This document shows positions 1-64,000 of a stretch of DNA of 64,000 nt, in pieces (the first letter of the stretch is position 1; each line of letters starts with the position of its first letter). The DNA is taken from assembly GCA_965215475.1 (NCBI GenBank), contig OZ244061.1, positions 3,431,282 through 3,495,281 of the forward strand, written 5' to 3'. This DNA comes from Rhodothermales bacterium (GTDB lineage: Bacteria > Bacteroidota > Rhodothermia > Rhodothermales > Bin80). Position numbers and translations under genes: made by a program. The notes below the pieces were generated by a model. That model was given only the letters and a program-made list of their open reading frames with translations. It did no database searches and was not told where the DNA came from.

Positions 1-2
1 TT

Positions 3-806
3 CGTGATGATTGGGTTGGTAACCCAAGACATATCTATCCCACGGCCCTTCATCGACAGCTGCATATTCGACAGGAGCGACAGGTTTTGACACAATCATC
101 GGCAATTACGACGATCAATCACCCAATTCGGGATGCCTTAAAAAAAAGACATTCTGATATAAATATAAGGTCGGAAGTGATTCCCCATGGATTTGAGGAA
201 TACGAATTTCCTACAAAAATATCTGCTGGTGAAAAGCTGAAACTTGTTTATACAGGTATTTTTTATGATGCGCAGACGCCGGAGTATTTTTTGAGAGGCA
301 TCAGCGAATTTTTAAGAAGGAAGCCTGAAATTCGCTCTAAAATCTCAGCCATCTTTGCTGGCCTGGTGCCGAATACGTTCACGGATCTAATTCGGACCCT
401 GAAATTAGAAGACGTTGTTCAATACCTAGGATACGTAGAACATGCCCGTGTCATTGAATTGCAACAGGAAGCAGATGTATTGTGGATGGCCATTGGCAGC
501 AGACCAGGCTCAGGCTCGTCAGGTATCTCGACAGGCAAACTATATGAGTATATGGGGACAAGGAAACCAATACTGGCACTAATTCCACCAGGAACTGCTC
601 GTCAAACTTTACAACGCTATGGCGCGGCATACATAGCCGAACCGGAAAGCGAGCCCGATATTATTCAAGTCCTAAAGAAACTAACGACGGACTGGGAGAA
701 ACAGGAATTTCCAAGGCCAGATGAATCTTTTGTATCTACGTTCAGTCGGAATCGTCTGACAGAAACGCTAGCAGGTGTATTGGATTCTGTAATCAAAGCG
801 ACCTAG
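3..806 (+). CDS. glycosyltransferase (GT-B/GT4-like), C-terminal part; 5' end outside the window
   Basis: The frame of track ORF 87..806 stays open back to base 3 (RDDWVGNPRHIYP...), so the TTG at 87 is probably internal. The C-terminal region resembles GT1/GT4 (STGKLYEYMGTRKPILAL). Confidence 0.55.
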   Translation, partial: RDDWVGNPRHIYPTALHRQLHIRQERQVLTQSSAITTINHPIRDALKKRHSDINIRSEVIPHGFEEYEFPTKISAGEKLKLVYTGIFYDAQTPEYFLRGISEFLRRKPEIRSKISAIFAGLVPNTFTDLIRTLKLEDVVQYLGYVEHARVIELQQEADVLWMAIGSRPGSGSSGISTGKLYEYMGTRKPILALIPPGTARQTLQRYGAAYIAEPESEPDIIQVLKKLTTDWEKQEFPRPDESFVSTFSRNRLTETLAGVLDSVIKAT

Positions 807-818
807 GGTTGGTAGTAT

Positions 819-1226
819 ATGCGCCAGAAAAAGCTTGAATTAGAGTTGTCGTCTACGTTTAAAGATCTGGACAATGCAGTTGAGGCTTTACAGGATTTTG
901 TCCCTACGCTTGATCTTGAAGAAAACTTAGCCTATCGGGTCATCTTGCTTGCGAGTGAAGCATTGACGAATGCAATGGAACATGGAAATAAATGGGATAA
1001 AGAGAAAAAAACAATCCTTTATCTGGGCAAGGAGGGAGATCAGATCGAGTTAACGGTGACCGATGAGGGCGATGGGATTTTCTGGACAGAACGAGATCCG
1101 TTGACGGAGGCAAATCGATTGGCTGATCATGGTCGGGGGCAGTATTTCATGCGAACCATGGCAGATGAGGTTCATGTTGAGAGTCACGGTCGCAGAATCC
1201 GTTTGATATTTTTCTGTCAAACTTAG
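819..1226 (+). CDS. anti-sigma regulatory factor, serine-protein kinase (RsbW/SpoIIAB-like GHKL ATPase)
   Basis: 135 aa with N-box EALTNAMEHGN, G1 DEGDGI and G2 GRGQYFM, typical of small anti-sigma kinases. Confidence 0.7.
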   Translation: MRQKKLELELSSTFKDLDNAVEALQDFVPTLDLEENLAYRVILLASEALTNAMEHGNKWDKEKKTILYLGKEGDQIELTVTDEGDGIFWTERDPLTEANRLADHGRGQYFMRTMADEVHVESHGRRIRLIFFCQT

Positions 1227-1988
1227 TCTGCTAGGAGGCATCCATAAGTAATACCCCATTTAGCGTGATAAGGGTTGAACCAAAAAAGCAATGATGTCAC
1301 GACCAGCGGCTTGCCGCTTTCATCTGAACTACCTGTACAATTGCGTACGAAATGCGAAAAATGGAGGCAGAGCGTATCTGGATCTACTTAGATATTTTAT
1401 CTGAAACGTGTGTCATTGTAAAAACTCTGTATGCGCTTACTACTAATGGATCTCTTGTTGTATTTTTGTAGCGTACTGTTCGTGTTGAGTGTCAAAAATC
1501 TACCAGAAGAGTAATAACGAGAAAATCTAAAAAATGCAAAACTTAACGCAGGATATAAAAATTGCAGATTTTCTTTCTCACACAAACGATTCCAACTGAA
1601 TCCCAAGCAAATACACTTGATGTAACTAGTAAAGGAGGTTCTTGCAATCACCGGGTAGCTTTTTACTACTTTTTTACATATCGGGAAAATGCCTGTCAAA
1701 CAACAATGCAAAATTCTTAGGAATAGATCTAGTATATGTGAGTATTGAACTCAGTCGAACAATTAAAAGTGAGCAGAATCAATGACTGATCTTGTTGTTT
1801 ACCATTGCTCGTGATCGTATCCATTACAAGCAGATTCACTGCTCTGATGTAACCACCGAGCCGAGTAAGATAGATTCAAGTAATGGCTACACGTCCTGAG
1901 TTCCTACGTGAACAGTTTGCATAATAGCCATGGAACAGTTTCAGTAGGATCAATCCCATGAACTGCCGTTAGGTAATTCTTCAAAGCC

Positions 1989-2768
1989 ATGCAACAAGAA
2001 TACTTTATATGCACGGGAGATATCATTCCTGAAGATGATGAACTTGGAATGCCTGAAACTCCTCTCAGATATAGACAAGATGATTGGACTACAACCGTAG
2101 CTATTCGGTGCTCGAAAGTATTCATAAAAATAGAAGGGGATTGTAACGATGCTAATATTGATCCTCGTGCGCTACGTGATCTTGTATTCAGGGAATCTCA
2201 ATACATTGCTCAGATGTGGCTTTCAATAATCGGTTTTGTGGAAGGCGCCTCCTACTCAGTACGAATTTCTACAATTGAAGATTCTTCCGGTTGTATACGA
2301 GAGCTGGGAGCGAAACCCAAATTTGGATCTAGTGGTATAGATTTGGAAATTGAAAATGCAAAAGAGATTGCAGGTTTCGTTGCAGCATTATCAATTACAA
2401 ACGAGCATTTTCGAAAGGCTCTACGTGATTATATGATAGCCCTGAACTTTACATTAGACTCTCCATTTTTCCTATATCGCTCGCTGGAAACTCTATCCAA
2501 GCATTTTGATGGTGATTGGAACAAAATGCACCAATCGTTAGGAACTAGTCGATCAGCGATTGAAGAATTCATAAAAAGAGCTGCGGACGAGGTGCGTCAC
2601 GGTATATCATTAGATGAACAAACGTTGTTCAATGCATATCGCGGGCATTATGATGCGCTAAAGTATGTTAGAGACACGCTCCTTACTTTCCTCCTTAGGA
2701 ACAGTGAAACAAGTCTGGACATGCAAATACCCGAACTGCATCTACCTAACTCCCAACATGATTGCTAA
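1989..2768 (+). CDS. hypothetical protein, first gene of the PHP-ATPase operon
   Basis: 259-aa ORF that ends 15 nt before the next gene on the same strand. I recognise no motif, TM segment or signal peptide. Confidence 0.55.
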   Translation: MQQEYFICTGDIIPEDDELGMPETPLRYRQDDWTTTVAIRCSKVFIKIEGDCNDANIDPRALRDLVFRESQYIAQMWLSIIGFVEGASYSVRISTIEDSSGCIRELGAKPKFGSSGIDLEIENAKEIAGFVAALSITNEHFRKALRDYMIALNFTLDSPFFLYRSLETLSKHFDGDWNKMHQSLGTSRSAIEEFIKRAADEVRHGISLDEQTLFNAYRGHYDALKYVRDTLLTFLLRNSETSLDMQIPELHLPNSQHDC

Positions 2769-2783
2769 TTTTGGTACAAATAA

Positions 2784-5549
2784 ATGAATGAATGGAAATG
2801 GGAAGGCTCACGTTGGTGGAAGTTTGACTTCCACACACATACCCCTGCCTCTACTGATTATGGTAAAGGCCCAAATCAGTCAGCTTTGAGAAATGTTACA
2901 CCAAAAGAATGGCTACTTGACTACATGCGTGCAGGCATTGATTGCATTGCAATTACTGATCATAACAGCGGTATGTGGGTTGATCGAATCAAAGATGAAC
3001 TTGATCAACTGAAAGACGAATATCATGAAGATTTTAGGCCGATCTATGTGTTTCCTGGCGTAGAAATTTCGGTTCATGGCAATGTCCATCTTTTAGCGAT
3101 TTTTGGATGTGATAAAAAAACATCAGACATTGACTCTCTTCTTGGGAGGGTTCAATTTGACGGCGACAAAGGCTCAAGTAATGCTGTCACATGTCTTTCG
3201 TTAACTGAGGTTATTGATGTAGTTACTTCGGTAGGGGCAATAGCAATTCCTGCACACGTAGATAAAGAAAAGGGGCTTTTTAAGGCTGTTCAAGGTCAAA
3301 CATTGGAACAAGTGCTAGACAGAAAAGATATTTTTGCAATGGAGTTGATTGATCCTGATCACGAGAAACCGAGAATTTATTCCGATAAAAAGCTTGGATG
3401 GACAGAAGTGCTTGGAACAGACAGCCATCATCCATCTAACAATTCACAGAGGAAATTCCCAGGTAGTCACTTTACCTGGGTCAAAATGGGGGGGCCTAGC
3501 ATTGAAGGATTGCGCTTAGCATTGCTTGATGGGAATATGTCTGTGATTCGATCCGACAGGCGAGTAGGTAATCCAAATGATCATGCAAGAATGGTATTAG
3601 AATCCATGGAGGTTTTGCGGGCCCGTTATCTTGGTCGTAGAGAATCCTTTAAAATTGGGTTTAATCCGTGGCTCACCTCTGTTATCGGCGGGAGGGGAAC
3701 CGGTAAATCTACTCTTATTGAGTTTTTACGTACGGCTCTGCGAAGGACTGATGAGTTGCCGAATGGTTTAAAAGAGGAATTGGAGCAATATCAACAAATT
3801 TACTCCGGCAGGCAAGGAGGAGGTCTTCTTACAGATGAAACAGAGATCAAAATATGTTATCGGAAAGATGATTCTCGGTTTCGCATACAGTGGGCTCCAA
3901 GTGGGGGGCTTGGATCTATTGAAAAAGAGACTGAAAAAAAATGCTGGCATCCCGTCAAAGGAGATGTTTTACAGCGGTTTCCTGTAAGGATTTACAGTCA
4001 AAAACAGATATTTGAACTTGCAAAACAACCACTTGCCCTACTCAACATAATTGATGAATCTCAGAGAGTTAATCGTCGCTATTGGAACAAAAAATGGGAA
4101 ATTGAAGAAAGCAGGTTTCTCTCACTGCGTGCAAAAATTAGAGAATTGAGGGCAGGATTTCCCGAGGAATCCCGTCTTTCTGGTGAATTGGATGACATAG
4201 AAAGAAAACAGAGAATTTTTGAGCAGGCCGGATATGCTAGTATATTGCAGAATTTTCAAAAGTTACGTCGGCAGCAGCGTAGTATTGAGATTTGGGAGGA
4301 GAGCTGGGCAGATATTGCGGAGCAATTGCAGAAGATTGCAGATGAAATGGTTCCTGGCTACCTTGAAGATGAAACTTTTAAAGTAGAATTAAGTGTGGAT
4401 GCTGAATTGCAAGATCTTGCTAATTCAGTACGTGAACGCCTGAATGAATTATCCATGAAAACTGGATCCCTTGCTTCCCAAGCGAACAGCATCTTATCGC
4501 AATGGAAGATTGATAAGGACAAAACTTCTTGGAAACAAGAATTGATATCCATTGAGCAGGCCTATCAGCAACTCAAAAAAAACTTGGGAAAAGAGGAAGA
4601 AAATGGCCATGTCAGTTATGGTATGCTTGTTCAAAGAAGGCAGCTAATTGAGCGAGAACTTGCAGAAATTTCGGGATCCAAAGAATTAATCAAAGATCTT
4701 GAAAAACAGGCTGACGAGCAGTTGAATAAGATGATTAGAATCCGTAGAGAATTGACTGAAATTCGCCGAAATTTCTTAAATGAAGTTCTAGATGGAAATC
4801 AATACGTTCGCATAAGACTTATCCCTTATGGAGCAACGGATACAGTTGAATCGGAATTTCGTCAATTGCTTCAAAGAGAAGGTCCTATATTTGAGAAGGA
4901 TGTAGGTTCACCAAACGGTGGAGGATTACTCGGAGGTCTTTACATGGAAAATCTTGACTGCACTGAGAGTATCGAGAACAATCTTACCGAGCTAAAAAAC
5001 AAAATCAAAGATATTGCCTCTGGTAAGGGCAAATTTTCAGTTACAGATAAACGCTTTGCTGCACATGTTTCCAATCTCAATCCTGAGGTTATAGATCGCA
5101 TAGATGCGTGGTTTCCGAATGATTCTCTGGATGTCCAATACAATGCAACGGGGAAAGGCAACAATTTTCTCTCAATAGAAGAAGGTTCGCCTGGGCAAAA
5201 AACAGCTGCACTCCTAGCATTCCTCCTATCCTATGGAGATGAACCCCTGATCTTGGATCAACCAGAAGACGACCTTGATAATCTTTTGATATACGATTTG
5301 ATTGTGACCCAGTTAAGGAATATGAAACGTAGCAGGCAAATCATTGTAGTGACACATAACGCGAATATAGTTGTCAATGGTGATTCAGAACTTGTTGTTG
5401 CTCTTGCCACAAATCATGGTGAAACGAGAAAAGATTGCAACGGAAGCCTTCAAGAGAACAAGGTAAGAGAAACTATCTGTACAATTATGGAGGGAGGAAG
5501 TAAAGCATTTGAAGATCGCTATCGTCGTATTGCACCCACACAAAGATAA
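2784..5549 (+). CDS. PHP-domain phosphoesterase fused to a Rad50/SbcC-like ABC (SMC-type) ATPase; Ppl-like
   Basis: 921 aa. N-terminal PHP motifs: FDFHTHT, AITDHNS, PAHVD, GTDSHH. ATPase motifs: Walker A GGRGTGKST (nt 3687..3713), then about 300 aa of E/K/L/Q-rich coiled coil, signature-like SPGQKT, Walker B LILDQPEDDLD and H-loop VVTHNANIV. Confidence 0.85.
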   Translation: MNEWKWEGSRWWKFDFHTHTPASTDYGKGPNQSALRNVTPKEWLLDYMRAGIDCIAITDHNSGMWVDRIKDELDQLKDEYHEDFRPIYVFPGVEISVHGNVHLLAIFGCDKKTSDIDSLLGRVQFDGDKGSSNAVTCLSLTEVIDVVTSVGAIAIPAHVDKEKGLFKAVQGQTLEQVLDRKDIFAMELIDPDHEKPRIYSDKKLGWTEVLGTDSHHPSNNSQRKFPGSHFTWVKMGGPSIEGLRLALLDGNMSVIRSDRRVGNPNDHARMVLESMEVLRARYLGRRESFKIGFNPWLTSVIGGRGTGKSTLIEFLRTALRRTDELPNGLKEELEQYQQIYSGRQGGGLLTDETEIKICYRKDDSRFRIQWAPSGGLGSIEKETEKKCWHPVKGDVLQRFPVRIYSQKQIFELAKQPLALLNIIDESQRVNRRYWNKKWEIEESRFLSLRAKIRELRAGFPEESRLSGELDDIERKQRIFEQAGYASILQNFQKLRRQQRSIEIWEESWADIAEQLQKIADEMVPGYLEDETFKVELSVDAELQDLANSVRERLNELSMKTGSLASQANSILSQWKIDKDKTSWKQELISIEQAYQQLKKNLGKEEENGHVSYGMLVQRRQLIERELAEISGSKELIKDLEKQADEQLNKMIRIRRELTEIRRNFLNEVLDGNQYVRIRLIPYGATDTVESEFRQLLQREGPIFEKDVGSPNGGGLLGGLYMENLDCTESIENNLTELKNKIKDIASGKGKFSVTDKRFAAHVSNLNPEVIDRIDAWFPNDSLDVQYNATGKGNNFLSIEEGSPGQKTAALLAFLLSYGDEPLILDQPEDDLDNLLIYDLIVTQLRNMKRSRQIIVVTHNANIVVNGDSELVVALATNHGETRKDCNGSLQENKVRETICTIMEGGSKAFEDRYRRIAPTQR

Positions 5550-6790
5550 TGTTGAATAGTATCGAAGAGCTAATACGCAGGATACGTATGGGGGAGGACA
5601 GCTCACTTGAGCTTAAAGCGGTTGAATTTAAAGGAGATCGGATTGTTGGGCCATCTCGTGATAAACTCGCCGATGAAATTGCATCTATGGCCAATAAGCG
5701 CGACTGTGTAATTGTTTTAGGAGTAGACGATAAAACTCGTGAAATCATCGGTATACCTCTGATGCATATGGATGCCACTGAGCGGTATATCTATGAAATT
5801 TGCAACGACAGTATAACGCCGCCTGTGTCCTTTGACTTATTTCGTATGGAAATCCCTGACAATATAGGTGCCTCAAGATATATTATTAAGGTGGAAATCC
5901 CTCGTAGTCTCTTTGTCCATGAAAGCCCAGGCGGATATTTTCAGCGCCAAGGAAGTTCATTACGCAAAATGTCACCGGAAAATCTAGCCCGTCTATTCCA
6001 GCAACGCAGCCAAGCAAGACTGATTAGATTTGAAGAACAATCAGTTCCCCGATCAAGCGTAGACGATTTGCGTAAAGAATTATGGGAAAGGTATACGACA
6101 CGTTCCAGCGAGTCGTCAGATGTTGTTCTTCTGAAACGTTCTTTGTTAGCTAAAGAGGGAAATGGAGCCCCGGTTGCCTCAGTAGCAGGCATATTATTCT
6201 GCTGTGAATATCCAGAAAAATTTTTGCCTAGCGCGTTTATTGAAGCCGTACGCTATCGGGGAATCAAACAGGACACTAATTATCAGATTGATGCAAAAAG
6301 AATTCGCGGTCCGATCGATCAGCAGATAAGAGAAGTTATGATTTTTCTAAAGAAGAATCAGACTATTGGAGCTGTCAAGAACCCTCATCGCATTGAAACA
6401 CCACAGTTCAGCGAGCGAGCCGTATTTGAAGCTTTGGTTAATGCTGTGGCACATAGAGATTATTCAGTCTTTGGATCGAAAATACGATTCTTTATGTTTG
6501 ATGACAGATTGGAAATTTATTCACCGGGAGCTCTGCCCAACACCATAACCGTTGATGTCATACATCTTCGCCAATCGACACGAAATGAGCTGATTACTAG
6601 TTTGCTCGCAGAGACGCCAGTGGCAGAGACAATTGGGAATGTAGAGCGTGATTTTTATATGGAAAAACGCGGGGATGGGGTGCCGATTATAATAGATGAA
6701 AGCGAAAGGCTATCGGGTAAAAAGCCTGTCTACACACTCATCAATGATTCTGAACTCTTGCTGACTATTTATTCTGCGAAAACGAGTTGA
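5549..6790 (+). CDS. AlbA_2 (Schlafen-type) DNA-binding domain + HATPase_c_4 (RecG-C-like) protein
   Basis: 413 aa. The start overlaps the upstream stop (TAATG at 5547..5551). N-terminal GEDSSLELKAVEF...LADEIASMAN...VLGVDD is AlbA_2-like. C-terminal EALVNAVAHRDYS...IYSPGALPN is HATPase_c_4-like. Confidence 0.8.
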   Translation: MLNSIEELIRRIRMGEDSSLELKAVEFKGDRIVGPSRDKLADEIASMANKRDCVIVLGVDDKTREIIGIPLMHMDATERYIYEICNDSITPPVSFDLFRMEIPDNIGASRYIIKVEIPRSLFVHESPGGYFQRQGSSLRKMSPENLARLFQQRSQARLIRFEEQSVPRSSVDDLRKELWERYTTRSSESSDVVLLKRSLLAKEGNGAPVASVAGILFCCEYPEKFLPSAFIEAVRYRGIKQDTNYQIDAKRIRGPIDQQIREVMIFLKKNQTIGAVKNPHRIETPQFSERAVFEALVNAVAHRDYSVFGSKIRFFMFDDRLEIYSPGALPNTITVDVIHLRQSTRNELITSLLAETPVAETIGNVERDFYMEKRGDGVPIIIDESERLSGKKPVYTLINDSELLLTIYSAKTS

Positions 6791-7063
6791 ATACATCAAA
6801 ATTAATTCTAGAATGAGTCCGAAGTGACACATTAACTCCACAGGAAAATTCAAAGCTCGTTGAATAATGTCTTTACGAGAAGTTCTACTACCTGAAAAAT
6901 CGCCTTGCAAATTTCTCGGAATTATTTCGGTCATTGGTTAACTTTTCCGTTCGTGAAGGGGAATTTTTATTGAACTTTGATACAATTTTATTTTTTTTTG
7001 GGAAAAAGTTGGAACTTTTGAAAAATATGTCGTATTATAGTAGCAGTTGACACGATGTCCGTG

Positions 7064-7186
7064 CAGCTCATCGAGAAGGGTGGAGGGTTCAGGCCCTGTG
7101 AAGCCCTGGCAACCCCCCGCGAGGATTGGACCCCTCGTGCGGAAGGTGCCACTTCCTGCCCTGCGTTAGCGGGGATAGATGAGCGG
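7064..7186 (+). promoter_or_regulatory. SAM-I (S-box) riboswitch upstream of metY-metX
   Basis: The P1 arms CTCATC (7067..7072) and GATGAG (7178..7183) enclose the conserved core GAGAAGGGTGGAGGGTTCAGGCCCTGTGAAGCCCTGGCAACC ... AAGGTGCCACTTCCTGCC. It lies 137 nt upstream of a methionine-biosynthesis operon. Confidence 0.85.
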
Positions 7187-7319
7187 AGGGGCCTGAGTTA
7201 ATCTAACTCTTCGTCCAGCCTTTTCCGTCATCTTACCTGGAAGGGGTTCTATGGGAAAAGCCAGTTTCTTCTTGATAGGGGTTCGGCATTGTGCATTACC
7301 CTTAACAAACGAGGCTTAA

Positions 7320-8654
<1,335 letters not shown>

Positions 8655-8718
8655 GATCTCATGATTTCTGCCAAGGCGGCGTATCCGATTTCCGGGTACG
8701 CCGCCTGGTGGCCAGCGA

Positions 8719-9780
8719 ATGCCAAGAATTATCAATATACCGACCTTTGAATTTGAGAATGGAGAAGTTCTGAGTGAAGTTCCTGTGGGGTACGAGCGCT
8801 GGGGAGAATTGAATGAAAGGAGAGACAATGTGATTGTTGTTGGGCATTCTCTTACCAGCACGCCAGACGCCCAGTCTTGGTGGCATGGGTGTATAGGCCC
8901 AGGCAAAGCATTGGATACAGACAAATATTATGTTGTATGTGCGAATGTGATTGGTTCTCCCTATGGCACGATTTCTCCAATCTCAATCAATCCAGAGACT
9001 GGTCTAGCTTATCGGGATACGCTTCCACAGGCAAGTATAAGAGATACGGTTCGGCTCCACAGAAAGCTCCTAGACTTCCTTGGTGTTCGTAAGATTGCAT
9101 TTGTAATTGGTGGAAGTATGGGGGGAATGCAGGCACTTGAATGGGCTTACTATGGCCGTGATTATGTTCGGGGAATTGTACCCATTGCGGTAGGAGGGCG
9201 ACACTCTTCATGGTGTATTGCATGGAGCGAGGCACAGCGACAGGCGATTTATTCAGATCCAAACTGGGAGAATGGTACCTACGAACTGGATTCTCCTCCT
9301 CAAAATGGACTAGCTGTAGCGCGCATGATGGCAATGATATCGTACCGATCGCTTGGGTCGTTTGAATCCCGATTCGGTCGGGGTAGAAATCGGGCCGGTT
9401 CCTTCAGAGCGGAAACCTGGCTTCATCATCATGGAGATAAGATTATTAACCGGTTTGATCCTGCCTGCTATGTATATCTGACCCGTTTGATGGATACGCA
9501 TGATGTCGCTCGGGATAGGGATGAGTATGAAGTTACCCTTGGGGCGATTACGCAGCCAACACTGGCGATTGGAATCCGCTCGGATGTTCTATATCTGCTT
9601 GAGGAATTGGAAGAACTTTGCCGATATATTCCACATTCGGAGTTAGCTGTCATGGAAGGGCTCCATGGTCACGACACGTTTTTGATAGATCAGGATGAGC
9701 TCAATGAGATGGTGTTGGTGTGGCGTCAACATCACATTGATCCACTTGTTGATTCAGTTGTAGGTTGTAAGGTAGGTTAA
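8719..9780 (+). CDS. metX: homoserine O-acetyltransferase
   Basis: 353 aa alpha/beta hydrolase with the nucleophile elbow GGSMGGMQALEW. The MetX-type N-terminus includes HSLTS...WW...IGPGKALDTDKYYVVCANVIGS. Confidence 0.9.
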   Translation: MPRIINIPTFEFENGEVLSEVPVGYERWGELNERRDNVIVVGHSLTSTPDAQSWWHGCIGPGKALDTDKYYVVCANVIGSPYGTISPISINPETGLAYRDTLPQASIRDTVRLHRKLLDFLGVRKIAFVIGGSMGGMQALEWAYYGRDYVRGIVPIAVGGRHSSWCIAWSEAQRQAIYSDPNWENGTYELDSPPQNGLAVARMMAMISYRSLGSFESRFGRGRNRAGSFRAETWLHHHGDKIINRFDPACYVYLTRLMDTHDVARDRDEYEVTLGAITQPTLAIGIRSDVLYLLEELEELCRYIPHSELAVMEGLHGHDTFLIDQDELNEMVLVWRQHHIDPLVDSVVGCKVG

Positions 9781-9821
9781 AGTCAATATGGTTGGGAGGT
9801 AGCAATCTGATTGACGATCAT

Positions 9822-9868
9822 TCCTGTCCCAGTTCCAGCGGATTGACTGTCCCAGTTCACCGGAATAC
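9822..9868 (-). repeat. short interspersed intergenic repeat (copy 1)
   Basis: TGTCCCAGTTCCAGCGGATTGAC followed by TGTCCCAGTTCACCGGAATAC. Its reverse complement aligns with 29580..29640 (GTATTCCrGTGA..GGCAGTCAATCCGCTGGAA..). Confidence 0.6.
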
Positions 9869-10143
9869 ATAACTAACGTTTCAGATTTTCTCGCCTCTGG
9901 GCAAACCAGCTCCTATTCTGTATAGGGCAGATAGAGATCTACGCGTTTCTTCTGTGGATCTATTGCTATCCAATCTACCTGCTAGTTCAAGTTCAAACCT
10001 AAGGTGTAGAGCGCATCATTGAAGTGATGACTGGGCCCTTCATAAAAATGATTCATATAGTTCACCGCAAAATTAACCATTCCAAATAAATTGTAGTAAA
10101 CTGGGTTCCTTTTACATTCAACATGAGGGGAGAGTAGCACTAA

Positions 10144-11697
10144 ATGCAGGTTGAGATTGACAATATAACGGATGAGGAGATACGTCAGCGCTTGGTAATA
10201 GGAGAAGATCAGCACTGGGAATTTAAGGAGATCAAGTTCAAAGGTGATAGTCCGAGCAGCCCTAGACGGGAGGATCTTGCGGATGAGATTATAGCTTTTG
10301 CGAATGCAAATGGCGGAGTCCTTCTTTGTGGGGTTTCCGATGATGGTCAACTTCAGGATATGTATCCCAAACAGTTGGCCTCCCTTAATCAGGCACTATC
10401 TAATGTATGTAGCGATTCCGTGGAGCCCCCGATACGGATTCGCATTCATCACCGCATACTTGATGAAAAAGTCTATTTACTTGTGGAGGTCCCGAAGGGA
10501 GATTCTGCTCATGAGCGTTTTGGTCGCGCATTCATCCGAGTGGGTGGAAGCAAACGTCAACTTAGTGACGATGAGACGCTACGGCTTGCACAAAGCCGTG
10601 CAAAGGCTAGATACTTGTGGTTTGATCAACGGATTGTTCCCGAAACTGGGCTAAACTCTTTGAATGAGAGCTTGTGGGAACCACTATTAAGTGCGGAGGG
10701 GCAGAGTGATCCGGAAAAGGGCTTGATGAATTTGGGTCTGCTAGCTGAGGATGAAGTTGGGGTATACCGAGCTACGGTCTCAGGTATACTCCTATGTACG
10801 AATTCTCCTCAACAATGGCTTCCTCACGCTATGATTATGGCGACCATGTACAGAGGCAAGGATCGCGCATCAGGTCAGTTGGATGCACAAGAAATTGAAG
10901 GTCCACTTCCTCAGCAGATTTTTGATGCGGTCAAATTTATAGTTCGTAATATGCGTGTTGCTGCACGTAAATCTCCTGCCCGCGAAGATATGCCTCAGTA
11001 TAGCAAAGTTGCAGTATTTGAGGCTATAGTTAACGCGGTAATTCATCGGGACTACTCAATATATTCTAGTCGAATCCGACTGTCAATGTTTAAGGATCAC
11101 CTGGAAATTGATTCCCCGGGTCAACTCCCTAACGGGATGACCATTGGGATGATGAATTCCAAGCAGTCAACACGTAATGAGACACTCGCTTCAGTGTTTG
11201 CGAGACTGCCCGTAGGTGCTATTCCAGGATCGGAACACCGTAGGTACATGATGGAAAAGCGAGGTGACGGAGTTTCATTAATCATAAAATCTACCCATGA
11301 GACTACAGGGATTGAACCCAAATATACTCTGATTGACCACTCTAATCTGGTTTTAACCATTCCGGCTGCCAAATTTGAATTCACTCCAGCGGATGCTACC
11401 ATTACGATTCATTCTGAATCCGAACCGATTTTAGGAGTTGATGTTTTGGTGCTGTTTCCCAACAAAACTTGGAAGCGGGCCAGCACGAATGAGGCTGGTG
11501 AAGCAGAGTTTGATTTACTTTCTACGCACTTGCCTATGACCGTCTTGGTTGCAAATCCAGGATACCGTGCTAGGATAGTAACGGAGTGGATTCCTCGTGA
11601 TGGAGGATTATTGGTGGAGTTGGCTCCTCTTAAAAGTGGTGGCTCAGTTATTTCCCAGATTCCACTGGGCGGATCCCGGGCCTACATGGTCGATTAA
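10144..11697 (+). CDS. AlbA_2 (Schlafen-type) + HATPase_c_4 protein with a C-terminal carboxypeptidase-regulatory-like beta-sandwich; possibly frameshifted at the 3' end
   Basis: 517 aa, a paralog of 5549..6790 (GEDQHWEFKEIKF...LADEIIAFAN; EAIVNAVIHRDYS...IDSPGQLPN). The extra C-terminal segment is ITIHSESEPILGVDVLVLFPNKTWKRASTNEAGEAEFDL...VLVANPGYRA. Confidence 0.8.
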   Translation: MQVEIDNITDEEIRQRLVIGEDQHWEFKEIKFKGDSPSSPRREDLADEIIAFANANGGVLLCGVSDDGQLQDMYPKQLASLNQALSNVCSDSVEPPIRIRIHHRILDEKVYLLVEVPKGDSAHERFGRAFIRVGGSKRQLSDDETLRLAQSRAKARYLWFDQRIVPETGLNSLNESLWEPLLSAEGQSDPEKGLMNLGLLAEDEVGVYRATVSGILLCTNSPQQWLPHAMIMATMYRGKDRASGQLDAQEIEGPLPQQIFDAVKFIVRNMRVAARKSPAREDMPQYSKVAVFEAIVNAVIHRDYSIYSSRIRLSMFKDHLEIDSPGQLPNGMTIGMMNSKQSTRNETLASVFARLPVGAIPGSEHRRYMMEKRGDGVSLIIKSTHETTGIEPKYTLIDHSNLVLTIPAAKFEFTPADATITIHSESEPILGVDVLVLFPNKTWKRASTNEAGEAEFDLLSTHLPMTVLVANPGYRARIVTEWIPRDGGLLVELAPLKSGGSVISQIPLGGSRAYMVD

Positions 11698-12383
11698 ACC
11701 CGGTACGAGACAATAACGACCGAACGTATCTCTATGCTCAGAATATTGCGATAGAAGGTGGTAGGCAGCAACCGGTTTCCTTTCGATTTGGTAAGCCACT
11801 AAGTCTGATAGATTCATACGGCGCCGAAATGTTAGTTACCATATCAAATATCATTGGACAGGTAGCACTGATGGAGTATAGAAAGGTTGACAGGTCTCTC
11901 GAAGATTGACAATCAAGAAGGCGCTGGCACCCTTACCGCAAGACGACCTGCCGTGCCTACCAGCTCGAAAAGATGTTGAACCCCAGTTGGTGCATAGTCG
12001 TAAAATCAATATACTGTGCAATATCGATTTGATAAAACAAAACCGAGTGAGTGTGGGAATCTTGGTTGCGATGTCAACATTTATTCTGACCGCAATCATC
12101 TCAATTTGGCGAGTCAATGAATGCCGAATGAAGCAGATTGACAAGTAAATAATCCATCCATGATGGAATGGATATGGATAGATGCTCTCTAGAGTAAAAT
12201 CTCCAGTGATCTGGATGAGATCCGTAAGATATAATTTTCGTTAGTGGATGCCATGTCTAAGCTCATGAGGTTATCTCGTAAATATCTGGTGAATGGATAT
12301 ATCGGAGGAAATGACCACACTCGTGTTGGTAGAGTCTGTGATTCTGTGCCCAGCATGCTGAGTTTCATTCATTCCAAGATGCT

Positions 12384-13877
12384 ATGATAAAATACAAAAC
12401 CCTTTGTTCCCTAACATGGATCGGTGTTTGCCTAATCATAGGGCCAAAGATAACATATGCTCAGTCACACACCAACGAAGGCAAACTTTTAGAGTTAGGA
12501 GAAGCTTGGTTAGTAGGTATAGAGATTGAAAGAAAGAGAGCACGGGTTGCAGAAACAGCATGGTGGACGACTCAAGCAATTAGGTTGGATGCTGAGGCAA
12601 GGAGGATAGAAGAATTAGAGGTAGCACTAACAACTTTAGACTCAGAGCTAAAAAAAATAGCAAACACCAAACTGGGTTTTTTTGACTATTTGATAGGTAT
12701 AGTTGCGGATGCATTAGAGGACGCAGATGGGGTTAGTGATTGGAACTTCGTTGAATATGTAGAAAGATTTGAGTTTGCAAAGATGGTAACGTCAGCAATT
12801 CAAACAGAATTTGAATTAACATGGGATGGAAGATTGAAGAATGAAAAAATACAGTTGCAGGAAGAATTGTTAGCACTAAGGGAGAAACTGGGACTTCATG
12901 AGAATTGGAATCCACTACTAGATGAAATACCTCCAGAGGCAATTGCATCTGTTATAGCACAAAAAATAGATTTGGCAACACTTGCACATGTAAACAAATC
13001 TCAATCCCAGGCACGACAGGTAACGATACGAACCAAGAAATTTCAACAAAAACTGCAAAGTGAGATAGTCAAAATTAGAGAAGTGGTGGGTGCAGAAATG
13101 CATAGATTAATTGATTCTCACCAGTCGACATTGTCTGAAGAGGACAAAGAACGACGACATGAAATTATCGCACTCGCTGCCACAGAAGTTGGGTTATCGT
13201 TGCCAAAAAGAGGATTGCTGTATGATGCAGATATGTTAGTAAGAGAATCCTTACGGAAATTTGCAGTTATAGCGGAAGAAGAAGGGTTTGAATCAAAATG
13301 GTTGCCGACGGATGCAGTACTAGTGTCATTTGCAGAAGGAGCCACACTTTTGGCAAGAGGTGCAGAGTTACTCGGGTACATTGAACAAGGATTTTGGGCA
13401 AACCCGCTTCCGACACTTGGGGCTGAGTGGGTAGAATTGGCTGAGGCAGTAGAGGAACGAGCAAAAAGGGTGGAGCAAATTGTAGAATGGTTAGCGGAAA
13501 GGGAGGCAGTGGAGGTAGAGCAGGAAGTGGCGATGATACTTCGGGTAGAACGTATAGCAAATGAGGCAAGAAGGGCGGAAATTGATAATGCGGGATTGGT
13601 GGCAAAACAGGCAGAGAGTATGCAATTACTGCTTGAAGGTCGGGCTAAACGAGAGGAAATTGAAGCAGCCCGGTGGGCAAGTTTATTGGAAGAGGCTTCT
13701 TCGCTGGCAACGGAAGCGAAATGGCTGGCAATTGAAGGAAAGCGCTTAGTTGAACGAGAGACCTATATAAAAAGTGTGAGACCTATGGAAGGGCGTTCAA
13801 ATTTGGATAGACAAGCTGGCAGACTTGGAGTAAGGGCATCACGTATCGCTGAGCAGGTAATACTGCTTAAGAACTGA
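12384..13877 (+). CDS. secreted coiled-coil protein, unknown function
   Basis: 497 aa. Signal-peptide-like N-terminus (LTWIGVCLIIGPKITYAQ), then a long A/E/R/L/K-rich region with heptad character. Confidence 0.55.
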   Translation: MIKYKTLCSLTWIGVCLIIGPKITYAQSHTNEGKLLELGEAWLVGIEIERKRARVAETAWWTTQAIRLDAEARRIEELEVALTTLDSELKKIANTKLGFFDYLIGIVADALEDADGVSDWNFVEYVERFEFAKMVTSAIQTEFELTWDGRLKNEKIQLQEELLALREKLGLHENWNPLLDEIPPEAIASVIAQKIDLATLAHVNKSQSQARQVTIRTKKFQQKLQSEIVKIREVVGAEMHRLIDSHQSTLSEEDKERRHEIIALAATEVGLSLPKRGLLYDADMLVRESLRKFAVIAEEEGFESKWLPTDAVLVSFAEGATLLARGAELLGYIEQGFWANPLPTLGAEWVELAEAVEERAKRVEQIVEWLAEREAVEVEQEVAMILRVERIANEARRAEIDNAGLVAKQAESMQLLLEGRAKREEIEAARWASLLEEASSLATEAKWLAIEGKRLVERETYIKSVRPMEGRSNLDRQAGRLGVRASRIAEQVILLKN

Positions 13878-14214
13878 TTTCCTGTTTCGTAAAACAGTCT
13901 CAGAGAGTCCCCAAATAGTTTCGGGCTAGTATTCGAAATGGGTAATCTCTTATGTTGATAGTGAAAAATATATTCTGAATTATACGGAATAATGTATGAT
14001 TTGCAGAATACAGTTGCATTTTTCTCTATGCTATCACGAAGTGAGCAATCTTAATCTTGTCTTTGTGACGTATATCTGGAAGGATCCCACATACAGGTAG
14101 CAAAACTTGGAGTAAGAGATCACGGTTATCTTAGATATTCTAATGTTTTTAAGGGACGGAAGGAGGTAATTACATGGATGTTACTCATAGTTTCTTTTCA
14201 AGGTTATTGAAAAA

Positions 14215-15264
14215 ATGATCAGAGCAGGAATCGTAGGAGCAACAGGGGCGGTAGGGCAGAAATTTATCGAGCTTCTTAAGGAGCATCCCTGGTTCAAAAT
14301 CACGGCTCTGGTTGCATCGGACAGGTCAGTAGGGAAGAAGTACTACGATGTAGTCAATTGGATTGGTACGGCAGAAATTCCGGCATCAATTGCCTCGATG
14401 GAGGTGTTACCACTCAGTGATGATTTGCCATGCGATGTGGTCTTCTCAGGACTGCATGCGTCGGTCGCAGATCATGCCGAGCCAAAGTTGGCCAAGGCGG
14501 GCTATCCGGTCATTTCCAATGCGAAGAGTTTTCGGATGCATCCAGATGTTCCTTTACTGATTCCAGAGGTCAATCCAGATCATGCGTTCTTGGTCAAGAA
14601 TCAGGACTGGCAGAGTACAGGCTATATCGTGACCAACCCCAATTGCTCCACTGTTGGCCTGACCTGCGCGCTGAAACCACTTCATGACCGGTTTGGTCTG
14701 GAAGCGGTTCAGGTCACGACAATGCAAGCTCTTTCCGGTGCCGGTTACCCCGGAGTATCGTCACTGGATGCTTTGGCAAATGTTGTGCCATTCATCGGAG
14801 GTGAAGAGGATAAGTTGGTTCATGAACCGAATAAATTGTTGGGGGATGTTACGGACGGCATTTTGCGTCCGCAATCTATCCGCATTAGCGCTCAATGTAA
14901 CCGTGTTCCTGTACTGGAAGGGCATCTCGAATGTATTTCGGTCAAATTGGGCCGGGATGCCAGCCAAGATGAAGTATATGAGGCCTTCGAATCATTTGTC
15001 AGTCCGATCAAAGATTTGTCCTTACCAACCGAGCCAGAGAAATTATTACACGTATTTAAAGATCAGCGTTTCCCTCAGCCAAGGAGACATTCTGACTTAG
15101 GAAGGGGAATGACCGTGAGTATTGGCCGAATTCGCCCTTGTGAAGTCTTGGATTATAAGTTTGTGGCACTATCCCACAATACGATCCGCGGTGCGGCAGG
15201 TGGTGCAGTTTTAAATGCAGAATTACTTGTCAAACAAGGCTTATTGGGATCCCGTCACACGTAA
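14215..15264 (+). CDS. asd: aspartate-semialdehyde dehydrogenase
   Basis: 349 aa. Rossmann N-terminus GIVGATGAVGQ; active-site motif IVTNPNCST. Confidence 0.9.
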   Translation: MIRAGIVGATGAVGQKFIELLKEHPWFKITALVASDRSVGKKYYDVVNWIGTAEIPASIASMEVLPLSDDLPCDVVFSGLHASVADHAEPKLAKAGYPVISNAKSFRMHPDVPLLIPEVNPDHAFLVKNQDWQSTGYIVTNPNCSTVGLTCALKPLHDRFGLEAVQVTTMQALSGAGYPGVSSLDALANVVPFIGGEEDKLVHEPNKLLGDVTDGILRPQSIRISAQCNRVPVLEGHLECISVKLGRDASQDEVYEAFESFVSPIKDLSLPTEPEKLLHVFKDQRFPQPRRHSDLGRGMTVSIGRIRPCEVLDYKFVALSHNTIRGAAGGAVLNAELLVKQGLLGSRHT

Positions 15265-15313
15265 CTTTCTTGGAACCCTCAGTACAATATTTTCGTACCA
15301 GACTCCTTTATTT

Positions 15314-15386
15314 GCGGGAATAGCTCAGTTGGTAGAGCATCTGCTTGCCATGCAGAAGGTCGCGAGTTCGAATCTCGTTTCCCGCT
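15314..15386 (+). tRNA. tRNA-Gly (anticodon GCC)
   Basis: Hand-folded cloverleaf: acceptor GCGGGAA/UUCCCGC, D arm GCUC-AGUUGGUA-GAGC, anticodon stem UCUGC/GCAGA with loop UUGCCAU, T arm GCGAG-UUCGAAU-CUCGU. No CCA is encoded. Confidence 0.9.
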
Positions 15387-15482
15387 CAAAAGCGCACACA
15401 ATCTCGGTGTCTTTCCTACCCAGTATCATTGATTTTCCTGTTTCAATCCACTTACCTCTATCGCTTTATTAAACCTCTCAAG

Positions 15483-16040
15483 GTGCTTCCTGTGCAAGTT
15501 TTGCTGATGGCATTGCTTGTAAGTTCCTGTTCCCGTCGGGATTTAAGTGGGGAGTTTTCGCTTTCCTCATCGGAGTTTACCAGGGAAAGCTCGAAGGTTC
15601 AGATTCTGATCTCACAAGCGAATTCGGAACTCGACGAAAGTCTCCCAAGGCTTAGGATTTCGGCGGATCATGTCTACTGGATTGGAGAAAGTGACTCTAC
15701 GATCCAGTATCTCGAGGGTTTGGAAAATAAAGTAGAGATTGTGATTCATGATTCGACAGGATCTATTTCAGCATTTATTGAAGCCGATCGTGTGACATAC
15801 TATAAAAACAAGGATTATTTTGTTGCGGAAGGCGAAGTGCTCATCGAAACAGATGATGAGCGATCATTAACGACAGAGCGAATCGAATGGTGGGAGAGAG
15901 AGCAGCTTCTGAGAACGAATGAGTTTGTATACATTACCACGCCGGAAGAAGTTGTTTCTGGGGTTGGACTGGAGGCGACGGAAGATCTGGCTACATACCA
16001 GATCGGCCGGTTCAGAGCTGAATTCTTGATTGATCAATGA
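15483..16040 (+). CDS. lptC: LptC-like LPS export periplasmic lipoprotein
   Basis: Track ORF 15345..16040 overlaps the tRNA, so the real start must be later: GTG 15483 or ATG 15507. This gives ...LLMALLVSSC (lipobox-like). The OstA/LptC-like strands include VEIVIHDSTG...ADRVTYY. The stop overlaps the next gene (ATGA). Confidence 0.55.
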   Translation: MLPVQVLLMALLVSSCSRRDLSGEFSLSSSEFTRESSKVQILISQANSELDESLPRLRISADHVYWIGESDSTIQYLEGLENKVEIVIHDSTGSISAFIEADRVTYYKNKDYFVAEGEVLIETDDERSLTTERIEWWEREQLLRTNEFVYITTPEEVVSGVGLEATEDLATYQIGRFRAEFLIDQ

Positions 16041-17437
16041 AACCCGTCATACTGTGGATTCTTGTTGTCTTGAATATGCCCCACTTCCATGCGGATATGC
16101 ATCCGAGGGCGTTCTTCGTCTATGCGGATACGGATTCGGTATCCGTATCCGGCGATTCGTTGACTGGCCTTCAAGAAGAGGGGAACTTTCTTCAATATAT
16201 TAGTGGAGATGTTCGCGTGCTTCATGGTCTCACTCGGATCACTTCAGATCTGGCAGTTCGGAATGTTACACGGCGTAGAATTTCTTTCATGAGAGATGCT
16301 GTATTAATTGATGAAGGCGATACCCTGCGAGCGGATTCATTGCATTATGACGAAGAATCGGAAATCGGACGGGCGGCAGGGAATGTCCGACTTTCTGATG
16401 GCGAAGTCGTTACGTTATCTCCCACCGGAGTTCACTATGTTGAGGAAAAGCGAGTTGAATTCCCTCAGGGGGTGATTTTAAGGGATTCATCAACAACTCT
16501 GACGGGACAGAAGGGGACCTACTGGATTGAGGACGAAATTGCTGACCTTGCCGGTGGAGTTGAGATGGAGTCCAAAGATATAAAGCTGATTGCTGATTCG
16601 CTGACCCACTATAGAGATTTTTCAATCTCGCTCGCTCGTGGATCAGTACGATATCACTTGGGATCAGAAAATGATTCAACTTGGGTCGCAGGTGAGCGCG
16701 TAGAATACAATTCGGAGGATTCATTAAGCGTAATTCGAGGAACACCACTATTGATGCACCTAGAGTATGACTCACTCTCCATTGATACACTGATTATCCG
16801 TGCAGAGGTTCTTCGCATGCAGGATCGCGCGAAAAACAGCCATCTGGATGCAAACAATAGAGTTCGTGTATGGAATAGATCTCTAGCTGCGGTCGCAGAT
16901 TCTTTGATCTTTGATCGATCCAAAGAAGACACCAATCAATTAATCTGGTTGTATGGCCAACCCATTGTGTGGATGGATGATACTCAGTTGACAGGAGATA
17001 CGATAAAGGTGGTGATGAAGGATGGTGAAATGGATTCTTTGTTTATCTGGGGGAATTCGTTTATCGCACAAGAGGATAGCTCTATCAAACGAATCAATCA
17101 GATAAAGGGAAAAAATGTGATCAGCACCATGCAAAGCGATTCGGTACGAATATTCAGGGTGGGACCAAATGCGGAAGCTATATATTACAACAAGAAGGAA
17201 GGCGATGAACCTGATGGAGCTATAGAGGCATCGGGGGATGAGATTCGTATGCAATTTGTAGGGGATACCCTACAGACGCTGATATTCACTACGGATGTTG
17301 TGGGAACACGTTATCCAGAGAATGGAATTCCATCTAACCTAGGTCTTGAGGGACTAAATTGGGATCCCTTACAAATGCCTACGAAGGAAGAACTTCTTTA
17401 TGATTTTTTAATCGATCAATTCAGATGGGGACCCTGA
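16037..17437 (+). CDS. OstA/LptA-family periplasmic protein (repeated OstA-N-like domains)
   Basis: 466 aa between the lptC-like gene and lptB. It has repeated beta-jellyroll-like segments (GDVRVLHG..., GNVRLSDG...). Confidence 0.55.
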   Translation: MKPVILWILVVLNMPHFHADMHPRAFFVYADTDSVSVSGDSLTGLQEEGNFLQYISGDVRVLHGLTRITSDLAVRNVTRRRISFMRDAVLIDEGDTLRADSLHYDEESEIGRAAGNVRLSDGEVVTLSPTGVHYVEEKRVEFPQGVILRDSSTTLTGQKGTYWIEDEIADLAGGVEMESKDIKLIADSLTHYRDFSISLARGSVRYHLGSENDSTWVAGERVEYNSEDSLSVIRGTPLLMHLEYDSLSIDTLIIRAEVLRMQDRAKNSHLDANNRVRVWNRSLAAVADSLIFDRSKEDTNQLIWLYGQPIVWMDDTQLTGDTIKVVMKDGEMDSLFIWGNSFIAQEDSSIKRINQIKGKNVISTMQSDSVRIFRVGPNAEAIYYNKKEGDEPDGAIEASGDEIRMQFVGDTLQTLIFTTDVVGTRYPENGIPSNLGLEGLNWDPLQMPTKEELLYDFLIDQFRWGP

Positions 17438-18165
17438 AACTTCGGACCAAGGGATTGACCAAGCGATTTAAGAAGCGCACGGTCGTTGACAGTGTTTCAC
17501 TTGAAGTACAATCCGGGGAGGTGGTAGGACTGCTCGGCCCGAATGGGGCGGGGAAATCAACCTCCTTTCATATGATTGTGGGACTTGAAAAACCCAACCA
17601 AGGTCGTATTTACTTGGGAGAGGACGACATTACTGCACTCCCCATGTATAAGAGAGCGCGTCGAGGGTTGGGCTATTTAGCGCAAGAGAAAAGCGTTTTT
17701 CAGCAGTTGACGGTTGAGCAAAACCTTCATGCGGTACTAGAATTTCAGAAGTTGTCCAGGGCAGATCGGAATCTTCGGGTGGACAAATTGATCCACCAGT
17801 TTGGTTTAGAAACGGTCCGGGGGGCGAAAGCCTATACTCTTTCAGGAGGAGAGCGGCGAAGAACAGAAATCGCCCGCTCGATGGTTTTAGAACCAGATTT
17901 TTTTTTACTGGATGAACCATTTGCCGGAGTTGATCCGATTACAGTTGAATATATTCAAGAGATCATTTGCCAACTCGCAGATTTGAACATCGGAGTATTA
18001 ATTACCGATCACAATGTCCACGAAACTTTAGCAATCACAAACCGGGCATATCTGTTGTTTGATGGCAAGATTATGAAGTCGGGGACGGCAGAACAACTTG
18101 CTTCTGATCCCAAAGTACGTCAGCATTATCTCGGCGAAAAATTTGCGCTTGAACGCTATCGCTGA
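17425..18165 (+). CDS. lptB: LPS export ABC transporter ATP-binding protein
   Basis: 246 aa. Walker A GPNGAGKST, signature LSGGERRR, Walker B FFLLDEP. Confidence 0.9.
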   Translation: MGTLKLRTKGLTKRFKKRTVVDSVSLEVQSGEVVGLLGPNGAGKSTSFHMIVGLEKPNQGRIYLGEDDITALPMYKRARRGLGYLAQEKSVFQQLTVEQNLHAVLEFQKLSRADRNLRVDKLIHQFGLETVRGAKAYTLSGGERRRTEIARSMVLEPDFFLLDEPFAGVDPITVEYIQEIICQLADLNIGVLITDHNVHETLAITNRAYLLFDGKIMKSGTAEQLASDPKVRQHYLGEKFALERYR

Positions 18166-18214
18166 ACGCCTTCTCGAGGCCAAAGTAGAACCGAGACACA
18201 GCCATCTGGTTGCC

Positions 18215-19243
18215 ATGGTCGTCATAATGAAGAAAAAAGCTTCGGAAGAAGATATCGAAGCGGTGATAACGAACCTCAACGCGTTTGGCTTTGATGTCCA
18301 TCGCTCAAGCGGTATTCACCAAACCGTGCTTGGTGCCATCGGAGTTCGACCAGGATTTGATCATCGAATCATTCGGGGGCTTAGTGGAGTCGCGGATGTT
18401 CAGAGGGTTACGGAGCCCTATAAACTTGCAAGTCGTGTAGGCCGAGAGTCCTCATCGATAATGGATGTGGATGGCTTACCCATTGGTGGAGATGCGATTA
18501 CCATGATGGCAAGCCTTTGGAGTACGGAAAGTAAATCGAGACTAGTAGAAGCGGTAGCCAAGACCGCCTCCTCTGGAGCATCGCTCTTTCGAGGAAGCAC
18601 TGTGAAACCAAAAACATCCTTCTATGAATATCGTGGACCAGGGAGTGGTAAATTTGAGGTAATGCGGCGGGCAGCGGATAAATATGGGTCAAAGCTTGTG
18701 ATGGAGGTGAGGAGCAGGGAACAGGTAGAGGTCATATCGGAATATGCGAATATACTTCTGGTACAGGCACACAACATGCAGAATTTAGAATTACTGCGGA
18801 TGCTAGGGGAATCAAACAAGCCAATCTTGCTTGAGCGAGGATTTGCATCAACCGTGCAGGAGTGGATCATGGCGGCTGAATATATCATGCGATCTGGGAA
18901 TACTCGTGTGATCTTATGTGAGCGTGGAATTCGCACGTTCGAATCCGCAACGCGATATACTCTTGATCTATCTGCAGTAGCGGTTGCCAAGGCAAAAAGC
19001 CACTTACCGGTCTTCGTGGATCCTTGTCAGGGAACGGGCATGCGAGATTATGTGATTCCTTTGGCATGTGCAGCTGTGGCTGCCGGCGCAGATGGAATTG
19101 CCGTAGATATTCATCATGATCCTCCACGTGCCTCATCTCACGGATTTCAGGCGCTGAATTTCGATCAGTTTTCCGATTTGATCACACAGCTTTGTAAAGT
19201 AGCAGATGCAGTCGGGCGGAGTTTGCATCAAAATTCTCCATGA
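18215..19243 (+). CDS. type I-beta DAHP synthase-like protein with N-terminal ferredoxin-like/ACT-like domain; catalytic ligands apparently substituted
   Basis: The start moves to ATG 18215 because the upstream part of track ORF 18098 overlaps lptB. The architecture and blocks (VILCERGIRTFE, TLDLSAV, SHLPVFVDP) match Thermotoga-type DAHPS. The GPCS, KRG, DPSH and EVH...LSD positions read SLWS, ERG, DPCQ and DIH...SSH. Confidence 0.7.
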   Translation: MVVIMKKKASEEDIEAVITNLNAFGFDVHRSSGIHQTVLGAIGVRPGFDHRIIRGLSGVADVQRVTEPYKLASRVGRESSSIMDVDGLPIGGDAITMMASLWSTESKSRLVEAVAKTASSGASLFRGSTVKPKTSFYEYRGPGSGKFEVMRRAADKYGSKLVMEVRSREQVEVISEYANILLVQAHNMQNLELLRMLGESNKPILLERGFASTVQEWIMAAEYIMRSGNTRVILCERGIRTFESATRYTLDLSAVAVAKAKSHLPVFVDPCQGTGMRDYVIPLACAAVAAGADGIAVDIHHDPPRASSHGFQALNFDQFSDLITQLCKVADAVGRSLHQNSP

Positions 19244-19300
19244 CGCTTTGTTAGATGCTATACAAACCGGTTCGTATAGGGGAGTATCGTCGTAGAATCT

Positions 19301-20377
19301 ATGATTGATTTAGAGAAATTACAGGAAGTGAAGGAACGATTTCGTGAACTGAACGAGGTCATTGCAGCCCCTGCTGTCGCTGCGGATTCTCAGCGTATGG
19401 CAGCCCTGGGACCGGAGCATCGAGAATTGTCCGAAGTCGTGAGTGCCATCAAACGATATGAAGCTGCTCTCACAGAGTCGGAAGAAATGAAGGCATTGAT
19501 CCGTGCGGAGAAAGATGCAGAATTGATAGCACTGGCACGGGATGAGTTGGAGGTATTAACGGAAAAATTGCCGCAGATGGAAAATGAGCTGAAGCAGGCA
19601 TTAGCTCCGAAGGATCCTGCAGATGCCCGAGATGCAATCGTGGAAATCCGTGCAGGAACTGGTGGGAGTGAGGCTGCACTATTTGTTGCCGATCTGTTTC
19701 GTCTTTATGAACGGTACGTTACTCGAAGGGGATGGAAATTGACGGTAATAAACAGTTCAGCAGGAAGTGTTGGAGGATTCAAAGAAGTCGTATTTGGTGT
19801 TTCTGGGCGTAGTGTATTTGGCAGTCTGAGATACGAAAACGGCGTTCATCGCGTCCAGAGGGTTCCTCAGACAGAGTCCAGTGGAAGATTACATACTTCG
19901 GCTGCGAGCGTTGCCGTTTTGCCGGAAGCTACAGATGTTGAAATTGAAATTGCTCTGAACGAGCTCAAGGTGGATGTGTATCGATCGAGTGGGCCCGGAG
20001 GGCAAAGTGTGAATACAACAGATTCAGCGGTCAGAATCACCCATATTCCCACGGGGCTCGTGGTTACGTGCCAAGATGAAAAGAGCCAACACAAAAATAA
20101 GGACAAGGCACTGCGAGTACTTCGCTCTCGTCTATATGAAAAAAGACAAAGCGAACTGAATGCTGAGCGAGATGCAGTACGAAGAGAGGCAGTAGGCTCA
20201 GGGGATCGTTCTGTGAAAATCAGGACCTACAATTATCCGCAAGATCGTGTAACCGATCACCGACTTGAAGGTGAGAATAAAAATTATCCCTTGCGAAAGA
20301 TCATAGAAGGCGAACTTGATGAACTCGTGAATGCATTACAAACGGCGGATCACTCCGATCGGATGGCGAATTTGTAA
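19301..20377 (+). CDS. prfA: peptide chain release factor 1
   Basis: 358 aa. GGQ motif (SGPGGQSVNTT) and the RF1-type block RVQRVPQTESSGRLHTS. Confidence 0.95.
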   Translation: MIDLEKLQEVKERFRELNEVIAAPAVAADSQRMAALGPEHRELSEVVSAIKRYEAALTESEEMKALIRAEKDAELIALARDELEVLTEKLPQMENELKQALAPKDPADARDAIVEIRAGTGGSEAALFVADLFRLYERYVTRRGWKLTVINSSAGSVGGFKEVVFGVSGRSVFGSLRYENGVHRVQRVPQTESSGRLHTSAASVAVLPEATDVEIEIALNELKVDVYRSSGPGGQSVNTTDSAVRITHIPTGLVVTCQDEKSQHKNKDKALRVLRSRLYEKRQSELNAERDAVRREAVGSGDRSVKIRTYNYPQDRVTDHRLEGENKNYPLRKIIEGELDELVNALQTADHSDRMANL

Positions 20378-20486
20378 TCATGGAACACAAGATTTCTTGA
20401 TGGGTAAAACGTGTCTTTCTTGCCCTGCCTTTGTGAGATACGGAGGCATGACAATCTTAAACCAAGTCATTCCGTAGGGATAAGTT

Positions 20487-20861
20487 ATGGCCATGAATCA
20501 AAAGATGTACGAGCTAACGTACATCCTCACCTCCGTGCTCTCAAATGAGCAAATTGAAGAGGTTGTAGCACGAGTGAACGAGATGATTGAGGGAGCAGGG
20601 GGCACCATTATTGAGGTTGACGAGTGGGGAACCCGAAAACTCGCCTATCCAGTGGACAAAAAAAGGAATGGGTACTATGTGAACCTATACTTTGAAGGTT
20701 CTGGTACGCTGATCCCGCGAATTGAACGGGCACTCACGATTGATGATAATGTATTGCGTTCATTGATCTTGGCGATGGATAAGAGTATGGTGGCTCACTA
20801 CCATGCAAATAAATCAATCCGACAAGCTGCTACGGCCAAGGAAGAAAGCGAAGAGAAGTAA
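20487..20861 (+). CDS. rpsF: 30S ribosomal protein S6
   Basis: 124 aa (YELTYIL...[10 protein letters not shown]) with an acidic tail. Confidence 0.9.
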
Positions 20862-20862
20862 G

Positions 20863-21048
20863 ATGTCACAAAAATATATTGATTATAAAGATATCGATTA
20901 TTTGAAGCGTTTTATTAATGAACAAGGTAAAATGCTTCCTAGGCGTGTGCTGGATATACCTGCTAAAAAGCAGCGAGCAATTGCTCGTGCAATCAAGCGG
21001 GCACGACATCTTGCTATGTTGCCCTATGTGGCTGATTCCGTACGTTAA
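20863..21048 (+). CDS. rpsR: 30S ribosomal protein S18
   Basis: The start is set at ATG 20863 ([28 protein letters not shown]). The upstream part of the track ORF overlaps rpsF. Confidence 0.85.
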
Positions 21049-21075
21049 AATTGAGATTCAAAAAGGCATTTCGTG

Positions 21076-21531
21076 ATGAAGGTGATTCTCTTAACGGATG
21101 TTCATAACCTCGGTAGCGAGGGAGAGGTTATAAGTGTTAAGAACGGTTATGGCCGCAACTGGCTCATTCCCCAAGGGCTTGCTCAGATGGCAACGCCAGG
21201 TGCGGTTAGAGCATTCGAAGATCAAATGCGCCAGCAAGCGAGGCGACGTGCTCAAGAACTCAATAACGCGGAGGAGATCAAAAAACAACTTGAGAATGCA
21301 GTCGTCAACATCGAAGCTAAAGTGGGTGAGGAAAACCGAATTTTTGGCAGCATAACCTCACAGCAAGTGGCTCTTGGGTTAGCAGTACAAGGCTTCAACA
21401 TTGATCGTCGCATCATTACTATTAATGAGGACATCAAGATTCTTGGAGAATATAAGGCCACGATTAAATTGCACGCAGAAGTACATGCTCAACTTAGTGT
21501 GCATGTGGTTCCGGTGGGTAGCCAGTCATAG
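21076..21531 (+). CDS. rplI: 50S ribosomal protein L9
   Basis: MKVILLTDVHNLGSEGEVISVKNGYGRNWLIPQGLA; the order rpsF-rpsR-rplI is conserved. Confidence 0.9.
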   Translation: MKVILLTDVHNLGSEGEVISVKNGYGRNWLIPQGLAQMATPGAVRAFEDQMRQQARRRAQELNNAEEIKKQLENAVVNIEAKVGEENRIFGSITSQQVALGLAVQGFNIDRRIITINEDIKILGEYKATIKLHAEVHAQLSVHVVPVGSQS

Positions 21532-23437
21532 ACCAACCGAGACATTCGGGATCGCACTGGTTCTTGCACTGATCCCCGTTGGTGTAGGGAAGGCTCAGCC
21601 TACTGTGTCATGGGATATCAGAGCAGAGCATCATGATGCGACTGCGCGTATCCTGGTTGAGGGCACACTCCCCTCGGATGATTTGGAAGGTGGGGCATGG
21701 CGGATGTATGCGTTGGATTCCCCGAGACCTAGCCGAGCTATGGCAGTGCGATTCGATCTCCTGCCCGCAAGGTTAGTTCAGTCAGATTCGCTTCGTCAAG
21801 GGAATGTGCAGTCTGGTTTCGACCCCTACTTTGATAAAGTAGTTACCTATTTTCAGGACAGGGCTGTGGTATGGGCGGATTATACGGTTGAGCGGGAATT
21901 TTCTGGTGGGGATGTCGAGGGGAGTATCGAATTTATGATGTGCAATGAGATTCTCTGTTTGCCTCCAGATTCAATCAAATTTTCCTCTTCATTCGTGGAA
22001 GCGCCCAGTCCATTACCTGCGATTCCAGTGATTTCCTCCTCATCGATTGCACTATCTAATCCATCACGGGGGCTTCCGATGGAAGATTTACCTGTTTCGG
22101 ATATGCAGGCGGATCCATCGTCTGGAATCTTAGGGTTTCTGCTTTTAGCAATGGGTGCAGGGTTTGGGGCGCTTCTGATGCCGTGTATCTATCCAATGAT
22201 CCCATTGACGGTTTCTTACTTTACGCGGCATGCTCAGGGTACACCCATCCGAATGGCGTTGTTGTATGGTTTTTCGATTGTCGTTACGTTCACGAGCCTT
22301 GGTGTGGGTCTTTCGATTCTTGTAGGCAGTGCAGGTACTCAGATTGTTGCTGCAAATCCCTGGGTAAATCTTTTGATTGCTACCGCATTTCTTGTTTTTG
22401 GGTTGTCATTACTTGGTGTATTCAATCTTCGTCTTCCTTCCTCTATCGTTACCTGGTTCGACCGAAAAGGAACAGAGCGCCAGGATTATATTGGGATACT
22501 TTTTATGGGATTGGCCCTTACGCTTGTCTCGTTCACCTGCACCGTCCCATTTGTTGGATTACTGCTTCCGGGAATTGCTACAGGGGCTTGGTTTTATGGT
22601 ATTCTGGGGATGGCGACTTTCAGCTTGACGTTCGCGCTCCCGTTTGTAGCATTCGCATGCTTTCCCCAAGCTCTCAAGGCACTGCCTGGCAGTGGAGGTT
22701 GGATGCATGAGATAGCTATAGTTCTTGGATTCTTGGAAATTGCGGCTGCAGTCAAGTTTTTTTCCAACGCGGATCTAGTTTGGGGGCTTGGTTTGATTGA
22801 TCGGCCACTGACCATAGCATTTTGGATTGTCCTTATTTCTTTGGCGGGATTTTATCTAATAGGCCAGCTGCGATTCTTGGATGAAGCCCATGTTACTCGA
22901 ATTGGTACTGGAAGGCTCTTGTTTGGTGTCTTATTTTTCGGGATTGCAGTTTATTTGCTTCCTGGACTTTTTGGAGGGCGTTTGGGTAGATTGGATGCAT
23001 ACCTACCCCCACGAAGCCCCGATGCGGTGAGTCTGTTTGATATTGGAATTCAGCATGAGCAGAAATGGATTACGGATGATTTACCAGCAGCGTTCTCCGA
23101 GTCAGTACTTCTTGATCAGCCTCTCTTTATTGATTTTTCTGGATATACATGTACGAATTGCAGAGAGATGGAAGTTAATGTATTCGAGCGAGGTGAGGTC
23201 AGTGAATTACTGGCGGATCAGTTTGTACTTAGCCGATTGTATACGGATGGCCCAGATAGCCGTCAATTTCAGGTCTTTCAGGAAAAACTGACTGGTACCC
23301 GTGCCTTACCCACTTATGCAATCATGGATGGGAGAGCTGTAGATCAACCGATGATCCAATTGAGTGGAGTAGTTTCTTCCGAGAAGTTTGAAGCGTTTCT
23401 TCAAGAGGGATTGCGACAATACGGAGAGCGACCATGA
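21503..23437 (+). CDS. dsbD: DsbD-like thiol:disulfide interchange protein (N-terminal periplasmic domain + CcdA-type membrane core + C-terminal thioredoxin fold)
   Basis: The start is probably ATG 21503. The protein has multiple TM helices (LMPCIYPMIPL, SFTCTVPFV) and a C-terminal thioredoxin motif GYTCTNCREME. Confidence 0.7.
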   Translation: MWFRWVASHRPTETFGIALVLALIPVGVGKAQPTVSWDIRAEHHDATARILVEGTLPSDDLEGGAWRMYALDSPRPSRAMAVRFDLLPARLVQSDSLRQGNVQSGFDPYFDKVVTYFQDRAVVWADYTVEREFSGGDVEGSIEFMMCNEILCLPPDSIKFSSSFVEAPSPLPAIPVISSSSIALSNPSRGLPMEDLPVSDMQADPSSGILGFLLLAMGAGFGALLMPCIYPMIPLTVSYFTRHAQGTPIRMALLYGFSIVVTFTSLGVGLSILVGSAGTQIVAANPWVNLLIATAFLVFGLSLLGVFNLRLPSSIVTWFDRKGTERQDYIGILFMGLALTLVSFTCTVPFVGLLLPGIATGAWFYGILGMATFSLTFALPFVAFACFPQALKALPGSGGWMHEIAIVLGFLEIAAAVKFFSNADLVWGLGLIDRPLTIAFWIVLISLAGFYLIGQLRFLDEAHVTRIGTGRLLFGVLFFGIAVYLLPGLFGGRLGRLDAYLPPRSPDAVSLFDIGIQHEQKWITDDLPAAFSESVLLDQPLFIDFSGYTCTNCREMEVNVFERGEVSELLADQFVLSRLYTDGPDSRQFQVFQEKLTGTRALPTYAIMDGRAVDQPMIQLSGVVSSEKFEAFLQEGLRQYGERP

Positions 23438-23495
23438 AGGTCGGATGTCAGCGGTACAGATTCGGATTTGTAATGCGAAGACAGAGCTCAAGACC

Positions 23496-24959
23496 ATGAC
23501 CTTTTTTTGGTATGATTACGAAACCTGGGGTAAGAATCCAATGCATGACCGGGTTGTGCAGTTTGGGGGGTTGCGTACGGACGAGAATTTGGAGCAAATC
23601 GGGGACACCATCGAATTAAAATGTCAACCTGGATTAGACTGTCCAATTGGCCCTGGTGCCATACGTGTTCATGGGATTATGCCCATGGAGGCTCAAAATA
23701 CTGGATTACCTGAAGGAGAATTCGCCTCACGAATTCATAAAGAATTGCGCAAGAAAGGGACATGTAGTGTGGCTTATAATGGGATGAGTTTTGATCATGA
23801 ATTCACCAGGGTACTTTTCTATCGCAATTTATATGATCCGTATGAATGGGCATGGAAAGATGGGAACACTTACTGGGATACCGTGGAAGTGATGCGCGCA
23901 GCATTTCTTCTTCGTCCAGATGCTTTGAAGAATTGGCCGAAAAAAGAAAATGGGACTCCTTCATTTAAGCTAGGAGATTTATCTGAAGCGAACCTTGCAT
24001 CAGAGGAACTTCATCCTTCTCATGATGCTGTGACAGATTCCATTCATATGTGGAAAGTTGCGAAAATAATTCGAGAGAGAGCACCTGAGTTTTGGGAATA
24101 CGCCCTTGAGCTGCGTCACAAGAAGAATACTCAGAAGCTGATGGATCGCGGAGAGCCCGTTCTCCATGTGGTTGGTGGGATTCCCACAAAGCGTTACTGT
24201 TCTACATTGCTAAGTAATTTAGGAGTCTATGGTCGCAATAGCAATGAATACTTTGCCTTTGATCTATTCCATGATCCGACTCCTTTTTTGAAGCCCTTCC
24301 AGCAGTGGACCCCGGAAGACAAATTGGCCGCACGGCGTGCAATCGTATCATTTAAGACGAATAGGTCTCCATTTTTATGCAGGTGGAAATGGGTCGGTAA
24401 TCTCACCGAGTTATCTCTCAAGCAGCTCCTGAATAAAATGAATCTGAATGAGAGTGAGGTTCAGGGTCGCCATGACAGGATTCAGGAGTTTCTCGCTCAA
24501 GACTCCGCAACTCCATTTTCGGAATACATTCAGCAAAGAGAATCCGAATCAGAATATCGCTATTCGTCTTATCAGACAGATCCGGACGAAGCTATTTATG
24601 ATGGTTTTATTACGGATCAAGATCGAAATCTGATGAATCAAGTGCTTCGAGAAGGAGCCAATTTCGATTGGCGTAGCATTAAATCCCAGGATTCTAGAGT
24701 GGAGCCATTAATTTTTAGATATATTGCGCGTAACTATCCTGAATCAATGGATGATGCGGGTACAAATCGTTGGAAGGCTTATTGTCGGAAACGGCAGTTA
24801 GAATCGAAACAGTCACGCAGGGTGACGGCAGACCAGATATTCAGTTACGAGTTGAGAGATTTTTCAGAGTCCTGGGGGAATTTAGATGAATCGCGGGTGA
24901 AACAACTTCTGAAATGGCAGGATCGGGTACGGGAAGTATTGAGTACGCCTCCTTCATAG
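23496..24959 (+). CDS. sbcB: exodeoxyribonuclease I
   Basis: The start is ATG 23496 (MTFFWYDYETWG, a DEDDh Exo I motif). Further marks are YNGMSFDHEF and HDAVTD. Confidence 0.85.
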   Translation: MTFFWYDYETWGKNPMHDRVVQFGGLRTDENLEQIGDTIELKCQPGLDCPIGPGAIRVHGIMPMEAQNTGLPEGEFASRIHKELRKKGTCSVAYNGMSFDHEFTRVLFYRNLYDPYEWAWKDGNTYWDTVEVMRAAFLLRPDALKNWPKKENGTPSFKLGDLSEANLASEELHPSHDAVTDSIHMWKVAKIIRERAPEFWEYALELRHKKNTQKLMDRGEPVLHVVGGIPTKRYCSTLLSNLGVYGRNSNEYFAFDLFHDPTPFLKPFQQWTPEDKLAARRAIVSFKTNRSPFLCRWKWVGNLTELSLKQLLNKMNLNESEVQGRHDRIQEFLAQDSATPFSEYIQQRESESEYRYSSYQTDPDEAIYDGFITDQDRNLMNQVLREGANFDWRSIKSQDSRVEPLIFRYIARNYPESMDDAGTNRWKAYCRKRQLESKQSRRVTADQIFSYELRDFSESWGNLDESRVKQLLKWQDRVREVLSTPPS

Positions 24960-25246
24960 GTAGAGGGGGCCATTCGTTTACAGCAATGCCGTTTCGAGAC
25001 AGTGAAGCTTCGCAAAACCGGGCACTTCAAGTGGGAGAATTGTAATAGATTACGTAGGAAACGACCAGCCAAATTGCACTATATTCCGTCATTCTTTTGC
25101 AATCAGAGTAGGTTGCTCTGAAACCGGGGCAATAAATTCAGCCCTGCAGTTTTCTAGAGTGTAGAGTTTTTCCGTGATTTCAATTTTTCTCTCTATACGA
25201 TGCATCTTTACCAATTTTCGAGGGGATATTGGAAGGGTAATTCCAA

Positions 25247-25543
25247 TTGAGGATGACAGAGTATAGAGTTTCTCGTTGTGCCTACAATGTCCGATTATAT
25301 TCTGGCAGAATAGGTTTCCTGTTGGGATGTATGATGTGGAGCATGATGATCCAGTATGGTCCTAAAAAGGTTTACGCACAGGCCGTAGAAACAATTGCCC
25401 CACTGGTTCTATCTCGATTGGCAGGCCCCATTGAAGTAGATGGGTTTGTGAACGACCCCGCTTGGGCGGAGATAGATTCTCTTCCTGTCGTAATGTATAG
25501 CCCTGTTTTCATGGGGGTTCTACCACGATTTGTATGGAATTGA
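25247..25543 (+). pseudogene. N-terminal fragment of a DUF5916/CBM9-like outer-membrane protein, cut by an ISL3 end
   Basis: Signal-like N-terminus, then GPIEVDGFVNDPAWAEIDSLP. The ORF runs into the ISL3 inverted repeat that starts at 25516. Confidence 0.6.
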
Positions 25544-26174
25544 GTAATTTTGGTTTCACCAAAATTACTTTTTCATGCACGATACGAATTTTAAAGCTTC
25601 AATGCACTAGTGGTTACATTTAGGATCTTTCTGGAGTATTGATACTGTGGAAATCCATGAGAAAAAAGGGCGAGTGGATCTTTATGTTTCTCATTCGGGG
25701 AAGGATCTTGTAAGCCCAGAGAGGGGTGAGCCTGGGACCTTGTATGACCATCGCAAGGAGCGTCAGTGGCGCCATCTGGATCTGTTTACTTGGAAGTGTT
25801 TTATTCACGGTCGGGTTCCCCGCGTACACCCCCCTAAGGGCCCGAAGATGATCCGCATTCCTTAGGTGGATCCATCGAGTCGGGTCACCTATGCGTTTGA
25901 ACGTTTTGCGATAGATCTCTTGAACGCAACGCAACTAAGACCAAAGCATCGGGAATTCTTCGGTGCGGATTTAACCAACTCTATCGCATGATGCATCGTG
26001 CTGTTGAACGCGGAGAATCCCGTAGATCTCTGGCAGGAATTCAACATATCAGTATTGATGAAAAGGCCCTCAAGCGCGGACATACCTACGCAACGATTGT
26101 GAGTGATTCGGATCGTGGAGTGGTGGTTGATGTTGGGTTAGGACGGACGAAAAAAGGAACGATAGAACTCTTAG
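25516..26174 (+). mobile_element. ISL3-family element, 3'-truncated and pseudogenised (copy a)
   Basis: Left IR GGTTCTACCAC.ATTTGTATGGAATTGA.TAATTTTGGTTTCACCAAAATTA matches the intact copy at 35271. The transposase fragments 25647..25865 and 25988..26179 are homologous to 33996..35237, with an in-frame TAG where copy b has TGG. Homology stops at about 26174. Confidence 0.8.
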
Positions 26175-26206
26175 CCTGAATTCCCAACACAATATATCGG
26201 GGTAAT

Positions 26207-26668
26207 GTGAACGACAATTTCGGTTGGGGCTATCAAATGCGTTTAGGGCGTCTATGGCGCGTAAACGGGGCTGCAGGGGTGGGGGAATTTTACGATGGCA
26301 CCAACATTCAGATTGAATTGGAACCTACTTGGAATATATCTCAATATATAGAGCTTGGGGGAACGTATCAGTTTAATCGTGTAAGATTTCCAGATCGTGA
26401 GCAGCAATTTTTTGTACACCTTGTACGAATTCGGGCTCAAATCAGCTTCTCCTCTGCTGCTAGCATCAGTACGTTTCTGCAGTACAGTACGGCGGCAGAT
26501 ATCGTATCTGCGAACGTACGTTTTCGATATAATTTCCGAGAGGGCAATGATTTATGGCTGGTATACAATGAAGGACGCAATACCGATAGGATGAGTCATA
26601 TCCCTTCGACGCTATTTCTAGACGCCAGGACGATATTTCTGAAGTACACCTATACATTCATTCGTTGA
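26207..26668 (+). pseudogene. C-terminal fragment of the same DUF5916-like protein
   Basis: The beta-barrel-like C-terminus ends ...NVRFRYNFREGNDLWLVYNEGRNTD... The two fragments total only about 250 aa, so the middle of the gene is missing. Confidence 0.55.
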
Positions 26669-26765
26669 GGGAAAGAAAAATTCCCAACGATGATCAGTGA
26701 AACATTCGTAGAAACCCAAGGGATACATCATTGATAGGGGAGACTCAAGTACAGGTGTGGTACGA

Positions 26766-27728
26766 TCATTCTGCATGTTCCCACGCTAATCTAGCTGCTC
26801 CAAGCACGACACTATGCGTGATAATATCAGACACTTCGATTCTTACTGGGTCATCAATAGGGTAGCGGAAGGTATGATTATTTACATGTGTGCGGATCTC
26901 GTCCAGAAAAAGAGGAGCTGCGAAAGCTGCGCCGCCACTCAGGATAATGATTTCTGGTGCATACATATGCACTATGCTGACAAGAAACCAAGATAATTCA
27001 GTTTTCCAGGCACTGAAAGCATCCATACACAAAGCGTCATGCTGTGCTACACCTTTCATGACGGTCTCAAAATCTATACTTGCAGGGTCCTCAAAAAATT
27101 GTTCATTCAATACGGATGGTAGGCCTCTTGTGAGACCATCTCGGACAAGAACACTTAATGCTGTCGCGGAGCAAAGGATATTCGCGGTTCCACGTGCACG
27201 GGTAATACATAATCGATGACTGGCAGATTGCTGAACGACATGGCTTGCTTGAGTGCCAAACTGAAGATGCGGATCTCTAAGAATTTTCCCATCCAGCAGT
27301 ACACCTGAACCGACACCGGTGCCTAGTGTAATAGAAACCGCCCAGTTATAGTCACGGGCTTTTCCGTAATGAGTTTCTGCAATAATGGACAACCGTCCAT
27401 CATTGTCTGCAATCACCGGTAGATTTAGATTGTTGATGAGATTAGGAACTATTGGGTATCCCTCCAATCGGAGCTTGCCTGGTAGCAGTACGATACCTTG
27501 TTTCGGATCTACCGCACCAGGAAATCCTATCCCTACTCCTATGGGGGCACTCCCCAGATCCGTTTGGAGAGTGGAAATCTCCTCGATGATTGCCGCTTCC
27601 AGTTGCTCAGCTGACAGTGCAAAACCGGACGATCGCGTTTGCTTTTTCAGGAGTGTACCATCTGAAAGCACAGCTCCCGTTTTTATACGGGTACCACCGA
27701 TATCCACGCCGATGACATATTTATTCAT
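26766..27728 (-). CDS. ROK-family sugar kinase
   Basis: The start is taken at MNKYVIGVDIGGTRIKTGAV, the ROK/ASKHA phosphate-1 motif; the upstream part of the track ORF overlaps the SIS gene. Start coordinate is good to about 1-2 nt. Confidence 0.75.
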   Translation of the reverse strand: MNKYVIGVDIGGTRIKTGAVLSDGTLLKKQTRSSGFALSAEQLEAAIIEEISTLQTDLGSAPIGVGIGFPGAVDPKQGIVLLPGKLRLEGYPIVPNLINNLNLPVIADNDGRLSIIAETHYGKARDYNWAVSITLGTGVGSGVLLDGKILRDPHLQFGTQASHVVQQSASHRLCITRARGTANILCSATALSVLVRDGLTRGLPSVLNEQFFEDPASIDFETVMKGVAQHDALCMDAFSAWKTELSWFLVSIVHMYAPEIIILSGGAAFAAPLFLDEIRTHVNNHTFRYPIDDPVRIEVSDIITHSVVLGAARLAWEHAE

Positions 27729-28497
27729 CGGTGAAGAGGTGGGCGAGACTTTTTCGATAGGCATCATAGAACTCCTCAAGTTGTTCTTCCGCCGTAGTAT
27801 CTCCAATAAATTGGTGACTGGGTAGCAGGACGGGTATATGTCCACGCTGTAATAGCTTCTCGGCAACGGCAACCCGTAACATATTCATCAACATCCCCCC
27901 AGTAACGGTTGAAACTGGACCAGTTCGCCATTGGAGTCCATCTAGTTCGCTGATGCAGTCCCCAGGGGGACAATGATTATCGAGGATGACATCAGCAATG
28001 TCCACCAGTTTTTTTCCTGATGAATGCGATGCTTTGGTCGCTTTTGAGTGCTCTGTGGAAACAACGGCAATGACAGGCATTCCCCGTGTTTTGACTCCAA
28101 GAGCCATTTCGACAATTAGTGGACGGATCCCACTAGTGGAGATGATAATAAATGCATCATTTGGACCAAACCGGAAACCCTTCAAAATTTCTTCGGCGTA
28201 CCCGGTAATTCTTTCAAGATGAAGTGGGCCACGCAATCCATTAGGGCCAATGATTGCAGAATGATTTGAAAGTGCTTGTTCTACGAGTGCATAAAAACCA
28301 ACGAATCCACCTTGTCGGGGTGTCATTTCTTCACACATCATGCGAGAATGTCCAGCTCCAAAGCAAAAGATCAGGCCACCCTTTGCGATTCGTTCGGAAC
28401 ACAATTCTGCAGCGCGCTCCAGATCTGCTAATTGCGTTTGTCGAAGACGATGCAGCCGCTCAATCGTTTGCTCAAAATAATTTACTGCCGCCTCCAT
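27721..28497 (-). CDS. SIS-domain sugar isomerase-like protein (UPF0309-like)
   Basis: 258 aa with GGLIFCFGAGHS and IISTSGIRP SIS-type motifs. It overlaps the start of the ROK gene. Confidence 0.7.
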   Translation of the reverse strand: MEAAVNYFEQTIERLHRLRQTQLADLERAAELCSERIAKGGLIFCFGAGHSRMMCEEMTPRQGGFVGFYALVEQALSNHSAIIGPNGLRGPLHLERITGYAEEILKGFRFGPNDAFIIISTSGIRPLIVEMALGVKTRGMPVIAVVSTEHSKATKASHSSGKKLVDIADVILDNHCPPGDCISELDGLQWRTGPVSTVTGGMLMNMLRVAVAEKLLQRGHIPVLLPSHQFIGDTTAEEQLEEFYDAYRKSLAHLFTDE

Positions 28498-28509
28498 TAA
28501 TTTGTAGAT

Positions 28510-29511
28510 TTAGAGGTCCGTATTCAAGATATTGAGAACCCATGTCTCGGCTGGAAGCTCAGTCAAGCGTTCTTTTAGAGCTAATGCTTCAGGAATCGTA
28601 GGGTTTTGGCCAATTGCCACACGGTAGAGCGTATTATCATGGTTCCGAAGTATGCCGATTGGGATCCTGGGATAGATTTTACGAAATTGATCAACCATAT
28701 TGGATGCCTGCTCAGATGTATTGAATGATCCAATAATAAGGGTGTATCCTCCCGAATCTCGGTTCAGGGATGGAGTTCCAGTGGCAAGTGGATCTTTGAT
28801 ATCATCCAGAATGGCCGAGGGGCGTTCTGGGTTTGGTTCCAAGGGAATATCGAATGTATCCGTGGGATTGATATTATCGGTCGAATCAGCAAAGATCGAA
28901 TCAGATGTAGAGGGTAAGAGACTACTGAATTTTGAGTCATTCGAAGTTCCTTGAAAGAAGGAGAAGTTGTTTTGAAACACCAAATATCCTCCAATTCCTA
29001 CAGCGATTATAGCCGGGATAGCAATGATTACTGGGGAAAATTTTCGTTGATGCTTCGTAGTTATAGGAGAGGGGGATTTCTTAATCTCGAGGGGGGACAA
29101 GTTGGAGATAGCTCCTGTAAGGAATGCTTCTAGCTCAGGGTCCGATTGAAATTCAAGCTTCCCATCTAATTGTTTAAAGATGCCTAATTCAGGAATATAG
29201 ATTGGGATTTGATCTTGAATCTCTTTGACGAAAAGATCAATCGCCGCATTAGCATCTTCCTGAGATACTCCAAGGTTCGAAGCAAGCTCTGAAATGAGAA
29301 ACTCATCTGTAGTCAAGGGGGGCTCCCCTTCAAGAGCAACACGTTTTTTTGGAGGATGAAGAAGGAATTTCTCATCACTTATCCGCTTATGCTTACTCGG
29401 AATAGATTCAACAATCAGGGTCCCTAAGCCAGAGAGCGTCAATTGATTATTTCGCAAAAGGATCTCACGTATACCAAGAACGATGTGTCTTAAGACGGAT
29501 TTACTATTCAC
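28510..29511 (-). CDS. HU-like DNA-binding domain + TM + SPOR-domain protein
   Basis: N-terminal HU/IHF-like segment (LTLSGLGTLIVESIPSK), a TM helix (VIIAIPAIIAVGIGGYLVF) and a C-terminal SPOR domain (GGYTLIIGSFNTSEQASNMV...YRVAIG). Confidence 0.7.
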   Translation of the reverse strand: MNSKSVLRHIVLGIREILLRNNQLTLSGLGTLIVESIPSKHKRISDEKFLLHPPKKRVALEGEPPLTTDEFLISELASNLGVSQEDANAAIDLFVKEIQDQIPIYIPELGIFKQLDGKLEFQSDPELEAFLTGAISNLSPLEIKKSPSPITTKHQRKFSPVIIAIPAIIAVGIGGYLVFQNNFSFFQGTSNDSKFSSLLPSTSDSIFADSTDNINPTDTFDIPLEPNPERPSAILDDIKDPLATGTPSLNRDSGGYTLIIGSFNTSEQASNMVDQFRKIYPRIPIGILRNHDNTLYRVAIGQNPTIPEALALKERLTELPAETWVLNILNTDL

Positions 29512-29579
29512 AACAAGCGCAGATAATTTGTATTAGATTCAAACGTCATAATTTAGGCAAATCTTCTAAATCTATTTGC

Positions 29580-29640
29580 GTATTCCAGTGAGGGCAGTCA
29601 ATCCGCTGGAAGCTGGACACTGTCCCACTTCCAGCGGAAT
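29580..29640 (+). repeat. short interspersed intergenic repeat (copy 2) with an internal imperfect hairpin
   Basis: GTATTCCAGTGAGGGCAGTCAATCCGCTGGAAGCTGGACAC TGTCCCACTTCCAGCGGAAT. The arms 29602..29619 and 29621..29638 pair at 16/18 positions. It is homologous to 9822..9868 in the opposite orientation. Confidence 0.6.
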
Positions 29641-30233
29641 AGCCAATCTATCTTATTCAGCTTCCTATTTTGGGGAGTACGTATTTGATTGCACCTAAAA
29701 TAGTACTCAGCATGATTCTGTTTCATACCAGATGCAAATAGATCATCATCTGCGAATGCGAGGATAATGTGATTATGTATTAAATTTGTAGTCGGAGTGT
29801 CTTCTTTTTTTCATGTATGCGAAATATTGAAAGAGTTCCCTGGAAAGGGTTGGGTCAATGAACAAAAGGGTTAGACATGTGCTCTGCAAAGGGGCAAGCC
29901 CACTCTGATTTGACCTGATCTATGCAGATGAAACCGGTCGATAAAAATATGGTTAAGGGTGGCTGAAGCACAGGATCTGATCATACTGAGTTCGCCTCCA
30001 GGGGACGAATTTCAAGCATTAACTCATTTGAACTGGGGCTAATATCAATGTGCTTCGAGGGATCAATTCTGACTTGATTGATCTTTATGACCGCTGTTCA
30101 ACTCCAATGCATGCGATGCTATTCTAGTGTAGTTAGATCTTGGTAGCGAACTTCAAGGATGCATTGCTGTTGTCGGGTATCCAACTGAGCATAGCATTGG
30201 ATGCCTCCTAGGTAAGGTAAATGTCGAGAAAAT

Positions 30234-30592
30234 ATGACATACGAAGAAAATCTTGAAGATGATCTCATCGCAAAACTGCGAGACCTTAAGTACAACTACC
30301 GCGAAGACATCCGTAATTTGGCCGCGCTTGAAGCAAATTTCAGACAAAAATTTGAAGAGCTCAACCGCGTCACGCTGACCGACAGTGAATTCAGTAGGCT
30401 CCGTAGCCAGATTGTAACACCTGATGTGTACAAGGCCTCGTATTCCCTCAGGAACAGGGAAACGTTTATCCGCGACGACGGAACGCCACTTAATTATACC
30501 CTTGTTAACATCAAGGACTGGTGCAAGAATACTTATGAGGTCGTCAATCAATTACGCATCAACACGAAACTACAGCTATCAAAAGTATGATG
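30234..30592 (+). pseudogene. hsdR: type I restriction enzyme R subunit, N-terminal about 120 codons only (frameshifted and truncated)
   Basis: HSDR_N-type N-terminus (EENLEDDLIAKLRDLKY.Y....I.....LEANFRQKFEELN...LTDSEF..L...RDDG....Y.LV...W..N.YEVVNQ). A 1-nt frameshift precedes ...YQKYDVI. The sequence then runs directly into an IS end at 30593. Confidence 0.7.
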
Positions 30593-30734
30593 TCATCAGC
30601 AATTCCCACTAACCGCTTAGACTTCAGTAGGTTTAGTATTTCAGGTACACTTCGTGCAAATCTGACATGTTTTGCTTGTTTTTGAGGAGCTATTCCTGCA
30701 CCCATCGGACGTTTTCTGATCCTTTTTTCGTATG
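30593..30734 (-). mobile_element. about 140-bp terminal fragment of the IS4-like element (same end as 38248..38390)
   Basis: Near-identical to 38248..38390 (TCATCAGCAATTCCCACTAACCGCTTAGACTTCAGTAGG...CCTTTTTTC). Homology ends where the ISL3 copy b sequence begins. Confidence 0.75.
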
Positions 30735-31749
30735 GATACTCTGGATCTGTTTACTTGGAGGTGTTTTATTCACGGCCGGGTTCCCCGCCTACACCCCCCT
30801 AAGGGTCCGAAGACGATTCGCATTCCTTGGGCGGATCCATCGAGTCGGGTCACCTATGCGTTTGAACGTTTTGCGATTGATCTCTTGAACGCAACCAAGA
30901 ACCAAACCAAAGCGTCGGGAATTCTTCGGTGCGGAATGAACCAAGTCCATCGCAGTATGCACCGTGCGGTGAAGCGCGGAGAGGCCCGCAGATCTCTGAC
31001 AAACGTTCGTTCTATCCGTATGGATGAAAAGGCCCTCAAGCGCGGACATCGGTACACAACGGTGGGGAGTGATTCGGATCTTGGAATCGTTCTTGATGTT
31101 GGACAAGGGCGCACCAAAAAGGCACGATCGACCTGTTGAAGGGCATTTTAGAGCGGATCGGGGATCAGGTATCGATCGATATTTGACTGGCGTTCATTGG
31201 AGCGGTACAGGAAGTCTTCCCCGAGGCCCTCTTGATTCACGATCGGTTTCATTTAATCCAGTATCTCCATCAAGCCATCCATCAAGTACGAAGGCGAGAG
31301 GTCAAAGATCATCCAGAACTCAAAGGGAGCCAGTACGCCCTGTTGAAGAATGAAAAAAATCGCACGCAAAAACAAGAAGAAATCTTCCAGGTGATCCAAG
31401 AAGCGAACCTCCATGTGAGTGTTGCTTGGCGATTCCGAGAAGACTTCAAAGCCATCTTTGAATGCGCATCGTTCCAGGAAGCGAAAGAGTATCTCAACTT
31501 ATGGCTTGACGAGGTGCAAGAGACGGGGATTCAGGAAGTCATCAACATTGCAGATCTGTTTAAGAATCACTTTGATGGAGTTTGCAACGCACTATGGAAC
31601 CGACCGTCCAATGCAAAAGCAGAACGGATGAACGGAAACATTCAAGAAATCAAAACCATTGGGAGAGGATACAGAAGATTTGAAAACTTCCGCGTTGCGA
31701 TTCCAGTACGGAGGTTTAGACCTGCATCCACACATATCGTGATAGAACC
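30735..31749 (+). mobile_element. ISL3-family element, 5'-truncated and frameshifted (copy b)
   Basis: ORFs 30732..31139 and 31232..31804 are homologous to the intact transposase. Nucleotide identity to copy a is high. The right IR ...GTGATAGAACC ends at 31749. Confidence 0.8.
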
Positions 31750-31863
31750 TAATGTATTAGATCTATTCCATCTATGCAGACTTGGCTTTTGGGAAACTAT
31801 GTGATGCACCATACTTCTCAATAAGAACCCTAATATTATCCTCTCCGAGATACAGATACAAAA

Positions 31864-33984
31864 TCACCGGACGCGCGTAAAATGACCCACATGGACGGAT
31901 GGATTACCAGGGGACTGAACGGTCACACGATATAGATAGAGGCCCGCGGAAAGATGAGATCCATCCAGCGCAATCTTCTGTTCCCAGCCGGCATTCATAT
32001 TCACTGATGGTACCACCATCACGCGCCGCCCCATGACGTCCATGACCTCCACCTGTATGTGTGCAGGCTGAGGAAGATCCATCACTAGATATGTTGTATG
32101 TTGGAATGGGTTCGGATAGTTGGTTCGTAGCATGAACTGCTCTGGCAGGGCTTCGTGCTCCGTAGCAACCGAAGAATAAACTTCGATACTAAACTTCAAG
32201 CTATCCTGAGTATCATTCACATCCGTGGCCTTGTACGTCATCTGTACGGGAGGAGTGATTTGCGTCGGAGTTCCGCTGATGGTCCGGATAGAGGAATCGT
32301 AACTGAGCCCAAGAGGAAGATCAAAAAGGGTGAGGGTATATTCTATCGGAGGAGCACCCCCCGCCACCTCCGGTAACCTTAGTGGGGAAATCAGGAGCCC
32401 GACAGGATACAACTGATCGCTCACTTCACGAGAAAACGATACCACGCTACATCTATCCCCATGCACAGTTTCAATCGTGCCCAACCAGTCTTGAAATTCT
32501 GGATCCGAAGGGGAACACAAACCTGAATCTGAATCAAATCGTAGAGTACCAAGATTTTTGAGTTGCACAAAACTTCTAGGTAATGCGCCTATAAACTTGT
32601 TCAATCGAAGATTAAGAAACTCCAGATTGCTGAGATTTCCAAGCTCAGACGGAATTTGTCCAGTCAGTTGATTCATCGCAAGACCGAGCCTTAATAGGTT
32701 TCTCAGATTCCCAAGTTTGGAGGGAATCGTTCCGGTCAGGTTATTTCTCGCCAAAATTAGTGATTGCAAATTCCTGAGGTTGCCGAGTTCCGTCGGAATT
32801 GGACCGGTCAGGTCATTCTCAAATAAATTAAGGGATTCCAGGTTGACCAACTTCCCGAGTTCGGAAGGGATGGGGCCAGTCAGATTCCCAGTTAGATTCA
32901 GGTGTTGCAGATTGACCAAATTCCCGAGCTCCGGTGGAATGGGGCCGATCAGGTCATTCCCGGTTAAAAAAAGGGATTGCAGATTGATCAAATTCCCGAG
33001 TTCCGGCGGAAGTCCCTCCGGAAACGAGATGTCTAGAAAAGAAAGCTCCTCCAGGGGGATCTTTCCCAGTAAAATAATATCCGCCCGCGTCAAGGGCATA
33101 CCAAACACCCGCAGTTTTTTCAACTGGCTCAGATTGGCGAGTTCTGGCGGAATGGAGCCCGTTATCTGAGTCCAGCCAATACCCAGATCCGATAAGTTGG
33201 AAAGATTGTCGATTTCCGGGGGAATCGGGCCCGTTAATGGATTGCTGTGCAGAGATAGAACATCCAACTGCTCCATCGTAGTAAGTTCAACCGGAAACGT
33301 GCCGGTCAGTTGATTATCGTGTAGTGCCAGAATTGTCAACTGTTGGAGATTCGCCATTTCTGGGGGAATCGGGCCACTTAGTTCATTTCGACCCAGATAC
33401 AATGTGCCCAATTGATCCAGCGTGGTGAGCTCCAGGGGAATGGGACCACTCAACTGATTGTTCGCCAAGCCCAGAAAGGTGAGATTTTTCAGCTGACCCA
33501 CCTCCGGGGGAATCCTCCCACTCAACTGATTGTCATGTAAAATTAAGTGTGTCAGATTTTTCAGCTGACCCACCTCCGGGGGAATCCTCCCAGTCAACTG
33601 ATTGTCATGTAAAATTAAGTGTGTCAACTCTTCCAGATCACCAAGTTCAGGGGGCAACGATCCCGTCAGGTTGTTGTCCGGAAGAATGATTTGAGTCAAC
33701 ACTTCATTCTCAAAGGTGAGCCCGCACCACGAATACAGATCGAAAATACTCCCCGGCTCCTTCGTGATGTCCCACTCCGAGTTTGTAGGACAAAGCTCGT
33801 AACTCCAGTCACCCCCGTTGGTGGCTTCATAAAAGATTTTCAGCGTTTCAAATAGAGACTCTAAACCGGTATCGCTGGTATGGAGCTCAGATACGCCTTG
33901 CGCATGTATCCCCGAACGTTCCTCTGAAAAATGAGGCGTTTTCGTGTCGGGAAGCAGAGATGCAAACAAAAAGAGGACAATCAT
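31864..33984 (-). CDS. secreted plant-type (PS) leucine-rich-repeat protein with an Ig-like domain and a T9SS type-A C-terminal sorting domain
   Basis: The start is ATG 33984 (MIVLFLFASLL); the 16 upstream codons of the track ORF are IS sequence. It has an LRRNT-like cap (..SWCGLTF), about 18 repeats of 24 residues (LxxLxLxxNxLtGxIPxELGxL), a cadherin/He_PIG-like segment (LSYDSSIRTISGTPT) and a C-terminus NYPNPFQHTTYL...GLYLYRV. Confidence 0.85.
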   Translation of the reverse strand: MIVLFLFASLLPDTKTPHFSEERSGIHAQGVSELHTSDTGLESLFETLKIFYEATNGGDWSYELCPTNSEWDITKEPGSIFDLYSWCGLTFENEVLTQIILPDNNLTGSLPPELGDLEELTHLILHDNQLTGRIPPEVGQLKNLTHLILHDNQLSGRIPPEVGQLKNLTFLGLANNQLSGPIPLELTTLDQLGTLYLGRNELSGPIPPEMANLQQLTILALHDNQLTGTFPVELTTMEQLDVLSLHSNPLTGPIPPEIDNLSNLSDLGIGWTQITGSIPPELANLSQLKKLRVFGMPLTRADIILLGKIPLEELSFLDISFPEGLPPELGNLINLQSLFLTGNDLIGPIPPELGNLVNLQHLNLTGNLTGPIPSELGKLVNLESLNLFENDLTGPIPTELGNLRNLQSLILARNNLTGTIPSKLGNLRNLLRLGLAMNQLTGQIPSELGNLSNLEFLNLRLNKFIGALPRSFVQLKNLGTLRFDSDSGLCSPSDPEFQDWLGTIETVHGDRCSVVSFSREVSDQLYPVGLLISPLRLPEVAGGAPPIEYTLTLFDLPLGLSYDSSIRTISGTPTQITPPVQMTYKATDVNDTQDSLKFSIEVYSSVATEHEALPEQFMLRTNYPNPFQHTTYLVMDLPQPAHIQVEVMDVMGRRVMVVPSVNMNAGWEQKIALDGSHLSAGLYLYRVTVQSPGNPSVHVGHFTRVR
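33482..33625 (-). repeat. two tandem 72-nt units differing at one base (71/72), inside the LRR gene
   Basis: Units 33482..33553 and 33554..33625 differ by a single base. They encode two consecutive RIPPEVGQLKNLTHLILHDNQL(S/T)G repeats. Confidence 0.85.
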
Positions 33985-33988
33985 AAAC

Positions 33989-35271
33989 GGTTCTATCACG
34001 AATCGTGTGGATAGAGATCCAGACCGCCACAAAAGAAGAGAATAGCAACTCTGAAATTTTCAAAGGTTCTATATCCTCTACCCATGGTTTTGATCTCTTG
34101 AATTTTTCCATTAATCCTCTCTGCTTTTGCATTGGACTGACGGTTCCATAATGCGTTGCAGACGCCATCAAAGTGATTCTTACACATGTCTGCAACTTTC
34201 ATGACTTCTTTGACACCAGCCTCGTTCACCTCGTCAAGCCATAAGTTGAGATACGCGTTCGCTTCTTTTAACGATGCACATTCAAAGATGGCTTTGAAAT
34301 CTTCCCGCAACCGCCAAGCGACACTCACATTGAGGTTGGATTCCTTCACCACTTGGAAGATGTCTTCCTGTTTTTCCGTACGATTGTTTTCATTTTTCAA
34401 CAGTGCATATCGGCTCCCTTTGAGTTCTGGATGCTGTTTGACCTCCCGCCTTCTTACTTGATTGATGGCTTGATTGAGATACTGGATTAAATGAAACCGA
34501 TCGTGAATCATGAGGGCATGGGGGAACACCTTTGCAACCGCTCCAATGAAGGCCTTCCACATATCCGTAGATATCGTCTCTATCTGATCCTTGATTTGCC
34601 CTAAAAGGCATTCTAAGAGTTCTATCGTGCCTTTTTTCGTCCGTCCCGGTCCAACATCAATGACCACTCCACGATCCGAATCACTCACAATCGTTGCATA
34701 GGTCTGTCCGCGCTTGAGGGCCTTTTCATCAATCCTGATATGGTGAATTCCTGCCAGAGATCTGCGTGACTCTCCGCGTTCAACAGCACGGTGCATAATA
34801 CGATGGAGCTGGTTAAATCCGCACCGAAGAAGATCTGCTGTTTTGGTCTGATTCTTAGTTGCTTTCAGCAGACGAATGGCAAAACATTCAAACGCATAGG
34901 TGACTCGACTGGATGGAGCCGCCCAAGGAATGATGATCGTCTTCGGACCATTAGGAGTCAGTACACGGGGAATCCTACAGTGAAGAAAACACTTGAAATG
35001 AAAGAGATCCAGGTGGCGCCATTGACGCTTCTTGCGATGGTCATACAAGGTACCAGACTCACCCGTATCTGGGCATACAAGATCCTTCCCCGAATGAGAA
35101 ATATAAAGATCCACTCGCCCCTTCTTCACATTGGTTTCCACATGATCAATACTCCAGCAAGAATCTAAATCTAACCACTGATGCATTGAATTTTTTAAAT
35201 AAGTATCAAGCATGAAAAATAATTTTGGTGAAACCAAAATTAATCAATTCCATACAAATGGTGATAGAACC
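33989..35271 (-). mobile_element. intact ISL3-family insertion sequence (copy c), 1283 bp, with an 8-bp target duplication
   Basis: Terminal IRs GGTTCTATCAC (33989..) and GTGATAGAACC (..35271). A perfect direct repeat TCATAAAC flanks it at 33981..33988 and 35272..35279. Confidence 0.9.
33996..35237 (-). CDS. ISL3-family transposase
   Basis: 413 aa with an N-terminal zinc-finger-like region (CPDTGESGTLYDHRKKRQWRHLDLF..C) and a DDE_Tnp_ISL3-like C-terminus (IHDRFHLIQYLNQA...NAKAERINGKIQ). Confidence 0.85.
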   Translation of the reverse strand: MVSPKLFFMLDTYLKNSMHQWLDLDSCWSIDHVETNVKKGRVDLYISHSGKDLVCPDTGESGTLYDHRKKRQWRHLDLFHFKCFLHCRIPRVLTPNGPKTIIIPWAAPSSRVTYAFECFAIRLLKATKNQTKTADLLRCGFNQLHRIMHRAVERGESRRSLAGIHHIRIDEKALKRGQTYATIVSDSDRGVVIDVGPGRTKKGTIELLECLLGQIKDQIETISTDMWKAFIGAVAKVFPHALMIHDRFHLIQYLNQAINQVRRREVKQHPELKGSRYALLKNENNRTEKQEDIFQVVKESNLNVSVAWRLREDFKAIFECASLKEANAYLNLWLDEVNEAGVKEVMKVADMCKNHFDGVCNALWNRQSNAKAERINGKIQEIKTMGRGYRTFENFRVAILFFCGGLDLYPHDS

Positions 35272-35374
35272 TCATAAACATGTTCAGCGTTGGAAATAAG
35301 TGACAAAAATAGGGTATCGGGGTTGTCCGAAAATTAGTTGATGTTCGGAATTCTTATCCGGTTAGAGATAGACT

Positions 35375-36683
35375 TCATACCCTCTTTATGTACAGATTCT
35401 GTTGAATCCACAGGGGGATCTTGTGTTCATTTTGCCTGTGTTTGGGTGGATCCTCCATGGATGGCACCCACTCCAGAAGTGCTTTCTGCAGCGTTGGCAG
35501 ATGACTGGATCCAGCAATGGGCTTGAAGTTTTGCTCGCTCTTGATGATGGACATGGCAATCCATCGGTGATACTGACTTGAGTTCACCCATCGCTTGAGG
35601 TTCGCTTCAAGATCGCTATTGATGCTCTCAATGATATTGGTCGTCTGGAAACTTCTGCCCAGTTGCTCCACCACACCGAGTTTCTGAAGCGTCAGGGTCT
35701 CTTCCAAGCCTTCCCGCAGGCTATTGGCAGCCATGCCTTCCCCTTCTTTGTCCAGCGTATCACAGAGGGCATCCAACTTCTGCTTTGCTTCGTCATATTC
35801 TGTGGTCTTGTACGCATCATTGAGTTTTGACTTGATCCGTTGTTTTGACGCCTGCCTCACTTTCCCGAGCACGTTCTCCCGTTTGTGCCAGGTACAGCTG
35901 AGCGTACTCCCCAAAGACATCCTCTACCGCTTTACGAAGCCCTTTGGCTCCATCAATGCAGACCAGCAGTCCCTTCTCATAACGCAAGCCGCGTTCAATC
36001 AGATTCAGCAATACCCCCTCAACGTTCTCCGTCGTCGCCTCTACGAATCCCAGAACGCACTTCTGCCCCTCTTCGGTAATGCCCACACAGTGCAAGGTCT
36101 GGCGTTCACGCATATACTTGCCGTCAATCATGAGAGCCACATACGTTTCGGATCCGATCTGGCGCCGTTCACACGCTTCCAACTCCCGCGTACTTTGCTC
36201 AATAAATGCCTCACTGACCGATGATTTGAAGGGAGCAATGCCATTAATGAAGGCACTGACCACTTTGCGATAATTGCGCTGCGTGAGTCCATAGAAGACC
36301 TGATTGCTCAAATGCACTTGTTGCTTCGGTGGCAGTTTACGCAACTTCTGATAGCGTTGGAGAGGAACCTCTTTCTTGGTCACCCTATCGCGGACACGGG
36401 GGACTCGGATCGGTAGTCGTTCCCCTTGAATCTTGATGGAGCCTGGGTTGGACCCCCACCGTTGATAACGCCCCTCATGCACATCATCATGCTTTGCGTG
36501 GGCTCCACATAAATGCTTCACTTCATTGTCAATTAACAGCAGTGCAAGGATCTCTTGGGCCATCGTGACATAATCATCCACTAACTTCCCTGCGCTGACA
36601 TCATCTTGAAGCTCTTCTTCAAAGAGCTCCATAAAGCCGTTGTCTCGTTCGGGGAGACCTTCTCGGTACGTTATTTTCATCAA
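35375..36683 (-). pseudogene. IS256-family (Mutator-type) transposase with a frameshift near 35900
   Basis: ORF 35817..36683 (...ALMIDGKY...VCIDGAKGLRKAVEDVFGE) continues in another frame as ORF 35375..35920 (CTWHKRENV...TTNIIESINS). Confidence 0.8.
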
Positions 36684-36752
36684 GGGGTCAATAAAAGGTT
36701 AAAAAAGTAACATTAAACGACAGAACCTATGGGTTTTTGTCGTTCTTCCTGG

Positions 36753-37793
36753 TCAACGTCTGGGATACTTCATCATGGAGAAGGAAACAGAGACGTTTGC
36801 ATGTCGAAAAAATACGAAGCATGAGCGAGTCGATACATCTGTGATTCCCGTTCCAGGAGCAACAGTGCAAGTTGTGCACGACGCGACTGGGGAGCAAGCC
36901 AATGGCGGATGCTGATTCACATACTGCGCGGTATGGGTAACACAGGAGGTTGTGCGCAGACTGCGACTCAATTGCTCATACAGTCCGGTCTGGTGCAAGG
37001 TCAGACATAGATCCAGATCCTTGAATAGACGCTGAGACGCTGAACGATTCCATCGCAGGAGGCGGTCATGAATCTGTAAGAGTGCCTCCCGTGCCTGTTT
37101 GGCATCAGGAAGGGAGAAGGCACGGTTGATCTGCCCCCGCATCTGGGTTTGTTGCTCCTCGGTGAGAACACTTACGATCCGTTCACGCTTGTGCAGATGG
37201 CAATGCTGCAGGCGAATGTGCTCACCACCCAGGTCCATTAACACCTGATCGAGAGGGACGGTGACGGGGGTGATACAAAGCAGTCCATCGTCAAGCGATA
37301 ATCCACGATGGAGAAACGACGCAAACAGATGCTTTACGCGAGCGATATTCTGTGCGGAGGCCTGCTCAAATCCTAACATACGCCGATCTCCTTCCAAAGT
37401 AGAGCCTATGCACAGCAAAAAGGGTGCACCCCAGACGCGAAGTACATCCATCCACAACACGGCATAGGTCTCCTCGTCAAGACGGCGGTGATCAAAGACG
37501 TCCAATGCCTCCATACGAACTTGATGGAGATCGGCCTCATCCCCATATTCGGGGAAACGGGGCGACGACAAAGGCAAAGGCGCTACCGATGTCTCTTCTT
37601 CTGGATCTGCATGACTGGGTTCTTGAGCAGATTCATTCGTAGTGTCAAGAACAGTGGGCACGCCCAGATCGTGTGTGAGGTGCTGGATCAAGTCACTGCA
37701 TTGGCGTAACAGAGACACGCGCAACTGTTGACCAGAGACCCCAGCTTCTTCCAAGGTCTGCTGTAACTGTCCAAAATCTTCAGGTAATAGCAT
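36753..37793 (-). CDS. divergent IS256-like transposase paralog, DDE residues apparently degenerate
   Basis: 346 aa that aligns by eye with the neighbour (WMDVLR / LGFEQASAQN / CHLHKRERI / LRTTSC). It reads ITPVT where the second Asp is expected, and TTSCVTHTA where TTNxIESxN is expected. Confidence 0.55.
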   Translation of the reverse strand: MLLPEDFGQLQQTLEEAGVSGQQLRVSLLRQCSDLIQHLTHDLGVPTVLDTTNESAQEPSHADPEEETSVAPLPLSSPRFPEYGDEADLHQVRMEALDVFDHRRLDEETYAVLWMDVLRVWGAPFLLCIGSTLEGDRRMLGFEQASAQNIARVKHLFASFLHRGLSLDDGLLCITPVTVPLDQVLMDLGGEHIRLQHCHLHKRERIVSVLTEEQQTQMRGQINRAFSLPDAKQAREALLQIHDRLLRWNRSASQRLFKDLDLCLTLHQTGLYEQLSRSLRTTSCVTHTAQYVNQHPPLACSPVASCTTCTVAPGTGITDVSTRSCFVFFRHANVSVSFSMMKYPRR

Positions 37794-37930
37794 GGGTTAA
37801 TGTTCATAGGATGGATGGGAAAAGGAGACAATAGACGGCTCCCATAGTATGGAACATCAACTAATTTTCGGACAACCCCTGGGTATCTGACCGAATTGCA
37901 TACGACCTCAATCATACAGGTTTTATGGAA

Positions 37931-38163
37931 TGATCAGGTGCTCCCACTAACTCAGTTTCATTTGTTAAGTTAAGGTTTGCATAGTGATTTTCTACAAAGT
38001 GTCTGCTTCATGGATGTTCGGCAACTGGGAAGTACATTTTGACGTTGCAATCATGATCCTATTACAATGAATTTGAACCGAACGGGAGATAAAAATCTGC
38101 GAAAATACCCACAAAAATCGCTCAGAATAAACAGTTTTTGGACTTAGTGAGAATTGCTGTGGA
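37931..38163. mobile_element. about 230-bp MITE derived from the IS4-like element
   Basis: The ends TGATCAGGTGCTCCCACTAAC and TTAGTGAGAATTGCTGTGGA resemble the IS4-like IRs at 38248 and 40017. GGAATGAT is present at both junctions (37927..37934 and 38161..38168). No ORF. Confidence 0.55.
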
Positions 38164-38247
38164 ATGATGACCATCAATTAATCTTGATGTGGATACATGA
38201 AAAGACTCCCGAACGAGGGATGAAAAAAGGACTAGAAGGTTGTAGAT

Positions 38248-40017
38248 TCATCAGCAATTCCCACTAACCGCTTAGACTTCAGTAGGTTTAGTATTTCAGG
38301 TACACTTCGTGCAAATCTGACATGTTTTGCTTGTTTTTGAGGATCCATTCCTGCATCCATCGGACGTTTTCTGATCCTTTTTTCTGTATGTTCTGACAAC
38401 TGGACACACCACGCCCAGCCCCTCCTACCATCAGGGGGGCACGTTCTCCTCCCACGACCCTGGTTTTCCGCTACGAGGAATCAATTTCTACAGTGACCCT
38501 GAATCCCCGGTAGAGAAACTCCCAACTCTCTAAAACAACCTCCCGGAACAGGCTTCGTACTCGCTTCCTCAAGTACTTGAGTCGTCCCATACTCTCCAGT
38601 GCATCCTGAAAGAACACATCAAAGGCTTGTTCCATTTGATCCGCTAAAAAGGCAAGCATCATCAGACAAGAAAACACCGTGGACATATGCTTCTATCCGT
38701 GTCCATCATTATGCTCAAAATGATAGTCCTGATTCTTGAGGGCATGGATCGTTTCATGTTCAATGTTCCATCGGGACCGACCCGCTCGCATGATCGCCAT
38801 GAGATTCGTCTCATCAAGGAGTAGATCGGTCACCCAAGAAAAGCGTAACGTTTTGGGCTTGGAATGCTTCTTGGTGCCCGGTCTGGTTTCATACACCTCT
38901 AAAACATGAACCCGAACCTCTGCATGGGATGCGTTGGCGTGGTTGTGAAACCGAAAACGATACCGAATTCCTTGCACCTCCATCACCACCTCTTGGGTCT
39001 CGTCACTGCAATCCATAAAGGTAAACAGGAACGTGTGATCTCCCGGCTTCGCTCCGATGATATATCGTAGATCATGCTCTGCTAAAAGCCGAAGATAAGG
39101 AGCGTTGGAAACGAGTCCATCCTGGAGCACAACCGTCTTCAAATGGGGGTGTTCTCGCCATCCAAGAACCGCTTACATGCATTGCGTTCAGAATCGTTTT
39201 TTATAGATCCATCGTTTTTGACGATCGGCTCGGGCATCAGAGGAATTACGATTTTGGGGAACCAATGCAGCACAGAGCAGGTGATGAAAGTAGGTGATCG
39301 TTCCATTGCGATGATGCGTCTCACAGCACTGCGAGCAGTGGACCGACGTGGAGGAAAACATGCCGGTTCCGTCTATGGCAAGCAGTACGTGATTGTCGAT
39401 AGACCGAACCCCCTCCAGAATCTTCCCCCGTTGCAACTGGGCAAAGATGGTTTTGAGGGCACCACGCAAATCAAACGGATCCACTTCATCAAGACGCTTG
39501 CGCATCGCTGGGCACACGGTTCACCCCAAAGAGACGCTTCCTATTGGACAGGATCGAAGGGGGGTATTCCGAATCTTTTGATCAAAGTCAAGTAACGAGG
39601 AGCACTTCAAATGCGCAAACCCCGACATCAGGGAATCCAAGAGCGTACATCCCCTTGAAGGTTTTGGATCTGCAATCAGTTCAAAACAGCTGCGGACCGT
39701 GTGAATCAAATGTTTCTTGTTGAACTGTTTACGTACCTTCCGTTTCATAGGTCAGATAAAGGAGTCAAAAGAGGGAACCCGTCAAAACTCAAAGACACAA
39801 AAGAACCACAAAACCATCCATGCACTTGGCGATACTCCGCAAAAAACCTTCCCTGAAATGCGTATGTTATCTGTATGGATGGGCCGAGCCGTAAAAGGGC
39901 CCAAAAAGGACTCATCTGGCGAAAATTTAGCAAAATAGTTTACGAAATCACTTCTGAGAATATGCGCCGTGGGGATACCAAGAAGGAAGTTTTTGACGTA
40001 GTGGGAATTGCTTTTGA
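38248..40017 (-). mobile_element. IS4-superfamily (DDE_Tnp_1-type) insertion sequence, transposase broken into at least 4 frames
   Basis: IRs TCATCAGCAATTCCCACTA (38248..) and TAGTGGGAATTGCTTTTGA (..40017). ORF pieces 39521..39748, 39188..39517, 38693..39142 and 38471..38686 together read like one DDE transposase (LAIDGTGMF; RSRWNIEHETIHALKNQ). Confidence 0.7.
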
Positions 40018-40514
40018 TTTTATAGACAGGGAGAATGTTCAACGAATCTTGTACTCGATGAAACTACAACGACGACTCTTCATCTTCGGCAGTTACAGGT
40101 TTTAATCAAAAGTGGGATTCAAATACATATGTTGATTTGCATCTCATTCAATCCATATCCAAATGTACAAACGTGTCCAGATTGGCGCAGATGCCTACTG
40201 GAAAATATAACCTCTTCATTGAACAGTCATGTAAGATGCCTGGTAAGTACGTGAAGCTGCTGTTTGTGTTCTTTCAAACGTATTGGTACCGGTAAGAGAT
40301 CGTGCGAGTAAAAGTCTACGGATACGGTATCAAGCACGAGTGATATTCATGGTAAGCGATAGGTATGGAGATTTGACCAGTTAATTATGTCCTCGCGTCC
40401 ATTAGACAGAGAAAAGTCTGGGGGCTGGCAAACTAGGTGTATAACTTTCCTATTACGTATATCTGAATGTACATTTGGGGCCTTACATATTGAAATAAAG
40501 TGATTTTTTTCTGA

Positions 40515-41441
40515 ATGAGTGTTCTTGTAGTGGGTACGTTAGCGTTGGACGACATCGAAACTCCTTGGGAGAAGGCTGAGCGCATCCTTGGTGGGAGTAG
40601 TACTTATATTGCATTTGCGGCCAAAAAACTGGCGGATCCAATTGGAATTGTTGCGGTGGTAGGAAGAGATTTCCCCGAAGAGTTCAGACAGTTACTAGAA
40701 TCAAGTAACCTGGATCTTACCGGTTTACAAACCAGAGAGGATCACGATACGTTTGCGTGGGGAGGGAGCTACAGAGAGAATATGAATATCAGAGATACTC
40801 TGTTCACTCATCTGAATGTCTTGGCAGAATTCAATCCAATCATTCCAGAATCCTATATAGACAACAAAGTCTTATGCCTTGGGAATTTACCTCCTAAAAT
40901 ACAAAGTGATGTTTTAAGTCAAGTCAGTGAAAAGGGGTTTGTGGCATGTGATACCATGAATTACTGGATTCTTAATATGTGGGAAGAATTGCATGATGTT
41001 CTTTCACAGATTGATTGCCTTCTAATCAACGATGAGGAAGCTACCCAGATAACCGGTGAAATCAATCTCTACGCTGCCGGTCGCAAGGTATTGGAATTAG
41101 GTCCTAAAATATTAATCATTAAAAAAGGCGAGCATGGAGCAATTCTCTTCGTCGAAGAGCAAGTTTTTATTGTACCTAGTTTTCCCCTAGAAGAAGTTCG
41201 AGATCCGACAGGTGCGGGAGATGCATTTTTAGGCGCATTTGGAGGTAGTCTAGCAAATGAGTCATTTATCGGGATAGAAGCACTCAAGCGAGCGGTTGTA
41301 TATGGTTCCACTGTGGCTTCGTTTAGTGTAGAAAATATGGGGCCATATGAATTGGCAAAACTGAAAATTTCTGACATTGAAGAACGATCTAAATTGTTTC
41401 GGGGAATTACAGAATGGCCAACTTTGCACAGGCATGTTTAA
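40515..41441 (+). CDS. PfkB-family carbohydrate/nucleoside kinase
   Basis: 308 aa. N-terminus VVGTLALDDIETP; C-terminal motif DPTGAGDAFLGAFGG. Confidence 0.8.
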   Translation: MSVLVVGTLALDDIETPWEKAERILGGSSTYIAFAAKKLADPIGIVAVVGRDFPEEFRQLLESSNLDLTGLQTREDHDTFAWGGSYRENMNIRDTLFTHLNVLAEFNPIIPESYIDNKVLCLGNLPPKIQSDVLSQVSEKGFVACDTMNYWILNMWEELHDVLSQIDCLLINDEEATQITGEINLYAAGRKVLELGPKILIIKKGEHGAILFVEEQVFIVPSFPLEEVRDPTGAGDAFLGAFGGSLANESFIGIEALKRAVVYGSTVASFSVENMGPYELAKLKISDIEERSKLFRGITEWPTLHRHV

Positions 41442-41701
41442 TGTTTCGAGCTGGTATGCTCTGATTATTTAGGATATAGACGAAAGTGGGGAATTCATTC
41501 TCAGGTAGCCTCGGATTATCAATGCTCAAAGGCAGAGAATCAGATCGTGAATTGATGATATGTCATGTTTTCGAAACTGGAAATCGAATTCATGAATTTT
41601 GGAATAATGTGCAGAACCTATTCTGGAATGGAGAGAATAGCAGATGGAGCATATTCGACACTGATCTGAAAGAATGACTGGATCATCTGAGATGAGGATG
41701 G

Positions 41702-42070
41702 ATGCATAAAATTAGGCTTGTCAATGCAACTTTCTTTGCTCATCACGGGGTAACTCCCGAAGAGCGTCAGACGGGGGGGAAGTATGAGGTTGACGTTGAA
41801 GTGAAATTTGATTTTGAAGTAGCTGCCCAAAAAGATGATCTTGATGAGACGGTTTGCTATGAAATGATCTATCGCATTGCAGAACGTATCATTCAAGAGG
41901 AAAGGTATAAGTTGATAGAACGGATTGCTTTGTACATCGGTAACGAAGTTGCCGAACTCTCTACACAAATCGAGTACGTTGACGTTTATGTACGTAAACG
42001 GAATCCTCCAATAGGGGGAGTGGTTGACTATACCGAGGTGGTGTACAGAACTGAGGCAGTTAAAACATGA
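41702..42070 (+). CDS. folB: dihydroneopterin aldolase
   Basis: 122 aa with FFAHHGVTPEERQTGGKYEVDVEV and the YE.I....E tunnel-fold pattern. Confidence 0.8.
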   Translation: MHKIRLVNATFFAHHGVTPEERQTGGKYEVDVEVKFDFEVAAQKDDLDETVCYEMIYRIAERIIQEERYKLIERIALYIGNEVAELSTQIEYVDVYVRKRNPPIGGVVDYTEVVYRTEAVKT

Positions 42071-42653
42071 CCAGATCGCTGAAATGATTCTTGAGCAATG
42101 TGTACAATCGTCGAAGCGGCAGACCGACTACGTTATAATAGTCTCCATCAATTCGATCAATAAATAAAGCCCCCAAATCATCTTGAATTCCGTAAGCTCC
42201 GGCTTTATCAAGAGGAGAACCAGTTTTTACATAATTGGAAATTTCTGTTTCAGACAGTTGTCCAAAGGTAACCATGGTAGATTCCACTTCAGACATGACT
42301 CGATCAGATTCCCTGTGAACTAATGCGATTCCAGTACACACTATGTGTGTGGAGCCATTTAATTGACGAAGCATGTCAGCGGCTTCGGAAGTATCTTGAG
42401 GTTTTCCAAAGATCCGTCCACGTGAAACTACAAGGGTATCAGCCCCTAAAATCAATGCATTGGATTTTCTTGACGCGACTGAAGATGCTTTTTTGACTGC
42501 CAAATGTTCGACCAATTCCTCAGGCTTAAGATTCTCTGTAATGGTTTCGTCCACATCGGGGGAGATCGGAATAAAGGATATTCCAATCTGCCGAAGAAGC
42601 TTTCGTCTCCGTGGAGATTGGGAAGCTAAGATGAAGTCAGTATGAATCTGCAT
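42060..42653 (-). CDS. maf: Maf-family nucleoside triphosphate pyrophosphatase
   Basis: 197 aa with ILASQSPRRRKLL, GADTLV and KAGAYGIQD. Confidence 0.9.
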   Translation of the reverse strand: MQIHTDFILASQSPRRRKLLRQIGISFIPISPDVDETITENLKPEELVEHLAVKKASSVASRKSNALILGADTLVVSRGRIFGKPQDTSEAADMLRQLNGSTHIVCTGIALVHRESDRVMSEVESTMVTFGQLSETEISNYVKTGSPLDKAGAYGIQDDLGALFIDRIDGDYYNVVGLPLRRLYTLLKNHFSDLVMF

Positions 42654-42714
42654 GAAATGGACTTAAATCGCAGGCTAGAACTTTTTTGCTTGCGTAAAAT
42701 CAAAGGATAATATA

Positions 42715-43500
42715 ATGTCGATCATTACGGTTTGTAATCACAAAGGCGGAACGGGAAAAACTACAACATCGATACATATTGCTGCTGCGTTGCACTTGAT
42801 GGGATACAAGACCATGATAATTGACCTTGATCCACAGTCATTTTTGACACGCATGATGGATATATGGCCATCCGATACGGACAGTACAGTCCTGGATTTA
42901 TTTCAATCCGATAGTCGTCTATCTGATGTGAAAGTATTGAATCTACCTTCATTTGATTTACTTCCTTGTGCGGGCGGCCTGAATCATTTTTCAAGCAAAC
43001 TAACGAGTGCCTCGGATATGTTCTGGGTCCGGGAGTCACTCCAAGATCAGAGAATTTATGATACGATCATTATAGATACCGCGGCTGCAGTTTCGGTATA
43101 CGCACTAAATGCTATGATTGCTGCGAATATATTGATAGTTCCCGTAGTTCCCGAAGTACAATCTGTATATGGTGCAGAGCAGACTTGGAATACTGCGAAA
43201 GAGGTTCGAAAAAAATGGAACCCTGGTTTGAATACAGCAATGTTTCTTCTTACAAATGTGGATCGGCGAAAGAAAGCGCATCATCAGTATAGTAAGTACA
43301 TGCGTAAGACATACCAAAATCAAGTAATGGATACGGTGATTCGTACATGTGCTTCGCTTGCTAGGGAGTGTAAGAATGGTGCCACTGTATTTGAGAGGGA
43401 TATAGAATCTCGTGGAGCTAAAGATCACGCGGCGGTTGTAGATGAATTAGTTCGATATGTGCTCCCCCCTCCCACAAAACTAGACGCTGAGATTGGATAA
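42715..43500 (+). CDS. ParA/MinD-family P-loop ATPase (no parB nearby)
   Basis: Deviant Walker A CNHKGGTGKTTT; IIDLDPQ; IIIDTAA. The stop overlaps the next start (TAATG). Confidence 0.8.
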   Translation: MSIITVCNHKGGTGKTTTSIHIAAALHLMGYKTMIIDLDPQSFLTRMMDIWPSDTDSTVLDLFQSDSRLSDVKVLNLPSFDLLPCAGGLNHFSSKLTSASDMFWVRESLQDQRIYDTIIIDTAAAVSVYALNAMIAANILIVPVVPEVQSVYGAEQTWNTAKEVRKKWNPGLNTAMFLLTNVDRRKKAHHQYSKYMRKTYQNQVMDTVIRTCASLARECKNGATVFERDIESRGAKDHAAVVDELVRYVLPPPTKLDAEIG

Positions 43501-45911
43501 TGCTGAGGTTTACGTTCCACCTAATCGTGACTGTGGGCTTGATTTTGGTGTTACATTATGGTCCAGGCGGGATCGCGCCGCTGGGGAACCTGATCGACCC
43601 TGCTCGTGGTTTCTACCATAATGCACGTATAGCTGAACACGATTCAAGGGAAGTAAGAAATCTATCTGCTCTGGGCGAAAGTGTGATCATTGAGCGTGAT
43701 GAGCGAGCTGTTCCCCATATTTTTGCCACTAATGATAGGGATGCTATCGTTGCACTCGGATATATTACGGCACAGGATCGATTGTTTCAGATGGATTTTA
43801 TAAGCCGTGTTGCCGCCGGGCGGATGTCAGAAGTTTTCGGTCCAAGTTCAATCGAAACAGATAGATATTTAAGGGCAACGGGCATGAACTGGGCTGCGAA
43901 GCAAATGGTACAGACGCATGCTCAGGAGCAAAGTCTCGACTATGATTTGATGTTATGGTTTTCTGAAGGTGTCAATGCATACATCAATAGTCTTTCCTAT
44001 TCCGAGTTGCCATTTGAATTCAAATTATTTGGATCTGTCCCAGAGGAACGAACGCCATTACATACAATTCTCCTATTACAGTACTTCAATTTTGACCTGT
44101 CATTTGGATCAGATGAAATGGCTTATGGACTGGCACAGGCCCGTTTGACTCCTGAAGATTATGCCGAGTTGTACCCGCGCCACGCTACCCGCTACAAGCC
44201 CATCATTCCTCCAGAGTTGATGACTTCAAAGGGATCTTCCTCTGAGATGAAGTCTCCATCAATGGCCTCATTAGAGGCGTTAGAATTATTGAATCGAATG
44301 CAGAGTACACTAAGGGATCATGGACTTGAGGGATATCAACCTTCCAAGGGATCAAACAACTGGGCAGTAACAGGGGAGCAATCTGCTACGGGTTCGCCGA
44401 TTCTGGCGGGTGATATGCATCTATCACTATCGCTACCATCGATCTGGTATGAGGCGCATATAGCCACACCTTCCATGAATACGTATGGCGTACTTTCCCC
44501 AGGTGTGCCAGTGCTTGTCGAAGCGTTTAACGATCATGTCTCCTGGGCTTACACGAATTCAGGCCTAGATGGAATTGATCATTATATACTTCGGTTAAGC
44601 GAAGATGGAAGGAGTTATGAATTTGATGGAGAATGGATACCTCTGCAAATGTTGCCGGATACAATCCATGTGAAAGGGGAACAGGCGATAATTGATACTC
44701 TGGCCCTATCCCATTTGGGTCCAGTCGTGATGGATTCAAGTACTGCGGTTGCAATCAAATGGGTGGCACATGAAAACAATCACATGGTGACCGCTCTTTG
44801 GGATATGAATCGTGCAAAAGATGCAATTCAACTAGATAGTGCATTACATAATTGGCATTCCCCAGCCATGAACATACTTTATGCAGACACCAAGGGGACG
44901 ATTGGAATCCGGGTCGCTGGTATTGCACCGATTCGCGGCTCCGGTCACGGGGTTGGATTTCTGGATGGAAGTACCAGTACCACAGAATGGATTGGGAACA
45001 TCCCCTTTGAGGAGATGCCTGGTGCCGTGAACCCTCCTCACGGATATCTCACCTCTACCAATCAGCAGCCGACAACCGCAGATTATCCTTATTATTTGAA
45101 GCATAATTGGAGTGCAGCCTACCGTTCTTTGCGCATTGACACACTGCTTTCAGGCAAGAATCAGCATAGCGTTGAAGACATAAGACATTATCAAGCAGAT
45201 TTTTATGTAGGACAATATGATGCATTTGTGCCGCTACTTGCTTCCGTGCGTTCACTCTCGTCTGAGGCTGAAGCCGTCCGTAGTGCACTGATTGAATGGA
45301 ATGGATTTGCTGAGGGTGAAACAATCGGGCCGCTCGCCCTACATGAATATTTGATTGCTCTGAAACGTCTCACATGGGACGAACCTGTATTTGTGGATCT
45401 TCCAGTGCCAACCGAGACCGTTCTTCACACGCTACTGAATCGTGGTTCCAAGTGGCTTGATATTCAGGGAACTCCAGCGATTGAGGATGCAGAAGCGCTC
45501 ATGGCTGCAGCCTTGGAAGAGGCGTCAAGCACATTGCTGAGCCAGTATGGAAATGACTGGAGATGGACTTCACATCACCATGTGATTTTTCGACATCTGA
45601 CCCAAACTCCGGCATTAGATGTCTTATGGCGTGGACCGTACGTTTATCCAGGTTATGACGAAACCCTGGGTCCAGGAGATGGACTGGACGTCACTCATAG
45701 TGCAAGTTGGCGTGTGGTTGTAGATTTTAGTTCTAGTTTACCAGAGGGAACTGGAATTTACCCTGGGGGGCAGAGTGGTAATCCACTCAGCGAGTATTAT
45801 GATCTACACCTACAGGATTATGTGAATTATGATCACTATCAACTACATAAGCCCCGAAAACCCGGTGAGTTGGAGTCCGTTTCATCTTTTCTTACATTAG
45901 AAGCGTATTGA
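43500..45911 (+). CDS. penicillin acylase-family Ntn hydrolase (possible AHL/beta-lactam acylase)
   Basis: 803 aa with the autoprocessing/nucleophile motif GSNNWAV...ILAGDMH and the N-terminal DRLFQMDF block. Confidence 0.8.
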   Translation: MLRFTFHLIVTVGLILVLHYGPGGIAPLGNLIDPARGFYHNARIAEHDSREVRNLSALGESVIIERDERAVPHIFATNDRDAIVALGYITAQDRLFQMDFISRVAAGRMSEVFGPSSIETDRYLRATGMNWAAKQMVQTHAQEQSLDYDLMLWFSEGVNAYINSLSYSELPFEFKLFGSVPEERTPLHTILLLQYFNFDLSFGSDEMAYGLAQARLTPEDYAELYPRHATRYKPIIPPELMTSKGSSSEMKSPSMASLEALELLNRMQSTLRDHGLEGYQPSKGSNNWAVTGEQSATGSPILAGDMHLSLSLPSIWYEAHIATPSMNTYGVLSPGVPVLVEAFNDHVSWAYTNSGLDGIDHYILRLSEDGRSYEFDGEWIPLQMLPDTIHVKGEQAIIDTLALSHLGPVVMDSSTAVAIKWVAHENNHMVTALWDMNRAKDAIQLDSALHNWHSPAMNILYADTKGTIGIRVAGIAPIRGSGHGVGFLDGSTSTTEWIGNIPFEEMPGAVNPPHGYLTSTNQQPTTADYPYYLKHNWSAAYRSLRIDTLLSGKNQHSVEDIRHYQADFYVGQYDAFVPLLASVRSLSSEAEAVRSALIEWNGFAEGETIGPLALHEYLIALKRLTWDEPVFVDLPVPTETVLHTLLNRGSKWLDIQGTPAIEDAEALMAAALEEASSTLLSQYGNDWRWTSHHHVIFRHLTQTPALDVLWRGPYVYPGYDETLGPGDGLDVTHSASWRVVVDFSSSLPEGTGIYPGGQSGNPLSEYYDLHLQDYVNYDHYQLHKPRKPGELESVSSFLTLEAY

Positions 45912-45953
45912 ATCCGCTGCCTAGAATGATTGAACATAAATGCATCATGGGAA

Positions 45954-47204
45954 TCAGTCGTGTTCCCATAGCATACGAATTGGGATTACATACATCCCAT
46001 CCCCGAAACTCCCGCACATTTCCCCATCGTACAGCACTGCTCCAAACGTGAATTTATCAGGATAAGCCGCCTTGATTTTATGTAACCCCCGGAAGTCGGA
46101 TTTAGAAATACTGGCCGCGGCTTTGACTTCAATCCCCGCGATCTCAAAGGCGCCGCGTTCGATAACCATATCTACCTCAACCCCATCTCGGTCACGAAAA
46201 TGGTGGAATATGTAACGCTCATGTGATGAACTGGCCTGCCGTTTCAATTCCTGAAAGACAAATGTTTCAACGAGTTGCCCAAGCAGTCCGCGGTTTTTTA
46301 GTAAAGCATTAGCATCGACTCCGAGTAAGGCGCATGCCAGTCCGGTGTCACCAAAGTGGATTTTGGGAGTTTTGATCAGCCTTTTCATTCGATTTCCGTG
46401 CCATGGTGGAAGGCGTTCGATCAGGAATTGATGCTCCAATAATATTGCATAATCGCGAACTGTGTTGTAATTCATCTGCAATTTTGATGCCAATGTTGAC
46501 AGATTGAAGAGTTGCCCTGACAAATTTGCGGCGTATTTCAGCAAATTTGGTATTGCTTCAAGGGAGCGAATTTTAGATAGATCAAGTACATCTTTTTGGA
46601 TGATATTATGAATATAATTCTGGAACCAAACAGTACGTCTACGGCGAACTGGACGGTTAAGAGCTTCAGGATAGCCCCCGGAAACGATCCGGTCAGCAAG
46701 ATTTTTTGCCAGTCGATTTTTTTGGCGCATTTGAAAATCACCAGCAAAAAGCCGGTCCAGGAAAGGGGGAGATTGGGTCTGTTCAATTTCTTGCTGTGAC
46801 AAGGGATGAAGGCGGAGAACTTCCATCCGGCCGACAAGGGCATCGGCTAGTTCTGGCACAAGGAGTAAACTCGTTGAACCTGTCAAGATGAATCGACCCG
46901 GTTTTCTGTTACGGTCCACCGAAAGCTTTAGAGCACGGCACAATTCGGGTACACGCTGAATTTCATCGAGTATGACTTGGTCTGGACAATCACTAATGAA
47001 CCCCATCGGGTCGTTCTGGGCAAATATTCGGGTTTCCGCATCGTCGAAGGTGTAATAGGAATAATCGAGTGATTCTCCCATATTTTTTACAAAGGTTGTT
47101 TTCCCGGATTGACGTGGTCCATGGATCAGTGTTACGGGTGTATCCCGAATGGATTCAATGAGCAAGAATCGTAATTGCCTGGGGATAAACTTCTGTTTGG
47201 ACAT
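45954..47204 (-). CDS. AAA_14 + DUF4143 ATPase
   Basis: 416 aa with Walker A GPRQSGKTTF and Walker B VILDEIQ. The C-terminal DUF4143-like region includes FLIERLPPW. Confidence 0.75.
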   Translation of the reverse strand: MSKQKFIPRQLRFLLIESIRDTPVTLIHGPRQSGKTTFVKNMGESLDYSYYTFDDAETRIFAQNDPMGFISDCPDQVILDEIQRVPELCRALKLSVDRNRKPGRFILTGSTSLLLVPELADALVGRMEVLRLHPLSQQEIEQTQSPPFLDRLFAGDFQMRQKNRLAKNLADRIVSGGYPEALNRPVRRRRTVWFQNYIHNIIQKDVLDLSKIRSLEAIPNLLKYAANLSGQLFNLSTLASKLQMNYNTVRDYAILLEHQFLIERLPPWHGNRMKRLIKTPKIHFGDTGLACALLGVDANALLKNRGLLGQLVETFVFQELKRQASSSHERYIFHHFRDRDGVEVDMVIERGAFEIAGIEVKAAASISKSDFRGLHKIKAAYPDKFTFGAVLYDGEMCGSFGDGMYVIPIRMLWEHD

Positions 47205-47206
47205 AC

Positions 47207-47247
47207 TTCGGCAGATTTTCAGTTAACATTTCGGCAGATTTTCAGTT
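47207..47247. repeat. perfect 18-bp direct repeat (TTCGGCAGATTTTCAGTT) x2, 23-bp period
   Basis: Copies at 47207..47224 and 47230..47247, immediately upstream of the ATG (47204) of the minus-strand ATPase gene. Confidence 0.8.
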
Positions 47248-47582
47248 TCAACATACTAGAACTATTCGAAATGCCTTTTGCAAATCATCAAAAATAGATT
47301 TTGAGTATGTAGATTCGTTTCATGAATTCTATGAAGAAACCCCACATACACCTGAAGAGATTCAATGTGTGTAAGGGACAATCATTGAAGGTTTAACCGA
47401 ATATTTATTCGGTTGAATTTCTCTCGATTTCCATTGGTCATTCACATATTGATCTAGTGCACATCTTTGCTGAATCCAGCGATTTTAGTATCTTCTTGGA
47501 TGCTCTGGAAGATATTTTTGGGAATTATATACGTGAGTACCCAAAGAATGAAACCATTCTGCTTTGGAGAGATAACAGACAC

Positions 47583-47611
47583 AATAGGATAGATATACAG
47601 TCTATCCTATT
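47583..47611 (+). other. perfect 11-bp stem / 7-nt loop hairpin, candidate IS200/IS605 left-end (LE) structure
   Basis: AATAGGATAGA-tatacag-TCTATCCTATT, 31 nt upstream of the tnpB start. No T-tract follows, so it does not look like a terminator. Confidence 0.55.
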
Positions 47612-47641
47612 GCTTACCATAATATCAATCAGACTGATACC

Positions 47642-48894
47642 ATGCCTGTTCAGGCTTCAAACAAGAACGAGAAAAGTAGTTCCTACCGGGGCGTGGAGTA
47701 TCGTCTATGTCCGGGGACGCAAGGGAAAGCAAAGAAACTCGCCGGGTTAGCGGGGGCGTGTCGGTTTGCGTGGAATGCCATTCTTGCCGAATGTCAGGAA
47801 GAATACGACGCAGTTCGAGATACAGACCAGCCAAAGCCTTCGCTCTCGTTTTTCTCGCTGGGAAAGCGGTTTACCAAATTACGTCAATCCACAGAATGGC
47901 TAGACCAGTATTCCTTTACGGTTGTCCGGTATGCCTTGAAGTATCAGGCAGAGGCGTGGCAGGCTTTCTTCAAGGGGCAACGAGAACATCTCCGATTTCA
48001 TTCAAGGAGCGCACACAAGGATTCCTTTACCGCGATTCAAGGAGCGTTCAAAATGGACGGCGAGAATGTATACATCCAAAAGATTGGTTGGATGAAGTTC
48101 CGGCGCAAAGGAGGCGATCCATACCCTGACGGGGAGCCAATTGAAGTCACCGTGAAGAAAGACGGACGGTACTGGAAGATGAGCGTAATGTACAAAGTCA
48201 CGAATCTACCCGAGAAGGTGGACGATGGCAAAGAGATTGGCATTGACTTGAATACCTATAACCTCTCGTATTCTTCTACGGATGGGGAACAAGGCATGCT
48301 ACCGATTTCAGATTTGACGGATAAGGAGATCAAGATCCGTAGGTATCAACGTAAGTTAGCCCGACAGCAATGGGGCGGTCCAAGAATACGCAGAAGAAGA
48401 TTTCTAAATTGAAGCGTCAGCAGCGCAACGCGAGGAAGAATGCGGCACATCAACATAGCCGTAGGTTGTCCAATAAGGCGTATACGTTGAAGCGTGAAGA
48501 CTTGAAGATCAAGAACATGTCCAAGTCTGCCAAGGGCACGGTGGAGAGCCCTTGGACCAATGTGAAGGCAAAAGCAGGGTTAAACCGCGTCATTCTCAAC
48601 TCTGGATGGAGCAGGTTCAATACCTATTGCGATTACAAGTTTGGCAGGGTTGTCACGGTGGATCCAAAGTACACCAGTCAACGCTGTAATCAGTGTGGAC
48701 ATACAGATAAAAACAATCGCAAGACGCAAAGCAAGTTTAAGTGTGTGGCATGTGGCCATGCGGATCACGCAGATATCAACGCATCTGCGAATGTGTTACA
48801 GGCCTCCGGGATTGGGGCATCTGCACGTGGAGGAGCGTTCTCGTTAGAGACTCCTATGAGCCGTGAAATGGATACGCAACAGGTAGCCGTCTAA
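47642..48894 (+). pseudogene. tnpB: IS200/IS605-family TnpB (OrfB_IS605, RuvC + zinc finger) with one frameshift near 48370; no tnpA
   Basis: ORF 47642..48412 continues as ORF 48370..48894. The RuvC residues look intact (IGIDLN; KREDLKIKNMS; HADHADINASANV), as does the zinc finger CNQCGH...CVACGH. Confidence 0.8.
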
Positions 48895-48969
48895 TTGATG
48901 GGTACTCACGTATATAATTCCCATGTTTTTAGCTACATTACCGAACGAATCCATTGATTAATATAGATT

Positions 48970-50469
48970 ATGAACAGTAGCACACAGCGTTTCACATCCC
49001 GTTGGGGAATGCTTTTGACCGTGCTAGGTATGGCGGTTGGGACGGGAAATATCTGGAGGTTTCCCCGAATCGCGGCGACGAATAGTGGAGACGACGGGGC
49101 AGGAGCATTTCTTGTAGCTTGGCTCGTTTTCCTGTTCGTATGGAGCGTTCCCCTCATTATTGCAGAGTATGCACTGGGACGCAAAGGACGACTCGGAGTG
49201 ATTGGGACATTCACCAAGCTTGCGGGTGATCGTTTTAGCTGGATGGGCGCGTTCTGTACGTTTGTTGGTGCAGCGATTTTATTTTATTATACCGTCGTGG
49301 CTGGGTGGTGTGTCTATTATCTTGGAAGGATGGTTATCCTTGGTCCAGACCTCACGTATGAGGCTGCACAGGGTGCATGGGATGGCTTTCAGAGCAGTTA
49401 TTTTCCGCTACTTTTTCATGTGCTTGTGATTGGAGTAGGAGCTTGGGCCGTATGGAAAGGGGTCGGGCGAATTGAGCGAGTAAATAAATTTCTGGTTCCA
49501 ACACTTCTGGTAATAGTATTGATCGCACTGGTGAGAACCGTCTTTCTAAATGGTGCTGGAGAAGGAATTCAATTTTTATTTACCCCCGACTGGCCTACAT
49601 TGAGACAACCCAAGATATGGCTTGAAGCCCTGACACAGAATGCGTGGGATACAGGGGCCGGATGGGGATTAGTTCTCACGTATGGAGCTTATATGCAGAG
49701 TAGGCATGGGGTTGTTCAGAATGCATTCATTACAGGTGTCGGGAATAATACAGTCTCCATCTTTGCTGCAATCATTGTATTCGGAACTGTATTTGCAATT
49801 CTGGGACAGGAGATGTCTCGCCCCGAAGTACTTGAAGTGATGCGCACTAGTGGGCCTGCTGCCACCGGGCTCACCTTTATCTGGATGCCACAACTATTTG
49901 CAAAAATGCCGGCTGGTGGTATTCTGGCAGTTCTATTCTTTTTGGGTCTTTCCTGTGCAGCCATTAGTTCAATGATATCCATGATCGAAATGGTTGTGCG
50001 CTCCGTAATAGATTTTGGAGTAAATCGGTTGCATGCTATTGTCGGGGTTTCCATTGCATCCTTGGTCTTGGGGCTTCCATCTGCGATCAATCTTGGCTTT
50101 TTTGAAAATCAGGATTTTGTATGGGGCTTGGCACTTATCATTTCAGGGGCGTTCATGGCGATCTTGGTCATTCGACAGGGAGCTCGTTCATTCCGTGAAA
50201 AAGAAATTGATAATATGGTAGGAGATTGGGTTTCTGGCAGGCCATGGGACATTCTTATGAGCTATGTTGTACCACTTTTGGCGTGTGTGTTATTAGGCTG
50301 GTGGTTGTGGTTATCCGTAACGGTTTATGCTCCAGATACCTGGTATAATCCGATGGACCCGTTTAGCCTGATGACGTGTATTCTACAATGGGGGATTGTA
50401 ATCGCGATACTGCTGATTCTGAACCGCTTTATGGCAAAGCGTATTCGGTCCACGAATAATTTGGCATGA
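48970..50469 (+). CDS. sodium-dependent transporter, NSS/SNF family
   Basis: 499 aa, polytopic, with the N-terminal hallmark GMAVGTGNIWRFP. Confidence 0.85.
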   Translation: MNSSTQRFTSRWGMLLTVLGMAVGTGNIWRFPRIAATNSGDDGAGAFLVAWLVFLFVWSVPLIIAEYALGRKGRLGVIGTFTKLAGDRFSWMGAFCTFVGAAILFYYTVVAGWCVYYLGRMVILGPDLTYEAAQGAWDGFQSSYFPLLFHVLVIGVGAWAVWKGVGRIERVNKFLVPTLLVIVLIALVRTVFLNGAGEGIQFLFTPDWPTLRQPKIWLEALTQNAWDTGAGWGLVLTYGAYMQSRHGVVQNAFITGVGNNTVSIFAAIIVFGTVFAILGQEMSRPEVLEVMRTSGPAATGLTFIWMPQLFAKMPAGGILAVLFFLGLSCAAISSMISMIEMVVRSVIDFGVNRLHAIVGVSIASLVLGLPSAINLGFFENQDFVWGLALIISGAFMAILVIRQGARSFREKEIDNMVGDWVSGRPWDILMSYVVPLLACVLLGWWLWLSVTVYAPDTWYNPMDPFSLMTCILQWGIVIAILLILNRFMAKRIRSTNNLA

Positions 50470-50509
50470 TATCTGCTTAAATACACAATAACCCTTCAAC
50501 AATGAAGTC

Positions 50510-51058
50510 ATGTATCGATTAATTCTACTTACTGTGAGTTTACTACCTGGTGTGGTTACAGCACAGGTATCCGTTGGTGATGTAATACCGGATATAGAAC
50601 TTCAAAATATGCGCGGGAGTAATACTTCGACCCATGCACTTTTTGGAGACCAAGGTGCTGCGTTTGTGTTTTGGAGTAATGATTGCAACTGGACGGATCA
50701 GTATGAAGCTCGCGTTGAAGAACTAAATACGGAAAGTATTCCGATAATTTTGGTGAACAGTAATGATGCAACGGTTTTCCCGAAGGAGGCTGGGCCCGGA
50801 AAACAGTACGATGTAGCATATGTTCGTGATCTGGGGGGGCGTTTAGCTCAGATTTTAGGTGCAGAGAGAACCCCACATGTATTTGTTTTTGATCAAGGGA
50901 AAACACTTGTCTATGCAGGAGGGATTGATGATTCCCCTGCCGACGCACAGCAAGTGCAGGCAGCGTGGTTTAAAGATGCGATTGAACAGCTCTCAGGTGG
51001 GGAATCTGTGCGTGTTTCCCCTACAAAATCATTCGGTTGCCGGATTAAACTACCGTGA
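50510..51058 (+). CDS. secreted thioredoxin-fold (TlpA/redoxin-like) protein, single Cys in place of CxxC
   Basis: Signal peptide; FVFWSNDCNWTDQ where the CxxC would be; the redoxin-like PHVFVFD block. Confidence 0.55.
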   Translation: MYRLILLTVSLLPGVVTAQVSVGDVIPDIELQNMRGSNTSTHALFGDQGAAFVFWSNDCNWTDQYEARVEELNTESIPIILVNSNDATVFPKEAGPGKQYDVAYVRDLGGRLAQILGAERTPHVFVFDQGKTLVYAGGIDDSPADAQQVQAAWFKDAIEQLSGGESVRVSPTKSFGCRIKLP

Positions 51059-51993
51059 CGATTGCGGAAATAGAAGCGCGATTCACAGGGTTGAATCGTG
51101 GGAGTAGTACTTTTGCTCAGATGGAGCAGGTACTAGAGAACTATCAGAGAGCACATTGTGAAATTTATCGGCGCTTTGGAGAGAAGTATCTGCCCGTGTC
51201 GGCATTCAAGCATGCCGAAATTGCAACATTCCCGGTCTCAGAAGCAGAGCGTATATTTCGGAGTAGTGCGACCGGGAGTGGACTTCGAAGTCAACATTTT
51301 GTGAAACGGTTAGCCGTGTATGAGGCTTCTGTGTGTACAGCTTTTGAAGCCGCTTTTGGGGAGGGGCCATACACAATTTGGGCTCATTTACCGGGGTATT
51401 CTACTGAGTCATCTCTCGTTTGTATGCTGAAAATTCTCATTCAGCGGTATGGTGACGAGAGAAGTCAGTTCTTCTTGACCAATGAACTTCCTGGTGATGC
51501 CCGAGATTTCGCTTCTCCCTTGATATTTTTTGGTGCTGCATTTGGACTTCTATCTTTGCTTGAAGAAGGTCCTTGGTCCTTGCCTCAAAGTGCACGGATT
51601 GTAGAAACAGGTGGAATGAAAACCTATCAACGGGAGGTAACCCGGAGGGAACTCCATACGCGTTTAGCAGAGGGGTTTGGTATCCAGAAAGATCATGTCT
51701 GGAGTGAGTACGGGATGTGTGAACTCCTGAGTCAAGCTTATGCCCAAGGTGGGTCTGTATACATGCCTCCACCATGGATACGGGTTCAAATCGTGGATCC
51801 ATATGATTCTAAAAAGATTTTACCTGATGGGCAGGCAGGGCTGATCACGGTCACCGATTTAGCAAACATTCACACGGTCTCCAGTATTCTCACAGAGGAT
51901 CTGGGAGTGAGTCATGGAGAAGGATTTGAAGTTTTGGGACGTTTCCCAGGAAGTGCATTGAGGGGGTGCAATTTTTTATTGGAGGATATGTAA
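51055..51993 (+). CDS. LuxE-like acyl-protein synthetase / acyltransferase family protein
   Basis: 312 aa. The call rests on overall resemblance to Bacteroidota proteins labelled LuxE/PaaK-family (IVETGGMKTYQREV...). Family recognition only. Confidence 0.45.
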   Translation: MTIAEIEARFTGLNRGSSTFAQMEQVLENYQRAHCEIYRRFGEKYLPVSAFKHAEIATFPVSEAERIFRSSATGSGLRSQHFVKRLAVYEASVCTAFEAAFGEGPYTIWAHLPGYSTESSLVCMLKILIQRYGDERSQFFLTNELPGDARDFASPLIFFGAAFGLLSLLEEGPWSLPQSARIVETGGMKTYQREVTRRELHTRLAEGFGIQKDHVWSEYGMCELLSQAYAQGGSVYMPPPWIRVQIVDPYDSKKILPDGQAGLITVTDLANIHTVSSILTEDLGVSHGEGFEVLGRFPGSALRGCNFLLEDM

Positions 51994-52140
51994 AAATTCA
52001 AAAGATCATTCGGATGTACTCAAGATGAGAAGTGGTTTAATTAGGGAATTGTAGGCCAAACTGTAATCCATCCTTACTTTTTCGAGGATCTATTTTTTCG
52101 TGATCCTGATTCGCCAAGCTAACCACTACTTGACGCATAA

Positions 52141-54232
52141 CAAAACTTAACCCTATTTTTTCCTGAACGTAGGATTTTTTGGTTAAAAACGTCCTCTTTT
52201 TCCCTTCCTCCGCCCCGTTTTTCGGTCTGAATCTGCCTTTTTGTGTATGCTAAGCATATGTTTTTGTGCGTTTTTGATCCCCAGATTCATTTTAAAAAGT
52301 GCGCCCATGTAAATATTTGTTGATTTTGGGTTATTTATTGCAATTTATGTCGTATATTTACGTTTTAGCAAACCTATTTGAGCCCATGTATTTAGCCGAA
52401 ATCCCGAACCGCAATTCCCCCTCCACCTGGCTCGTGCGAACCTCCACGCGAGACGGCAAACGAACCATCAAAAAAACCATCGCCAATGTAACGCACCTTC
52501 CCGAACCCATTCGCGAAGGACTGCGAACGCTCTTGCAGGGAGGCCATGCCATCCAGTCCTTCAAGGAGGCACTGCACACCCAGCGTACCCGGCACCATGG
52601 GCATGTTGCGGTGGTGCTACACATGATGAAGCATCTCAAAATGACATCCCTCATTGCGCCAAAGAATTCGCGCTTTCGACGATTGGTTCTCGGCATGATT
52701 GCGGCCCGGGTCATCAAGCCCGCCAGCAAACTGCAGACCAGTGACATGTTGGACAAGACCAGCTGTATCACAACGCTCCATGAAGAACTTGACCTCAAGC
52801 ATGTGGACCAGAATGATCTCTATGAGGCCATGGATGAATTGGCCGCCTGCAAGACCAAGATCGAATGCAAGTTAGCCAAACGCCATCTCACCGAAGGTGG
52901 AATGGTGCTGTATGATGTGACCAGCAGCTACTTGGAGGGCGATAAAAATGCATTTGGAGCATATGGCTATAACCGGGACAAGAAAAAAGGGAAAAAACAA
53001 ATTGTGTATGGATTGATGACCGATAAGGAAGGATGTCCGGTCTCCGTAGACGTCTTTCCTGGCAATACCCCCGATATCAAGACCCTTGGCGCTCAGATCT
53101 CCAAGCTCCAAAATACGTTTGGGTTCAAGCATGTGATCTTGGTCGGAGATCGCGGGCTTTTGAAGCAGAAACAGATTCAGGAGGAGATCATCCCTGTGGG
53201 GTTGGATTGGATTACGGGCATGCAAAAACAGGAGATCCGTGAGGTGGTGGAGCAAGAGAAAACGCAAATGAGCTTGTTTGACCAACAGGATCTGGTGGAG
53301 ATTCAAAGCGATCTCTATCCCAAGGAACGCCTCGTGCTATGCAGGAACCCCTTTCAGGCGGCAAAGACTAAGAAAACCCGTGAGGATCTTTTGGCGAAGG
53401 CCGACGCAAAATTGGACCAGATCCTTGCGGCAACCACCCGTACACCCCGCCGACTCAAAGACAAGGCCAAGATTGGAATGCGCGTGGAGCGTGCACTGGG
53501 GAAACACAAATTAAAGAAATTCTATCTCCTTGAGATCGAGGAAGGGTATTTCTCGTATACCCATAATGCGGAGGCGATTCAGAGGGCCGAGCGCCTGGAT
53601 GGGGTCTATGCGATCCGGTCCAGCTTGAAACAGCCCGCTGAGCAGTTGGTGTCGGACTACAAACGATTGTCCACCGTAGAACGCGCCTTCCGCGTGATGA
53701 AATCCATCTCCCTGCGCGTACGCCCCATCCATCATGTCAAATCCGAGCGGGTCATTGCTCATGTCTTCTTATGTATGCTGGCCTATTATGTAGAATACCA
53801 TCTACGAAAGAAACTTGCCCCCATCACGTTTGCCGAAGAGGATCTGGAAGCAAAAAGAGCCCAGAGAGAGAATATGGTGAAGCCGTCCAAGAATGCAAAC
53901 AGGAACGCACACAACAAGAAGACCAAAGACGCGGAAAGACCCAAGAGTTTTGAGTCCATCATGGAAGAACTCTCTGGGGTATGCCGTGTAACGGGCGTTC
54001 TAAACGTAAAGGCCGACGAGGATCACGAAGTGAAGTTTGTGGACAATGAACTGACCCCGACCCAACGTCAAGTATTCAAACTTCTGAAGATCAAGTCTCT
54101 GTGTTGATTCGGTTCATCAAACCGAATCAGACTCCCGCCATTGCTCCTTGAACAACATCATTTTTTAAAAAATCCATCCAAATGGTGCGGGAAATCTGCG
54201 CTTTTTTCAGAAAAAAATAGGGTTAAGTTTTG
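52141..54232 (+). mobile_element. IS1634-family insertion sequence, 2092 bp, with a 6-bp target duplication
   Basis: Perfect 21-bp IRs: CAAAACTTAACCCTATTTTTT at 52141..52161 and its complement at 54212..54232. GCATAA lies on both flanks (52135..52140 and 54233..54238). Confidence 0.85.
52386..54107 (+). CDS. IS1634-family DDE transposase
   Basis: The start is probably ATG 52386 (MYLAEIPNRNSPSTWLVRTSTRDGKRTIKKTI). DDE_Tnp_1-type blocks include VLYDVTSSY, VILVGDRGL and YKRLSTVERAFRVMKS. Confidence 0.8.
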   Translation: MYLAEIPNRNSPSTWLVRTSTRDGKRTIKKTIANVTHLPEPIREGLRTLLQGGHAIQSFKEALHTQRTRHHGHVAVVLHMMKHLKMTSLIAPKNSRFRRLVLGMIAARVIKPASKLQTSDMLDKTSCITTLHEELDLKHVDQNDLYEAMDELAACKTKIECKLAKRHLTEGGMVLYDVTSSYLEGDKNAFGAYGYNRDKKKGKKQIVYGLMTDKEGCPVSVDVFPGNTPDIKTLGAQISKLQNTFGFKHVILVGDRGLLKQKQIQEEIIPVGLDWITGMQKQEIREVVEQEKTQMSLFDQQDLVEIQSDLYPKERLVLCRNPFQAAKTKKTREDLLAKADAKLDQILAATTRTPRRLKDKAKIGMRVERALGKHKLKKFYLLEIEEGYFSYTHNAEAIQRAERLDGVYAIRSSLKQPAEQLVSDYKRLSTVERAFRVMKSISLRVRPIHHVKSERVIAHVFLCMLAYYVEYHLRKKLAPITFAEEDLEAKRAQRENMVKPSKNANRNAHNKKTKDAERPKSFESIMEELSGVCRVTGVLNVKADEDHEVKFVDNELTPTQRQVFKLLKIKSLC

Positions 54233-54238
54233 GCATAA

Positions 54239-54382
54239 TCATTTCCTTGTATCTGGGGGCTTGGTTACGAGTTCATCCAACATTTCATACGCACGGGCTT
54301 TCGCAGATGCATCAGATTTCGGTTTGTTGGCATAGGGATCGTTCATAATTTCGAGATTAAAGTAGTTTGTCCAGTTGCCCAT
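54239..54382 (-). CDS. small hypothetical ORF (47 aa)
   Basis: MGNWTNYFNLEIMNDPYANKPKSDASAKARAYEMLDELVTKPPDTRK, lying between the IR palindrome and the IS1634 end. No homology recognised. Confidence 0.25.
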   Translation of the reverse strand: MGNWTNYFNLEIMNDPYANKPKSDASAKARAYEMLDELVTKPPDTRK

Positions 54383-54407
54383 GTTGAACAAATAGACACA
54401 TTTACAA

Positions 54408-54454
54408 CAAAACTTAACCCTATTTTTTTCAGAAAAAAATAGGGTTAAGTTTTG
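54408..54454. repeat. 47-bp palindrome made of the two IS1634-type inverted repeats joined head to head
   Basis: CAAAACTTAACCCTATTTTTTT-cag-AAAAAAATAGGGTTAAGTTTTG. Each arm is identical to the IS ends at 52141 and 54232. Confidence 0.85.
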
Positions 54455-54939
54455 ACATATGGAATACTGTAATTTCTGACCCGGTAGGCTCGGCGTGGTT
54501 TCCCAATAACTTCTCCTGTGATTTCGAACGTCATGGTTGTGGCAGGCCGCCAAAACTCCACACTGTTGGAAGCAATCGGTTTATTCTTACCCAAATACAT
54601 ATTGCCAGAGGAAACGGGGCCCTGAAGTAAACCACTGTAAAGACTGTCAAAGCCACCTTGACATATGCCTGAAATACTTTGAATGATTGAGACTACATTC
54701 GGTATGTGGCCAAGGTAACTTTGCTCCAGTACGACCACATCCTCCAAATGCGGTGGAGTGAGATTGTGACAGCTACGGAATTTCAGATTCCACATTCCAC
54801 CGACTTCAAAAGAGCTTTCCACAGGCATGAAGGGAAAGTTGTCTCTTTCGGAAAGCCGTATGCCCTTTCCGGTTTCAGTAATCGCACCGATACAATAACA
54901 ACTCTTAGCGCGGGTCTTGGCGACAATGTAGCATCTCAT
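54445..54939 (-). CDS. hypothetical 164-aa protein, third gene of the DUF488 cassette
   Basis: Cys-containing soluble protein (MRCYIVAKTRAKSCYCIGAITETGKGIRLSE...). I cannot assign a family. The last two codons and the stop lie inside the IR palindrome. Confidence 0.55.
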   Translation of the reverse strand: MRCYIVAKTRAKSCYCIGAITETGKGIRLSERDNFPFMPVESSFEVGGMWNLKFRSCHNLTPPHLEDVVVLEQSYLGHIPNVVSIIQSISGICQGGFDSLYSGLLQGPVSSGNMYLGKNKPIASNSVEFWRPATTMTFEITGEVIGKPRRAYRVRNYSIPYVKT

Positions 54940-54983
54940 GGCATCAAGTCACTATGACTCACAGTTGTTTAAAGAAGATTATC

Positions 54984-55508
54984 TCATGATTCGTATTCTG
55001 ACTCAGGCACAGGTGTCAGGTCACCTTTCACTGAGACCCCCAATTGCTCAGCAAGATAGGTGGCAAGAATGGAACGGTGGCAAGATTCAAGATGACTCTC
55101 CACACAAAACAATGCTACGCTTTCCACTGGCTGATTTAGGCAATCCGAAAGAGCGTTTTTAAAAATCTCAATTCCCTTTTGATCAATAAGAATTTGCCTC
55201 CTGTATTCATTCACGTACGCCTCGCAGAGCCCGCTACGCCAGTACTTGCCTTGTTTGTGTTCTTTGTCATAGTTGGACTGGATAGTGCGAATTTCCTTGG
55301 TCGGGGCTAAATCCCTTACATGAATGTATTCAATACCGCGTCCTTTACATCCTTCCGATAAGCGTCCCTTGTTGAAGAACTTATATTTGCTACCTCGCAT
55401 CCCCGCACGACGCCGTATATCCATCAAGACATTGACTCCCTCTTTACAGAGTGCGTCAAGGAATGACTCACGTGTCGTCCCGTAAGCACCAATTGTCCAA
55501 ATAATCAT
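54984..55508 (-). CDS. DUF488-family protein (paralog B)
   Basis: 174 aa. N-terminus IWTIGAYGTTRESFLDAL...VNVLMDIRR; C-terminus LFCVESHLESCHRSILA. Confidence 0.75.
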   Translation of the reverse strand: MIIWTIGAYGTTRESFLDALCKEGVNVLMDIRRRAGMRGSKYKFFNKGRLSEGCKGRGIEYIHVRDLAPTKEIRTIQSNYDKEHKQGKYWRSGLCEAYVNEYRRQILIDQKGIEIFKNALSDCLNQPVESVALFCVESHLESCHRSILATYLAEQLGVSVKGDLTPVPESEYES

Positions 55509-56074
55509 AACACCGGGCGAGTCGATAAATCTCTTCGCCGGGGAACGTCATCAAAGAGTTCTTCCAGTCCCCCAGTTCGAATATTCATCACTTTCTCCTG
55601 ACTCATACTTCCACCGTCATTGAGTAGATGCTCAACTTCAATTCCTTCCTGTACGAGAGCCTCTCCGATCATTACGGACCTATGGCACTGCTCTGGCTTT
55701 GCCTCGGCACACATAAGACAGACGGTATAACCACGCTCGCATGCCGTGAGTAAACGAGCAATACCTTCCTGAAAGAAACCCTTAGCACGTACCTTAATGT
55801 AATTTACATGGTTGTTATCGTAACATGATTCATCGTCTGGGCGGCCGCCCAACTCCTTTCCCATGAATCCATACCCTAGCCCTGCGTCACGAAGTGACAT
55901 GGACAGAGGTTTTCGGGAAAACTCTGGCTGATACTTAGAGGATGGAAAGGAGCGAACGTCAATCACAAACTGCACCCCTTTCTCTTTTAGCTGGGACACA
56001 ATTTCGTCTATTGTACGCCCCCCGTGTCCGATCGTATATATACGAAATCTGGGCATTGAATTCAAAATATCCAA
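55505..56074 (-). CDS. DUF488-family protein (paralog A)
   Basis: 189 aa, or 183 aa from the Met at 56056. Marks are RIYTIGHGGRTIDEIVSQL...VQFVIDVRSFP and LMCAEAKPEQCHRSVM. It overlaps paralog B by 4 nt (ATGA). Confidence 0.8.
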   Translation of the reverse strand: MDILNSMPRFRIYTIGHGGRTIDEIVSQLKEKGVQFVIDVRSFPSSKYQPEFSRKPLSMSLRDAGLGYGFMGKELGGRPDDESCYDNNHVNYIKVRAKGFFQEGIARLLTACERGYTVCLMCAEAKPEQCHRSVMIGEALVQEGIEVEHLLNDGGSMSQEKVMNIRTGGLEELFDDVPRRRDLSTRPVL

Positions 56075-56494
56075 TGATGCTTCAAGTTAGACTCTTGCAA
56101 ACCCAAGCATAATGAAGTATGGGTCTGCCCAATATGTCGGGACAGTACATCCACACATCCGCTTTGTTTCCACAAAAAGAAAAGAGAATTATATCCGTGA
56201 ATGCTCGGACTGGTAAGAATAGTGCCTATTAGGATGAATGGGGACGGTGAATCCGAAATTAGTGGGACACTTTTTCTTGAAAAACGGGAGCCCCGAAATT
56301 TTAAAAAGATTGAACTCACACAATTAGTACTGTTCATCAAATGTAGGTTACACTTCTTCACCATGGATCTAGAAGGATAAGATATAAATAGTGAGGGGAT
56401 AGTGATCGTGTAGATTGGGATAGGGTGGTTTCAACAATTATGGAAGTTACGGTGTTACACAAGGCCCACCAGATAGATTCTTATCATAAGGTAC

Positions 56495-57538
56495 ATGGAT
56501 ACACTGGCTGTTACACTATCCCAAGCCGCCCATATATGGTCTGATCCCAGTCAACCACACAGAAGAGAAGCTGTGCAGGCAACCCTGACAGCATCTAACT
56601 CATTTACGAAAGAGGCCATGGAATACGCGATAGATCAACAAATGAGCGAGGTGACAGAATTCGCATTGAAGAAATGGATTGGGAAAAGAAGATCAAAACA
56701 TGTTTGTCAAGTTGGGGTGATCAATGCCGGGAATGTGCCATTCGTCGGATTGCAGGATCTTCTCGCCGTTCTTATTTGTGGTCATTCATATGTTGGTGTA
56801 TTGTCCAGTAAGTGCCCTTATCTTTTGCCTGCATTTGTTCAAACGGTTCGCGATCAAGGGGAAGATGTGGCTGTAAGCTTTGTAGATCGTAATACAATCT
56901 GGGAGCAGGTACACGCGGTTATGGCAACAGGCAGTGATGCAACGATTGCCCAAATCAGTTCTCTTGCGGCGGAAAGACAGATATCGACTCCAAAGTGTTT
57001 ATTCCGGAGTAATCGGTATGGGATTGCAATTCTGGATGGACATGAAACGGACGATGATTTAGATGACCTAGCAATGGATGCGTTGTTGCATGAGGGGATG
57101 GGATGCCGTAATGTAGCACTGATTTTTGCACCTATAGGACTTGAACCAGATCGGTGTCTCAAACACTTTGCCCACGTGCGAGGAGTGTTTCCTACACATC
57201 CCACCACACCGGGACGTTTGGAAATGCAAAGAGCTTACCTGGCCGCGCTCAAGCAGCCACATGCATATGGAGACGGTCTGGAATTTCTGATCAGCAAAGG
57301 CCCTGCTGAGGTTCAGGTTCCTGGACATGTTCGTTGGGTTGAGTATAAGAACCTTGATGAACTGACTCGCCTCGTTGAGGCAATTCGTAGCGAGGTGCAG
57401 TGCGTTGTTGCACATAAGAAATTATCTGCAATATTACCAGATGCCTGGGGCATTCAGTCTTTCGGCACCACCCAGAAACCTGCACTTGCATGGAAGCCCG
57501 ATCAGAGAGATACGATTGACTTTCTGTGTAACTTGTAG
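56495..57538 (+). CDS. LuxC-like acyl-CoA reductase family protein
   Basis: 347 aa with VINAGNVPFVGLQDLLAVLICGH and HEGMGCRNV blocks, as in Bacteroidota LuxC-type reductases. Family recognition only. Confidence 0.55.
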   Translation: MDTLAVTLSQAAHIWSDPSQPHRREAVQATLTASNSFTKEAMEYAIDQQMSEVTEFALKKWIGKRRSKHVCQVGVINAGNVPFVGLQDLLAVLICGHSYVGVLSSKCPYLLPAFVQTVRDQGEDVAVSFVDRNTIWEQVHAVMATGSDATIAQISSLAAERQISTPKCLFRSNRYGIAILDGHETDDDLDDLAMDALLHEGMGCRNVALIFAPIGLEPDRCLKHFAHVRGVFPTHPTTPGRLEMQRAYLAALKQPHAYGDGLEFLISKGPAEVQVPGHVRWVEYKNLDELTRLVEAIRSEVQCVVAHKKLSAILPDAWGIQSFGTTQKPALAWKPDQRDTIDFLCNL

Positions 57539-57593
57539 AGGAACAAGAAAAGGTTCGCACAAGTTTGCACGATTCTTGCAACGTAGCAATTGA

Positions 57594-58007
57594 TTGTTCA
57601 GAGACGTGAGGAAAACAAGTAAGTCTGATCGCTTTATATTGCATTCCAAGGAGCTAGTCAAAAATCTCCAGGTATGGTTGGATCTCAGAGTGCAGTTAGC
57701 AGGTTGGCAGTACTGGGATACGATCCTGCAAAATCGAAAAACGATCTATCTCGTGATCTTCACAGGGTTTTTGCTCGCTATCTCTGCGCTCTTTTTACTA
57801 GCTGCTATGGCAATGGGATTGGGATTTCTATTAGGGCATATAATATGGGGGTTTGTATCCGTTGGTGTGATTACGGGAGTTGGTGCTTGGCTCCTGAGTC
57901 GCGTAGTGATTCGGTTAATGAACCTTGAAACTGAAAAAACAGATCGTACGATCAAAAACAAGAATGGACAAAACGGATCAGAATCAGAAAAAGAAACGGA
58001 CGAGTAG
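57594..58007 (+). CDS. small membrane protein, Holin-X (Phage_holin_3_6)-like
   Basis: 137 aa with a TTG start, two adjacent TM helices and a K/E-rich tail. Confidence 0.5.
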   Translation: MFRDVRKTSKSDRFILHSKELVKNLQVWLDLRVQLAGWQYWDTILQNRKTIYLVIFTGFLLAISALFLLAAMAMGLGFLLGHIIWGFVSVGVITGVGAWLLSRVVIRLMNLETEKTDRTIKNKNGQNGSESEKETDE

Positions 58008-58467
58008 TGACGTCCGTGCAGCACTTGATGAGCGTGCACAACAAATTGAAAAACACCTAAGCGCACTTCGTCGTGAAGTGACGAATATGGTACCCCCGGT
58101 GAAGGATATCATTGTCAAACATCCTATTGGCAGTGCCTGTGCGGTTCTTGGTGCGGGTGTCGTACTCGGATATTTGATTGGAGGTAGTCGACGTGAAGGA
58201 ACGTCTGGGGATAGTGCACTGCTTGATGCAGTATTAGCTCCGATGGTTACATCAATTAAAGAGCGATTGGATGACGGAGAAAGTTCAGAAGAAGCGGTTC
58301 GCAGGGTTTTGCGCGCGTATGTTCCCCCTCAACGTAGCAGTACGCTCAACGAATTATTTCGATTACTCCTGCCTTTAGCGGTTGAAATGAGCCTGAATGC
58401 ACTTAATAATAAGGAGCAACAAAAGAACAAGGAGCAACAAAGCCCGGAAGATGATCTCCCATTCTGA
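57964..58467 (+). CDS. membrane-anchored hypothetical protein
   Basis: The start is taken at MDKTDQNQ. It has an N-terminal charged helix and a single TM segment (GSACAVLGAGVVLGYLIGG). Confidence 0.45.
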   Translation: MDKTDQNQKKKRTSSDVRAALDERAQQIEKHLSALRREVTNMVPPVKDIIVKHPIGSACAVLGAGVVLGYLIGGSRREGTSGDSALLDAVLAPMVTSIKERLDDGESSEEAVRRVLRAYVPPQRSSTLNELFRLLLPLAVEMSLNALNNKEQQKNKEQQSPEDDLPF

Positions 58468-58510
58468 CGGCCATGGTCGCTGAGATGAGGTTAACACATA
58501 CATCATAAGG

Positions 58511-59179
58511 ATGGGACAGAGGAAGAATCATGAGGTTGTTGAAGCGAATCATCGACTTGTCTTCCTGGGCCCCCCAGGTTCAGGGAAGGGAACACAGGCA
58601 AGGTTGTTGGCGACGAAGCGTGGTTTAACCCATATATCGACTGGCGTTATTCTCCGCACAGAAATAAAAGCGGAGACTCCAATAGGTGTTGAGGCAAGAA
58701 AATATATTGTGACAGGTCGTCTGGTTCCTGACGAAATGGTACGCTCATTAGCCGAGGATGCGATTGGTGCTACAAATTGTCGAGGATTTATTCTTGATGG
58801 ATATCCCCGCACCATCCAGCAGGCTCAGTGGTTACATGAATTTTTACATGCGCAAGGGACTCCCTTGACCGCTGTGGTCCAGTTAGTGATTGACGATGAA
58901 GATGTAGTGTCGCGCTTATCTCAGCGGCGGATTCATTCGCTTACCGGTGAAAATTTTCACCTATCGAATAAACCGCCACCCAAAGAAGAGACGGAATTTA
59001 TCGTCTCTCGACCAGATGATCAGCCGAATGCAATTCGAAAACGACTGAGAGTTTATTATCGTGAGACGTATCCACTGATTGAATATTATGATGCCAAAGG
59101 ACTCCTTTTGCCCATTGAAGCCATCGGTTCATTTGCTGAGGTATATACACAGATATGCTCAACCCTAGAAATGCCGTAG
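58511..59179 (+). CDS. adk: adenylate kinase
   Basis: P-loop FLGPPGSGKGTQA; GFILDGYPRT; short lid without Cys. Confidence 0.9.
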   Translation: MGQRKNHEVVEANHRLVFLGPPGSGKGTQARLLATKRGLTHISTGVILRTEIKAETPIGVEARKYIVTGRLVPDEMVRSLAEDAIGATNCRGFILDGYPRTIQQAQWLHEFLHAQGTPLTAVVQLVIDDEDVVSRLSQRRIHSLTGENFHLSNKPPPKEETEFIVSRPDDQPNAIRKRLRVYYRETYPLIEYYDAKGLLLPIEAIGSFAEVYTQICSTLEMP

Positions 59180-59204
59180 TTTATAAGAATTAAGTTGATC
59201 ACCC

Positions 59205-60194
59205 ATGGGAAGGCATCAGGACACTGACCTGAAAGTAAGGCTTGAGATGTTCCGGAATGAGATCAATTCGGGACTCCTGGATTTGGTCAAGCATCACAAT
59301 CCAAATGAGCTTTATGACTCTGTACGGTACGTTCTTTCAGGTGGAGGTAAGCGTGTGCGACCCGTGTTGTTACTCCTTTCAGCAGATGTATTTGGAGTTA
59401 GAAACACAAATTCAATACCACTAGCTTTGGCAGTCGAGCTAGTTCATAACTTTTCTCTTGTCCATGATGATATCATGGACAATGCGGACAGTCGTAGAGG
59501 ACGAAAAACCATTCACGTTTTGTGGAATTTAGATACAGCAATTTTGTGTGGTGACGTATTACTTGCCCTAGCATCTGAATGTGTTGGAAAGGCAAAGTCA
59601 GAACACACTGCGCGACTGAATCGTGTATTTGGGAGGATGATTCGCAAACTATGTGAGGGGCAAGCACTCGATATGGTTATCGGAAATAGCGATAATCTCA
59701 CGACCGCCGATTATTTACATATGGTTGATGGAAAGACAGGTGCACTCCTATCGGCGTCACTTGAAATGGGGGGGATTGCTGGTAATGCAGACTCCGATTC
59801 CTGTACGGCTTTAAGGGAGGCTGGTAAATTTATAGGGAGGGCATTTCAGATTAAGGATGATCTTCTAGATCTGGTAGCCGAAGATCAACGCTGGGGGAAA
59901 GTTCAGGGAGGAGATTTGATGGAGGGGAAAGGGTCGTATCTACTGACGGAAGCACGTCAGAGAGCCACGGGGGAAGATGCAACATTCTTTGCGGGAATTT
60001 ATCCTGGTTCAGGACTAACGGAGGAGGAAATTCCGAAGGCACGGGCTCGAATGGAAGCACTAGGGGTACTAGATGCAGCACAGGAAAATGTTCTTGGCTA
60101 TACCCAACAGGCTCTAGACCGAATTGGTTCACTCTCGGGCAATACCGAGGATCTTCGACTCCTTATACAGGAGATAGGCTCCAGGATCTATTAG
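59205..60194 (+). CDS. polyprenyl diphosphate synthase (trans-IPPS, GGPP/long-chain type)
   Basis: First Asp-rich motif LVHDDIMDNADSRRG; second FQIKDDLLD. Confidence 0.85.
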   Translation: MGRHQDTDLKVRLEMFRNEINSGLLDLVKHHNPNELYDSVRYVLSGGGKRVRPVLLLLSADVFGVRNTNSIPLALAVELVHNFSLVHDDIMDNADSRRGRKTIHVLWNLDTAILCGDVLLALASECVGKAKSEHTARLNRVFGRMIRKLCEGQALDMVIGNSDNLTTADYLHMVDGKTGALLSASLEMGGIAGNADSDSCTALREAGKFIGRAFQIKDDLLDLVAEDQRWGKVQGGDLMEGKGSYLLTEARQRATGEDATFFAGIYPGSGLTEEEIPKARARMEALGVLDAAQENVLGYTQQALDRIGSLSGNTEDLRLLIQEIGSRIY

Positions 60195-60294
60195 GATTGA
60201 TCCGTTTATTCGATGCACGGTTCAAGTACCCTTGAACCGAAGACACACTGGTTCTCGTAACTGATTGGGTTCGTGGACCGGAAATGATTTGATC

Positions 60295-61344
60295 ATGAGA
60301 AAACAGATTTTAGACCAGATTGATTCGGAAGGAATGTACGAGGCCGTGAAGAGTTTCTCTGAACAGTTGAAACAGGGGCGCTCCCGTGCATTGGGCATCA
60401 AAGTAGATAGCTGGTTGGGGGATGAAGTCACGGGAGTTGTGGTTGCTGGTATGGGGGGAAGTGCAATCGGAGGAGATGTTTTAGTTACCCTAGCAGCAGA
60501 TTATGCATCCATTCCAGTGGTTGTATCACGTAGTTATTCTTTACCTGAATGGGTTGGTCCCAATACAGCGGTTGTCGTCTCAAGTTATTCGGGGAATACG
60601 GAAGAAACCTTGGCTGCGTTTGAGGACGCGGTGGCTCGTAGAGCCAGAATCGTGGCGATCTCGACAGGTGGAAAACTCTCAGAGCTTGCCCACGCAAATA
60701 GCGTACCCCTAGTAGAACTCCCCTCTGGAATCCAGCCTCGGGCAGCCCTGCCACATTCATTGTCTGCTCTATTGACGATTGCCGAGACGCTCCAACTTAC
60801 AGCAGTTCGTCCAGAAGATTGGGATGAATCCGTTAACATAACCGCTCGGCAGTCCGAAGTGATGTCGAATATATCTAATCCTGATAATCCTGCGATAAAA
60901 CTGGCCAAAATTTTGCATGGCCGATTTCCGGTAATCTATAGCAGTGAGCAGTTTGCGGTAGCGAATACGCGCTGGCGCAATCAGATACATGAGAATGCGA
61001 AGAGTTTCGCGGTTGGGAACTGTCTGCCCGAGATGAATCATAATGAGATCATGGGGTGGGCACGATTTCAATCTGAGCTCAAGCAATTGGCTGTGATCGC
61101 ACTTCGCGATAAGGAAGATCATAAACGTACGCAGCGTAGACTCGAGGTAACCTACTCATTATTGGCCGAGCATGCACATAGTTGGAATGAGATTTACAGT
61201 GAAGGCAACAGTCGACTTGCCCGGCTTTTATCCATAATGTATGTCAGCGACTGGGTAAGCCTGTATCTCGCGATACTGAATGAGACTGATCCGTCTCCAG
61301 TAGGACTGATCTCCCAGTTGAAAGCAGCCTTGAAACAGGGGTAA
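60295..61344 (+). CDS. bifunctional phosphoglucose/phosphomannose isomerase (SIS family)
   Basis: The start is probably MRKQIL at 60295. Marks are GMGGSAIGGDV, SYSGNTEETL and a C-terminal bifunctional PGI/PMI-like region. Confidence 0.65.
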   Translation: MRKQILDQIDSEGMYEAVKSFSEQLKQGRSRALGIKVDSWLGDEVTGVVVAGMGGSAIGGDVLVTLAADYASIPVVVSRSYSLPEWVGPNTAVVVSSYSGNTEETLAAFEDAVARRARIVAISTGGKLSELAHANSVPLVELPSGIQPRAALPHSLSALLTIAETLQLTAVRPEDWDESVNITARQSEVMSNISNPDNPAIKLAKILHGRFPVIYSSEQFAVANTRWRNQIHENAKSFAVGNCLPEMNHNEIMGWARFQSELKQLAVIALRDKEDHKRTQRRLEVTYSLLAEHAHSWNEIYSEGNSRLARLLSIMYVSDWVSLYLAILNETDPSPVGLISQLKAALKQG

Positions 61345-61397
61345 TGACGGAACGGTGTTTGAATAATGGCGTTGCGTGCAGGAACCGTCATTGATTC

Positions 61398-64000
61398 ATG
61401 CGCTATCCAGTTGTTATATGGAGCTTGTTTGCTACCCTAGGGTTCACGGTACTTCCAGCGTTCGCCCAGTATAACTTCCACTTTGGGCGAAATAAGATCC
61501 AGTATGAAGATTTCGACTGGAATGTACTTCAGACCGAGCATTTCGATGTGTATTTCTATCCCGAAATGCAGGAGCTGGCTGAACATGGTGCAGCCTTCGC
61601 GGAAGAAGCATACGCGGAGCTTCAAAATCGATTCAACTTCTCGGTGACGCGTCGCGTCCCCATTGTATTTTATTCCTCTCAGTTGCATTTCAAGCAGACC
61701 AACATCACAGATGGATTTATTCCTGATGGTGTGGGGGGCTTTTATGAGTTTCTAAAGGGGCGTGTCGTCATTCCTGCCAATGGGAATTTACATCGATTTC
61801 GGCGAGTCATTCGCCACGAAATCGTGCATGTATTCACGATGCACAAGCTTGCCCGTGTTTTTCGGGATTATCGCATACCAATGGACCGTTTGCCACCATT
61901 ATGGTTTACGGAAGGATTGGCAGAGTATTGGTCAGGTCCGCAAGACTACCGGTATGAGATGATCATGCGGGATGCCATATTCACAAATTATTTGGTTCCT
62001 CTGGAAAATATGTACAGGATTAATGGATCCTATGTGATGTACAAGGAGGGGGAAGCATTATGTCGTTTTATTTCTGAGAATTACGGAGAAGACAAGCTCC
62101 TGTCATTGATTGATAATATCTGGATTGACCGGGATTTCAAGAAGGTCATGGAGTTTACATTACAGGAGGAAATTCAAGAGATCAGTATTCAGTGGCAGAA
62201 TTGGTTGCGCGATACTTATTATCCCAAATTGGATGAGGCGCAGAGCCCAAGTCTAATTACGGAGGCCCTTTCAATAAAAGGATTTAACTCCAAGCCGGTG
62301 TTTTACAAAACGAAAGATGGTCGGCGTCAGATTATATTCACAGGCAATCATGGAGGCTACAGTAATGTGTTTTATGTCGAGGTTGATTCGACCTACACTC
62401 CAATAGATGAACCACGGGTATTAATTCGTGGTGAGCGGAACAGTCAATTTGAATCGTTTCATCTTTTGGATAGCAAAATGGGGGTGTCAGAAGATGGATG
62501 GTTAGCGTTTGTTACCAAAAGTGGGGAGGCAGATGTCATACACACTTATGATTTGGAATCCGGCTCTACCGGTCCCATCTACGGGTTTGAGGGAATGCTC
62601 GCAGTTTATTCCCCGTCCTGGAGTCCAGATAGAACGCAAATCGCTTTTGTTGCAATAAATCAGAGCGGCTTCATTGATTTGTACGTTTATGATACAGATG
62701 CAGATCAGCTGAGACGTCTAACGAATGATAGTTATGATGAGCGAGACCCTTCCTGGAGCCCAGATGGTCAATATCTTGTTTTTTCGTCCGATCGAACTTC
62801 AAAGGGATATGACAATGCCTACAATCTGTTTATGTATGAGCTTGATACCGGCACGATTGATTATATCACGCATGGTTCACAGCATGATTTTTCTCCCAGT
62901 TGGAGTCCAGATGGAAATCAGATCATCTATACGAGTACGAAAAAAGATTCCACTGGCCGATACGGAGGGCAAGATCTGTATGTGATTGATGCCAAGGTAA
63001 CTACGCCTTTCGTTGTCTTAGCCGATACGGAAATCTATCCAAGTCGCCAAATAAGCCCAGGAGTGCGATGGAAAAAACGGCTAACGGAGTTCACAACCGC
63101 AATTTTTGACCCCGTTTGGACCCAGGATGACAAGATTGTTTTTTCTGCATTTGAAAATTATCGATTTACCGTTCGAGCTATGGGAGGTCTGGATACATTG
63201 TTGCAGAAACCGGTGTCGTTACATTCAGAGTCCTTGGTCACGGAATCTCAGCAGCCCTGGGTATTTCCTCGGATTGAGGCCACTTCGGAAACCGATCGTT
63301 TGCGGTATCGTCGGAGATATGGATTGGATATTGCTCAGGGACAGATCTCCAGTAATGCAGTCTGGGGCACAGGAGGTGCTGCTGTCCTTGCCTTATCAGA
63401 TCTATTAGGCAATGATCGATTCTTTCTCACCATTTTTAGTGCTAGTGAATCCACAGGAGATTTTCTTCAGAGCTTGAATGTAAACATATCCAGGCTTCAT
63501 CTCAATCGTAGGGCAAATCTTGGTTATGGAGTATATCGCTATGGAGGATTGAGGTACGATCTGACGGATCCGGATGCGCCAACGGAGTTTCCTAGGTTTT
63601 GGGAAGAGGTATGGGGTGGATTTGGAGCAGTAAGTTACCCGATCTCGATGTTTCGGCGGATTGAGGTAACCACTTCTCTGAGTTGGGATCATAAGGAAGT
63701 GCCTCAACGGAGGATTGATCGTCAGGCACTTTTATTGACAAACCAAATTAGTCTGGTTCATGATAATGCCTTATTTGGATATAATGGTCCTCAAGATGGA
63801 TGGAGAGGAAGAATATCGGCAGCTTACACCACGGACCTATTGTATTCCAACGTGAATTATATCACTCTGGAAGCGGATATTCGGCATTATTTGAAATTAG
63901 CACGGAGTGTCACGTTTGCATCTCGTGCTTTGGGGCGCATGAATCATGGACGTGAAGCTCGGCTATGGTTTATGGGAGGTAGTTGGGACTTACGGGGCTA
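61398..64000 (+). CDS. peptidase-MA-like (HExxH) + PD40/TolB-like beta-propeller + C-terminal barrel-like protein; 3' end outside the window
   Basis: This ORF is absent from the track because it has no stop in the window. My hand translation from ATG 61398 is open to base 64000. It shows a signal peptide (VIWSLFATLGFTVLPAFAQ), RHEIVH, and repeated SWSPDR/SWSPDG PD40 motifs. Confidence 0.75.
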   Translation, partial: MRYPVVIWSLFATLGFTVLPAFAQYNFHFGRNKIQYEDFDWNVLQTEHFDVYFYPEMQELAEHGAAFAEEAYAELQNRFNFSVTRRVPIVFYSSQLHFKQTNITDGFIPDGVGGFYEFLKGRVVIPANGNLHRFRRVIRHEIVHVFTMHKLARVFRDYRIPMDRLPPLWFTEGLAEYWSGPQDYRYEMIMRDAIFTNYLVPLENMYRINGSYVMYKEGEALCRFISENYGEDKLLSLIDNIWIDRDFKKVMEFTLQEEIQEISIQWQNWLRDTYYPKLDEAQSPSLITEALSIKGFNSKPVFYKTKDGRRQIIFTGNHGGYSNVFYVEVDSTYTPIDEPRVLIRGERNSQFESFHLLDSKMGVSEDGWLAFVTKSGEADVIHTYDLESGSTGPIYGFEGMLAVYSPSWSPDRTQIAFVAINQSGFIDLYVYDTDADQLRRLTNDSYDERDPSWSPDGQYLVFSSDRTSKGYDNAYNLFMYELDTGTIDYITHGSQHDFSPSWSPDGNQIIYTSTKKDSTGRYGGQDLYVIDAKVTTPFVVLADTEIYPSRQISPGVRWKKRLTEFTTAIFDPVWTQDDKIVFSAFENYRFTVRAMGGLDTLLQKPVSLHSESLVTESQQPWVFPRIEATSETDRLRYRRRYGLDIAQGQISSNAVWGTGGAAVLALSDLLGNDRFFLTIFSASESTGDFLQSLNVNISRLHLNRRANLGYGVYRYGGLRYDLTDPDAPTEFPRFWEEVWGGFGAVSYPISMFRRIEVTTSLSWDHKEVPQRRIDRQALLLTNQISLVHDNALFGYNGPQDGWRGRISAAYTTDLLYSNVNYITLEADIRHYLKLARSVTFASRALGRMNHGREARLWFMGGSWDLRG

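Follow-up and report, generated by a model that had tools for sequence, protein, structure and literature searches.

The three genes near the beginning of the window (the 64-kb stretch of DNA analysed here) probably constitute a horizontally acquired cassette of about 4.8 kb, in which a two-gene core, TrlF and TrlG, related to the phage-restricting protein Ppl is preceded by a lineage-restricted add-on, a gene for a DUF8168-family protein. The core is probably defensive. It is the DUF8168 gene that is new in this position, and as an add-on to the core it is confined to one lineage.

Organisation and surroundings of the cassette

The first-pass annotation had described three closely packed open reading frames on the same strand, and re-calling of the genes returned all of them between positions 1989 and 6790 (Table 1), together with the 15-nt gap between the DUF8168 gene and trlF and the overlap of the trlF stop with the trlG start (...AGATAATGTTG), where one base is common to the TAA stop and the ATG start. 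Judging from this overlap, TrlG is translationally coupled to TrlF. The same annotation had called the block clearly AT-rich. It is AT-rich, but modestly so: the cassette genes have a GC content of 0.41–0.43 (GC3 0.32–0.38), compared to a mean of 0.456 for the window (sd 0.023 in 2-kb windows) and 0.47–0.49 for metY/metX, while the upstream glycosyltransferase gene (0.44) lies little above the cassette and differs from it slightly.

Table 1. Positions of the cassette genes and of neighbouring features in the window.
Feature	Position	Strand	Description
Upstream non-coding gap	1227..1988	.	Presumed promoter site; GC 0.39
DUF8168-family protein, 259 aa	1989..2768	+	First gene of the cassette, lineage-specific
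TrlF-family (Ppl-like) protein, 921 aa	2784..5549	+	PHP phosphoesterase fused to Rad50/SMC-type ABC ATPase head
TrlG ortholog, 413 aa	5549..6790	+	SLFN_AlbA_2, middle region, C-terminal HATPase_c_4 (GHKL-like)
SAM riboswitch leading metY	7065..7185	+	Rfam RF00162, 79.6 bits vs gathering score 44.4
Paralog of gene 3	10144..11697		Start 3.35 kb downstream; 40% identity

The gap ahead of the cassette, previously described as free of ORFs, contains short minus-strand ORFs only. Neither a tRNA or Rfam match nor a small same-strand ORF of the trlR type was found in it, and it has no similarity to the DNA upstream of DUF8168 in five other loci (L006, L007, L094, L001, L004). A scan for sigma-70-type promoters and terminators, which is of little value for a Bacteroidota-like lineage, gave matches not above shuffled expectation. 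On the other side the SAM riboswitch opens the next, unrelated transcription unit and thereby marks the downstream limit of the cassette. The neighbours in the window are housekeeping genes (glycosyltransferase, RsbW-like kinase, metY/metX, asd and lpt genes). When integration signatures were sought at the cassette, no tRNA was found, and flanking direct or inverted repeats were only of chance length. The paralog of the third gene that had been noticed further downstream is present; it is a distant family member, scoring about 300 bits versus 500–750 bits for true TrlG orthologs, and no link between it and the cassette was found.

The TrlF-TrlG pair, Ppl and the TRL operon

TrlF carries an N-terminal PHP phosphoesterase (about residues 8–260), and all motifs that had been quoted for it are present, those of the PHP domain (FDFHTHT 14–20, AITDHNS 56–62, PAHVD 156–160, GTDSHH 211–216) as well as those of the ATPase (Walker A GGRGTGKST 302–310, SPGQKT 802–807, LILDQPEDDLD 822–832, VVTHNANIV 855–863). 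The catalytic motifs are thus intact, and an alignment of 24 homologs shows no variation at H17, H19, H60, E94, H158, D213, H215, K308, D825 and H858. A helix-type stretch splits the ATPase head as proposed, but it comprises about 250 aa (about residues 421–670) and not about 300; judged by composition it is charged and poor in Pro and Gly. No zinc hook was identified in this insert. The Rad50-like character of the ATPase is borne out by PDB profile matches to Rad50/SMC heads, but these are weak (E = 2e-4). Like TrlF, Rad50-Mre11/SbcCD combines an ABC ATPase head split by a helical insert with a metal-dependent nuclease; TrlF has its nuclease fused in cis, as a PHP domain, whereas Rad50-Mre11/SbcCD uses the Mre11/SbcD phosphodiesterase, and with its short insert TrlF shows marginal similarity to this system.

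The designation of the middle gene as Ppl-like is correct: the PADLOC Ppl model (PDLC02208) matches with 4e-155 (residues 8–916 against 4–892 of 894), and this full-length homology covers both the PHP domain and the split ABC ATPase. TrlF scores 619.6 bits against the NCBIfam family TrlF_fam_ATP (NF045780, cutoff 350; residues 8–916 against model positions 2–943 of 944). Against Ppl_antiphage (NF042955) it reaches 608.9 bits and stays below the equivalog cutoff of 1000, which places it outside the tested Ppl clade; six relatives are also below this cutoff (525–621 bits). The Ppl used in experiments stands alone as a gene and belongs to a narrower clade.

The domains assigned to the third gene were recovered with Pfam (SLFN_AlbA_2, 3.4e-16; HATPase_c_4, 7.6e-19). 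Within the AlbA_2 domain, E16-x4-E21-x-K23 is invariant and D60/D61 is conserved among 54 orthologs. The eukaryotic Schlafen nucleases SLFN13 and SLFN11 may be comparable, as the E-x4-E and the downstream Asp of TrlG are spaced like the catalytic residues E205, E210 and D248 of SLFN13, motif spacing being the whole of this comparison. One AlbA_2 unit was detected in TrlG, and it is followed by a GHKL-like module and not by a helicase domain. On the strength of these motifs, TrlG may be a Schlafen-type nuclease.

We surveyed the pairing in the best-scoring 80 of 509 TrlF relatives in GTDB representatives, a species-level set that is biased to relatives of the window TrlF by this selection and in which 75 loci were evaluable. 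TrlG lies directly downstream and overlaps the TrlF stop in 55 of the 75. These loci span Rhodothermales, Thermodesulfobacteriota, Latescibacterota, Acidobacteriota, Planctomycetota, Myxococcota, Nitrospirota, Chloroflexota and Proteobacteria, and the pair was also found on a Burkholderia conjugative plasmid. TrlG orthologs of the surveyed loci show 52–80% identity, and the overlap with TrlF is typically 8 nt (1 nt in the window). Pairwise identities of TrlF and TrlG co-vary (r = 0.80 for 1431 pairs), and those TrlF copies that lack TrlG group together in a single clade. The wide pairing, the co-variation and the fact that the pair has been named in the literature support the view that the core is a two-gene module and not a new triad.

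The name comes from the temperature restriction locus (TRL) of Photorhabdus laumondii, the operon trlR-trlF-trlG (Hapeshi et al. 2020, PMC7554251). Its TrlF and TrlG are the products of PluDJC_RS01880 and PluDJC_RS01875, and the accession listed for TrlF is WP_011144772.1 (PMC7554251). As in the window, a large PHP ("histidinol phosphatase") ATPase is tightly linked to a following AlbA_2 + HATPase_c_4 protein, a partner that is often misannotated as RecG; the two loci are likened by gene order, domains and NCBIfam family. The earlier view that this gene arrangement is unlike any named system therefore had to be given up, since genes 2 and 3 correspond to TrlF and TrlG of this published operon (PMC7554251) and NCBIfam names the TrlF family. 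Neither is the pairing of genes 2 and 3 a novelty, as it is the rule across phyla in the surveyed loci. Differences concern the first gene, which in the TRL encodes TrlR, a 79-aa putative transcription factor, instead of DUF8168, and the host, which belongs to a different phylum.

DUF8168, the first gene of the cassette

No family had been recognised for the product of the first gene, and our scans agreed with this, giving no match in PADLOC, NCBIfam, PHROGs or the local Pfam. Precomputed Pfam tags assign the protein to PF26504 and PF26505 (DUF8168), both of which are lacking from the Pfam copy scanned. A homolog-profile search of 1.84 billion proteins collected 397 cluster representatives, and a metagenome scan with the DUF8168 profile gave one locus only. 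The AF2 model based on an alignment of 129 sequences (pLDDT 92.5, pTM 0.88) predicts an N-terminal beta-sheet with a long helix (about residues 1–105) and a C-terminal six-helix bundle (about 124–238). It superseded a first model from 20 sequences, which reached a pLDDT of 61 and produced meaningless fold matches. Foldseek found no structural relative of the later model (best E 0.014 in PDB and 0.008 in BFVD, TM about 0.2), and a sequence-profile search of the PDB returned nothing meaningful. A confident model that has no structural relative makes DUF8168 a candidate for a new defence-related fold. Conserved throughout the family are G10, D147, A151, R164, E167, W177 and R203-H204-G205. Two further ideas were rejected: a HEPN assignment (possible R-x6-H at about 197–204), because only R203-H204-G205 is conserved and Foldseek finds no HEPN, and a fusion of DUF8168 to TrlF in a 421-aa homolog (P0016), the N-terminal extension of which is spurious.

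DUF8168 is directly followed by TrlF in the window and in L006, L007 and L094, four intact triads from Rhodothermales-type metagenomic loci in which the two genes overlap by 4 nt at one extreme and lie 27 nt apart at the other. The flanks of the four are all different and their upstream DNA is not conserved; the block that they share starts exactly at the DUF8168 start codon. Contigs of matching length make two further triads probable (P0015 with P0048, P0009 with P0032). Among ten close DUF8168 clusters that were examined or inferred, six are thus directly upstream of an intact TrlF (four verified, two probable), and two more are part of a degraded cassette copy. Such a recurrence in unrelated genomic contexts would suit a true three-component system, in which DUF8168 is an obligate third subunit, a sensor or specificity factor, of a TrlF-TrlG nuclease complex. 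We regard this as unlikely. DUF8168 was found at none of the 80 other TrlF loci (the best 80 of 509 relatives), which include the closest, L012 and L013, and no DUF8168 remnant was detected upstream of TrlF in these two. Conversely, the DUF8168 ORF is still intact in L004 and L008, where the cassette has decayed by insertion of IS and toxin-antitoxin elements and TrlF is destroyed. In L001, L096, L097, L100, L104 and L105 the gene stands alone or has other partners, and more distant members of the family either stand alone or are coupled to a 223-aa protein that is unrelated. Furthermore, dN/dS is 0.16–0.58 for DUF8168 versus 0.07–0.12 for TrlG, indicating that DUF8168 is not under the level of constraint that acts on TrlG. 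A contrast of dN/dS between degraded and intact loci was discarded as uninterpretable, since the ratio depends on divergence time.

The three-gene unit proposed by the first-pass annotation therefore stands in part: it recurs in four intact loci, but it is narrow, being limited to one Rhodothermales-like group and absent from the 80 TrlF loci. Restriction of the triad to close relatives, which the first-pass annotation had named as speaking against it, applies in part, in that the triad is narrow in its distribution and DUF8168 is mostly solo elsewhere.

Stacking of defence genes side by side is common, and DUF8168 might be an independent single-gene module, a stand-alone gene of defence or of a mobile element that has a new fold and just happens to lie beside TrlFG. 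Its other surroundings fit with this: a solo copy adjoins ApeA (L096), the copy in L001 shares an island with a reverse transcriptase, a methyltransferase, HicA and an IS element, and further copies are close to HNH, RM and IS1595 genes (L104, L105) or to a DUF4011 helicase and an IS element (L100). The conserved polar residues D147, R164, E167, R203 and H204 also suggest an active or ligand-binding site of its own. Nevertheless, we give this explanation a minor, if real, chance, as DUF8168 lies very close to TrlF in each of the four intact triads, DUF8168 and TrlFG were inherited together while their proteins diverged by about 40%, and a PADLOC scan of 129 family members gave scattered single matches with no model matched consistently.

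Considering both sets of observations, we prefer the view that DUF8168 is an add-on to the TrlF-TrlG core. It would be co-transcribed and would move with TrlFG in the Rhodothermales-type group while staying outside the conserved core, in the position that TrlR has in Photorhabdus and PglXI has in the copies embedded in BREX operons. Its most likely role, which we hold weakly, would be that of a modulator, i.e., a sensor, an adaptor or a restraint on TrlFG.

Defence context and possible function

The TrlF-TrlG pair is embedded in known defence systems. At least 13 loci place it inside PglXI-type BREX operons, with a PglXI-like gene upstream, and this was confirmed by PADLOC in L021 and L054. 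The BREX-embedded cassette has PglXI on one side and BrxH/PglZ/BrxA on the other; in L021, L017, L053 and others it is located between PglXI and PglZ/BrxH and overlaps PglXI by 4 nt. While BREX (PglXI, type 3-like) thus carries the pair as cargo, the cassette of the window is free-standing between housekeeping genes, and no PglZ, PglX/PglXI or BrxC was found within about 20 kb of it. Among the other neighbours of the cassette are, in L006, an OLD-like ATPase, in L094, Peptidase_M78 together with DUF4411 and, in L092, a PLD restriction enzyme.

Ppl itself is said to have been reported as a single-gene anti-phage system by Gao et al. in 2020. It works alone, whereas the TrlF of the window is coupled to TrlG at the genomic level, as in most surveyed loci. 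The ppl gene restricts T7 and is countered by Bas63 gp130 (PMC11482910), and a review states that E. coli Ppl is a 3′-5′ exonuclease regulated by nucleotides (PMC12904381). By analogy, TrlF would share this chemistry: its PHP domain would be a 3′-5′ DNA exonuclease under the control of the Rad50-like ABC ATPase with its putative coiled-coil insert, acting at DNA ends and restrained by bound nucleotides, as far as the review statement on E. coli Ppl can be transferred. TrlG, with its Schlafen/AlbA_2 and GHKL-like ATP-binding parts and made by translational coupling, would form a complex with TrlF and could either license or target TrlF or be a second, Schlafen-type nuclease effector. On infection, TrlF-TrlG would then degrade nucleic acid or halt growth.

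The published account of the TRL is one of temperature and growth arrest and not of defence. Growth arrest of Photorhabdus at 36 °C was relieved by point, stop and IS mutations in trlG and by deletion of the whole operon, so that in genetic terms the arrest depends on trlG; mutants of trlF were not recovered although it is the larger target (PMC7554251), which means that TrlF may be dispensable for this phenotype. As these are the sole direct genetics of TrlFG and revealed no phage phenotype (PMC7554251), the cassette could serve stress or temperature growth control, or, given the weak likeness of TrlF to Rad50/SMC heads, Rad50/Mre11-like DNA repair with a PHP nuclease, instead of immunity. 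We consider this quite improbable. The cassette has a patchy, horizontal distribution and a low GC content, it occurs in BREX operons and on a plasmid and decays readily, and the related Ppl restricts phages (PMC11482910). Moreover, autoimmunity of an abortive-infection-type system would be expected to show itself as growth arrest under stress.

A defensive TrlF-TrlG core thus remains the preferred reading. We tentatively propose, without giving it much weight, that DUF8168 acts as a trigger sensor or restraint together with TrlF-TrlG in a three-component variant and, independently of this, that most "Ppl-like" genes are part of a two-gene TrlF-TrlG system with a toxic Schlafen-like effector.

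Our data tie together three literatures, those on Ppl defence, on the Photorhabdus temperature restriction locus and on bacterial Schlafen/AlbA_2 proteins, a connection that was not made in the literature we found. PADLOC treats Ppl as a single gene, while the TrlF family, a much larger sister group, normally comes with a coupled TrlG in the surveyed loci, and BREX operons often carry the pair as cargo. DUF8168 adds a small family of about 400 clusters that is found near defence and mobile genes. This raises the questions whether TrlG is an effector or a licensing factor of the PHP exonuclease, and whether temperature restriction is an autoimmune side effect of defence. If TrlG is indeed a toxic effector, this would recast the temperature restriction of Photorhabdus as autoimmunity of a phage-defence system.

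The three-gene block and its surroundings

The three genes at 1989–6790 are packed on the same strand, and their open reading frames are exactly those described in the first-pass annotation (see the table below). A gap of 15 nt separates gene 1 from gene 2, while the stop codon of gene 2 (TAA) and the start codon of gene 3 (ATG) share one base. GC content of the block is 0.41–0.43 (GC3 0.32–0.38), versus 0.47–0.49 for metY/metX and a window mean of 0.456 (sd 0.023). The block is AT-rich as proposed, but the shift is only modest.

The SAM riboswitch is an ordinary methionine-regulon leader, and housekeeping genes make up the remaining neighbourhood (asd, lptA/B-like genes, DAHP synthase, release factor, DsbD, exonuclease I). 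The upstream glycosyltransferase ORF (239 aa, Glycos_transf_1 domain) has a TTG start, and next comes a HATPase_c_2 protein of 135 aa (RsbW-like anti-sigma kinase); an adjoining anti-sigma antagonist was not obvious. For the 497-aa ORF no match was found in Pfam, PADLOC or NCBIfam; its region shows unusually strong GC skew (0.27–0.35) and AT skew (0.15–0.21).

Features in the window and in other genomic loci (L-numbers) fetched as relatives for comparison
Feature	Locus	Position	Strand	Remarks
Group-1 glycosyltransferase + HATPase_c_2 ORFs	window	87–1226	+	upstream of three-gene block
DUF8168 gene (gene 1)	window	1989–2768	+	ORF, 259 aa
TrlF gene (gene 2)	window	2784–5549	+	ORF, 921 aa
TrlG gene (gene 3)	window	5549–6790	+	ORF, 413 aa
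SAM riboswitch, RF00162	window	7065–7185	+	79.6 bits; leads next transcription unit, metY
metY	window	7323–8654		after SAM riboswitch
metX	window	8719–9780		after metY
AlbA_2 + HATPase_c_4 paralog	window	10144–11697	+	517 aa, 40% identical to TrlG
497-aa ORF	window	12384–13877	+	hydrophobic N-terminus, long E/A/R/K-rich helical repeats
Degraded cassette	L004	8001–14440		trlF left as C-terminal fragments only
Degraded cassette	L008	8001–14898		trlF left as C-terminal fragments only
DUF8168 homolog + 223-aa protein	L097	1075–2561		near HsdM and GmrSD genes
Peptidase_M78 (ImmA/IrrE-like) + DUF4411 pair	L094	5529–7281		~720 bp upstream of DUF8168–TrlF–TrlG triad
BREX operon with embedded TrlF, with or without TrlG, translationally coupled	L021	1–13837
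BREX operon, as for L021	L054	1–15424
BREX operon, as for L021	L017	15–11916

Identity and spread of the TrlF–TrlG pair

Every PHP and ATPase motif quoted earlier for the 921-aa protein was located: PHP motifs at residues 14–20, 56–62, 156–160 and 211–216, Walker A at 302–310, the ABC signature at 802–807, Walker B at 822–832 and the H-loop at 855–863. Across 24 aligned homologs drawn from many phyla, none of the catalytic residues varies. The stretch from ~421 to 670 is charged and poor in Pro/Gly, and its composition fits a helical or coiled-coil insert; a coiled coil splitting the ATPase is plausible, but it would span roughly 250 aa and not the ~300 aa claimed. The PADLOC Ppl model was matched end to end (4e-155), which supports the Ppl-like identity assigned to this gene. 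In NCBIfam the protein scores 619.6 bits for 'TrlF family AAA-like ATPase', above the cutoff of 350, but its 608.9 bits for the narrow 'anti-phage protein Ppl' equivalog fall short of the 1000 required. Rad50/SMC heads were only weak matches in the profile search, and no solved structure of the TrlF family was found.

The temperature restriction locus (TRL) of Photorhabdus laumondii is a three-gene operon, induced by temperature upshift, that comprises trlR (putative regulator, 79 aa), trlF (large, with the annotation 'histidinol phosphatase') and trlG, whose AlbA_2 plus HATPase_c_4 product has been wrongly annotated as RecG (Hapeshi et al. 2020, PMC7554251). Since gene 3 has exactly the TrlG architecture and gene 2 passes the TrlF family cutoff, genes 2 and 3 are a TrlF–TrlG pair. 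This is an architecture that already has a name, although it was not previously presented as a defence system. Two thirds of the supposedly unnamed three-gene system are therefore known, and the variant led by DUF8168 is new.

In Photorhabdus, spontaneous trlG missense, stop or IS mutants or deletion of the operon permit growth at 36 °C, and no trlF mutants were found (PMC7554251). These trlG genetics show that the arrest phenotype requires TrlG, and the absence of trlF mutants is compatible with TrlG as the effector. E16-x4-E21-x-K23 is invariant in TrlG, and D60/D61 are also invariant or conserved; E16, E21 and D60/D61 match the catalytic residues E205, E210 and D248 of SLFN13 (PMC5862951) by spacing only.

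A survey with one genome per GTDB species gave 509 TrlF relatives, the best 80 of which were fetched. Among these, 75 loci had sufficient downstream sequence, and in 55 of them a TrlG ortholog lies directly 3′ of TrlF on the same strand, 52–80% identical across all 413 residues and almost always starting 8 nt ahead of the TrlF stop. The pair occurs in Rhodothermales, Thermodesulfobacteriota, Spirochaetota, Latescibacterota, Acidobacteriota, Planctomycetota, Myxococcota, Nitrospirota, Chloroflexota and Proteobacteria, and pairwise identities of TrlF and TrlG are correlated (r = 0.80, 1431 pairs). A conjugative plasmid of Burkholderia thailandensis also bears it, annotated as 'TrlF family AAA-like ATPase' and 'ATP-binding protein'. 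TrlF copies without TrlG group in one clade that includes enterobacterial copies, e.g., the solo gene beside a prophage in E. coli ACN002. The ACN002 gene (L093; NZ_CP007491.1, 304367–307120) lies between paoABCD and the prophage tail region and carries a TrlF-family rather than a Ppl annotation; a solo TrlF-family gene is present in 17 of 5426 complete E. coli genomes (13 chromosomes, 4 plasmids).

The paralog in the window has an extra C-terminal tail of ~105 aa and stands solo just after metX, without a TrlF-like partner. Because it scores about 300 bits against TrlG, versus 500–750 for orthologs, sequence comparison marks it as a family member only and not as a duplicate of the cassette trlG.

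DUF8168 as a lineage-restricted first gene

The 259-aa protein, described earlier as lacking a recognisable motif, indeed had no match in local Pfam, PADLOC, NCBIfam or PHROGs; only precomputed tags (PF26504 and PF26505) assign it to DUF8168, a small family of 397 cluster representatives (E ≤ 0.001, 1.84 billion proteins). The structure modelling proposed for it gave a confident AlphaFold2 model (pLDDT 92.5, pTM 0.88; 129-sequence alignment), which predicts an N-terminal sheet and long helix followed by a C-terminal six-helix bundle. Foldseek found no structural relative in PDB (best E 0.014, TM about 0.2) or BFVD. G10, D147, A151, R164, E167, W177 and R203-H204-G205 are conserved family-wide, and DUF8168 evolves faster than TrlG (dN/dS 0.16–0.58 versus 0.07–0.12).

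Contexts were compared for close homologs (58–65% identity). Intact triads are present in the window, L006, L007 and L094, with unrelated flanks in all four; DUF8168 and TrlF overlap by as much as 4 nt or lie up to 27 nt apart. Contigs of matching length make two further triads probable. No conserved DNA was found upstream of DUF8168 among cassette copies. In L004-5 and L008-11 DUF8168 and TrlG are intact, but the bulk of trlF is replaced by a SocA/Panacea pair and IS1595 and methyltransferase fragments. The degraded state is common to two diverged cassette variants (L004, L008), which contain split N6_N4 methyltransferase ORFs and IS1595 transposase pieces.

Elsewhere the gene is solo: in L001-3 within an island with a reverse transcriptase, methyltransferase, HicA and IS element, in L096 adjoining ApeA, and in more distant members (L100, L104, L105) near IS, HNH or RM genes or a large helicase. 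In L097 a homolog (about 46% identity) is translationally coupled by a 4-nt overlap to an unrelated, family-less 223-aa protein; the two genes may form a separate kind of DUF8168 module. DUF8168 is absent from all of the best 80 of 509 TrlF loci; no remnant was found in L012 and L013, the nearest TrlF relatives (Rhodothermales, 72% identical TrlF). Intact triads recur in four loci, all within one narrow lineage.

We interpret TrlF–TrlG as the conserved functional unit and DUF8168 as a first gene, restricted in lineage, that moves together with the cassette in a Rhodothermales-type group. The first-gene slot is variable: DUF8168 fills it here, TrlR in Photorhabdus, PglXI in BREX and, on the plasmid from Burkholderia, an ORF of 67 aa. 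DUF8168 could be an independent module stacked beside TrlFG, but the tight and repeatedly co-transferred arrangement counts against this and gives a slight edge to an accessory or modulator of TrlFG.

Links to BREX and phage defence

A ~930-aa methyltransferase precedes TrlF with a 4-nt overlap in 13 of the best 80 of 509 loci, and in several of these a SNF2 helicase or PglZ is next, after TrlG or directly after TrlF. PADLOC gave the order BrxC–PglXI–[TrlF–TrlG]–PglZ–BrxA for L021 and BrxC–(GHKL ATPase)–PglXI–[TrlF]–BrxH–PglZ–BrxA for L054. From these neighbours we conclude that the cassette is recurrent cargo within PglXI-type BREX operons. BrxC of L021 consists of two ORFs (37–939 and 958–3789), and the GHKL ATPase of L054 has 622 aa. 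Also near the cassette are genes for an OLD-like ATPase in L006, for Peptidase_M78 and DUF4411 in L094 and, in L092, for a restriction enzyme of the PLD type.

T7 is restricted by the relative Ppl, which Bas63 gp130 counteracts (PMC11482910). According to a 2026 review (PMC12904381), E. coli Ppl is an ssDNA 3′-5′ exonuclease. NTPs in its PHP and NTPase domains keep it inactive, and nucleotide depletion together with 3′-OH ends from phage homing endonucleases activates it. In the mechanism we prefer, TrlF would be a PHP exonuclease that has a Rad50-like head and is gated by nucleotides, and TrlG would bind nucleic acid, either licensing TrlF or acting as a Schlafen-type nuclease in its own right.

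The literature searched gave no paper that connects phages with either TrlG or the TRL locus. The DUF8168-led variant of the already known TrlF–TrlG pair is new and so, as far as this literature shows, is the connection of the TRL operon with Ppl and with BREX cargo.
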